From assembly GCA_951406725.2 (NCBI GenBank), contig OX597819.1:104160001-104224000 (forward strand): DNA of 64,000 nt, written 5' to 3'. The position numbers and the translations under genes were made by a program. How positions within the stretch are numbered: position 1 is the first letter of the stretch; each line of letters opens with the position of its first letter. This DNA is from Octopus vulgaris. Its lineage: Eukaryota. Shown in pieces: positions 1-64,000 of this stretch. The notes beneath the pieces were generated by a model. That model saw only the letters and a list, made by a program, of their open reading frames with translations, was not told the DNA's origin and made no database searches.

Positions 1-23
1 CAACGCCGGGCGATACTGCTAGT
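1..23 (+). mobile_element. Possible 3' terminus of a Helitron-like element (rest lies outside the window)
   Basis: CAACGCCGGG...CTAG|T resembles the right hairpin arm plus CTAG terminus of non-autonomous Helitrons; the left arm is not visible. Confidence 0.35.
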
Positions 24-189
24 ATATATATAATAGGCTTCCACACAATTTGCGTTCATTATAGTAGAAAGCACTTGACCAAAATAAATGGTAAAAGATG
101 TTTTCTCAAACTGTCACATAATGGGATCGAACACAGGATCTAGTGATTGCGAAGCGAACATCTTAACCATCCGGCCATATTGCGTTCTC

Positions 190-260
190 GACAACAGCAG
201 CAGCAGCAGCAACATCATCATCACATTCATCATCACCATCACCATCATCATCACCATCAC

Positions 261-337
<77 letters not shown>

Positions 338-345
338 ACAACAAC
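190..345. repeat. Compound (CAG)n/(CAT)n/(CAA)n microsatellite
   Basis: Direct reading; produces the poly-H/I/M/D ORFs. Confidence 0.95.
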
Positions 346-3300
346 ATCGAACTCACGAGCTTCAGCAGCAGTGAATGCATGAAACGATATGTTTGCTGGA
401 GGCTGGTCAAACGCCCACTTCCCTAAAAATATGCATATGTATGCATAAGGTAACATATGCCAATACACTCATGCATGCATGTATTTACGTATGTGTGTGT
501 GTGTGTGTGTGTGTTTTCTGTGTATCACGTATATTTGTCTTTTCCCACCTCCACCACAACCACCACCACTATGACATCAGTAGCATCGATATTGTCAATT
601 TATGAGAAATGAAATCATACAAGTAGAAACTTGCAGAAAACCTCCTCAGGTTAACTTTATGAATAATAAAGACCAAGCTGGAACATTTATCAAACTTATC
701 TTTTCTTGGCCCTTTCACATCTCACCGAACCTCACTGTCTGTATATATGTCTGTATGTGTATTTGTGTATGTGTGCATTTGCAAATTTGCGTATGCGTAT
801 GCGTCTGTGTGTAGATGTGTATTTGTAACTTCCACTTCTTATGAAACCATGCATATGTATATATGTTTGTGTTTGTGTTTGTGTGTGTGTATGTGTGTGT
901 GAGTGTGTGTGTGTACGCGGAGGTTTTACAGCTCAGCCTTCCACGATGTTTGTGTCTGTGCATATGTATACGTATTTGTGTCATGCGCATGTATATGTCT
1001 GTGCATATGTATGAATATACATGTGTGTATGCATATGTGTTTGTGTGTACATATATGCATATGTATTTGGGTATGCATAAGTGTGTGTGTGTGTGTATAT
1101 GTGCATATGCGTATATATTAGATATCAGCATACGTACATGTATGTATGTGTGCGTGTGTGTGTATGTATGTATGTGTCTGTAAATGTGTGTCCGTATATA
1201 TTTCTGTATATAAGCGTATGTGAATCTGTATTTGTATATGCGTTGTTATATGTACCTGTGAGTGTACGTGTGTGTGTGTGTACTTGTGTGTGTGTACTTG
1301 TGCCATTCATTTCACACCAAATCATATCTGTCTGTATATGTATGTATATTTGCGCCTGCATGCGTGTATGTGCGTTAGTAGGTGTGAGTATTTGTGACTT
1401 TTACATCTCACCAAACCATGTATGTGTATTTATGTATGTATGCATGTATGTAGTAAATTGTGTTCGTGTCTAGATGTGTGTTTACGTCTACGTGTCTGTC
1501 TGTATATTTTTGTGTGTGCATGTGTGCGTATATTTGTATATATTTGTACGTATTTATGGTTTGCACATCTTAGTAAACCCTTTGTTCCTCTGTGTGTGTG
1601 AGAGAGAGTTTGTGTGTGCGTGCGTGTGTGAGTGAGTGAGTGTGCGAGAATTTATGTGTTTGTGGGGCGTGTATAATTGTGTGTATATATGGCCTCTGTA
1701 TTTATGTTGCTTTGTGTTTTGTGAGAGTCTGAATACGTGCGCATGTTTAAGTATCACTATGTGTGATACTGCGTGTATATGTATATAAGTATATGTGTGC
1801 ATGAGTCAGTGTATATATGTCAACTGCATTTGTTTCTGAGTGTGTGTGTGTGTCTTTGTGGCTTTCCTTTATGTTTCTGCGTGTGTACGACTTTATGGGC
1901 ATATATATGTATGAATGTCTCAGTGTGTTATTTTGCATTTCTGTTGTATGTTTGTACATGTCTTTCAAATGTGAGAAAACCACATGACGTATATGACTGT
2001 CTTTTTATGTGTGTGTGTGTGTGTGTGTACCTACTTGTATATGTGTGTGTGAGATCTTTGTATGCACATGCATGTATATACCTTTTACATATAACCGTAC
2101 CATGTACAGCGTGCATGCTATTTTTGCACGCATACGTGCATTTGATATATGAATGCGTGTGATTGTGTGCGTCCGCGCGCGTGTGTGCATATGTAGGTAC
2201 CATTTGGTAGGATATTTTTTTCAGCCATGAGGATTTTTCTGGCCATAGAAATTCCAAGCCAAGTCGTCTCCTTAGCATTTCTACGGCTGGAGCCGCGAAA
2301 TGCTTTTACCATTATCGTCCATCCCACCCGAAAGAAATGACTGCATTATCTCATGAATCAACTTCTATCCTACCTGAAGTTGTCATACAACACGTGACAA
2401 GAAATATAACCTTACTGTGTACCGCTAAAGCAACAAAGTTTTTCCTTGTAACCGCCAAAGAAAAGGTGTAACACATTTCTCACCGATTTCATACATCGCC
2501 AAGGATTTGTTTGCATTCCAATATTTTCATGTTCAAATAGTTATTTCCTTCTTTGCTAACTTAAATTTCAGACGTTTACTTTGCATAGAAGCAGTATACA
2601 TTTGGCTCTGTCTTGTGGAACATCAGTGAAGAACACGACTGTTATTAAGCCGGGCCCTGACCAGCCCAGCATAAAATTAAATATTGATGCATCTTAATTC
2701 CAATGTTTCATTGAACTTGATAATTCTGATGCCACCCATCTTCATCCCAGGATATGGATGCTCATCCTTATTCCATAATTGTCTTTTTAAAATTCTATTA
2801 AGTGTCTTTACGCTCTTCTCACTCTCCAAACTCAGTTGGGAATTTGCTTTCACTGACCACTCGACTATGAGCAAGTTACTAGAATTACATGACTTCTAGC
2901 AAGGGTTTGCATCAGCCTGCAATGACATTGGCCATGTCATGACATAACAGAGACCCCCTACTCGACCATATAATGCTCAAAGTCATGTCAGTGCATACTG
3001 TACTATGATGAAAGCAATTCGTCATCGTTGTCTTTTATGTTGACTAACCCTCATGTTTCTTCGTCTCGAAAATTGAAGGATTAGTCTGTGGACAGGTGTA
3101 CGCACTAACTAATCTGGTCTCTTAGAAATAACGCGTATTTTATTACATGCTCTCCCTTGCCTGATGTAGAAGGTTTCTCTTCATTATCAGCGAGAACTGC
3201 ATTTAGATGTTCTAAAAGAAAAAAAAAACATTTATCGCTTTGACAGTACACAGGTATGTCACTTTCTTTCTCTATCGCTTCTGTGTAACACTTTTTGGTA

Positions 3301-4252
3301 GAGAGGCATTTGTTTTTATCATATACTACTGCCAAGCGGTCTTTCTATTGTTTAAATGCTTCATGTGCAAAATCCGTCAGTTGTAAGTTATGTTTGTAAA
3401 AGATGAAATATTCTTTTATTTTATGTGTATGGTCGTCCATTGTCTATAATGCTAAAAAAGTTCTTTCGACTGATCTTATTAGAATTATCTCCTTTGCATG
3501 GTATTTTTGAAGCTAAAAACCTTTAGAGGAGGTGTTTTCATCTACTTATTGCTTGGATAATCTCATTGGATCGAAGTTTTACCACTCACTGAATCTCATA
3601 TGTAAGGATCTTCTAAATGTGTATTTAATCGGCAGAATGCTCTATGGCGATACTTTTCCTCAGCCACATTTTTGTGACATTCTTATTACTGTCCACCTTG
3701 TATTACCTCCCCTTGCTGTCTCCTATCTCTGTTTTATTCATCACGTATTAGAGTTGCCATTTATTTTATTTCTGGTTTTACTTTATTCTATGACTTGACA
3801 AGACATTGAGTAATAGATATTCCAACCATGACCAAACTATCTTTTTAGAAATAAGTACGAAGGTATTATTCAATATATTCTTTCCTTATTTAACTAACAT
3901 TGGGTGTAATTGAAGAAAACTCGACTGTAATTTCTTGCTCGACTACTTGCCTCATAGAATTACTCTCAGGTGTCATCATGTGCCAAAATTACTATCGTTG
4001 CTGCAGTATTGTTGTCGCTATTGTTGATGGTAGTGGTCATGTCTTTGTTATTGTTGGTGCTCACCTAATTGTTAATGCAAATATTGTTATAGTCAATTAT
4101 CTATTTTATATTGCTGTTCTTATTGTAGCTATATTGTATATTATTGTCGCTGTCGTTATAACGTTGGCTTTGTATCCGTGTTACTGTTCTGCGAGGTCTT
4201 GATGCCATTATTCTTGTAGTTGTTGTCGTTGTTATTGTTGTTGTTGTTGTTG

Positions 4253-4361
<109 letters not shown>

Positions 4362-4392
4362 CATCATTATTGTAACTGAGCTACTTGTTGTT

Positions 4393-4452
<60 letters not shown>

Positions 4453-5619
4453 TTTTTATTGTAACTGAGCCATTTGTTACTGTTGTTACTAGTTTTCTTG
4501 TAATCGTTCCTGTTATTGTTGTTGTTCTAGAGTTGTTTTTGATATTGCTGCTTTCGCTATTTACTGTCGCTATTATTTTCACATTATTATTATTATTATT
4601 ATCATTCAAATAATTTTATTTTTTAACATTTGATGATGTTGTTGATGTTGCTTTCTTTCTTTCTAGCTACCGTTGCTGATGTTGTAGTCATCGCTGTTGT
4701 CGTTGTTGTTGTTGTTGTTATTATTGTTGCTGTTGCTGATGTTGTCGTCCAATTGTTGTCATTATTGTTCTCTACCAGAACCAGTTACTCTGTTCCATTG
4801 TGGTTTGTTATCTTACATCACAAAGGACCACTGCTATAGTTTAGCATCCAATTGAAGTTATCTCGTTTTCAATATTTCTTTAACGTTTTTTTCCTTATTT
4901 TTGTTGTTCTTACCATTTTCTGCTTTTTTAAAAAAAAAAAAAAAAAAGCTTTCCCGACCCACCTTCCTTCTCTCTCTTTTCCCTTCCACTAACCTCCAGT
5001 CCTTCACCTCCTTCAATAACACAAACAATTACATAAAAAGGCACAACGTTATTCCTACAACATCAACAACATTAACAATAAATATTCTGCAAAAAAGTGT
5101 TTCCAAACAAAAAATAAAAGAAAAATCATCGTTCCGTTCCACCCCCTCATCACAAACAAAGAGAGGGGGGAAAACGAAAGAAAAGAATTATAATCCAACA
5201 AGAAATCATCAAACAAACATAATCATCAAACAAACAAACATACAAACAGAAAACAGAAACAAAATAGACAAACACTCAAAGTTTGGCAGAATTGTTACGT
5301 CAGATAAACCAATGGAAGTTTTGTGGTGTTTGGCAATGGTTTGGCGGTTAGAAGGTTAGATGTGGTAGCGGTGATGGCAGCAGCAACGGCAGTGATAGTG
5401 TCGTTCTTGTTGTTGTTGTGGTGGTGGTGGTGGTGGTGGTGGTGGTAGGAGGTGGGACGGAATGAAGGTATAATCGTTAAAAAGAAGAGAATGAAGGAGG
5501 AGGAAAAGGAGGGGACATTTACTCTAGCCAACAACGAACTTATATTCCATGAACTCTTGTAGCAAATGAATCTTCATATGGCAGTTTCCTCTGGAACTTG
5601 AAGAACTTATCACTGTTGC

Positions 5620-5678
5620 ATTGTTACTGCTGTTGTTGTTGTTGCTATTAACATTATTATTATTGCTATCATCAGGAC

Positions 5679-5753
<75 letters not shown>

Positions 5754-6230
5754 CATCATCATCATCATTAGTATTATTATTATCATCATCATCATTATTA
5801 GTATTATTATTATTATTATTATTATCATCATTATTAGTATCATTATTATTATCATCATTATTAGTATTATTATTATCATCATCATTATTAGTATTATTAT
5901 TATCATCATTATTAGTATTATTATTACTATCATTACTATTGTTATTATTATTGTTATTATTATTATTATTACTATTATTTTTTCTTATTGTTGCTATTGT
6001 TGTCGTAGAGGTTTTTATTGGTAGGATCTTCATCATGATGATGGTCATCATAACCATCATCATCATGAGGATCATCATCAGCATCATCATCGTCATCATC
6101 ATCACTATTGTTTTGTTGTTGCTGTTTTTGTTGTTATTGATGTTGATGTTGTCGATGGTGTTGACGTTGATGTTGATGATGTTATTGTTGTTGTTGATAT
6201 TGATGCTGTTGTTGATGTTGGAGTCATCAT
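5620..6230. repeat. Compound (TTA)n/(TCA)n/(TTG)n low-complexity tract
   Basis: Direct reading; stop-free frames give poly-N/L/I ORFs. Confidence 0.9.
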
Positions 6231-6737
6231 TGCAATTGAATAAGGTTGATTTCAACAAGACTGTATTTTTTGACTGCCGTTTCCAGCCAAACTCCACTCT
6301 TTCCTTTCCTGCCTCCTCCTGCATCTTTATTTCTGTTTTTCTTTCTCTTCCTCTCTCAACATGTATATATCTCACTCTCTCTCCATCCTTCAATAACCGC
6401 TCTCTACCTCACCTACAACTCTCTGCCTCTCTTTTTGACTCTTTGTCTCTTACATTCTTTTCCGCTTTAACTCAACCCCTTTGTCTCTCCACCTCTCACT
6501 ATTCCTCGCTCTTTCCCTTTCCTCCTTTCTATCGTCATCTCTCTCTCTGCCCTCTCTCCTACTCCGTATCTCTCTCCCCCATCCCTCTCTGTCTTTGACC
6601 ATTTCCTGTCACACATAGTTCTTTCATGTTATTGCTCAATACCAGCAATTATTCACATATATATGTGTGTAAGTATGTGTCATAATGTATACGAACACAA
6701 AACATACATTTATATACGCATGCACGCACATATATGC

Positions 6738-6781
<44 letters not shown>

Positions 6782-6955
6782 ATGTGTGTGTATATATATG
6801 TACATACATATTCATATATTTGTATATATATTAAAATTATTTATTTATGTTTATATATGTGTACGTATGCGTGTATGTATATGTATATATATGTGTGTGT
6901 GTGTATATGTATATATATATGTGTATGTATATATATATATATATATGTATGTATA

Positions 6956-7039
<84 letters not shown>

Positions 7040-7985
7040 CATATATACACACATACATATAATTTTGGGAAAATTTGTGTTTTTTCCCCGTTTTCATTTT
7101 TCTCGGTATCGTTTTTTTTTGCGATCTTTTGTGTCTTCAGCCATATTCTTTATTCCTGTCTCTTATTTTGTTACTTTTCTCTTAACCAGTGTTTGTCTGC
7201 CATTCCATGCCACCATACGCTACACCATTCCATGCCACCGCTCTCCACACCATTCCATGCAATTCCACACCGTTCTATAGCAGAGAAGGACGGTCTTATA
7301 ACAACCTACTGACCTTCAGGGTAAAGTGTCTTCATATCTTCCACTCTTGCAGTTCACATCATTAGTCCGAGCAACGGTGTATTTTTTTTTTAAGAAGTCA
7401 TTGTTGTTGTCAATGTTGTTGTTGTTGTCGTTGCTGTTATTGTTGTTGTTAACGAGAGACATGCTGTTCAATGGTGGCGTTATCACATTCATAGAAACTA
7501 CAAACAGAAGTAAACAAATAAACAAAACAAAACAAAACAATACAAAACAACACAAGCTCTGAGACAGTCAGTCAGGTAGACAGGCAGACAGACAAGGGGT
7601 GTCATTCTTCACATATGGGGCTTCCAGTTGTAGTACTTGTAGTAGTGATGGTGGTGGTGGTGGTGGTGGTGGTTGTGCAGAATCTTCAGTGTCTTTCGCC
7701 GTGGTCGTGGTTGTCATCGTCGTCGTCATCATCATCATCATCTCCTCTTCCTCATCCTTCTCTTCCTCCTCTCTTCTTTTCTTCTTCTTCTTCTTCTTCT
7801 TCTTCTTCTTCTTCTTCTTCCACTCCTCCTATACTTTTACCTCCTCTTATTGGGGCGTTATACATCATCTTTCTAATAAAATGTTCTTTTTTCAATCCTG
7901 TCTTCAACTCGATTCTGTAAACCATCCCACAATATTTTTTTTCTAATGTCCTCCTCCTCGATCGTACTTTTAGCAAATAAAAAAG

Positions 7986-8041
<56 letters not shown>

Positions 8042-8984
8042 CAAAGGAATTGCGTACTGGGTGGCCAGCCACATTCAGAAAATGGGCTGAAAGGAAGCTG
8101 AAACTTTCTCTAAACGGTTGGGCTAACTAACGCCTACATCATGGCGCGGGATGATGCACTACCGTCTGATTGTGCCTTGCGTCAAGAAAAAGAACATGAC
8201 TAGATTAGAACACAAACTCTTTCGTTTTTCGGGAAAGCGATGATTCCGCTGGTCAGGAAGTGTATTTGTCATTGACACTCACACAAGAAGTTCTCAGAGT
8301 GCTCTAGCTGATGATATGCTGGCACGCGCTGAATCTGCTAAATCTGCAGAGACATCAGGACGTCAATAACATAACAGTGAGCAAATGTGATCGTTTTTTA
8401 TGAGACTTCTTTCCGAAGCTCGTTTGTTTGACTGAGTTGCAATCTTGGCTTAAGCGCAGACCGAAATTGTGTGCTTGGCATCTAGGAGCTCAGTACAATC
8501 TACCCTCCAGCTATGTGGTTGGTCCTTTGCTTGGTGGTTACGGCAGAAAAAAATATGAGATGGGCGTAGGTAAAAAGTTTGAAAGCAAAGCTTTTCTTTT
8601 CAGTTTCAGATCTCGCCAATTTTGGGTAACACTTGAAGTGGAATGCGAGAAAAAAAAAAGAGTGGTGGTGCTGCCTTCCTGTGTAAATTTTATGAAAGCT
8701 GGGTGTGTTTGAGGGTGGCGAAATGAGAATGGTTAGGCTGATATATTTTAACTTTATAGTTGCATGTTGGCGGCAGTGTACAATACAGCTGGCCACTAAT
8801 CACGGGCAAATATGGCTTGATAACTTGTATAACACACTTTCTCTTATTGTTTTAGGTGCCTACATCGCTGTGGCAAGACATGCACTCCTCGATTCTTTCA
8901 CATTTGAACCAGCAGAGCATCAAGGATGTGATAACTGGAAGGAGAAGACCAACAATCGATTGGTATTCAGTTTCAGTAACCAAT

Positions 8985-9090
8985 GTGAAACGAAGTGTCT
9001 TGCTCAAGGACACAACGTGGTGCCCTCTCCAGGAATTGAACTCATGAACTCATGATCATATGCCGAACACTCTAACCACTAAGCCACCTG
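8985..9090 (-). mobile_element. tRNA-derived SINE head fragment (family D, CORE-like motif)
   Basis: Minus strand GTGGCTTAGTGGTTAG (A box), GAGTTCAATTCC (B box), TGTGTCCTTGAGCAAGACACTT. Confidence 0.7.
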
Positions 9091-9244
9091 TCTTCATAGG
9101 AGAAAGCAGTTATCTTCGGTGTGCAGCAGTAATTCAGGGTTGCGTACAGGTCTCTAAAAATCTCTTTATGAAGTTGTTCACCTTTAAGGAATGCTGTTTT
9201 TTCCCGTTATTTTGTAATATTTTATTGTTATTATACCTTAATGG

Positions 9245-9480
9245 AGAAGGTGTGTGGACTAGTCGTTAGGGTATTTTCACCCACAATCGTGAGGGCATGG
9301 TTTCAATTCTTGGACCGGAAGGTTTGTTGCCTTCTGGAACAAAACACTTCACTTTACGTTGTCCTTGTCCATTCAACAGCAAATTAGAAACCCTACGATG
9401 GATTGGTGCACCGTTTAGAGGGAATGTTGTGATCTATGCTGTAGAAACTGGATAACTTATCCTATGAATCCTCGGAGTCG
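9245..9480 (+). mobile_element. Degenerate SINE family D copy
   Basis: Decayed A/B boxes and AAAACACTTCACTTTACGTTG, similar to 60192-60520. Confidence 0.55.
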
Positions 9481-9715
9481 ACACAGTAATGTCCCAGGGA
9501 TTGATGACGATGATTTCTTTACCATTGTTCTTCATTGATAATGCTGAACCCAGAAAAAACTCCCCACTTGCCTATTGGTTATGTATTTCGTCCTAAAAGT
9601 TAAAGAGAAATCTGATACGAATATAGTAGCAGTAGTAGTAGTTGCAGAAATGGCAGCAGTTTAAAAAAAGTACTAGTAATTGTAGTAGTAACAGTGGTTA
9701 TAATGATGATGATGA

Positions 9716-9751
<36 letters not shown>

Positions 9752-9794
9752 CAGCAGCAGCAGCAGCAGCAGTAGCAGTAGTAGTAGTAGAAGA

Positions 9795-9896
<102 letters not shown>

Positions 9897-9946
9897 GGTG
9901 GTGGTGGTGGTGGTGGTGGTAATGATAATACTATTATTATTATTAA

Positions 9947-10525
9947 GGCAGCGCTCTGGCAGAATCGTTAAAATGCCGGACGAAATACTTAGCGGTGTTT
10001 CGTCTGTCTTTACGTTCTGAGTTCAAATTCCGCCGAGGACAACTTTGCCTTTCATCCTTTCGGGGTCGATTAAATAAGTACCAGTTACCCACTGGGGTCG
10101 ATATAATCGACTTAATCCGTTTGTCTGTCCTTGTTTGTTCTCTCTGTGTTTAGCCCCTTGTGGGTTGTAAAGAAATAGGTATTTCCTCTGCCGGTACGCT
10201 CTGAGTTAAAACTCCGCCGAAGTCGACTGTGCCTTTTATCCTTTCGGGGTCGATAAATTAAGGACCAGTTACGCACTGGGGTCGATGTAATCGACTTAGT
10301 CCGTTTGTCTGTTCCTGTTTGTCCTCTCTGTGTTTAGCCCCTTGTGGGTAGTAAAGAAATAGGTATTTCGTCTGCCGCTATTTTCTGAGTTCAAATTCCG
10401 CCGAGGTCGACTTTGCCTTTCATCCTTTCGGGGTCGATGAATTAAGTACCTGTGAAGCACGGGTGTCGATGTAATTGACCTATCCCTACTCTCAAATTTC
10501 AGGTCTTGCATCTATAATAGAAAGG
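9947..10525 (+). mobile_element. tRNA-derived SINE family B, internally trimeric, (ATT)n tail
   Basis: TGGCAGAATCG A-box-like start; B box GAGTTCAAATTCC repeated at ~183-bp period; ends AGAAAGG(ATT)n. Confidence 0.85.
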
Positions 10526-10582
<57 letters not shown>

Positions 10583-10698
10583 GTTATTGTTATTGTTATT
10601 GTTATTATCATTATTGTTATTGTTATTATTATTGTTATTATTATTGTTATTATTATTGTTATTATTATTGTTGTTATTATTATTATTATTATTATTAT

Positions 10699-10772
<74 letters not shown>

Positions 10773-10774
10773 TT

Positions 10775-11320
10775 GAGTGAGAGAGCAGTTCATGCCATCA
10801 AAGTGACACTGGGGTAAAATATACGAAGCCCATCATGACTACCCATCTGATAAGGGTACACCAGGCACATGCATCACAACCATATGTGCGCGAAATGGTG
10901 ATCTCATATCAAGATAAACAGCACATGACCTTGCAGGTGGGGGCCAGTTAGAATTTTCTTCAGGTTGAGTAGCCCATCCCGCTCAAAAGGTCCCTGAATA
11001 AGGGTTGTTTAAGGATGCTGAACGAAAAACCCATGTTTCTAGAGGTGATTTATTCAAACCCCAAAGAATCTCTCTCAACACATGGCTATGATGCTCCCCC
11101 ACTATTTCTGCTCGTGATCAGAGATGCACATATCGTCAGCCACTAAGGGACTTGCTCAACGGGTTAAGGTCAAACAACTGACAAGCAAATCTGTAGTATT
11201 GAGCAGAATATTTGCTGTAGCCCATCTTTTATACCAAGACAAAACAATGTACATGATAACACTTCCAATCAGTTAAGATCAGAAGCCATGAGAGCCACTG
11301 CTTGGTACTGCATCAAGGCA
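10775..11320 (-). mobile_element. ~550-bp non-coding interspersed element (family C) embedded in trinucleotide repeats
   Basis: Highly similar to 36422-36976 and 47438-47992; strand inferred from the (AAT)n tail. Confidence 0.9.
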
Positions 11321-11332
11321 TTTATTTATTAT

Positions 11333-11400
<68 letters not shown>

Positions 11401-11401
11401 T

Positions 11402-11621
11402 ATTTCTTTATTACCCACAAGGGGCTAAACATAGAGGGGACATACAAGGACAGACAAAGGGATTACATCGACCCAGTGCGAAACTGGTACTTTATTTATC
11501 GACCCCGAGAAGATGAAAGGCAAAGTCGACCTCGGCGGAATTTGAACTCCGAACGTAACGACAGACGAAATACCATTAAGCATTTCGCCCGGCGCGCTAA
11601 CTTTTCTGCCAGCTAACCGCC
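11402..11621 (-). mobile_element. SINE family B monomer
   Basis: Reverse complement of the 9947 head and first unit. Confidence 0.85.
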
Positions 11622-11622
11622 T

Positions 11623-11713
<91 letters not shown>

Positions 11714-12320
11714 TAAGTAATAGAGCGCTAGCAGCAGTATTGGCGAGGGCTGTATCGAATGATATTGGTAGAATTTCTGATATGGTCGTAGTAGTTATTT
11801 AACCTCAGTTTAGTCCTGACATACCAGACGTACGAGGTAAAGCCTACCAACCGTGATTGTCTCGTCGATATATACAACAAAGACTGAAGACGGTAATATG
11901 TGATCTCTGGTAAATATGGTTGCAATTTTAATCGGATATGCAACTGTATTGAAGCTCCTCCTCCATACAGCGATGTTGTGGTGTTCATGCTGTATTCCAG
12001 GAAGCTATATTACATAGTCATCTGGAGTTGGTTTCATAAACGCATTTAGTTAATCTTATTTCTTCATTTTCAGGTTCTTCTTTTTTTGTATTCCATTTTT
12101 TTTGCATTTATTTATGGATTACACAATTGATGACGATGAATGTTTGGCCCCTCCTCCTCTGTCTACTCTACTAGCTCCTCCTTTTCTTCTTCTTCTTCTT
12201 CTTCTTCTTCTTCTCTTCTTCTTCTTCTTCTTCTTCTTCTTCTTTTTTCTTCTTTTTATCTTTTTCTTTTTCTTTTTCTTTTTTCCTCTTCTTCTTCATT
12301 TTAAAGCCTTACTTTTTTGC

Positions 12321-12380
<60 letters not shown>

Positions 12381-12475
12381 CTCCTACAATTAATGCAGTA
12401 TGTATGCATGTATATATGTGTTCATATGTATATACAAGTTTGTGTATATATACATACACACATATACTGATACAA

Positions 12476-12517
<42 letters not shown>

Positions 12518-12903
12518 TTATACATATACGTATATATACACACACATATGTAAATGTATATTTATTCATTTGTGCTTCTATACTTCTCATTTTATTTAGC
12601 TCCGTATTATACATCGCTTACAGGAAAAATGTTGGCCATCAATGGACACAGAGGCTACTCCGTCGCCTCTTCCTTCTTTCACTATTATTGTTATTATCCT
12701 ATTTTTTTTGTTGGTAATGGAGGAGGGATTACTTTTATTTCCAGGTAAAAGAATGCCAAACACAAGTCAGATCACTTGTTCGAATCTTGGACGAAACAAT
12801 AAATAAATAAAACAAGAAACTAAAAAACTAAAAATGCTAAAGCAAATTCACACATAAAAACTCCAATAAAACTCATAAACACACGCAAAAGCACAGTGGC
12901 ACA

Positions 12904-12963
<60 letters not shown>

Positions 12964-14599
12964 TGACACACACGGAAACACATACACAGTTACACACTCC
13001 CATACATACAGTCACAGAAACACATACACTTACATGAAAATATATCCACACTCACACATACGCAATTACATACTAACATATATATAATCGCAGAAACGAC
13101 ACACATAGACACGCACACACATGCGCAAAAGCGTTCTTACTCACATAGTTACATAATGACACTGATGCAATCATAGAAACACCAGCGTTTACACAAAATC
13201 ACATTCACACATACATAGTCACATATTGACACGCATACAATCACAGAGAAATACACACATGCGCGCACACACGCACGTATACACATACATATACACAAGC
13301 GTACGCACACACATACAAAGCCACTCACACAGATATGCAGATCGGTCAATGAATATTATGGCTGTTAATGGCGGGTGGACTAAACTATGCAATACGTGGC
13401 AGTTGAGGTAGTGGCGTTGGTGATGGTGGCGGTGGGAATGATAGCGTTGGTAAGAGGCATGGCGGTTGGCGGTATAGAACATTTGAAGGGCGGGAAAGGT
13501 CAACAAACTGTTATTACAACACCAGTGCCACAAAAAACGACCCAAAGAACGCAACTGTTTTGTATAAGACATCAGTTGCATTGTTCTCTCTTTTGCTAGC
13601 CATTATAATGGTTATTCCATCTGGCCATTCATTCAACAAACAATGACAAGTGATAGTGGCCTTTTTGCAATTGTGCTCACATCAAAAGAACTTCAACAAT
13701 AGAAAGAATAAGGTTTGTTGTAAAGTAATGTCTACGTTAGTTTACTTGTGTTTACCGAAACTTCTGGTCATGCAATAGGCTGGCTGGTAGAGCTGGACGA
13801 TTGGTCGGCTGGTTGCATAGTTCATTTGTATGCGGTTACTGTTGTTGTTTTTTTTCTTGAAGATGATGTTGTCATTATTGTAGACTTTGTTATTGCTGTT
13901 GTTGTTACTGTAGTTTTTGTTGTTGTTACAGAAGATTTTGCTGTTTTTCTTGTTACTATTGTTGTTACTATAGTTTTTCTTGTTGTTTTTGTTGCCTTTG
14001 TTTGTGTTTGTTGTTGCAGCAGTAGTTTTTGTTGTTGTTGATTTGATGGCTATTGTTAATGATGGCCAATGTTGCTGGTGTTGTGATTGTGGTGACGGTG
14101 GTGGTCTTCGATAAGTGAACGATGGATGGTAGTATGGAAATGGCGGAGGTTTGGTGGGGGTCTGTACTGATGATGGTGGTAGACATCGACAAGGCAGTAA
14201 TGATGGCGATGGTGTGGTACACACGGTAGCGATTGGTGGCGGAGTTGCCTGTTGTGTTATGTAAGGCTGGTGATGGTGGTGGTGGTGGTAGGTAGAATCA
14301 GGAGGTGGGGATTTGGTGCTTGTACAATGTAATGGTGATGGTTCTACTTAGAGTCAGAAAAAGGTGGGAGGAGGTTTTGGTGGTGGCTGTAGTGGTGTTG
14401 GTGGTCAGATTAAGATCTAGGTGGTGGGGATTTAGAGGGATTTGATTACTATTTCTATCAGCTAGGTTCCTTGGCACGTGAAGGCAACACTGATTTGGGA
14501 ATAAGCGTGTGCATGTATGTGTTGGTATGCAAGTGCGCGCGCGTGCGCGTGTGTGTGCGTGCGTGTGTGTGAGTCTGTGTCTATGTGCGTATGCTATTT

Positions 14600-14770
14600 A
14601 GTTTATTTGTGCAGGAAGGCCGAACGTTTAAGAAGTTTACTTCACAATCATGGTGCACCGGGTTCGATCCCTTTCTAGGGCGTCTTAGGGAACATGTCTT
14701 TTACAATACTCTTTGATCAATCAAAGCCTTGTGAGTGAGAATCAAAAGACGGAAACTGTGGAAGATCGTC
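14600..14770 (+). mobile_element. Degenerate SINE family A head
   Basis: GGTTCGATCCC B box and AAAGCCTTGTGAGTG...GACGGAAACTG shared with 58275-58681. Confidence 0.55.
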
Positions 14771-15336
14771 ATATGAATTTATGATAGGCTTTCACGCAGT
14801 GACTGATCCTGATTACACACGCACACATGAATATATATGTATACATGTATGTACCTATACATACATATACATATTTACTGTACACACACAGACACACACA
14901 CACAGACACACACACACACATATGTATACATGTATATACATTGGGAAACGCAGGATGAGACGGGGAAGAATGTCCATGGCACTGAACCTCTCAGAGGAGA
15001 TGACGGGATATCCGCGATGAATTGCGATATACTGTACTTGAGAAGACCCGCCTATCCATCTCAGCAGAATTGAGGTTCTGTCAAGCCTTCCCCCACAAAT
15101 CACCTACTGACACTTACCCTTCCATCAATCTTCTGTGTTACCCCATTTCCTTCACTCACCCCGAAACTAAACTGATGTCCTCCACGACCAACTCCTTCCC
15201 TATCTTTAACCATGTGTCACATTATTTCCACTCCGTACACTTACCTACACAACCACCTGGCAGTTCTTTCTTTCTCTCTTACCCTTTTCAGGTGAGCTAG
15301 CTATATATTAACATCTTCAGTAAGACTACTGCTCCT

Positions 15337-16151
15337 CCCGGACTAGTTATGTTTAATAAAACATTACTTATTTCCCTAAGTTTTAACATCATCTCTTTCG
15401 AAATAGTCTCCTTTCACAGCAATACACTGGTTCCAGCGTTCCTGCCACTTTTGGAATCTGATGTGCAAGTCGTTTTCCGTAAGCGAGTCGAAGACTTTCT
15501 GCGGCTCGCTCTTTATCACGATAACGTTGTTAAAACGACGACCCTTGAGATGCATTTTCCTCTTCGGGAAGAGATTAAAGTCAGCAGGTGCTAAATCTGG
15601 TGAATAGGACGGATGTGCAAACGACACAATGTTGAACTTACTAGTGAGGAGAGCTTGTTGACAGGGCGCATTTTCATCATGGTGAATCCAATTCTACGCG
15701 CTTCACAGATTCGGTAGCTTTCGCCGAATATCCTCCTGCAAGCGCTTCAAAACGCTGCAGTAGAATCCTCGATTGATGGTCTGGCCCTGGGGGACGAATT
15801 CGCGGTTGTCGAAAAAAAAATTTAAAAAACGATGAGCATGCTCTTGATTGAGTTGCGGCTCTGTCGTTCGCCCGTGCCACTTGAAACATTGCGTAGGCGA
15901 GTCGAAGATTTCCCTTGTTTAACGCAAAATTTCACATGAGCTCTTTGTTTCAACTTCTTATCCATAACAAAAATCGTAGACTACAACATACACATGACAA
16001 ATTTCACAACTTGCGAAGTAAACACAGCGATGTCACTCGGCCCACTGCCTCATGGAGGTCACCGCTTGCTTTCATTGCGCACGCAACCATTGTGCTGCCA
16101 TCTCTTGGCGCGCTACAGAACTAACCCGATAACTTTTTGATACCAACTCGT
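15337..16151 (-). mobile_element. Internally deleted mariner (D,D34D) transposon remnant
   Basis: Minus-strand ORF HPSYSPDLAPADFNLFP...FQKWQERWNQCIAVKGDYFE; TIR at ~16119-16151 and partial TIR TCCCGGACTAGTT at the left end; abuts (TA)n. Confidence 0.85.
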
Positions 16152-16152
16152 A

Positions 16153-16250
<98 letters not shown>

Positions 16251-16343
16251 TATGTGTGTGTGTGTGTGTATGACCATATATTTTTCAATATCAATATAGA
16301 AAGGAAGAATGAGAAAGTGAAAAAGAAAGGAAGAGTAATAGAA

Positions 16344-16445
<102 letters not shown>

Positions 16446-16887
16446 TGGGATTGGTGTGAAAAAAAATTGAATATATCGCCAATAAGAACTAGAAAATTCC
16501 TGTAATGAAAAAAAAAAGAAAATCCAAAAGGTAAAAGAAAACAATGGCAAAAATTATACGGAATACACGAAACAAAACTTGAAAAAATTTGAATAAAGTC
16601 AGTGAAATGAGTTATAAAAGAGACATTCTCCTACATCCAATTTTTCTGGTATATTTCTTTTTAAAGTTCCTTCTATTATGGTTTCTTGCCTTCCTGCACT
16701 GAGGAGTACGTTGATATCTAATTAATTTAATTTAATTCAATCATGAATTTATATCATTATTATATCTATGTACGAAACGATCGTCTGCAAGAATTCAACT
16801 TCTTATAAATTTTAACATCTTGTCTCCTCCATTTTTGATGAAATTTATGGGGTTTATGGAACTTCATTCCATAAATTCACCATGCAT

Positions 16888-16943
<56 letters not shown>

Positions 16944-16969
16944 TATATGTATATATATGTATATATGTA

Positions 16970-17000
<31 letters not shown>

Positions 17001-17097
17001 ATATGTGTATATATATATATGTATATATATGTATATATATGTGTATATATGTTTATATATATGTATATATATGTGTATATATCTATATACATGTATA

Positions 17098-17136
<39 letters not shown>

Positions 17137-17264
17137 ATATGTATGTATATATGTATGTATGTCTATATGTATATATATGTATGTATGTATATATGTATAT
17201 ATATATGTATGTATGTATATATGTATATACATGTATGTATGTATATATGTATATATATGTATGT

Positions 17265-17295
<31 letters not shown>

Positions 17296-17363
17296 TGTAT
17301 ATATGTGTATATATATATATATGTATATATGTGTATATATATATATATATATTTGTATATATG

Positions 17364-17394
<31 letters not shown>

Positions 17395-17413
17395 ATGTAT
17401 ATATGTATATATG

Positions 17414-17454
<41 letters not shown>

Positions 17455-17465
17455 ATGTATATGTA

Positions 17466-17512
<47 letters not shown>
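16888..17512. repeat. Long (TA)n/(TATG)n/(TG)n microsatellite
   Basis: Direct reading; source of the YI/YV/CV repeat ORFs. Confidence 0.95.
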
Positions 17513-17515
<3 letters not shown>

Positions 17516-17520
17516 TAAAT

Positions 17521-17939
17521 ATAAGGGTAGCAAAAATTCTAGAAAAATTCTCTGCTACCAGCGGTCCAGCGAGAAAGAAAAGATAGTCAAAGACTATATA
17601 ATATACATTCAAAAATATAAGGATTGGCCATAATAGGATATTCGACTCAATAGAAAGAGCAGCCAAACTCAAACCGCTAATAGTTATAATTCTGAAATTG
17701 AAAGAGAAATAAAAACGTTTACCCCTTTCATCTCTGGACTATGCATAGTTTCGGCAAACTTCGGTAAACAAATTAATTAAATTAAATTAAATTTATTTAC
17801 AACTGGCGTGCCTCGTCAGCAGAGAAGCCAAGGACGAGTATACATCCACGAAGCGATGGTAAGGAAGCCTCCAGTCTATATGCTATAAATTTTCAAAATC
17901 TAGTTTGAGTTTGGCTGCTTTTCTAGTGAGTCGTATGCC
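17521..17939 (-). mobile_element. Short non-coding hammerhead-bearing element (Penelope-type terminal repeat or retrozyme-like)
   Basis: Contains a canonical hammerhead and a ~31-bp inverted repeat; minus-strand 3' end ACCCTTATA runs into (TA)n. Confidence 0.6.
17731..17825 (-). ncRNA. Type I hammerhead ribozyme
   Basis: Minus strand UCUCUG-CUGACGA-GGCA...UGCC-GAAA-CUAUGCAUAG-UC-CAGAGA: complete core, 6-bp stem I, G-C closed stem II, palindromic stem III, GUC triplet. Confidence 0.85.
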
Positions 17940-19760
17940 AGAAATATGCCCCTGAGCACAAGGCCAAAACAAATAGGAGCAAGATTCCAAGAGACAGGAA
18001 GATCCTCATGAAACGACGGACGAAGGTTGCAAATCGTCTCAACCAACATCCCAAAAGTATCGAAACGTCCCGCCTAAAAACAACACTGATGGAGATCGAA
18101 AAAAGGCTACAACAATCCTGCGAAGGAGAAAGCAGACAAAGAAGCCTAGGTTATAAAAAAAACATTAAATCAAACCCAAAGGCCTTCTTTCATTACGCGA
18201 AAGAAACAGTCTCAGTGCACTACAAGATAGGACCCCTCCTCCAAAAGGATGGCTCCCTCATAGACAGTCCAGATAAGATCAGTGAGATGCTGAATGACCA
18301 GTTCAAAAGTGTCTTTACCACCCCGTTGGAACACAGACAAGTGAACGAACCAGTGGACTTCTTTGCCGCCTCACCTATAACCAGCGAGGCGGTTACAATA
18401 GAATGTATTGTCATTAGCGAAAAAGATGTCCTACTAGCCAAAGATGAAGTGGACACAAACTCAGCTGCTGGTCCAGGTGGTTTCCCAGCCATCCTCCTCA
18501 AAGCGTGTAAGCATGTCCTGGCAAAACCCCTCAAGATTCTCTTCCAGAGCTTTCTTGCGAATGGCAAACTGCCTAGCAAGCTGAAGGAGGGAATAATATG
18601 CCCAATACATAAAGGGGGAAGTAGAGCAGATGACAAAAACTATAGGCCTATCTCTCTGACTTCACACATCAGCAAAGTCATGGAACGGGATAGTCAAAAA
18701 GAAACTAATCGCATTCCTTGAGGAAAATAACTTGCTGAGTGATACCCAGCATGGTTTTCGACCAGGTAGGAGCTGCCTGACCCAGCTCTTACAACATTAT
18801 GACTGGGTGTTGAGGCAGTTACTCAACAAATCAAATGTGGACGTAAGCTACCTTGATTTTGCAAAAGCTTTTGACAAGGTGGATCATGGTATGATATGCC
18901 ACAAACTGCGTGTCCTCGGCATAGCTGGAAAACTTGGAGTGTGGTTACATGACTTCCTGAAAGATAGGAGTCAGGCAGTAGTGGTTAATGGAGCCACCTC
19001 TATGAACACACAAATAGTGAGCGGTGTTCCACAGGGCACTGTCTTGGGACCACTGCTTTTTATAGTGGCCCTCTCAGATATGCCCTCAAATGCCCGGATA
19101 GCCACTCTGGCCAGCTATGCAGACGATACGAAAGTCTCGCAGAAAATACAGAATCCCAGCGATGTTGCACACCTGCAGCAGGAGTTGGACTCAATCTACA
19201 GATGGGCTGAGGATAATAATATGCAGTTTAATGCTGAAAAATTCCAGGCCCTGCGCTACCAGCATCCAAAACTGAATATTAAACTTACAGGATACACCGG
19301 TCCACAGGGAATTTCAATCCCAGAGCCTAAGTCTGTGAGGGACCTGGGTATCGACATGAGTGATGATACCTCTTTCCAAGTGCACATTACCAGGATGGCG
19401 ACAAAGTGCAGACGACTGGCTGGCTGGATCCCAAGAACATTCAGAATCAGAGATAAGGAAACCATGATGGTCCTCTGGCGGACATTCGTCCTCAGCCGCC
19501 TGGATTACTGCTCACAGCTATGGTCACCCACCAGTCTAAAATTAACAGCGGACCTTGAAGCAATCCAGAGAAGATTCACAAAGAAGATCGTCTCTTTGAA
19601 ACAGCTCAGCTACTGGGAAAGGTTGAAACAGCTAAGACTCTACTCCCTGGAGAGAAGACGGGAGAGGTATGCAGTAATATATGTCTGGAAGATCCTAGAA
19701 GGAATTGTGCCAAATTTTGGCATTGTAAGCTACACCAATGCTAGAACGGGACGACACTGC
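17940..19760 (+). mobile_element. 5'-truncated CR1-group LINE ORF2 (reverse transcriptase), near intact, frameshift at ~18689
   Basis: YRPISLTSHISKVMER, QHGFRPGRSCLTQLL, YLDFAKAFDKVDH, SGVPQGTVLGPLLF, YADDTK, LDYCSQLWSP; removing one G at ~18689 joins ORFs 18008 and 18732. Confidence 0.92.
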
Positions 19761-20437
19761 ATTCTTAGAACTTTGAGAACGGGAGAACAGGAAACCATGA
19801 TGGTTTTTTGGAGGACATTTGTCCTCAGCCATTTAGTCCACTGCTCCTAACTATGATCTCTACGCAGTGTAAAATTATCTTCGGTCCTCGAAGCAATACA
19901 TAAGTTAGTTAAAGAAGATCATCTCAATGAGACATGTCAGCTACAAGAAGAGTCTGAAAAAGTTAAGACTTTACTCCTTAAAACAAAGGCGGGAAATGTG
20001 CAGTGATATACATCTGGAAAATCCTAGAAGGACTTGTTTTAAACTGGCATTTAAAGTTACACAGACAACAGAACTGGTTGCCGCTGAATAGTGCCAAGGA
20101 TCCTAAAAATGCCATCAGGATTAAGGACAAGGTATTGCAATTACCTGAATTTCAAGGGCCCACAGTTCATCAATATCCACCCAAAAGAGCTTGAGAGACT
20201 TATATGAGGTGGATGAAGGTGATTTCAAAACAAAACTGGATCTCTACCTGTCAAGAGTTCTGGATGAACCTACAACACATCAGAAAACGAAGATAGAGCT
20301 AGCAACAACAAACTCTCTCGTTCACCAAATGCAACATATCAGAGAAGGTTTGAAGTAATGAAAGGAACGCAAAAATAACGGTGATGCCCTAATATGGCTG
20401 CAGCTCTCCAGCTGAGACTCGCAAAAGGACAAAAGAG
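19761..20437 (+). mobile_element. Older, decayed 3' end and tail of a related CR1-group LINE
   Basis: Repeats the ETMMVxWRTFVLS and IYxWKILEG motifs seen ~333 bp upstream, with stops and frameshifts; ends in a stem-loop and AAAAGAG. Confidence 0.8.
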
Positions 20438-20615
20438 TTTTAAAAATGTATAAATACATACATACACGGTACGCAACCACAAGTGCTTTTACATTCTAGC
20501 TCGCTCACACACCTGCGCGTTTATATACTCCCCAATATGAATACGTAAATGCATATTGTATCTCCTCAAACGCATGCATGTAAAATTACACATATATACA
20601 CATTTATCAAGACCG

Positions 20616-20647
<32 letters not shown>

Positions 20648-20928
20648 TACATACGCACATAAACTCCCACAAATATGCATGAATATATGCATGTGTATAT
20701 AAGTTCGCTCTTTACAGCACTATATATATATATATATATGTGCATATACATACATAATATATACATGTATATATATTGTTTTATATATATATAAATAAAT
20801 ATGTATGTATATATATATATATATATATATATACACTTACGTACATACATATTCATACTCACCCAGGCACAAATAGATACATATGGATATGTATGTATAT
20901 ATATAAATATATAGACATATATATATAC

Positions 20929-20977
<49 letters not shown>

Positions 20978-21464
20978 TATAAATATATCTATATATGCAT
21001 GTATGTATGAATATATATATATATACACATACAAGCATACATATATATGTATGTATATATACATACACACTCACTCACAGACATGCTTATTTATATGTAT
21101 CTATATGTGCGCGTGTGCAGAAAACGCATGTTTTATTTTTAAGATCTTCTTTCCTCCTAAAAAAACTGAACAGATTGATAAAAAGAAACGTTACTGTTGT
21201 CGGAGGTGGCGAAGTTGTCGTTGGCGGTGTTGGTTGATTGGGGTAATTGATATTGAAGTAGGAGGTTATGATGGAGGGGAGGATGGTTACTGGTGATGGT
21301 GGTGGGGGTGGGGGCAAGAACATTTCGGATTGAAATAAGCAATAAGGAAACATCAGAAAACAAACCTGCAAGTGATCAAAGACGCATTAAATGTGATGAG
21401 CATGTCCCTCTAGGAAGAAATCATATCCTCTGAAAACTGTTTTAATTATAACAATAATAATTAC

Positions 21465-21525
<61 letters not shown>

Positions 21526-21620
21526 TATAACAATAATATTAAAATAAGAATAACAATAATAGTTGTATTAATAATAATAATAATGACTTATTTCATAAGA
21601 TACATTTTATAATAATAGTA

Positions 21621-21683
<63 letters not shown>

Positions 21684-21929
21684 GTAATAATAATAAAAAA
21701 AATAATAATAATAATGTTTGTGATGATGATGGTGATAGTAATACCAATAATATTGAACATGGTTGTAATGAGAGTTACAATAAAAATGATATGCTTCCAC
21801 CTTCACCATCACCACCACCAACACCATCAACAACAACAACGAAAAACAATAACATCGCCAAGGACAACTACAGGTTCGTTAGCAATTATACATGTACATG
21901 GATAATAATGCTGAAGAGGTGATAGTAAA

Positions 21930-21965
<36 letters not shown>

Positions 21966-22984
21966 GCTACTTTAAATAAACTAATAACATTGATGATAAT
22001 ATTAATGATAATAACAGTAAAATTAATGATGATGATGATGATGATGAAGAAGATGATGATGTTGATGCTAATGATGATGATCTTGTATTTGCCACAGGGG
22101 TGTCTGATGAGGTGAACATTACATGGGCATTTTAGAAATTGATGAGATCACAATAAAGAAAATTTTCTAATTGGTGATATCTCTAAAGTGTTCTGCCGCA
22201 ACATTCAACAACAACAACAACAACAACAACCACGGAACAATAAAAGCTATGACAATATTAACGACAACAGCACCAGTAACAGAAATAAGAACTATATTAA
22301 CAACAAGAACAGCAATAACATGAACAACAAAAACTGTGACAATAGCAATATTATTAACATAATAACAACAACAGCGCAAATAATGATAGCAACAACATCA
22401 TAACAATAATATAAACTCTGACTACTGCAACAACATCAGCAATAAGGAGAATGCATGGGGTTGGGGTTGGATAGATATACAAATGTATGCAATGTATGAC
22501 GTTATTAAGTGCAATGACATCATCACCACGACCCCACGAGCACTACGACGACCACCATGATGACTATGACGGCGACGACGACACACGCAACGACCAGCGT
22601 CAATACTGAAGATGTGACAACAGCTATGACAACAAATGACAACAATGCTATGTATAATACGTGTAAATATAATCCTCGTTGTGTTGTTTTCAAGTTCAAC
22701 TGTGTAATAGGTCACAAAGATATGTGGAGAATGTATGTATCTATATAGTATATGTATATTAAAGCAATAAAGATAATGTCTGGTCATAGAGTGACCAATA
22801 GCTTGGCGTCCTCGAAGGCTGTAGCCTCGTGAAGAACTTATCAGACTCTAGTCCGAAGACAAATATAACTCTTCACCTCTGGCAGGCAGAAATCCGTAAC
22901 GGTCATTGGTCATTTGGTCATCAAAGAATAAATAGTCCGGCTTGTGTCGAACGAATAAAAGGAGATTCACTTTCAGCAGATACC

Positions 22985-22991
22985 TATGTGT

Positions 22992-23055
<64 letters not shown>

Positions 23056-23240
23056 TTGTCCCCCCAACATCGCCTGACAACTGATGCTGGTGTGTTTACG
23101 TCCCCGTAACATAGCGGTTTGGCAAAAGAGAGCGATAGAAAAAGTACGAGACTTACAAAGAGTAAGGCCAGGGGTTGATTTGCTCGAATAAAGGCGGTGC
23201 TCCAGCATGGCCGCAGTCAAATGACTGAAACAAATAAAAG
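22985..23240 (+). mobile_element. SINE family A 3' half
   Basis: (TG)n then TTTGTCCCCC...GGCGGTGCTCCAGCATGGCCGCAGTCAAATGACTGAAAC. Confidence 0.85.
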
Positions 23241-23246
23241 TAAATG

Positions 23247-23305
<59 letters not shown>

Positions 23306-23617
23306 TAAACAGAAAATGGAGAAATATCGATCTACAACAATTGACTAACATCAATTATTACATTTTAATACAAGCATTTGTTTTAAAAAGTAATAATTGA
23401 CGTTAGTCAATTGTTGTTGATCGATATTTCCCCATTTTCTGTTAACTTTAAATTTGATTCCTGATAAACTCATGTTTATCTTTGTCATTGCCTGTGACTT
23501 ATAAGCATAATATGCTTGCATATGTATGTCCAGGGTTAACATAGGTAATTATACCGGTAGTATAACGGATATTTTTATCCTTTTCACAGTTATTCCAAAT
23601 TCTAACTCTACTAACCT

Positions 23618-23651
<34 letters not shown>

Positions 23652-23652
<1 letters not shown>

Positions 23653-24580
23653 GTAGGGTGGAGTAAAGAAGTCATACAGTTTTTTTTTTGATCCTGTTTA
23701 TCCCGGAGTTGGGATTTGTGTTAGCATGTAAAAAGAAAACTACCAGAGAAACTTCCAGAACGAAAATCCCACCAAAAATCCCAAAGCTACATCAAATGAA
23801 AACCAAAATAGCAACAAGTGACATATGGATAACAGAAATAACACAACAATAATGCTTGGTAATTAAGTTTACTCTGTAAGGAAGAAAGATACAGAGGAGA
23901 GTTCGACGTTTCTTACGGTGGTTCTTCACCAAGAAAAAACTGAGAAGTTAAAAATAACAGGAAAATCCAGTGGAGACAATATTGTTGGTTCTACTCACTA
24001 ATATTGTCTCTATTGGACTTTTTGTTATCCTTGCGAATCAAAGGATGTTTTAGTCGAAGAGAGCAGCATGAATGCTGAATGTCACATAGGAAAGCGCCTT
24101 CTTAACCGATGAATGTTCCAGAAATGGAGAAGGAAGATGGTGACTTGGCCCTGCTTGATTTTAATAACTGATTTGTTTTTCTTGGAATCTTCTTGAACAC
24201 ATTATGCTCACCTCCTTTGTCTTTACATATCCTTCGTTCAGAAATCCCTCACCTGGTTTTTAATGGTGAACGCATACTTGGTGGGCTTTGTGCCTTTTAC
24301 GACTGAATGTCTCACATTTATCTACATCCACAATGCGATATGGCTCTAAAACTGTTCGATTTGAAGATCCCAATCTTTCACATGTCGTTTATTGTCACAT
24401 AAGCACAACACTAACTCTGCTTCGTAAGAAGCCGAAGGATACTGGAATTGAGAATTGAGAATATTGACCTGCAGAAAGTTTCATTCTGTTTTGTACCAGA
24501 ATTATAAGAAACATTCTTGAGATTTCATTTGAGGAGACTCGTTGCCAAAAAACATCGGGATAACATTCCAGGTAATTCAA
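23652..24580 (-). mobile_element. Decayed Penelope-like remnant with relic hammerhead motif
   Basis: Minus strand TGAAGAACC...AGAAACGTC at ~23900-23935; ends ACCCTACG(TA)n; right boundary uncertain. Confidence 0.35.
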
Positions 24581-24596
24581 CTACCGTATAATAGAT

Positions 24597-24636
<40 letters not shown>

Positions 24637-24639
24637 GCT

Positions 24640-25290
24640 CCTTTCTACTATAGACACAAGGGCTGAAATTTTGGGGGAGGGTCTAGTCGATTATATCGAC
24701 CCCAGTACGTAACAGGTACTTAATAATAATAATGGTGATGATGAGAGTATTAGTTTCAAATTTTGGTACAAGGCCAGCAATCTCGGGGCAAGAGTTAAGT
24801 CGATCTGATCGATCCCAGTCTTCAGCTGGTACTATTTTATCGACCCTGAAGGATGTTACCGACCGTAATCGATGAAGGCAAAGTCGACTTTGGTGGAATT
24901 TGAACTCAAGAATGTGAAGACGGATGAAATGCCGCTAAGCATTTTGTCCAGCGTGCTAGCAATTTTAAATTTTGGCTGAAGGCCAGTAAATTCGAGGGAG
25001 CTAGTCGGTTACACTGACCCCAGTACTCAATTGGTGCTTATTCTATCGACCCCGAAGAATGAAAAGCAAAGTTAACCCCGGTGAGATTTGGACTCAGAAC
25101 TTAAATATCCGGAAGAATTTTTTCTTTTCGTTCTGTGCTCAAATTTTGTAGATGTCAACTCAGTCTTTTAACCACTCGCGGAGTTATTAACCACATATAG
25201 CACATCGACCCCCAATACGTAACTGGTACTTATTTTATCCGAACGGTTGAATAATAAAGTTGACTCCGGTGGAATTTATACTTTCTAGCA
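24640..25290 (-). mobile_element. Cluster of SINE family B fragments
   Basis: Repeated TCGACCCCAGT...GGTACTT and GGAATTTGAACTC motifs on the plus strand. Confidence 0.75.
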
Positions 25291-25323
25291 ATTTTGAGCG
25301 GAGTGGTTTACTTGATGCCATCG

Positions 25324-25379
<56 letters not shown>

Positions 25380-25574
25380 TCTGTGTGTATATCTTTCAGT
25401 CTGTCTCTCTGTCTCTGTCAGTCTCTCTCTCTCTCTCTCTCTCTCACTCACACATCTGTGTGTAAATGTATGTATATATATATATAGATATATACGTATA
25501 TATGTGTATGTATATATAGATATACGTATATATGTGTATATATGTATATATATTATATGTGTGTATATATATCA

Positions 25575-25649
<75 letters not shown>

Positions 25650-25942
25650 TAAAGTCTGTTAGATGACCTGCTGTATCAGAATGTTTTAATCATTTTAGTT
25701 TTTAAGGAAACTATAATTTTATTGCCACCTTACAAACATACACAAACATACGTGTGACTATGTGTGCGCGTGTACACTTGTGCGTGTGTGTGTGTTGTGT
25801 GTGTGTACGTGTGTGTGTGTGTGTGCGTGTAATTCCTTATGTATTTTTGTGTGTGAATGTGTGTCTATTTTTGTGAACCACCGACTCATTCAATGTGTCA
25901 GTAATGAACAAGAGCACTAGCGTCAGCAGCAGCAGCAGCAGC

Positions 25943-25974
<32 letters not shown>

Positions 25975-26795
25975 CACTATTAACATATTCATCGTCGTTG
26001 TCGTCGTCGTTGTTATTGTTGTTGCTGTCGCTGTTATTTTCATCATCAGCGACAACATCAACGAAAAATAAAAAACAAAAATATGAACAACAAGAATAAA
26101 AATAAACAAACGAAAAGCAACAACAACAACAACAGCTGCTAAAAAACATTAGCAGCAACAACAATAACAATAACAACAACAGTTAATTAAAATAGAAATA
26201 TTTAACATGTCAAAGAAAAATAATTTATATAAAAAAAGGACCCCAAAAAGATCACCAAAAAAAAATCCACAAGCATGAAATATAATCTAAACAACAACAA
26301 CAACAACAACAGCAACAACAATAACCAGCATCATCATCATCATCATCAACGCCACAATCACCACCACCACCAGAAGAACAACGTCTTGTACCGACACTTT
26401 CATCATTGTCGTTACCATCAACAGTATAAAAACGTAACGATAAAAATGTAGAAAAAAATATCATAACGAAGAAGGGCACCTATAACAAGAACAACAACAA
26501 CTGCTGCGGCTGCTACTACTACTGCTGCTGCTGCTGCTACTACTACTACTACTACTACTACTACATGAAAAGGGCTGAAACTGAAACGTTCGAAAAAATG
26601 TGATGTATATACATGCATACATACATATATTCATATGTGTGTGTGTATATATATATATATGTATATATATATACATATATATATATGTATATATATATAT
26701 ATGTATTTATATATGTATTTATATATATGTATATATATATGTATATATATATGTATTTATATATATATGTATATATATGTATATATATATGCATG

Positions 26796-26835
<40 letters not shown>

Positions 26836-27022
26836 GAGAGAGAGAGAGAGACACACACACACACACACACTCACTTACATACATACACACATGAAGAAAG
26901 AATTAAAAAACAGCTTTGTGGGAGGAATGGCACAAACTTTTGAAAATAATGAAAAATAAATACAGGAATATATTTTACATACATACATGCATACATGCGT
27001 ACATATACATGTATGTATGTGC

Positions 27023-27068
<46 letters not shown>

Positions 27069-27318
27069 AAATATATATATGGAGATATATATAGATAGAT
27101 ATATAGATATATATATATATATGGATATATATATACATACATATACACATGTTTATAAATAATTATATGCAATTTACGCATATATATGTATACTTATATA
27201 CATATGTGTGTGTGTGCATATATATGTGTATGTATGTTTGTATGTATATATATATATGTATGTATATATATATATGTGTGTATGTATATATATATATGTA
27301 TGCACATATGTATATGCT

Positions 27319-27358
<40 letters not shown>

Positions 27359-27524
27359 CATATATATGTATATATACAGAGGTAAATATATGCATATATA
27401 TACGTATGTGTGTGTGTGTATTTATGTGTGTATGTATGAGAAATGAAAATAGCATAATTAAATGAGAAAATTAAATGAAAATTTTAAAAATGGAGGTGGT
27501 GAGAAGGCGGCAGAAATATTGCCT

Positions 27525-27563
<39 letters not shown>

Positions 27564-27756
27564 GAGAGTGAGAGAGTGAGAAAGAGAGAAAGAGAAAGAG
27601 GGTGAAAGAAAGAAAGAAAAAGTGGAAAGGGAGAGAGATCGTGGAAGTGATAGAAAGATAGAGAAAGGGTGATAGAAATTTAGTGATGGTGTGGCGTAGA
27701 AGCTGAGTGGGATAAAGATTCCGATTGGTAGATAGATATACTATAGCAAAGAGAGA

Positions 27757-27817
<61 letters not shown>

Positions 27818-29090
27818 TGTCATAGTTGCTCCAACACGGCAATTAGCAGTAATCATGCCAGATGTAGAAAAATCATGATTATTCCTCTGGAAATATTCCA
27901 AAATTAAATTAGATTTTATCAAAGAGAAGAAATTAAAGCTTGCTGTGATTACAAATTGACCCTGCTTCACCCATGCCTCCTACCCACACTACTCCACACC
28001 ACTCTGCCTATCACCCTCACATCACCTTCTATTCACCTCTCACCCACGACTCTCTTTCCTTCCTTCACACACCTCCCTCCTACTGTCAACAGCCCTCACA
28101 CACGCACACCTTATTACCATCACCTACATTGCCTCATCATCATCATCACCACCATCATCATCACCACTACCACCACCACCACCACCACCACCAGCATCAT
28201 CATCATCATCAGCATTACCACCACCATTGTCATCGTTATCATCACCACCATCATCATCCTCTTCATCAGCCGTCGTCATCGTCATCATCATCCCCATCAT
28301 CACTATGTACAGCATCAACAGTATCATCAACATAATAATCATCAACATCACCTTCACCCTCCTCCTTCTCTTCCTCCTCCTCTCCTCTTTGTGTTATGAT
28401 AAAAATGAATTTTACCAAACAAAGACATGTTTAAGAGACAAACAAAACCAACGGCGAAACAACTGCGTGCTCGCGCACTTGTCTGTGAAAATGAGAGTGT
28501 ATGCATATGTTTGGGAGTGTGTTATTGTGTATTTGTGTGTTCGCGTTTCTATGCATGCGTGTGGGGATTGGACTCCTTTCTTCAAGAATCCGTGTAATTA
28601 TCTTCCCCTTATCAACTTGAGATAGACAGACATCTTATGATATATTTCTCTTAGTGCATCACTGTGCCGCTTTTAGATCCGTTATTTTCGATACAATCTT
28701 GCACACCTACGACTTTTAAGTAATCTATACAGCATCCTAGAAACTAAAGTAGACACCGAGACAGCTCTCTCCCCCAATAACCAACTTGTAACTGTCAGAA
28801 TCTTTCCACTTGTCCACTCTTTCTCATAAGCAATTATCTATCAAGCATGCGAACACTTTTGATTGCTACTAATAGCGTCTTCATTTAGGTTAATGTTTAA
28901 GTAAAATGCCATACGCCTGTCCTACTATGTCTAAAGACTACAACATCAAAGATTTGAACATCTTCCAGCCAACTTGGGTTTAGAGCTTGTATACCCTGGG
29001 AATCATCACATGTACAATTCACCTTTGGTTTGTCTGATGAAACGAAAGTCGAAGCACCTGGCCATGTTATTGGAAAATAAGCATTCTCTT

Positions 29091-29127
<37 letters not shown>

Positions 29128-29129
29128 AC

Positions 29130-29212
<83 letters not shown>

Positions 29213-29773
29213 TATGGCTGCCCCCTCGTTATCGAGTATGGCCATTGCACAAAGCTTAACTGTTACTGGTGCTGTGATCGAATGTGACTTTTTAGCCCAG
29301 CTAAAGATCTACAATGTCTTGTACAAAATTGGCAACTAAAACCTTTACTGGTAATAGCCGGCTGTAACATACATACATATATACATACTTACGTTTATTT
29401 AGTGTTAGCTGTCAATAAATATCATAATAAAGATTAATAATATATTTTATTTCGTTCGACTCAGTCTCTTTCTCCTCTGTATATCACCTGTAGGCGCTCA
29501 AGATCTTCAGGCAACTTATGACCGTTATAACTTGCTTGAGGATCATGTATATCCGCAATGAAACTTAGAGTAACCAGAGACTGACTTGACCTAAACAACA
29601 CAAACACGCGCACACACACGCACGCCCGTACACACAAACACACACACACATACTCACACGCAGGGCACATATACATACGTACATATACATATATATACAT
29701 ATACATACACACACATATATTATATGAATATTAGGAGTGGCTGTGCGGTAAGTAGCTTGCTAACACACATGCG

Positions 29774-29813
29774 CAGTTAGTCAGTTGCTTCCTGTTCAGC
29801 CAGAGTGGACGCG
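29774..29813 (+). promoter_or_regulatory. Putative internal Pol II promoter (Inr + DPE-like)
   Basis: TTAGTC/TCAGTT initiator-like motifs followed by GAGTGGACGCG, with GGACG at 29807-29811. Confidence 0.45.
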
Positions 29814-30464
29814 AGTCAACCAGCTCCGTCCAATTAAAGAAAAAAGACCAAAAACGGAAAGTTGTCGAGGTAAGTGATTTTGTTTATTGTGAGTTGGGCA
29901 TAATTTATTGCGTGCCAATTATTATTTCAGTAAGTTGTGTCCAACTCTGAGACAATTTCGCCTGCTCTCGGCGGCTGCCGTTTTTGTGTTCATTGAAAAA
30001 AAAAGAAAAAACAGTGGAGGGGCGTATCCTCGGAATTCAATACAGTTACTGTTAAAATTACCGTTGACGATAGCCAGTGCTGTGTTTGGGTTTGTTGAAT
30101 TTATTCCCTTGTCAGAGTACTTCGCAAGAAAATTATAAAAATAAGCCACTATTGGATTACCTTTCGGACCCATTTTTGTGGAGGTTGTGTTGCAGTTGCG
30201 GCGTTCCAGGTTCAACCCAGGCCGGGAGTACCGCAAGGCCAGAATATTTTTGCTGTGTTTTTTCTGTTTATTAACTTTCTTTTGAACTTCATTTAACCCC
30301 CCCCCCTTTTGTTTTTTTTCTTTATTGCGACTTTCCGTTGATTTCTTCCCTTCTGTTGTGCTTTCTCCTTTTTGTTTTTTCAAAAATCTATCAAATTTTA
30401 TTTGGACTTTTGAACTTTTTTCTTCTTGCTTTTTGAGTTTAATTTGAATATATTTTTAAAAAAC

Positions 30465-31707
30465 ATGGCAATGAAAAATAACAAAATTTTGGAGTGGGAA
30501 ATCATACCACCTAAAAAGTGGTTAAAAGACCGTGAAGATAGGACGGTGGTGTTGAGAACCTACTCCAAGGCACTCGACACCATCGCCCTATTCGAAAAGA
30601 CGGCAATTGAAAAGGAGTTGGAAGAGTATTTGCCAACAATTAAATTCATTTCCAGGGGTGTCAAATATGCAACGGTGTGGTTGCTATTTGACACCCCTGA
30701 AGAGGCTTGCAAATTTGCTAGCAAACCCCTGGAGGGTAAGGAAATCTTATTCCTGCCAACGTACAAAAAAAAAGAAATTGATGAAAGCTTGCATTTGCGG
30801 GCTGCCACCCGACATAGAACCCGAGTGGATAGAGGAGACTATCCGCCGGGGTCTGGGTGGCAGCGAAACTAAGCTCCTTAATGTAAAAGTTCTTCCTGCG
30901 GCTGCTTGGGTTGGGTCAAAAGCAATTTTGACCCTGTGGACCCAATCAGCCAATCTGGTTCTTCCAGATTTTTTGAAAATGGCCGGGTGCAGGTACCCGG
31001 TGATGCTTGAGGGTCGCCCCCCTAAGTGTCATCGGTGCTTGGAGTCCGGCCACATAAAGAAGAACTGTCCTCGGGAACAAAATAGGATCCCGGAACAGTT
31101 AAGTAAAACCCCTCTAGAAGAAGGAACGATAACGGCCGAGAAAGCAGAGGACTCCTCAAACAGAGGCCGAAAGAGGAAGGTGAGCAACAATGGGTGCTCA
31201 CCAAAGGATAATAGGGATGAGGAGAGGAAGGCGAATCTTCCAGCCACGGAGGAGACGCACCCTCCCTCAGTTGAAAAGGGAAAAAATAAGAAAAAGAGGA
31301 AGAAAAATGGGACATTACCGGCTGTCAGTGTAGCACCGGAATGTCCCGGAACTACGTCGGTTGGGGTTGTGCCACCGACAAGAGAAGGAATACCGTTGGC
31401 GGGAACTGTGCCGCCAACGAAAGAACTGAACGTATTGGTCCTCTTCTATAGAGGAGGAGAAATTGAAAAAAAAATTATGGAACAGCACCACAAGGGAGCA
31501 CCTTTAGCCTTCACACAGGACCCCGAATGGCCTCCGCAGATAGCTGTGGAGGCCGTGGCGTTCGACGTAACGCTTGGGCTAAAGGAGCTCAATGAAGATT
31601 ATAGCTTGGTCCCGGGCGACGCGAACTCGGAACTTGATTACGTTCTGAGGGAGGCGTGGTTGATGGTGGAGGGCGCGGGCACAAGCTATTTCGAGGACGA
31701 TATGTAA
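30465..31707 (+). CDS. LINE ORF1/Gag-like nucleic-acid-binding protein with CCHC zinc knuckle (~413 aa after removing one A in the A9 run at 30765-30773)
   Basis: MAMKNNK...LFLPTYKKK joins KLMKACICGLPPDI...EGRPPKCHRCLESGHIKKNCP (CX2CX4HX4C); basic/disordered C-terminal half with RGRKRK and KKKRKK. Confidence 0.75.
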
Positions 31708-32224
31708 TTATTGAACTGTTAGTATTAATAATGGACTGCTAAGTCCAAAAATTGAAAAATTGTAAGAGGTTTAATACCTCGTTTTGTGTTATCTTTAAAA
31801 AGAACAATGTTTTAGAGAAGCGAAAGTCGGCGGGTGCTTTTTATCTTCTCCCATCCTTATCATCTGTCTTTCGTTATCATTCACTTCATTAATGTCCTCG
31901 TCCAGCCCGCAAAGCTAACTTAATCTGTGTACTGCCTTTATGGCAAATGTTTTGAAATAAAGTAGCTTGCTAACCAACCACATGGTTCCGGGTTCAGTCC
32001 CACTGCGTGGCATCTTGGGCAAGTGTCTTCTGCTATAGCCCCGGGCCGACCAATGCCTTGTGAGTGGATTTGGTAGACGGAAACTGAAAGAAGCCTGAAC
32101 TTGTTCGCATAAACTGTCCCGTTCGTTTTATTTTTATTTTCTCATATATTACCCTTTTTTTTATTCGCTAGACTCTGCACGCATATTTTTTTCTCTCCTT
32201 CTTTCTGTGTTTTTTCTCTGTGTA

Positions 32225-32262
32225 TCTTTCTGTTGAAGAGCGTAGGCTCGAAACGTTAAAGA
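32225..32262 (+). ncRNA. Minimal hammerhead-like motif, atypical core (copy 1)
   Basis: UCUUU-CUGUUGAA-GAGC GUAG GCUC-GAAA-CGUU-AAAGA. Confidence 0.5.
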
Positions 32263-32720
32263 CTTGTTTTATTTATATTTCCTGAGCGCCATACTAATAC
32301 AATTGTTTGTTTGTATTCCACCTGCCTTCGTCTTTTGTTTATTTCCGTAAATCTGCCTTCGTCTTTTGTCTATTTTCATAAAGCTTCCCGTTATATATTA
32401 CGCGCTCACGTGGTCTCACTTTCATCCTATTTCTACCAACACCACTATCAGCTCTTACCTCTACATTGGATTTTCTTTACCCCTTGGATACTTACCATTG
32501 GCTGCACCTCTCTTTCACGGATCAAAGTGACTTTGTTATTGATGTGAAATCCTTAAAAAATATACCACGACGTCTATACATTTCTAACCTTGAACTTGTT
32601 CGCATAAACTGTCCCGTTCGTTTTATTTTTATTTTCTCATATATTACCCTTTTTTTTTATTCGCTAGCCTCTGCACGCATATTTTTTTCTCTCCTTCTTT
32701 CTGTGTTTTTTCTCTGTGTA

Positions 32721-32758
32721 TCTTTCTGTTGAAGAGCGTAGGCTCGAAACGTTAAAGA
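32721..32758 (+). ncRNA. Minimal hammerhead-like motif, atypical core (copy 2)
   Basis: Identical to 32225-32262. Confidence 0.5.
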
Positions 32759-32886
32759 CTTGTTTTATTTATATTTCCTGAGCGCCATACTAATGCAATT
32801 GTTTGTTTGTATTCCACCTGCCTTCGTCTTTTGTTTATTTCCGTAAACCTGCCTTCGTCTTTTGTCTATTTTCATAAAGCTTCCCG

Positions 32887-32944
<58 letters not shown>

Positions 32945-33833
32945 GTGTGTGTTTGTGTGTCTGTGTTTGTCCCCCTAGCATTGCTTGACAACCGATGCTA
33001 GTGTGTTTACGTCCCCGTCACTTAGCGGTTCGGCAAAAGAGACCGAAAGAATAAGTCCCGGGGTCGATTTACTCGACTAAAGGCGGTGCTCCAGCATGGC
33101 CGCAGTCAAATGACTGGAACAAGTAAAAGAGTAAAAGAGAGTATGTGGATGTATGCTCTATATGTATTATTAGTCTTGTCTGCCTGTAAGTTGAATACCC
33201 GGAGGTAAGTATTGAAGTCGTAAGACGGATGGATGGGTAGAACTGATGGTTGTCGTGATTGAACTTCTGACGTCCTCAACCACGTCTCCTCCACACCGCT
33301 CCAAATTTCTATAAACTTCATACTTATACATCTCTCTCCCCTCGAACACCAAACCTTTCAAAATATCCATGCCTCCCAAATTATCTACATTACTATCAAC
33401 CACTATTTTACGTCTCCTTAACGTCATTTCCATCATCCTGTAATTACTAACCCCACCACCACCACCGCCACCAAACGACCATCACTGCCACCGCCACCAC
33501 CATCACCGTCACCACCACCATCACTGACACCACCACCAACAACAACAATATTAACCTCACCACATCACGTTTCGCCACCATCAGTAATATTAACCATACT
33601 TTAAAATTACCACCATCAGCAACGCAAACATTATCACATTACACTCCACCACCATCACCTCCATGTCAGCCCCATCTCGCCGACACGACGACCACCACCA
33701 CCACCACCATCACTACCATCACCACGACAGTCCTACTAGTATTCACAACGCCATGCTGTATTACACTCCATCACCATCCCGATAGAGCATCACTTCCATA
33801 CTCACCACTAATATACAGCACGAGTACTATACG

Positions 33834-33872
<39 letters not shown>

Positions 33873-33933
33873 CTGGTGGTACAACTACGACTACTACGAT
33901 CACCAGCACCACTACTACCACCACCACATGAAA

Positions 33934-34147
33934 ATCCTCTCTATTATACAAACAAGGCCTGAAATTTTGGGGTGGGGGATAGCCGATATGACATCGACCT
34001 CAGTGTTTCACTGGTACTTAATTTATTGACCCCGAAAGGAGTGAAAGGCAAAGTTGACATCGGCGGTATTTGAACTCAGAACGTGTACACTAGATATACC
34101 GCTAAGTATTTCGTCCAGCCTACTAACGATTCTGCCAGCTCACCGCC
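33934..34147 (-). mobile_element. SINE family B monomer
   Basis: Reverse complement of family B head and tail. Confidence 0.8.
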
Positions 34148-34168
34148 TTGATGATGATGATGATGATG

Positions 34169-34235
<67 letters not shown>

Positions 34236-34272
34236 CAACAACAATAACGGTGCTGGAAGAATCATTAGCAAA

Positions 34273-35020
34273 GAGGCGAGCTGGAAGAATCGTTAGCACG
34301 CCGGGCGAAATGCTTAGCGGCATTTCGTCTGCCGCTACGTTCTGAGTTCAAATTCCGCCGAGGTTGACTTTGCCTTTTATCCTTTCGGGTCGATAAATTA
34401 AGTACCAGTTACGCACTGGGTCGATGTAATCGACTTAATCCGTTTGTCTGTCCTTGTTTGTCCTCTCTGTGTTTAGCCCCTTGTGAGTAGTAAAGAAATA
34501 GTTATTTCGTCTGCCGTTACGTCCTGTGTTCAAATTCCGCCGAGGTCGACTTTGCCTTTTATCCTTTCGGGGTCGATTAAATCAGTAGCAGTTACGCACT
34601 GGGGTCGATATAATCGACTTAATCCGTTCGTCAGTCCTCGTTTGTCCTCTCTGTGTTTAGCCCCTTGTGGGTAGTAAAGAAATAGGTATTTCGTCTGTCT
34701 TTATGTTCTTTTTTCAAATTCCGCCGAGGTCAACTTTGCCTTTCATCCTTACAAGGTCGATAAAGTAAGTACCAGTTACGCGCTGGGGTCGATGCAATCG
34801 ACTTAATCCGTTTGTCTGTCCTTGTTTGTCCCCTTTATGTTTAGCCCCTTGAGGGCAATAAAGAAAGAATCGTTAGCAAGGCAGCGAGCTAGCAGAATCG
34901 TTAGCAGGACGGCGAGCTGGCAGAATCGTTAGCACGCTGGGGGAAAAAAATGCTTAACGGCATTTCGTCTGTCTTTACGTTCTGAGTTCAAATGCTGCCG
35001 AGGTCAACTTTGCTTTTCAT
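34273..35020 (+). mobile_element. SINE family B multimer plus extra head fragments
   Basis: ~182-bp units starting at ~34320, ~34501, ~34685; reiterated GCAGAATCGTTAGCA heads at ~34865-34935. Confidence 0.85.
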
Positions 35021-35026
35021 CTTTGA

Positions 35027-35235
35027 TGTCCTGATGCAGTATTAGGCACTGGGCTATCATGGCTTTTGTCTTGATATAGAGAGTGGCTGCAGCAAATATC
35101 TTGCTTAATGCAACGGATTTGTTTCTCAGTTGTTTGACCTTAACCAGTTGAGCATGTCGTTTATTGGCTGACGATATGTGCATCTCTGATCACGAGCAGA
35201 AGTAGTGGGGGTACATCATAGCCATGTGTTGAGAG
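35027..35235 (+). mobile_element. Diverged 5' part of family C element
   Basis: TGTCCTGATGCAGTATTAGGCA...CATAGCCATGTGTTGAGAG. Confidence 0.75.
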
Positions 35236-35362
35236 CGAAGATTTTGACATTGGTAATTGGATGTTAAGTGTCGTCGAAAGAGACCCAGTGAGACATTTGA
35301 CAATAGGTTGTTTGTTCTTACAGAATTAATCGGAACAACCAAATTTGAGAAGTAAAATGGAA

Positions 35363-35414
<52 letters not shown>

Positions 35415-35870
35415 TAAAGTATTTGATAAGCTCAGAAAATATAAAGATTTGCTGATCGAAATCGGAAAGATGTGGCATCTCAAGACGGTTACTATATCAG
35501 TGATTGTAAGAACACTCGGAATGATAAAAAAAAAAAGGAACTGAACGCTATTTGAGAATGATCCCTGGCTTATCGTCCATATAAGAAGTGCAAAAGATTG
35601 TTCTAACTGGTACCTTACACGTATTGAGAAGAACATTGTCGCTGTGAATTTCCTTTCTTTTTCCCCTTTATTTTCTTTTGTTTACTTTTTTCAGTTTTTC
35701 TTTTTCTTTTTATTTCTGCCTTTCTTCCCATTTTTCTCTATCACATAACTTTGTGAATGAACAACCTGGTGTGTTTAATTTAATGACCTACCAATATATA
35801 CAGTGAGTTTATCTGCCCTAGGAAGACACTCGGCGAGAAATGGAAACAAAATTGAAAGAAGTTGATAACA
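35415..35870 (+). mobile_element. R4/Dong-type LINE 3' fragment
   Basis: KVFDKLRKYKDLLIEIGKMWHLKTVTISVIVRTLGMI (restriction-like endonuclease C-terminus); flanked by (AAT/AAC)n. Confidence 0.7.
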
Positions 35871-35975
35871 ACAACAATAACAACAACATCAACAGCAATA
35901 ATAATAATAATAATCATAATAATAATAATTATAATAATAATAAAAATTAAAATAATGATAATAATAATAATAATA

Positions 35976-36019
<44 letters not shown>

Positions 36020-36139
36020 TATTATTATTATCCCCAAGCATTCAGTCAAACTGTAACATCTCATATCCTTCACCCGCCACGGGTCGCTGGGTGTGTCTCG
36101 GCAAGTGATTGTAACAAAGAAGCAGATTAAAAGTTGAAA

Positions 36140-36421
<282 letters not shown>

Positions 36422-36976
36422 TGCCCTGATGCAATACCAGGCAGTGGCTCTCATGGCTTCTGATCTTAAGTGATTGGAAGTGTTATCATGTACATTGTTT
36501 TGTCTTGGTATAAAAGATGGGCTACAGCAAATATTCTGCTCAATACCACAGATTTGCTTGTCAGTTGTTTGACCATAACCAGTTGAGCATGTCCCTTAGT
36601 GGCTGACGATATGTGCATCTCTGATCACGAGCAGAAGTAGTGGGGGAGCATCATAGCCATGTGTTGAGAGGGATTCTTTGGGTTTTGAATAGTTCACCTC
36701 TGGAAACATTGGTGGTTCTTTCAACATCCTTAAACAACCCTTATTCAGGGACCGTTTGAGCGGAATGGGCTACTCAACCTGAAGAAAATTCTAACTGGGC
36801 CCCACCTGCAAGGTCATGTGCTGTTTATCTTGATATGAGATCACCATGTCGCACACATGTGGTTGTGATGCATGTGCCTGGTGTACCTTTATCAGACGGG
36901 TAGTCATGATGGGTATATTGGGCTTCGTATATTTTACCCCAGTGTCACTTTGATGGCATGAACTGCTCTCTCACTC
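36422..36976 (+). mobile_element. Family C element, full length
   Basis: TGCCCTGATGCA...CTCTCACTC with (AAT)n on both sides. Confidence 0.9.
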
Positions 36977-37050
<74 letters not shown>

Positions 37051-37052
<2 letters not shown>

Positions 37053-37420
37053 CCTTGATGCAGTACCAGGCAGTGACTCTCATGACTTTTGATCTTAACT
37101 TATTGGAAGTGTTATCATGTTCATTGCCTTTGTATAAAAGATGGGCTACAGCAAATATTCTGCTTAATACCACAGATTTACTTGTCAGTTATTTGACCGT
37201 AACCAGTTGAGCATGTCCCTGATGATATATGCATCTCTGATCACGAGCAGAAATAGTGGGGGAGCATCATAGACATGTGTTGCGAGGAATTATTCAGGGT
37301 CTGAATAGTTCATCTCTGGAAACATGGGTGTTTTGTTCATCATCCTTAAAACAAACCTTATTCAAAGACTTCTTGAGTAGGATGGGCTACTCGACCTGAA
37401 GAGAATTCTAACTGGGCCCC
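37051..37420 (+). mobile_element. Family C element, older and 3'-truncated
   Basis: Diverged tandem copy following (AAT)n. Confidence 0.85.
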
Positions 37421-37479
37421 ATATATATTTAAATGAAGTTGAGTTATATGAATACATACATATGAACATATATTAAGTG

Positions 37480-37900
37480 TGTATGTCATTGTTTAGTTTT
37501 ATTTCAAGATTTCTTGCCAATTGAGAAAGAGCCGGTTTCTAACCTAGATCCAAGGCACCTTCATTGGAATTTCAACATCAACAACAGGGTATTTTTGTAT
37601 GTTTGTATTTATTTATGTATGCATGCATGTATGTATGTGTGCAGATTTGTATATTTTGTTTTATGCACGTCTTCTCTTGCATATAGATGCATATCTAGAC
37701 AAGCTCATGTATATTTCAATGATAAAGGTCTGGAAAGTTTTACAGATTTTTACAGTTCCAGTGATGGATTAGATCTGTAGTCTTCAAGTTAGCTTTCTGG
37801 TTTTGAGAAGCCTAATTTCTCAAGATTGGTATTTAGGCAGTGTGTTACATATCCCAGGGCCCCAATAATTACAGGTATAAATCTGAACTTGTCATCTGGA
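37480..37900 (-). mobile_element. 3' end of a restriction-endonuclease-type (R4/Dong-like) LINE
   Basis: Minus strand YPDDKFRFIPVIIGALGYVTHCLNTNLEKLGF, similar to the PVIIGALG C-terminal motif. Confidence 0.6.
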
Positions 37901-37927
37901 TATGTATGTATTATGTACATACGTACG

Positions 37928-37961
<34 letters not shown>

Positions 37962-38912
37962 TGTATGTATGTATTTTAAAATGGCAGTGGTCGATTTGCT
38001 CTACTGAAACGGTCAAAGCGGTACCTCAGCATATCGCAGTCTAAATGACTGTACGAAAAGCGTAAAAGAGATCATAGACACAATCACATCAGAGAGAAAG
38101 AGAGAGAGAGAGGACTGCATGGTTAAAAATATATCACATGCCGTTGTATCTTTACAAACAATATCTTCCACTACAGACCGGAAGTCAGTTACAAGACGTT
38201 ATTGGTCATCCCGACATACCCCCACAGTATGATTGATGATTGATGACATAAAATTCTCGGTTTTCAAAACACCAGGAAATATATCTAATAGTTCGAAAAG
38301 TATACCAGTGAATAACTATGTACAAGGAATTAGTATGGTGAGTGATATTTCGTCTCAATATAGGTTGTTATAGTATGAAAATGTCTTCGGGGTGGTTCGT
38401 GGTCTAAGCTGGAATGTAGGAGTACTAATCTTTTAATCTTTATTCAAATTGACTGGCGTAGGCGGTTGATGTGTGGACACATATTGCAGGCGACATGATA
38501 GATGGAGTTAGGCGCTGGTTGATAAGTTTACATAAGAATACAAGATGATGTCTGGAAATAAGGGTAACTACGGGGTATTTTATCGGTGTTTTTTCATTAT
38601 AGAATATTTGCTGTTCTGTATAGAATGATGCTACATGTTTTTGGGTGCTGGTTAGTGTGTAAGCGATGGGCAGTGATGGGTGGATGTTTGCTGAGAATAA
38701 AATGCAAATGTGCTGCGTGTAAGGTAGAATTTATATATAAATGGGTGGAAAGAACAGACGGAATATGATCTGGTTCTGGAATATGTTGCAATCTGCTTTG
38801 AAATTTATGACGTTATTAAGTATTGCTCTCTGCGTATATTGTTACATGTATGTGTGACTCTCTCTCTATGTGTATTGTGTATGTGTACATATGTATCTAA
38901 TTATACACACAC

Positions 38913-38968
<56 letters not shown>

Positions 38969-39288
38969 GTGTATATGTATATATATTTGTTTGTGTGTAT
39001 ATATATATGCATAGACATATATGTATATATATATATATATATATATAATGTACATATTAGATACATATGCATGCACACACACATATATCTGTGTGCGTGT
39101 GTGTGTATGTGTGCATACATAACCGCGTGTCTATGTGTACATGTATAATTAAGTTACAACAGATACATAAGTATACGTGCGTGCGTGGTATAGGTCTGCG
39201 TATTTATGAACGAATGTATGTATAGCATGTGTGATAGAAATATGTGCGCGCGCGTATGTCCATATTCTGTGCGTATACAGAGATATAT

Positions 39289-39331
<43 letters not shown>

Positions 39332-39696
39332 AATACATACATATATGAGTGTATATATACATACATACATATATATATATATACACCTAACTATGTGTGT
39401 GTGTGTGTACATACACACACCTACATATTTGAATACATTCATGAATATGCAAGTAGTATGTGTACATGTATCGGTGTATAAGTACAAATGTACTCATTGT
39501 TTTCGTGAGTGTATATATAAATGTATACGTGTTTACATGCACACGTGATATTCATAATTGCCTTCGCATATATATCAAACTAATCTCTTAATAAATGCAT
39601 ATAATGCAGATGAATGTAGTTATGTAATGTATATATGTAATTTACACCTGCTTTCACATTAACGAGGTTCTGTCTGTCTATCTATCTATCTATCTA

Positions 39697-39783
<87 letters not shown>

Positions 39784-40388
39784 GCATGAAAGCTATATAT
39801 ATATATATGTATATATATATATGTATGCGTGTGTGTATATGTGTGTGCTTGAATGTATATATATATGTATACACACACATGCACACACGTACATATATAT
39901 ATGCACACACTTACGCAAAATATGGGTGTAGGTATGAATGTGCATGAGTACGTGTATTTGTAGGTATACATAAGCATATGCTTATGTGTATGCGAAAACC
40001 AGGATTGCAAAGTCAAGAAGTGTTGTGATGCTAACGACCTTTCTCAACGGCCATAATTCATCACAACTGTTAGCCATGTGTTTCAAACCGCCTCCATTAT
40101 TATACGTTTAGATTATAATCTATACGCTGACAGATATCTGACATATAACTGAGCATTGAAGACTTATTGTTACGCTTAGTAATAATAAAACCTAATAATA
40201 ATAATAAAACCCACTCACACCTGCTTTCTCGCATACCAACCTATATACGCATACACAAGCGTAAATGCACACAGGTACGCATCCACGCATACACCTTACA
40301 CTAGCTTTTATTCAACAAATTATCTTTTGAATAAATTATCTAAATAACTCTATGCCAAATCAGTCTATCATACACGCTCACATAGATA

Positions 40389-40458
<70 letters not shown>

Positions 40459-41154
40459 CAAAGAGAAAAGAAACTAACCAAGTTTAAGTTTTATATTAAC
40501 AATGTTTCGTATTTTCTGATTAATTCTTTGTTTAGTCTGGAAAAATGATGTCCCTAAATTCATTAGTTCTTTTAAACATTCTTGGTCTCATTTTCTGAGC
40601 GATATTTCTGAGGCAGGTATGAAATGGGCCTTGAAATAGATCAAAGATATTCCTAGGAAAAACAAAAATAGAAGCCTAAAAAACGAAACGATGTTGTAAC
40701 TTCATCGAAGGATTCTACATTAGCATTATAGTTTAGAGCACAAATTCTGTTGGTTTTGGGTTTGTATTTTGCTAATTAATAAAGCTTCTGTAGCTGATTT
40801 TCCAATACTTTTTGCCGAATTCTATTAAGAATTGTTGTGTTCTTCACTGTTTTTCTACATAGTTATGTTTTATATTCTGTATTACATTGTTCTATAAAGG
40901 GTTCCTTGTTATATATGAATGGTAAACGGATGAGAAAACGTTGTACATGTGTGTTCCAAAAAATAAAAAAACTGTTTTAGTCAACGACGTTTATAACTTC
41001 CATGCTTCCATTCAAATGTTTATATTAACATTGATTGTCTAAAGACCGTTCTGTGACCTGGAGGTTTGTGAACAGATGTTGAAGTAGATGTTTCTAACGC
41101 TGGTGATAATTTTTATGAATATATTCTTACAGTTATTTTGTAGTTATATGTCAA

Positions 41155-41310
41155 GGCGCATGGCCCAACAGTTGTGGTCTAGTGGTCAAAGTGTTGGACT
41201 AACAACTGTTAGTTGGTAAGTAAGTTCGATTCCTGGACTGGGAGGTGCGCTGTATCCTTGAGCAAAACATTGCACTTCACGTTGTTCCAGGTTACAGAGC
41301 TAAAAATGAG
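41155..41310 (+). mobile_element. SINE family D fragment
   Basis: TGGTCTAGTGG A box, GTTCGATTCC B box, TCCTTGAGCAAAACA. Confidence 0.7.
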
Positions 41311-41361
41311 TACTATCCGAACATTATGTCGCTCTCTCTCTTACTCTCTCACTCTCACACA

Positions 41362-41417
<56 letters not shown>

Positions 41418-42607
41418 CTGAGTCAAGAGTGGACAGATCAAGCGAGTGTCATGTTTGCTCATGACCACATAGACACCTAAAACAATAAGCGACAATATGG
41501 TACAAGTTACCAGATCATACTTGCTGTCTAGTTGTTTAAGGATTTCGTGATGTAGTGCGTTGATTCAGACATTTATAGGTCGAAGTGGAGTTATTCCACC
41601 TCTGAATCTTTATGGGTCAACCTTTATGGTATAGAGGGCTAAATTATATGTACTAGAAAGAAATAGATCTTATTTGTGAATTTGATGCAGTAATCAATTT
41701 GTTCAGTTTAATATTTAGTCGTGCAGTGTTATCTTTCTTAATTTTAACGAATTTACTGTTTTCGTACAGTATATTATTGATTTTTGTAACATAATCTTTT
41801 CGTTCATAATAGCTAATAGATCAATTACTCTAATTACTTTTACATATTACGATTTTATCGCTGTTTTTCCAAATCGTGTGCAGCTTGCTCGAGTTTTACG
41901 TTAAGAAGATTTTGGTTGTGTAATGTATGTTTGTGTTTGTGTTTGTGTTTGTGCCTCTGTGTGTGTGTTTATTCCAGTTTATTACCACTACTCTGGAATA
42001 TATCTCGAATGTTATCGTCCCTTTATATTATATCGTTATTTGTAAGATTCTCTTGGGATTTGTAAAATACTTCTATTTTGATTTTCCGTTGGGCTCTTGA
42101 TTGTATTGCCTTTAAGGCGGAAGATTGTGCTGAGATTGAATGGGTTGTGTAATTTTATCTAGGCTGAATGTGTGGTGTGAGAGGCTAAGAAATTTCTCTT
42201 GTGCCGGCATCATTTATAGAGTCTACCGTGCTGTTGTTATTTCTTATTTGGCGTGAGAGTGAAGCCTGAGAATATATTACATTGTAGAGGTTTCTTATAT
42301 AATGTTATATTAGCTGTGGGAGTTTCATTAAGAACAAAATACAAAAATGAATGAAAGAGTATATAAAATCAGTAACGATACAGTAAATAAACAAAAAATA
42401 TAACTTTAGTTTTACACTGCATAGCCTTAAAGGAATGCCATAAGAGGCAATGAACAGGTGCTTTTCCTACGAACGAGGAGGAAATGAATTCAAAGTTCAA
42501 TTGTTTATGTCACGGCAGTTTCAATAATGCCCACCATTCACGTCGACGACGACCACGACGACCACCATGACAACGACCACCACCACCAACAACAACAACA
42601 ACAACAA

Positions 42608-42897
42608 TCCTTTCCACTATAAGTGTAAGGCCTGAAATTGTGGGGGAAGTGACTAGTCGATTACATTGACTCCACTGTTTCACTGGTACTTAATTTATCG
42701 ACCCCGAAAGGATGAAAAGCAAAATCGACCTCGGCGGAATTTGAACTTAGAACGTGAGGTCGAACAATAAGGATTATCAGGAGGGTTCTAAGCACTTGAA
42801 AGACTGCTGGAAACTTGTGGATACCTAAGGTTACAGGTAGTAACCCGCTACCCACATAAATTTTATTAGGAATAAGACCGAACCCGAACCAAAACAA

Positions 42898-42954
<57 letters not shown>

Positions 42955-43152
42955 CCTATCTATTAAAGGTACAAGGCCTAGAATTTTGGGGTAGGAGACT
43001 AGTCGATTACATTGACCCCTGGTACTTTATTTATCGACCCCGAAAGGATGAAAGGTAAAGACGACCTCGGCGGAATTTTACTCGGAACGTAAAGACGAGT
43101 GAAATACCGCTAAACATTTTGCACGGCGTGCTAACGATTCTGCCAGCTCACC
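42608..43152 (-). mobile_element. Two SINE family B copies (42608-42760, 42953-43152) around a short LINE 3' scrap
   Basis: Family B motifs; intervening plus-strand RIIRRVLST* followed by (AAT)n. Confidence 0.7.
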
Positions 43153-44326
43153 ATTTAAAAAATATTTCTCAAATTTTGGCACAAAGCCAGCAATTTCTTG
43201 GGGAGGGAAAAGTCAATTACATTGAGCACTGAGTTAGGTCTACAGGTACTTATTTCATCGTTCCCAAAAAGAGGAAAACTAGTTAGAAGTAGCAACATCA
43301 GACTAGATAAAACAAATGAAATAAGAGAGTTAGACCAAATCCAGACACACAAATACTTAGGAATCAATGAACTGGATACGATACAACACGCACAAATGAA
43401 AGAGAAGATAAAAAAGGAATACTATGGATAAGTTAGATTAATACCGAAAACAGAGCTCAATGATAAGTATCAATACTCTAGCCGTCCCAGTTATAAGTTA
43501 CACCTACAATATTCTTAACTGGACTCTAAATGAACTAATCAAAATAGACAGGAAAATAAGAAAAATGATGACAGGATTTAGGATGCACCACCTAAAATCT
43601 GACAGAAAGGCTACATATACAAAGAATCAAAGGTGGTAGAGACCTCATAAAGCTAGAAAACTATTATAAAATAACCACCATAGAACTACAGAAATACCTA
43701 CTTCAGAAGCAAGGAAAGCTTATACAAATAGCCACAAAACACGAACAAAACAAAAAACTGTCTTTAAGGAAGCTGACAAATACAAAAAAAAAAAGCCATA
43801 GCACCTAACAACTATGAAGAAAAAGAAGAAACAACAAAAACTGTAAAAGAACTGAAAACCAAGCTAAAACTGGAACAGTAGCGGGTCATGATAAAACGAT
43901 GGCAAGATAAGCCCCTTCATGGCAAATATTGCGTTAAGCTTAACAGAAAAGAAATAGACACAGCAAAATCCCAACAATGGCTGAAAAGCTTAGGACTCAA
44001 AGCAGAGACTGAAGGATTTCTAATTGCAGCACAAGATCAAAGCCTTCCCAATAGAAATCACCAAAAAAAAAAGATATATAAGTAACTGCAGAATCTGTGG
44101 TGATGGAGAAGAAACAAATCATATTGTTTTTGGCTGCCCAGTTCTGGATAAGAAAGAATATATTCACAGACACGACTGAGTTGGGACCTATATACACTGG
44201 AACAATAACAGGAAAAGATGGTATAGGCACACACCAGAAAAGGTCACAGAAAATGAGAAAGCAACCATACTCTGAGATATGCCAATACACACGGATAGAG
44301 AAATTAAGGCCAATAGGCCAGATATA

Positions 44327-45601
44327 TTAGGTTGTCAGTAAAGTTCTTGCGGTTTTTAACCTTTAAATTCAGATGCACATATCTCGGCTCAAACAAAACT
44401 TTATTAATCGAAATAAACACCATCAGAATCACCACACTTTAGCCAACGCGCAACAAGTTTATTTATGCCAATAGTATAAAAATCCTGCGTTCTGGTGGCG
44501 ATGAAGTCGTTGAAGGCGTGTTTGGCATCGTCTTGGTTTTTGAAGCATTTCTCACGCAAGAAGTTGTCGAAATGCTTGGAAAAGTGGTAGTCGGTAGGCG
44601 AGGGGTCTGGTGAGTATGGCGGATGAGGCAGAGTTTCGTAGCCCAATTCGTTCAACTTCTGCAGGTTCAGTTGTGCAACGTGTGGCCGCGCGTTGTCGTG
44701 GAGAAGAATTGGTCCTCTTCTATTGACGAATGCTGGTTGTTGCTGTTGGAGTTTCTTATGCATTTCATCCATTTGCTGACTACTTCTCCGCCGTAATGGT
44801 TTCGCCTGGATCCAAAAAGCTGTGATGGCTGAGACCGGCCGCAGACCACCAAACAGTTACCATTACCTTCTTTTGGTGCAACTTTGGCCTCGGGAAGTGC
44901 CGTGGAGCTTCGTCAGCGTTCAACCACTGAGTTGAGCATCACAAGTTGTCGTAAAGAATCCACTTTATCTCGCAAATTACAATCAGGTCGAGAAACGGGT
45001 CGTTCTTGTTGCGTAAAAGAAGGGAAGACGACACTTCAAAACGGCGTTTTATTTTTTTTGGTTGTTGTTCAATTCGTGTGAAACCAATTTCTCAAGTATT
45101 TTTGTTTTTCTAATCTCTTTCAAGTGGTTGGAAATTGTCGTACACGCTACGTCTAATTCAGAAGCAAGCTCTCGAACAGTTGTGCGTGGAATGGCTTCCA
45201 CTAAGGTTCTTAGTTGATCGTTGTCAACATCCGATGGCCGACCAGTACGCTTATCATCTTCAAGACTCGTCACCGCTACGAAATTTCTTGAGCCATCATT
45301 GTGTTGTACGTTTCTGGGCCAAACCCATCGTTGATATCGCGAGCTGTTTCAGCAGCTTTTCGGCCTAGCTTGAACTGGAATACGAAAATTGTGCGAATTT
45401 GCTTTTTGTTCATGTTGTATTCAACGTTCCGGAAAAAATGACCTAATTATTCAAAAAGAAAAAGCATAACACGATTAGATAGAGCGAAAACGGGCTTTAA
45501 AATTATATATAAAGTCAAAGTAATTTAACAAAAATTAATTTGAAAATACATAATTTAAAACCAAAATTTAAAATTCCGCAAGAACTTTCCTGGCAACCTA
45601 A
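44327..45601 (-). mobile_element. Full-length 1275-bp mariner (cecropia/Hsmar1-like) with TA TSD
   Basis: TIRs TTAGGTTGTCAGTAAAGTTCTTGCGG and CCGCAAGAACTTTCCTGGCAACCTAA; TA on both sides. Confidence 0.95.
44404..45413 (-). pseudogene. Mariner transposase, frameshifted
   Basis: MNKKQIRTIF start, RTGRPS, LVSHEL (WVPHEL motif), HDNARPH, HPPYSPDPSPTDYHF, DSDGVYFD*. Confidence 0.9.
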
Positions 45602-46106
45602 TAGTTGTCAGAGATCACCAAGAAAAAATACTTTCTAATCGATGTATTAATACAAACAGATGATAATGTTTCTCTAATAGAAACGGAGTAACTTTCAAAA
45701 TACAAAGATCTGGTAATAGAGGTAACTCGAATGTGGAACCTAAAAACAAACAGTTCGTATGATAGTAAGCGCATTAGTTATGATAAAACCATTCAGACAA
45801 ATACATAATAAAAAGACCAGGGCTTACAAGTACATATATCATACAAAAGATTGAACTAGTAGGCACTGCACACATCCTATGTAAACACTTTCAATACAGT
45901 GAAAATATGAGCACCACTGCAAACCACAGCACATACCTACGGCACGCAAAGCTGCTCTCGTTAGTACAGTGAAAGCATGTGATAAAAATATGACTACTGG
46001 ATTATAATAATGATAATAATAGTTTCAAATTTTGGTACAAGGCCCGCAATTTTAGGGGAGAGGAGGTAAGTCGATTAGATCGACTCCAGTATTCAACTGG
46101 TACTTA

Positions 46107-46472
46107 TTATCTCCGCCTTAGCGAAGGCGGAGGTATTGTTTTCAGTCATTTTTGTTTGTCCGTGGACAAAATATCTCAAGAACCGCTGGATGGATTCTGA
46201 TGAAACTTTCAGGGATGTTTGGCCTCGTGACTAGCACGAACTGATTAGATTTTGGGATCTATCCAGCCTGGACAAGGATTTTGGAGTATTTTTCCGTTTT
46301 TTTTTTTTATATTTAACTTTTGAGAGCGGTCTGGTTCATTTTTCGTATTCTCATTTGTGAGAGCAGTCGAATTTATTTCAGATATTCTCATTTTAAAAAT
46401 CAACTCCAGCTAATCGTTGAGAGGACGTTGGTGTTACCTTGGCGGAAGTTTACGCTCTCTGAGTAATCTTGT
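46107..46472 (+). mobile_element. Helentron-associated (HINE/DINE-like) non-autonomous element inserted in a family B SINE
   Basis: TTATCTCCGCC...GGCGGAGG 5' hairpin, CCTTGGCGGAAG sub-terminal inverted repeat near the 3' end, T-rich target; SINE resumes at TTTTAGCGACTCCGAAAGG. Confidence 0.7.
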
Positions 46473-46499
46473 TTTAGCGACTCCGAAAGGATGAAAAGC

Positions 46500-47105
46500 A
46501 AATAGTGAAACAGTATGACATATTATCAGCCAATGTACGCCATTAGCCCAGAAGGAATATAAGAGACATCACAATATAGCAAGGCTTGTCCATTGGACAC
46601 TTTGCAACAAGTATGGATTTGACAGAGCAAAAAATTGGTACGACCACAAACCCGAAGTCATCATCGAAAATGATAATGTAAAGATCTTATGGGATTTAAT
46701 GATTCAGTGCGACCATGAGATAGAGAATAGGAAACCAGACATAGTCTTAATTGAGAAAGAAAACAAACTATGCTGGATCATAGATATAGCATGTCCAGCT
46801 CACAGCAAGGTATGCGATAAGGAAGAAAGAAAAGTCAATAGATATGACAAGTTATCCTGGGAGGTTAAGGAATTGTGGTCGATGAAAAAGGTGGTAATAG
46901 TATCAATAATTGTCTGAGCCCTGGGAACAGTGAGTAAAAAATCTTGAGAAGTACATGGAACAAATAGGGGCTGCAATAAGGGTGGAGTACTTGCAGAAAA
47001 CAGCACTGCTTGGAACCGCTCGAATACTCCGGAAGGTGCTCGAAAAATAAGAGGTGTTAGTAAACAGCTGACACCGTAGTACATCTCCAGTGTTAGATGT
47101 GCAAA
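46500..47105 (+). mobile_element. R4/Dong-type LINE 3' fragment (restriction-like endonuclease)
   Basis: WYDHKPE, KILWDLMIQCDHEIENRKPDIVLIEKENKLCWIIDIACP...KVNRYDKL; (AAT)n tail. Confidence 0.88.
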
Positions 47106-47131
47106 AGCAATAATGATAATAATAATAAAAC

Positions 47132-47195
<64 letters not shown>

Positions 47196-47202
47196 TGCCT
47201 AA

Positions 47203-47455
47203 TTGCCCTGATGCAGTACCTTGCCCTGATGCAGTACCTTGCCCTGATGCAGTACCTTGCCCTGATGCAGTACCTTGCCCTGATGCAGTACCTTGCCCTG
47301 ATGCAGTACCAATTGCCCTGATGCAGTACCTTGCCCTGATGCAGTACCTTGCCCTGATGCAGTACCTTGCCCTGATGCAGTACCTTGCCCTGATGCAGTA
47401 CCTTGCCCTGATGCAGTACCTTGCCCTGATGCAGTAATTGCCCTGATGCAGTACC
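47203..47455 (+). repeat. 18-bp tandem array TTGCCCTGATGCAGTACC (~14 copies)
   Basis: Near-perfect copies of the family C terminus. Confidence 0.95.
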
Positions 47456-47992
47456 AGTCAGTGGCTCTCATGGCTTCTGATCTTAACTGATTGGAAGTGT
47501 TATCATGTACATTGTTTTGTCTTGGTATAAAAGATGGGCTACAGCAAATATTCTGCTCAATACCACAGATTTGCTTGTCAGTTGTTTGACCTTAACCAGT
47601 TGAGCATGTCCCTTAGTGGCTGACGATATGTGCATCTCTGATCACGAGCAGAAGTAGTGGGGGAGCATTATAGCCATGTGTTGAGAGGAATTCTTTGGGG
47701 TTTGAATAATTCACCTCTGGAAACATGGGTGGTTCTTTCAACATCCTTAAACAATTCTTATTCAGGGACCTTTTGAGCGGGATGGGTACTCAACCTGAAG
47801 AAATTTCTAACTGGGCCCCACCTGCAAGGTCATGTGCTGTTTATCTTGATATGAGATGACCATGTCGCGCACATATGGTTGTGATGCATGTGCCTGGTGT
47901 ACCCTTATCAGACGGGTAGTCATGATGGGTATATTGGGCTTCGTATATTTTACCCCAGTGTCACTTTGATGGCATGAACTGCTCTTTCACTC
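47438..47992 (+). mobile_element. Family C element, full length
   Basis: Matches 36422-36976; (AAT)n tail. Confidence 0.9.
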
Positions 47993-48060
<68 letters not shown>

Positions 48061-48061
<1 letters not shown>

Positions 48062-48645
48062 TTCATTTAATGGCCACTAGGACTGGCATATAGGGGACAA
48101 TATAGTAGACGAGGACTGTGAGGGTTTTACACAAAACAACGACTAAACAATTAGGAAAACAATATCAATAAACATTAAACAAGAAAAATATATCAATGAG
48201 ATTTCCCCAGTAGGGGGATGATCACCCAGGGCTGGCTCATATACCCTACCAATCTTGAACCACCCGACGCTTCGAGGGTACTCGGGAAGGGTACACCTCT
48301 CCTCCTCAAATTCAACTGTGTACAGGCGCATTGTTAGAGTAAGTCAACTCACACGGACCATTTTCGCTAAATTCACCTACCTTTCAGCAAATGTACTGGG
48401 GGGCATCACTTCTCTTTCCATCTGCATCTTCCTTTCCAAATGAAATTTGAAGAAGTTGAGGGATTGGCCGAAGAGAAAAGTGTCTGTCCTTAATCCTTTC
48501 AACCTCTTTCGCTACTGCTACCAGACAGAGGGAAATTGCCTGCCCTTCCTGGTCAAAGGAACGTGGCGGGTCAATATTCACTATGGATTCGGTCGATAAC
48601 CGGATCCGTTCTACACTTGACAACAACTGTTCGACATAACTCCAC
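48061..48645 (-). mobile_element. L1/Tx1-type LINE ORF2 C-terminus and 3' UTR, decayed
   Basis: Minus strand WSYVEQLLS...LVAVAKE...FFKFHLERKMQMER...FAER; assignment rests partly on the RT fragment at 49000-49850. Confidence 0.55.
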
Positions 48646-48746
<101 letters not shown>

Positions 48747-48763
48747 TAATAATAATAATAATA

Positions 48764-48970
48764 ATCCTTTCTACTAAAGGCACAAGGCCTGAAAGTTTGG
48801 TGGAGGTGACTCGTCGATTACATCCACCCCAGAGTTTCACGGGCACTTAATTTATAGACCCCGAAAGGTTGAAAGGCAAAATCGAACTCTGTGGCATTTG
48901 AACACAGAACGTTAAGACGGACGAAATATTGCTAAGCATTTTGTCCAACGTGCTGATAATTCTGACCACT
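48764..48970 (-). mobile_element. SINE family B copy
   Basis: Family B tail and B box in reverse. Confidence 0.75.
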
Positions 48971-48999
48971 AACTTTAGTTTGACCACTGAGCAGGCGTC

Positions 49000-49850
49000 A
49001 CAGTGCATTGCTGCGATCCAACCTCTGAAACCGGGTCCGGATGCGGCCTATTTCAGGATGGTTTCTAAATGATGATGATTGACCCTATCGAAAGCTTTTG
49101 ACAAATTGATCAGGTCCAACTGAAGTCAGGCTTCTTCCCAGCTCTGTTTATGGTGAATCTAATAGGGGGAAGGTTGTCATGGGTGGACCTGTTTAGGACT
49201 GCGCACATTTGGGCTTCCCCGACCGAACTACCTACGACAAGCGCCAATCTTTTCGCTCACACTTTGACCAAAATCTTAAACTCTGTGTTTAGCCGAGCAA
49301 TAAATCGAAAATTGCTTTCCTCATTCCCTTTGTCGGCATCTTTTATAAGCTGCGCTGCCACTCACTGGCTCATAGCATTAGGAAATCTCTTTTCTGCTGC
49401 CAAACAAATCAGGCATGAACTGTAAATTTCGTAGGGAAGACCATCTTGCGCAACTGTTCATCGCCTCCCGAATATCAGTGGCCGATATCTGTTTTCCACA
49501 AAACGTCTCGTCTATTACTGAGAACCTTTACAGGCCGCCCAGGCATGAACTAAAGAGTAATACCGCCGCCAATCAATCGTTTTCCACAAAGAGTTTCGAG
49601 AAGTGCTACTGGAAAGCCGCACACATCTGCTCAAAATTGAGTGGCATGCACCCGTTCCTGTCCGCCAAAGACTTGACTGTAGTTTTGTTGTCTCGTCGCG
49701 CCTCCGTCACTCGGGCACATTGGATAGCTATTATTTCCACGTGTTTCTGCGCACGGACTTTAGCTCTGATAAGGCAGACTTCGTATTTCACGTTGAAGAA
49801 ATAGTCAAGGGCCATAGTCGTTGCTAGTATATCCGTCACAACGTCTTAAC
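49000..49850 (-). mobile_element. L1/Tx1-type LINE reverse transcriptase fragment, decayed
   Basis: Minus strand NFRFIARLNTEFKILVKV*AKRLALVV...CAVLNRSTHDNL...SKAFDRVNH...GFRGWIAAM. Confidence 0.8.
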
Positions 49851-51770
49851 TGACCTCTTCTTCTAGATTACTGACTAGTTTTCCTTTCTATTTCTCAGTA
49901 TTGCTAGTTGTTTGCTAAACGCTAAGGATTCTACTTTAATCGCCCTCTTCAGGGCACCGGACCACCACCATATCCACAAATACTATCATTGTCAACAAGA
50001 TTATCGCCAATACCACCACCGTCTCCAATAACAATGACAATACCGATAACATCTATCACAACTACATTCCCCTTCTTCCTTTATTTCTTTTATTTCTTTC
50101 CTTTTTTTGTTTTTTTTTTGTTTGTTTCTTTTTCTATTCTTTCTTTTCTTTCATTCATCGTTTACTTTCGTTCTTCTCGCTCGTTCGACCATGCTTTCTG
50201 CATTCGTTTATTTTCCTCTAAATTTCTTTCAGTATCCCTGTCTCTCTGGCTATCTGTCTGCCTACCTATCAGTATATGTGAGTCCGTGTGGGTATGTGTG
50301 TGTCTTTCTGTCTGCCTGTCAGTATGTATGTGTAGTTGTGCGTGTATCTGTCTGTCTGTCTATCTTTCCATATATTTAACCCCCCTCTTGTCTCCACTCA
50401 GAGACGATACTCTGCTGTGATTTAAGTGAATAAGTTGTGCTATCCACCGTTGCGAACTGATTGTTAGTCTCTGATGGAAAACGTAGATAGCAACAGCCTT
50501 CCAATCCGCTGGTCCTTCCTCACCTGCACCACTGCCTCTAACTCTATCACCGCCGCCGCCACCACCAATACAAACATCAACATAACCACCAACACCACCA
50601 CAACCACATGTACACTCACCACACCTCCTCCTAAAGTAACCACCACCACCACCACCGCCGCCAACAACAACAACAACAACAACTTCACATTTGCCAGATT
50701 CCTTAGCCATCTTTATATGTTGCCCTTCCATTACATCACATCACTGAGGTCTCTACCACTACCATCACCGCCACTACCATCAAGACCACTAACATTATCA
50801 CCAGTACAGTCACAACCATCGCTATCACCAGCGCTATCACCATCCCACCACCACTACTACCAACTCACCACATGTCTACCGCTACCCCGATATTGCAACC
50901 AGCACAACCACTACCACCATCAACACTAACACCAGCACCAGCAGCAGTAGCAGCAGCACCAGCACCACCACCACCACCACAACCACTACGACCACTTTCA
51001 CAACCACCATCACCATCACAACCAACACCACCACCACCACCACCAACACTGCTGCCATCACTACCGCCCGCCGCCGCCGCCATCACCATCACCACCACCA
51101 CCACCACCACCACTACCACCACCACCACTACCACCACCACCACCACCACCGCAATAATAAATTACCAATGAATTTTACTGATAAAACAGACCCAGTCAAT
51201 CCTTCTCGTCCAATCCTTCCATTTACCTTCAATTTCTCCCTCCCCCTCATCTCCCTTCATACCAACCCCCTCTCTCTGCAGTCACACACTGAACCCCTGT
51301 AATCTTTATGTACTTAGGTGGTGGGAGTAGTGAGGTCTTAATGGAATCAAGAAGGGGGTACAAGTGGACGTAATCTTCATCTTCTGTGTCATTCTAACTA
51401 AAGAGAAATGAAATATATATTAAGCACAGATTAAGGTCTAGGAAACAGTAGTTGTGGTAGTAGGTCTGGTTTGAGTAGAGGTGAAGGTGCTAGTTGTAGA
51501 TGAATAATTATAGAGATGAGGGTGAAGCTGGTGATGGTGTATTTGTTGGTGCGAGTGGTGAGTGATGGTCATGTTGATAGTATTAGTTGTTTGAGTGGGT
51601 GGCGATGGTATTGGTAGTAGTTGAATAATGGTGGTGATGGTGATATATTTGGCTACTTTTGAGAGGTGGTCATAAAGAGAGTTGAAGTATGGTAGTTCTA
51701 GGTGGTAGCATTCTATTGGTAATAGTAGGATGGTTGTCGTATAGTAGGATGGTAGTAGTAGTAGTAGTAA

Positions 51771-51822
<52 letters not shown>

Positions 51823-52696
51823 TGTTGTTGTAGTATTAGTTGTATTAGTAGTTGTAGCAGCAGTAGTAGTAGCAGCAGCAGCTGCAGCAGTAGCAGAGTT
51901 GGCGATTTGGAAAATGGTAGTTCTTATAGTAGTGGGAATAGTTATGGTCATGGCAGTGGTACCGATAGTAATAGTTGTATTAGTGGTTTCAATGATGGTA
52001 TTCTATTGATAATATTAGGAACAATAGTCATACAACCACCGTTTTTATTATTACCTTTAAGAACACCATCTCAAAGAGTTTATTCCAAAGTGGCGATTTT
52101 GTTCAACACTGCCAGGACAAGGACTTTTGAAAGTTGTCTGTAATCTCAGAACTGAATGAGTGATGCAGCAGGATCGAGATTGGGATGGTTGAAACCTTCG
52201 CATAGGGTCACAACGTCTGACTCAACAAATCTCGTGTTGTTGTGCAAGTGGTTTGTTGTCTGCATCGGTGGGTGGTTTCGAGCAGCTCAAGTGTCGCGTT
52301 GGAAGGTGCCGGAACACCTATAAAGCTGTTTCACCGCTTGGTGAGACATCAATCCTTGCATTCGGACACGGAGTACAACAGCACTCTCAGCACACAAGTG
52401 TTTACTCTAAATGTTTTCTGCTCAGTTGTTTCTCCTCGCTGCCCAGATATCAGAACATTGTCACTTATGACCACTATGGAATGCTAAAGCTAAAAAGGCC
52501 GCATTAGCCCCATTACCCCTCAGTAGAAGACTGAAAGCACCTGAAAACTGGATGTCAGACAGCCAGTTTTTTCATCCAGGACTGCAGCTCATTTAAGAAG
52601 ATGAATCGCATTCAATCATTGGCTAAGAAACTCAGCAGATATAGCAGACGCCGAAAATATCTGCGCGTCACTAGTAGCTTTACCTTTGTAACCGTC

Positions 52697-53380
52697 GATG
52701 ACTTAAATATAATCTAGATGGCTTTTATACTGTATCGATGACTTAAATATTGTCTTAATGACCTATCAACTAGATCAGTTATTTTCAAAATAGACCGCCT
52801 TGGCGAGGGCTGTGAGGACTGAAAAGGGAGCGAACAAATTGCCATGCCAAAATAAAATTGCTTTATTATATCAATGATTCGGAAAGGAAGGATCATATGG
52901 ATACAAACCCTATATTCGACTTATTGATAAAGAGAAATTTCAAAATTTCAATAATACTTAATTTTTGACTGGAATCTAGTATTTGCCAGTTTGAGAAACA
53001 CTGGACTAGACGATTTAAATTACGTCTCGATGGCTTAAATATTACCTAGACGACTTGGTGTCTTGAATATCAACTAAATGACATAAATATTACCCAGATG
53101 ACTTAAATATTGCCTGGATGACTGAGATAGCATATAGATGGCTTATGTATCATTATAATGACTTATACGTCGCCTTGATGACTTTAGTATCCCTTAGATG
53201 ACTTAATTATCGTCCGGGTGATTGAAATATTAGTATCATCTAGGAAGCTTAAATATTGCTTTGATGATTTAAATATTGCTAGGATGATTTGAATATCACC
53301 TTCTTAGCTTACATATCACCTATATATTTTAAGTATCTCTTTGATGGTTTAAATATCCTTTAAGTGACTTAAGTATTGTT
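52697..53380. repeat. Degenerate ~20-bp minisatellite (GATGACTTAAATATTGCCTA) interrupted by a MITE
   Basis: Recurrent GATGACTTAAATAT at ~20-bp spacing on both sides of 52776-53003. Confidence 0.8.
52776..53003. mobile_element. hAT (Charlie-like) MITE
   Basis: TIRs CAGTTATTTTCAAA and TTTGAGAAACACTG; 8-bp TSD AACTAGAT/GACTAGAC. Confidence 0.7.
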
Positions 53381-54567
53381 CAGATCAGTGCTATTTAACA
53401 GTTTGTGCACAAACGCTATTGTATAGATATATATATATAAAAAAAAAGCAGTGCCTGTTTCTTTGCAGAACGTACTTTTGGTCTACGGAACTCTTACGGA
53501 CCCAGTACGCTTCTATGGCACCACTCTGCTCAACAGGTGATTAAACAAATATATAATGTATAATTTCTTATATTATCTGTTCTGTATTACATTACTTCTA
53601 TGGCACCATCCATCATATGTTATTTATTTATTATTCATTTATTTGTATGCAATGGACTGTATCAAATGTACGGAATATAGTAACTATACGGTACATACTG
53701 CAACACTGAAGTGCTCATTTACTCACTGAAAGGTGACATTTCCTTCTGTGAATCACATTTGACAAACCACATTTCAAATTTTTCTAGATGTTTCTTCATT
53801 TGCCATTTTGAGACCAGCCAGAAATAAATCAATTATATAAATGTTTCCCATGCACAGCATAGCGAGCGTGTTTACGGGCAATCTATACTAAAGAAGGATT
53901 CAGTATACACTGCATTGTCTAGGATAAGATACAAACAAAGATCCCAAGGAGAGAGGCTGACATTTTTTTCCCCGCTCTGCCACTTTCAGTTTCCGACCAT
54001 AATTACTAACACATCACCCATGATGGGATGAGAATCGGTGATAGATTTGTTCGAAAGACTGACGGCACATACAAATCTATGCCTCATCACACTGCGCCAA
54101 AGTCTATTTCCAAGCAAATATCAAAAGCTAGAGCTATTATGGTGAATAATTTAAGAGTAGCCCCACTGTTCAATATTGCAATTTTATAAACCACATCGGT
54201 GTTTTCCCATCGTCGAAGCCTTCCTAACTTCAAAGAAATTCTTCAGCTTTTCAGGCAAAATGTTTTCTGGAAAGAATGGTAGATGTTTGGTTCATGAAAG
54301 AAAATGGTTTTGCTCGAAGATCTAGCTAATAGTCGAACGCAACTCTATGATAACTAATGAAGTCTTTTATTATGATGAGATTGCCAAAAATTGTCTGTAG
54401 ACATGGCAACTACTGATGGATTCTCTGTAGAACTGGATGCAAATAATAAAACGACATTTTTCTCATGCTAATGTTTTTCTTTAATATTTTTTACTTCCCA
54501 CATTCTCTCGCTTTTCTCTCCTTTTCTTTCTAATGCTGATTCTTTTTTATTTTTTTTATTATCTCCC

Positions 54568-54618
<51 letters not shown>

Positions 54619-56490
54619 TTGTGTCTTACTTCTTTCTCCCTATCTTCCTCTACCTGTGTTTCACACCTTTGCTCCGTTTCTTTTTTTCCTCATTCTCAGA
54701 TTTTCTTAGTTCATCATCTCTTTCCAACTGATTTTCTGTCTGTCTCTGTCTGTCTGTCTCTGACAGTCTGTCTCTTCCCCTCTCTCTTCTTTATTTCTTT
54801 CTTTCACCCCAAAACATATATCTCGGTACTCACTCACCATACGACTTACCAACCCCTTTTATTCAATCTCTCTCTTTCTCTTTCCCTCACTCCAACTGCT
54901 TCTCCATCTACTTCACTGTCCACTACACATCTCCCCACCCACCCGCTATCTTGCCTGACATGGCTGAACAAAACAACAAAACAAATTCGTGAGAAAGCCG
55001 CATTGCTAAGATGAAAACTAATTAACTGTTGGTGTTGGGGTAATGGATATTGTGTCTGGGTAATCAACAACGGTGGTGGTGGTGGTTGTAGTGTTGTTGT
55101 TGCTGATAAGGGTGGGAGTAGTATTTATAATAGTGGTAGTATGGCGGTAGTGGTGATGGTGTCGATGTTGGTGTTAGTGGGAGTAGAGTTGATGGTGATG
55201 GTAGGAGTAGTGGTGAAAATGGAGGTGGTCTTTGTAGGGGTGCTGGTATTGGTGCCGGCTGTAGTGGTGATGGTAGTGGTGGGAGGAAGGGGGTATTAGT
55301 GGTGGTAACTGCTGTAGTGGTGGTGATGGTTATGTTGGTGGCTAGGGATGTGATGTTATTGTGGCGGTGGCGGCAGTAGTAGTAGTGGTGGTGGTGATGG
55401 CGGTAGTGGTGGATATGGTGGTTGTCATTGTGGTGGTCATGTTAGTTGTTGTCGCTTTTTAACTCCAAGCCATTTTGCTCAAATGATGAAAGGCATGCCA
55501 ACTATGACCATCCCGTTTTTACCTCTGTGTGCAACGAGGGAATCCAGTACCACATATTTCAACACGTGCTTTTCTAAGGTTGAAATTAGGGGGAAATTTG
55601 GTTGTCATTTCTAGAAGATCAAGCGAAGATGTAGTTGATGGTGGTGGTTGATGGTGTTGGTGGTGACAAAGATGATGGTAGTGTTGGGGCTGGCGCTTGT
55701 GGTGGTAGTTGTAATGGTGGTGGTCGACGGTTTTACTGTTGTTGGTGGTAGTGGTTATAGTGTTGATGGCACTACAGTAGTGGTGATGGAGGAGGTAGTA
55801 GTTGTGTTCGCAGTGGTGGTAATGGTGGTTATGTTATTAGTGGTGTTGATGTTGATGGTGATGGTGGTGATGGTGATGGAGGTGACGTTGGTGGTGGTGT
55901 TTATGCTGGTGGTGTTGCTTGTGGTGGTAGTGTTCGTGATGGTGGTGTTGGTGATGGTGGTGATGGTGATGATGGTGTTGATGATGGTGGTGATGGTGAT
56001 GATGGTGACGTTAGTGGTGGTGTTTATGCTGGCGGTGATGTTGGTGGTGGTAGTGTTGGTGATATGGTGTTGGTGATGGTAGTGTTGGTGATGGTGTTGG
56101 TGATGTTTATTACGCTGGTGGTAATGTTGGTGGTGGTAGTGTTGATACTTTGGCAAGTAAGGAATCTACCCCTATTGAGCAGGGAAAGAAGGGACCTGCT
56201 ATAACTTCAGCCATACCTACTTATACCGCATATCATCACAATGTGTGCACGTGTGCGTCCGTATGTGTTTATGTGTATATGCATATGTGTGTGTGTGTGC
56301 ATACATGTGTGTGTAAGTGTTTATGCATACACGTGTGTGTGTGAATTCTTATATCTGTATATATTTATACGACTGTTTGTGTGTGCATGCGTGTGCTTGT
56401 GTCTGCGTGCTTATATCTAGGTGCATGCGTATGTGTACATATGTGTACTTATGTGTACATATTTATATCTATATGTGTGTCTGTGTTTCT

Positions 56491-56718
56491 TATTTCTTTA
56501 CTATCCACAAGGGACTACACACAGAGGGGACAAACAAGGACAGACAAACGGATTAAGTCGATTATATCGACCCTAGTGCGTAACTGGTACTTATTTAATC
56601 GACTCCGAAAGGATGAAAGGCAAAGTCGACCTCGGCGGAATTAGAACTCAAAACGTAACGGCAGACGAAATACCGCTAAGCATTTCGCCCGCCGTGCTAA
56701 CGTTTTTGCTAGCTCGCT
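56491..56718 (-). mobile_element. SINE family B monomer
   Basis: Closely matches 11402-11621. Confidence 0.85.
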
Positions 56719-57309
56719 GTGTGTCTGTATTTCTTTGCCTATGTACATCTGTGTGAATGCATATGTGCATGTAAAGTGTATATATAAATATATATGTGTG
56801 TATGTATGTTTGTGTACGTGTTTGTATGTGTGTGTGCGTGTGTGCGTGCTTGACTATGTGTGGGCGTATATATATATATGTTCATGTCTATACGTGTATT
56901 ATGTGTGAAACCTTGTGTTTACATCGGTCTATATGTAAGTCTGTGAATGTTTATGTGTATATATATGTGTATATATATGTGTATTGACCTTTGTGTATGC
57001 ATATGATTTGTTTATGTGTATACGTGTGTGTGAGTGTGTTTAACTATATATATGAGTATAAGAATGCGCGGGCGTATATGTGTGTGCATGCACATGTGAG
57101 CCTGCATTTACGTGTGTATGGGGGTATGAATATATGTGAATATGTATGCACGTATATCCAGGTAAATATGTGTGTCTTTATGCTAGTATAATTGTCTACC
57201 TATACTTACATGAATGCATGCGAGTCCTTCTTTGAATCTCTCTCTCTTTCTCTCTCTCCCACTTTCACCATATATATATTTTGTATGAAGGTGTTTGTCG
57301 GTATGAACG

Positions 57310-57670
<361 letters not shown>

Positions 57671-58274
57671 CTGTGTATTTCTATTTATGTGTAATGAAAA
57701 GGGGCAAAAACAAAGAAAATATCCAAAAAGATGAAAATGAAAACACATTCACACACGTACAAAAACCAAAACAAAATGTCTACCTTCTCTTTCCGTCTAA
57801 TTTACTTCTTTCACCCATTCACTCACCTCTGGAAGCTTCTATAAATAATTCTTATTATATTACAACCTGATTGTTTCTTTACTTATTTTGTTTTATATTT
57901 TACTATATTTTTCTTATTGATTACTATTTTCTGTTGCATTCTATTTATTTATTTTTCATCACATACACACGCACACACACATGCACACACGTACACACAC
58001 ACACACACACACACACGAGAATTGTTTTTATCTTTTCCAGTGTTCCTTTCTTTTTCGGTTCTGTTGCTCCTTCTCCCGCCCGTTTTTTGATTCCGTGGGT
58101 AGGAGCGAAATTGGTTAATATTTATTTTCGGTTAAATAACTAATGGTATCAAGCGAAATCACGCTATGTGATACGGGTCTTGTTCAACACAAAGCTTTCA
58201 CCAATAGTTGTTGACGTTGACCTACACTTTGCATGATAAAAAAAGTAAACAATATTATTAAAAACAAACAAAAA

Positions 58275-58681
58275 GGTGCAGGAGTGGCTGTGTGGTAAGA
58301 AGCTTGCTAACCAACCACATGGTTCCGGGTTCAGTCCCACTGCGTGGCATCTTGGGCAAGTGTCTTCTGCTATAGCCCCAGACCGACCAATGCCTTGTGA
58401 GTGGATTTGGTTGACGAAAACTGAAAGAAGCCTGTCGTATATATGTATATATATATGTATGTGTGTGTGTGTGTTTGTGTGTTTGTCCCCCTAGCATTGC
58501 TTGACAACCGATGCTGGTGTGTTTACGTCCCCGTCACTTAGCGGTTCGGCAAAAGAGACCGATAGAATAAGTACTGGGGTTACAAAGTATAAGTCCCGGG
58601 GTCGATTTCCTCGACTAAAGGCGGTGCTCCAGCATGGCCGCAGTCAAATGACTGAAACAAGTAAAAGAGTAAAAGAGTAAA
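58275..58681 (+). mobile_element. tRNA-derived SINE family A, intact
   Basis: TGGCTGTGTGG A box, GGTTCAGTCCC B box, CTTGGGCAAG CORE-like motif, internal (TA)/(TG) tract, stem-loop tail and (GTAAAAGA)n. Confidence 0.9.
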
Positions 58682-59066
58682 AACAACAACGGATAAATTA
58701 TGTGAATCAACAAAGAAGTTTGTATGTAGTGGATCAATTTTCCAGAAAATAACAGCGAAATCTCCCTCAAATAAACTTACTGACTTAAAAATGGACACAG
58801 TTGGTTATGTAGTATTGGTTAGATACATTGTGTGAATATAAAAGTAACACGTGTTGGTTACAGATGGAAAGTCTTTGGTCACATGTCTGATAAATCAGAG
58901 CTGATTGAAACTAAAACACAACAGCAACTGGAACGATTACGATAATGGCAAAAGAGCTGCAACAACAACAACAACGGCAACCATATATCTATATATATAT
59001 GCATGTGTGTATATGTGTGTGACGTATATATATATATATATATATACACACACATACACAAATATA

Positions 59067-59132
<66 letters not shown>

Positions 59133-59145
59133 CGTATACTTATAC

Positions 59146-59335
59146 GCAGACGTGGTTGTGTGGTAAGCAGTTTGCTTACCAGCTACATGGTTTCAGGTTC
59201 AGTCTCACTGCGGGTCAACTTGGGCTGACCAAATCTTTGTGAATGGATTTGATAGACGGAAATTGAAAGAATATATGAATATATATTTATGTGTATGTGT
59301 TTGCGTTTGTGTCTGTATTTCACCATGGCTTGATA
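59146..59335 (+). mobile_element. Degenerate SINE family A copy
   Basis: GCAGACGTGGTTGTGTGGTAAG...GGTTCAGTCTCACTG...AGACGGAAATTGAAAGAA. Confidence 0.7.
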
Positions 59336-60191
59336 ACAGGAGTCAGCTATAACACGCCATGGAACTATTGAGAAAAATTTCAGTGGACTTTCGAATGGAA
59401 TAAACCCTGTATCCGTTCTACAATATAGGCGAGTTAAGAATCCCCGATTAGTTTATATGAAAGGCTGAAGAGCCTCTCAGTGCAAAGCAACTACGTCAAC
59501 AAGCTACGTTTGCTATGCATATATACCTTCATGCATCCATACATACTTACGTATGTACATGCATAGATAGAAATATTCACGCGTATATACATAGATACAG
59601 CGATACTTACGTACAAGCATACAAACATGGTGCAAAATAACTCGTGACTGAGTAAGACGACTTATTGAACTCAGTATATCTATGCAAAAGTTCCTGGAGT
59701 TCCAGATTATCGCGTATGAATTTGTTTTGGATGGATAAAACCTACTTTTAAGGCAATTACGTATAGAGTTAATAGCACAACAGAAGTTGAGACTAAAAGA
59801 AACCAACTGCATTTCAGACTTTTTATATGAGTTTATCTTCTTCTAGAAGAGAGTCCTATCAAGAATTAGGACGCCGCCACATCTTTTGTTTCACATGCTA
59901 GTTAATCTATAGTTTGGACCGTAACAGGTGCTGCCACTCCGGACTGTAGTAGACCTCTTAACAATAGAGGCTAAGAGATGGATCCACATTACTCAAAAGC
60001 CTAGAACTCCTGAACCAGGGTCCCACAGATGCAGTTTAAAGTCATACCCGAGACATGTGTATATACACAAACACATACACTTATGCATGTATTCACACAT
60101 ATATATATACTTATATATAAACGCATATACATATATAGATGTATATATAAATGTATGTATCTATGGTTCTCTATGCATATATATGTATAGT

Positions 60192-60520
60192 GAAGACGCC
60201 TGGCTGAGTGGTTACAGCGTCGAGCTTACGATCGTTAGGTTGTGAGTTCGATTCCTGGACCGGACTGTGTGTTGTGTTCTTGAGCAAGACACTTTATTTC
60301 ACATTGCTCCAGTTCACTCAGCTGTAGAAATGAGTTGCGACGTCAGTGGTGCAAGCTGTATCGATCCTTGAGTAACATCGGTGGCTTGGAGAAGGAAGGC
60401 TGGTATGCATGTGCGACTGGTGGTCTTCCATAAACAACCTTGCCCGGAATTGTGCCACGGAGGGTAACGTTTTAGGTGCAATCCCATGGTTATTCATGAC
60501 CGAAGGGGGTCACCCATATA
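60192..60520 (+). mobile_element. SINE family D, near complete
   Basis: TGGCTGAGTGG A box, GAGTTCGATTCC B box, TGTGTTCTTGAGCAAGACACTT. Confidence 0.8.
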
Positions 60521-60557
60521 TTAATATATGCATGTATCTATGTACACAGATTGTATG

Positions 60558-60589
<32 letters not shown>

Positions 60590-60789
60590 CTTGAACGTAC
60601 ATCCATACAAAAATGTATATATGTGTGTGTGTGTATGCTTACATATAATATATGCATTTTTGTATATAGTGGGGCGTACATGTATACAAGCATACATACG
60701 TTTGCACACATACCTATATATGAACGTATATACATATACTACTTCATTATATATAAGTATATACACATATTTACGCACACATATATCTG

Positions 60790-60863
<74 letters not shown>

Positions 60864-63144
60864 GATAGACGGTAAGGCTCCAGCACAATTTCACACTGTA
60901 CCCAACCGTTTTCCTAAACTTTTAATGGCATTTAAAACATGACAATATAAAACTATCCGCCTCAAAAAGAAATCTATTTATTTACTCAGCTATTAGCCCC
61001 CAAATCTTCTACGTTCATCTCCCGGGTGGGACCTAATGCCTTGTTTTCTAGACTCTTACTCTCACTCTGACCTTCGTACACTATACCCTTGATATTAACC
61101 TTGTTATTAAATTCAGAAAGTATACCTAAGGGGGAATACAGATCTGGAGCCCCTTCTCAAAGATGAAAAGACTTCTTAGTAGCACACAACTCCCAGCCCT
61201 CAAACCCCCAAGTATTTGTTAAGGGAGACGTGTTTGCCAGTGAAGCTTGTAGGTTAGTGTAGCGTCGGAGGTTAGGAAGAAACGATTTGTACGGCTTTAA
61301 TATATAACGTTTTATTTACTCTGTGAAAATAGTTTCGATTCTGTCAACAGTTGACAAATACGAGAAATATTCACAGACGAATTTTTTTCTGTATGAATGT
61401 GTAGGTGGGCGTGGGGGAGAATCGGTGTAGGTATGTGTGTGAGGTTGCTTGTGACATTGGAAATGTGTGTGTGTGTGTGTGTATGTTGATGAGTGTATGT
61501 ATGTGTGGAATTCGATAATTGTATAACTGTTTTTATGTGTCTATGCACACACACACACATCATTGTCTACGTGTATGTTTGTGTATTGTTGACACACACA
61601 TATATGGATGTGCGTGTGTGTGTGTGTATATATCTATCTATCTATCTATCTATCTATTTATCTATTTATTTGTATATCTATCTGTTTATCTAGCTAGCTA
61701 GTTAACTACCTGCTTGTCTGCCTGTCTATCTATACATAAATACATACATGCATATATATGTATGTATATATAACGTATATATATATACGTATATATGTAT
61801 TCATATATTTATATACATATGTAAATATACGTGTTTTTTCGCGCATATATAGTGTGTTATATGCGTGGCGCATGTATATATGCATGTCTATCGGTCTGTA
61901 TGAATGCATGTTTGCATTTATATATGTATGCATAATGGTATGTAGATGTATATGCATATATGTATATGTGTATGCATATATGTAGCACTTTCCTTTTTGA
62001 GAGTCTACAATCATCCCAGAAACCAGGGGATTGATCCTTATCGAGAAACAACCAGAATTTAAATAAGAATACTATTTGTATTACATTTTGAAATTCAGAA
62101 AAGTCTTACATATTTTCATTGTTTCACTTACAATGTAAATGCGCAGAATATATATTAATTCCTTTTTTGCTTTTCCCTTCATTTTTTATAAACCTTTTTC
62201 TGAATCACTTAGAACACACCCAAGTACCCCAATGGTTATGCTTATACAGCTATAGAATTGATAAGAAATTAAATGTGATCGGGAGGGATCTGTAATGATA
62301 TAAAAGTTCTGTGAAGGTGAGAGTCACAGGATCATTCTGGAGCTGTGCTTTGTTGTGGGTTCAGAAGTAAAAGCAATGGGATTGGTAGTGCATGTGACAG
62401 TAAAGACAATGTGAGGGTATTCGGCTTGGAGAAAATTGGAATAAAAGATCAGCTGGGGTGAAAAAAAAAGGGCAGTTTGGTGCTCTCAATGACGTTTCTA
62501 TTGAGGCCCCGGAAGTAGCTGAAAAGATCGCCTGATCGGCACTTCCAGAGGTCAATGATCTGGAACATCTTTCTTCCGGCCATAACCAGCAATGCTGCCG
62601 CAACACTATTATCTTACGATGGGTTGGTAGACAGTTGAGAGAAGAAAAAAATATTTAAAAAAAAGATAAAGGAAAAAGGCCCTAAACAGAAAATGTGTTC
62701 CTCTCCCAAAAGGGAAAGTAAGTAGATCGGATGTGGTGAAGTCTATCTTCTTGAAATATTTAATGTTTACTGTACTTTGTAACGCAAACAACCAATCGAT
62801 GGACAATCTGAATGATTACTCAGAAAATCTAGGAAGAAAACAAGTGCAGATTCGTGAGGTGTTGAGCTCCGATCATGTAAGCATGCAAAAGATAGACTGC
62901 CGGTAAATACTACTTTACAGGTTATGTACTTCGACCACTAGGAGGACATAGCTATTTTTCATTCACTCTATCAGCTTGTACCACGCTTTCGCTAATTGTT
63001 GTAGGTGCCTACGTAGTCACGAGCAGATATAATCAGTCTTTCAGTCATCCCACCACTTGAGCTGGCGGATCACTGAGAATGTGAATGCTCTTCCAACTGT
63101 CGGTTGGTGCTCATGTACAACTCAGTATACTGGTATAACATGAA

Positions 63145-63240
63145 ATGAAGTGGCTTGCTCAAGAACACAAGATATCACCTAGTCCAGAAATCAGACTTCA
63201 TGATCGCTAGCCCAACTTCATAACCATTTGCTCATACGCG
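63145..63240 (-). mobile_element. SINE family D head fragment
   Basis: Plus strand AAGTGGCTTGCTCAAGAACACAA...TAACCA. Confidence 0.55.
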
Positions 63241-64000
63241 TAGCCGTACTCTAGCCATAGATAAATGCGATCTTGTGTAATTGTCAGAAATTAAGAATCA
63301 TATCCTATATTATTGTTGGTCTTGATCGAAATTACATACGATTATAGCGGTATCTTTCCAAGCAGAGTTTACCCAGAATTAAATTATCCAATGTGTACAT
63401 ATGATGTGAAATTTGAGGGATATTTAGCTGCTAATTTCGTGGTAAAGATTATCAGAGATAAGTACGTTTAGTGGAATAAAGACTTCTACAATGTTAGCTG
63501 ATATTGAGAGAGAGAGAGAGAGAGAGTCCACTACTGGCGTTGCTACACCTTCACTGTTTGAAACCTCTGATACGTGGCATTTAGTGAATGAGGGAGTTTG
63601 AGGCTACTGCCGTCATCTGTCTCTTGCATACAACTTTATATCTATGCATGTATGAATGCATGAATGTATTTTTAAAAGTATTTTTGTATGTGTGCGTGTT
63701 CGTTTGTTTATATACATAGACATACACATGTACATACATAAATCCATCCATCCATCCATCTATACACACATTATTTAATAAACACAATATATGTTTTCAT
63801 GTGCTAGTATTAGTTTCATGCGAGGAAAGCATGCCAGACAATATTTTTAACACGTCTGGTGTCTCAGCGCAATTCCATGCTCTGCCCACATGGTATAATA
63901 AGCTAAAATAGGACGATAGGATGAGAGAAAAAGCGAGATATGACGAAAAAGAAGTAGATGTAAAAGATGGTAAGTTGAAAAACCGGAAAACGACCCCCAC

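Follow-up and report, generated by a model that had tools for sequence, protein, structure and literature searches.

An ORF1-only non-LTR element family at a single SINE site in Octopus vulgaris, likely mobilised in trans by an L1/Tx1-type LINE

The HAL1 (half-L1) elements of mammals are poly(A)-tailed and dispersed by L1-type insertion, and in 2010 Bao and Jurka reportedly found that their ORF1 evolved faster. They are non-autonomous, encode ORF1p only and derive from an L1-group LINE (PMC5753468). Among the telomeric elements of Drosophila, ORF1-only elements make up about 40% of families, while ORF2 loss is said to be absent in non-telomeric Jockeys (PMC13534243; bioRxiv 10.1101/445429); such ORF1-only lineages can yield further ORF1-only families (PMC13534243). 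Target specificity is a feature of the Tx1 clade, for which the available text of PMC4494074 and PMC4640811 gives U2, U5, 5S, satellites, microsatellites, DNA transposons, and LTR elements as targets, with Tx1L in Tx1D, Keno in U2, Kibi/Koshi in microsatellites, and Tx1-Mar in Mariner-N4 as examples. In stringent-type SINE/LINE pairs, the two partners have a common 3' tail with a stem-loop (PMC3747384). For Octopus vulgaris, a 2026 repeat annotation reports 13 recently active L1-Tx1 families, and its available text contains no mention of ORF1-only elements or SINE targeting (PMC13282606); three octopus tRNA-derived SINEs are cited in PMC4758252. We found no description of a SINE-targeting LINE or of cephalopod ORF1-only elements in the mostly open-access literature covered; Repbase, Dfam, and the Zenodo library of PMC13282606 may hold consensus entries.

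The stretch of O. vulgaris DNA analysed here (64,000 nt; "the window") contains an insert that is very probably a copy of an old ORF1-only non-LTR lineage which still makes young copies, uses one SINE site, and is likely mobilised in trans by a 5.45-kb L1/Tx1-type LINE. The octopus element works like HAL1 or HeT-A and belongs to neither. Like HAL1, it encodes ORF1p only, is multicopy, and has a maintained ORF1; unlike HAL1, it has an RRM-RRM-CCHC ORF1, no poly(A), one fixed target, a hairpin tag in common with its helper, and arrays, and it does not come from mammalian L1 lineages, its nearest relatives being octopod proteins. With HeT-A and other Drosophila telomeric elements it shares ORF1-only families reliant (in the octopus, probably) on the ORF2 of siblings, head-to-tail arrays, and a restricted niche (PMC13534243). 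However, HeT-A belongs to the Jockey clade, sits at chromosome ends, and performs a host service, whereas the octopus element appears to be L1-group (by the domain set and best solved match of its likely helper), is interstitial, probably cut-and-primed in a SINE, and has no known host role. As in the Tx1 clade, an APE-type LINE enters multicopy sequence including transposons, and non-autonomous passengers (there SINEU on Tx1-Mar) use the same target (PMC4494074; PMC4640811), but the octopus target is a SINE head, which is absent from the targets given in the available text of those papers, the passengers are protein-coding and not SINEs, and specificity is near-absolute (60/60 and 96/96 junctions, see below). 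The octopus tail also has a covarying stem-loop, as in stringent SINE/LINE pairs, but the common tail is only ~37 nt long and sits on a 2-kb coding RNA.

The window copy consists of the following features, given in window positions:
29733..29749, + strand: A-box side (5' part) of the head of the host SINE, before the insertion point; matches the empty SINE from window 58276 and at least 81,957 genomic heads
29750..29764, + strand: first (5') copy of the 15-bp target duplication; the final 5-6 nt probably derive from the element (repeat and family comparison)
29765..30464, + strand: 5' UTR of type A, from genome matches; other families have unrelated 5' UTRs on the same body
29870..29875, + strand: GTAAGT, a 5'-splice-site-like motif, unspliced in 100/100 copies listed
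30465..31707, + strand: ORF1, frameshifted in the window copy near 30764-30776; 414 aa in intact copies, with a predicted layout of two RRM-fold domains (~aa 14-183), a CCHC knuckle, a basic disordered linker, and a small C-terminal domain
31027..31068, + strand: codons of the CX2CX4HX4C zinc knuckle, from sequence (Pfam PF00098, E 0.004, below cut-off)
31708..31959, + strand: 3' UTR common to the ORF1-only families, without ORF2 remnant and without poly(A)
31933..31945, + strand: 4-bp hairpin within the last 37 nt (78% over 37 nt versus the helper LINE; covariation 0.40)
31960..31974, + strand: 3' copy of the target duplication (direct repeat)
31975..32097, + strand: host SINE resumes (B-box side and body), is interrupted at 32098-32887, and continues to ~33140

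An earlier note on this DNA, made from the letters alone, had described a perfect 15-bp direct repeat bracketing 2195 bp, and both the repeat (29750-29764 and 31960-31974) and the distance are as claimed. The 15-bp motif has 3 matches at ≤2 mismatches in the window versus 0.13 expected; the third, at 58297, is an empty SINE (58276-58680) with an uninterrupted target, and comparison with it bears out that the SINE head rejoins once the insert and one repeat are removed. The zinc knuckle (its Pfam zf-CCHC match below the curated cut-off) and basic stretches are likewise present. The single ORF of ~413 aa holds for the family but not for the window copy, in which the ATG at 30465 opens 135 aa and a separate 383-aa stop-to-stop frame with the knuckle ends at 31707, the break falling in the A-run near 30764-30776; an intact ORF of 412-414 aa is found in 13/30 fetched copies. 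Many young copies (L001-L030) are broken near the same A-run, several with frames of 307-309 aa, as would be expected from a hot spot of slippage or from assembly errors in homopolymers. The 3' UTR does end in AATAA(A) as described, but the AATAAA is made up partly of target bases and there is no poly(A) tail. Further downstream, an insert of ~800 bp unrelated to the ORF1-only element (32098-32887) breaks the host SINE at its (TA)n region and holds two copies of a roughly 300-bp unit at a spacing of 496 bp.

The genome search returned 3,228 candidates. Among the 40 scored, 31, including the window copy, are full-length at 92-98% identity, confirming a multicopy ~2.2-kb family with the same ends, and the remaining nine begin at base 354. 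Different target duplications had been predicted for the other copies; instead, one site is used by all of them, and in 30/30 fetched loci the element interrupts the SINE head at an identical position. The exact 3' end of the family, searched with a pattern that left the target out to avoid circularity, occurs at ~210 distinct places (from 329 rows, in which minus-strand matches are doubled), and the target follows directly in 60/60 distinct places among the 100 matches listed (≤1 mismatch). A looser tail-plus-target pattern yielded 1,033 junctions (control 2) versus at least 81,957 empty SINE heads. The element thus occupies only ~1% of SINE heads, which makes a role in SINE control unlikely. 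The junctions are distributed along whole contigs, within SINEs, rather than at chromosome ends. One target variant, AAGAAG, is found in 18/100 listed empty heads but in 0/60 family and 0/96 helper 3' junctions, which points either to avoidance by the nuclease or to an RNA origin of those bases.

The host repeat fits a tRNA-derived SINE, with a tRNA-like head containing A and B boxes, no coding capacity, and very high copy number. Its head aligns to the genome's tRNA-Lys/Ala genes at z ~5-6 versus shuffled tRNAs (eight anticodon types sampled), with no Rfam tRNA match, and the insertion point falls between the A-box and B-box regions. The suggestion that the element may prefer tRNA-like targets is too weak: the preference is strict for one position in one SINE family and does not extend to tRNA-like sequence at large. 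The target lies within a near-palindrome, with a 9-bp hairpin fold in the commonest SINE variant (SINE head, e.g., L104), and this hairpin may present the nick sites.

Copies arrived at this site by independent insertion. Elements differ by 2.6% on average and their host SINEs by 11% (first 135 nt, 30 loci; two rearranged SINEs inflate the 11%), similar to the 12% among empty SINEs. Element and host-SINE distances are uncorrelated (Mantel r -0.11, p 0.77), so hitchhiking within the SINE is rejected. Six 5'-truncated copies have duplications, of 15-16 nt (L083, L167, L168; L161 with two mismatches), 10 nt (L078), and 7 nt (L085). Because L083 exactly duplicates a variant target, the stagger of ~15 nt is real. 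Part of what had been read as the 5' target-site duplication stems from the element: in full-length copies, its final 5-6 nt vary with the family and not with the target. The target variant is kept in none of 14 informative full-length type-A or helper copies, 13 of which read CTAAC while one differs by a base, and 8/8 type-C copies carry their own version of these bases; the window copy is uninformative here, since its target and family versions coincide. This pattern suggests that the RNA begins inside target-like bases that may pair with the overhang, and the type-A RNA likely starts a few bases upstream of 29765, within the repeat. A single extra T recurs at the 5' junction in two forms (L005, L008, L016, L080, L084, L086; and L010, L013, L076, L081). 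Its occurrence in both family A and the helper may be a common signature of the same enzyme.

The absence of an ORF2 remnant extends from the window to the family, with ORF2 similarity in 0/53 short units. At 30 loci found with a divergent ORF1 protein alone, no ORF2 (0/30) occurs within ~2 kb downstream; a 3' junction is present at 21 of these, a 5' junction at 25, at least one at 27, and neither at 3, and 26/30 match the ORF1-only 3' UTR. At 20 further loci picked for unusual tails, no ORF2 lies between this ORF1 type and the junction, and a search for longer fused proteins returned none, which is weak evidence. The genome searches scored only the best 40-150 candidates, at which depth an autonomous element carrying this type of ORF1 might escape notice. 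Within that depth, the other copies are ~2.2 kb without ORF2, and not the 5-7-kb LINEs with ORF2 behind this ORF1 that would have spoken against the earlier note's proposal of a non-autonomous ORF1-only family that keeps its own protein. That proposal is supported, and the ORF1 is under purifying selection, with dN/dS about 0.1-0.25.

Between families, dN/dS is 0.10-0.24 over the N-terminal 205 aa (at dS 1.2-2.2) and rises to 0.3-0.55 in the C-terminal half. The comparison among copies that had been proposed as a check, made on 17 intact copies of families A and C, gives a pooled value of 0.20 (0.13 for shared changes and 0.30 for singletons); five rows were left out of the set as duplicates or early-frameshifted helper copies. 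The N-terminal 215 aa have a predicted fold (pLDDT 91, 104 sequences) of two RRM-type domains plus the knuckle, while folding of the whole ORF1 from 7 sequences reached pLDDT 34. The best structural matches of the predicted fold are tandem-RRM proteins and La (Z 9.2, rmsd 2.8, 83 aligned), and these Z-scores of 8-9 point to a common RRM fold, not to function. LINE ORF1 proteins act as RNA chaperones, and by analogy the ORF1-only protein may do the same. Pfam recognises zf-CCHC alone in this ORF1 and no L1 ORF1 family, and among named proteins the nearest, at 73% identity, is uncharacterised and comes from Octopus sinensis. ORF1-only elements explain unannotated "uncharacterized" octopus proteins. 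A small C-terminal domain (aa 320-414 in L015) with a conserved P.WP.Q.A.E motif recurs across the ORF1-only families; it is not evident in the helper's ORF1 and has no Pfam match, and the C-terminal 105 aa gave no usable Atlas match.

The upstream sides of the first 30 junctions on contig C1 show what else ends at this site. By tblastn, this ORF1 type precedes 18 of them; its 3' UTR was recognised at a further five and an ORF2 terminus at six, and one was assigned to neither. The ORF2-ended junctions come from LINEs 5.1-5.45 kb long that occupy the same site. An intact copy (L075, 5.45 kb) encodes an ORF1 of 467 aa and an ORF2 of 1133 aa with APE endonuclease, RT, and zf-RVT (PF03372, PF00078, and PF13966, over cut-off). 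The closest solved relative of this ORF2 is human L1 ORF2p (E 8e-67, versus 6e-20 for R2), its octopod relatives include an Argonauta protein at 65%, and no named Tx1 reference is among the 120 listed relatives or Atlas clusters. Its domain set and best solved match indicate an L1/Tx1-type LINE, and it appears to behave like target-specific Tx1 elements: the target follows its 3' end in 96/96 matches, within two differences (the last letter of the search pattern would drop about a quarter of off-target cases).

The DNA common to this LINE and the window element is confined to the last 37 nt, at 78% (blastn E 0.035 alone), and their ORF1s are 28% identical over aa 14-207. Within the tail, the 4-bp stem is paired in 94% of cells, with 8 double changes and a covariation of 0.40 reached in 0/500 shuffles; these rows were chosen for variant tails, related sequences can beat a shuffle control, and there are only 4 pairs. 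A first hairpin count was uninformative because its rows had been selected on the 3' arm. The hairpin is likely a tag recognised by the reverse transcriptase. Nearest-neighbour distances overlap (0.3-2.3% in family A, 0.3-1.5% in the L075 helper family), and two-ORF families at this site number at least three (L075, L090, and L093 types). Altogether, the common target, tail, and ages point to trans-mobilisation, with the L075-type LINE as the likely helper of the ORF1-only elements.

The ORF1-only elements are an old lineage with several families. On a midpoint-rooted tree, ten such ORF1 sequences group in a single clade (100/100) on a branch of 1.95, apart from the helper ORF1 and 23 outside relatives, with octopod proteins as closest relatives; the O. 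sinensis member is a protein without genomic context. The families exchange modules: the body of family A is found under 5' UTR types A, B, and C, and one unit in L037 joins a D-type N-terminus to a B-type C-terminus (dS 0.10 and 0.16). The nine matches that begin at base 354 were considered as a spliced subfamily and rejected: they have different, unrelated 5' UTRs and do not reflect intron loss, and 100/100 listed type-A 5' ends are unspliced. Families and helper occur together in head-to-tail arrays (L035, L037, L079, L087-L088) that range from two to at least eight units; in several arrays, upstream and downstream units are both young. One array (L087-L089, G000:C1:223.69-223.72 Mb) has seven consecutive type-B junctions and then a helper copy, with units 0.1-0.8% apart and a further B copy nearby in opposite orientation; serial insertion or local duplication are both possible there. 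Derivatives also occur. The ~106 bp unit at L060 (G000:C1:39263561), in which a type-A 5' end is joined to the 3' tail, has its own duplication and is an internally deleted, non-coding derivative, and L163 has an 866-bp unit stacked behind a helper-like fragment.

These observations can be combined into a candidate mechanism. Transcription would be driven by the element's own 5' UTR and begin in target-like bases, and the ORF1p of the element, with two predicted RRMs and the knuckle, would coat its own RNA. The ORF2p of the LINE would recognise the 3' hairpin tag, nick the SINE with a ~15 nt stagger, and reverse-transcribe from the nick; the cDNA end would then pair with the target overhang via the target-like 5' bases. 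Because both junctions retain target-like sequence, further elements can insert there, and repeated insertion at the same place would build the mixed head-to-tail arrays in which families could recombine. It is also conceivable, though we hold this only tentatively and regard it as somewhat less probable than its opposite, that arrays co-transcribe parasite and helper and allow promoters and protein halves to be swapped, that a fixed shared target is a general condition for ORF1-only persistence, and that a tag of ~37 nt is enough to direct ORF2p to insert foreign RNA at a defined sequence.

Four other explanations compete with trans-mobilisation of a long-lived ORF1-only lineage. Each ORF1-only family might be a separate, recent deletion product of an extinct or missed autonomous LINE, with the selection on ORF1 dating from the autonomous phase. 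ORF2 has been lost repeatedly in Drosophila telomeric elements (PMC13534243), only the best candidates were scored in our searches, and unsampled relatives could be hidden along the clade's 1.95 branch; against these points, the families have a common 3' UTR unlike that of the helper (the 26/30 protein-found loci), dN/dS is 0.20 within family A/C without a fetched copy that has ORF2, and no ORF2 follows this ORF1 in the 53 units, 30 loci, or 20 variant-tailed loci, to which the missing fused protein adds weakly. We consider this origin improbable. That a different LINE mobilises the ORF1-only elements, the two-ORF element merely having the same target, is less probable again. The junction base, tail, hairpin, target-like 5' start, and absence of poly(A) are common to both, their ages overlap, they share arrays, and with a pattern lacking the hairpin, 100/100 junctions listed have this type of tail, intact or damaged. 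In favour of this alternative, ORF1 identity reaches only 28%, the DNA is similar over no more than 37 nt, and with at least three two-ORF families at the site, more than one pairing of helper and family is conceivable.

If one SINE insertion had been amplified by hitchhiking as a SINE-plus-insert composite, the shared site would reflect descent. All copies do have the same flanking SINE position, and local duplication may have contributed to some arrays (L088), whose units differ by 0.1-0.4%, but nearly identical elements sit in SINEs of different subtypes that are 2-13% apart, unrelated families and 5'-truncated copies with their own duplications occupy the same site, and the insert splits the A and B boxes that the SINE needs. 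Hitchhiking is thereby largely refuted and very unlikely. Least credible of all, to the point of being nearly negligible, is a retrocopy of a host RNA-binding gene, the other outcome that could have overturned the earlier note: the RRM folds are similar to those of La, hnRNP A1, and other host proteins, and the 5' UTR has a splice-donor-like motif, but the relatives of the protein are LINE ORF1s, including one in the same genome, and the element has hundreds of copies, no poly(A), a single target, and 0/100 listed copies spliced.

Read as a trans-mobilised ORF1-only lineage, the octopus elements provide an independent case beside mammalian HAL1 and the Drosophila telomeric elements, and they extend the target range of site-specific LINEs to a SINE. 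They also make it possible to test why a parasite would retain an ORF1p of its own while borrowing ORF2p, since helper and parasite are both young, with intact natural copies, one short target, and a short tag. In flies, ORF2 loss is reported, in the available text of PMC13534243, only for telomeric elements; a second case at a fixed, array-forming target supports the view that ORF1-only survival is linked to a shared target.

Several unrelated 5' UTR types have a GGTRAG motif resembling a 5' splice site 40-120 nt from their start (window 29870-29875; L031, L041, L075, L090, L173). This motif is present in 60/72 units versus 18% of background windows, but in only about 6/14 UTR types. A recurring variant in family A, GTGAGT, retains the donor consensus, with no spliced copy listed. 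The motif might serve as a U1-binding site that is not spliced. In contigs from four sequencing runs presumed to be RNA, pieces from across the element were recovered, and none of the joints listed fell at the donor motif (74 more were not listed). On the helper side, many unnamed ENA metagenome proteins (P0008-P0089) are 45-53% identical to the RT region, nearer to it than named cnidarian or lancelet proteins.
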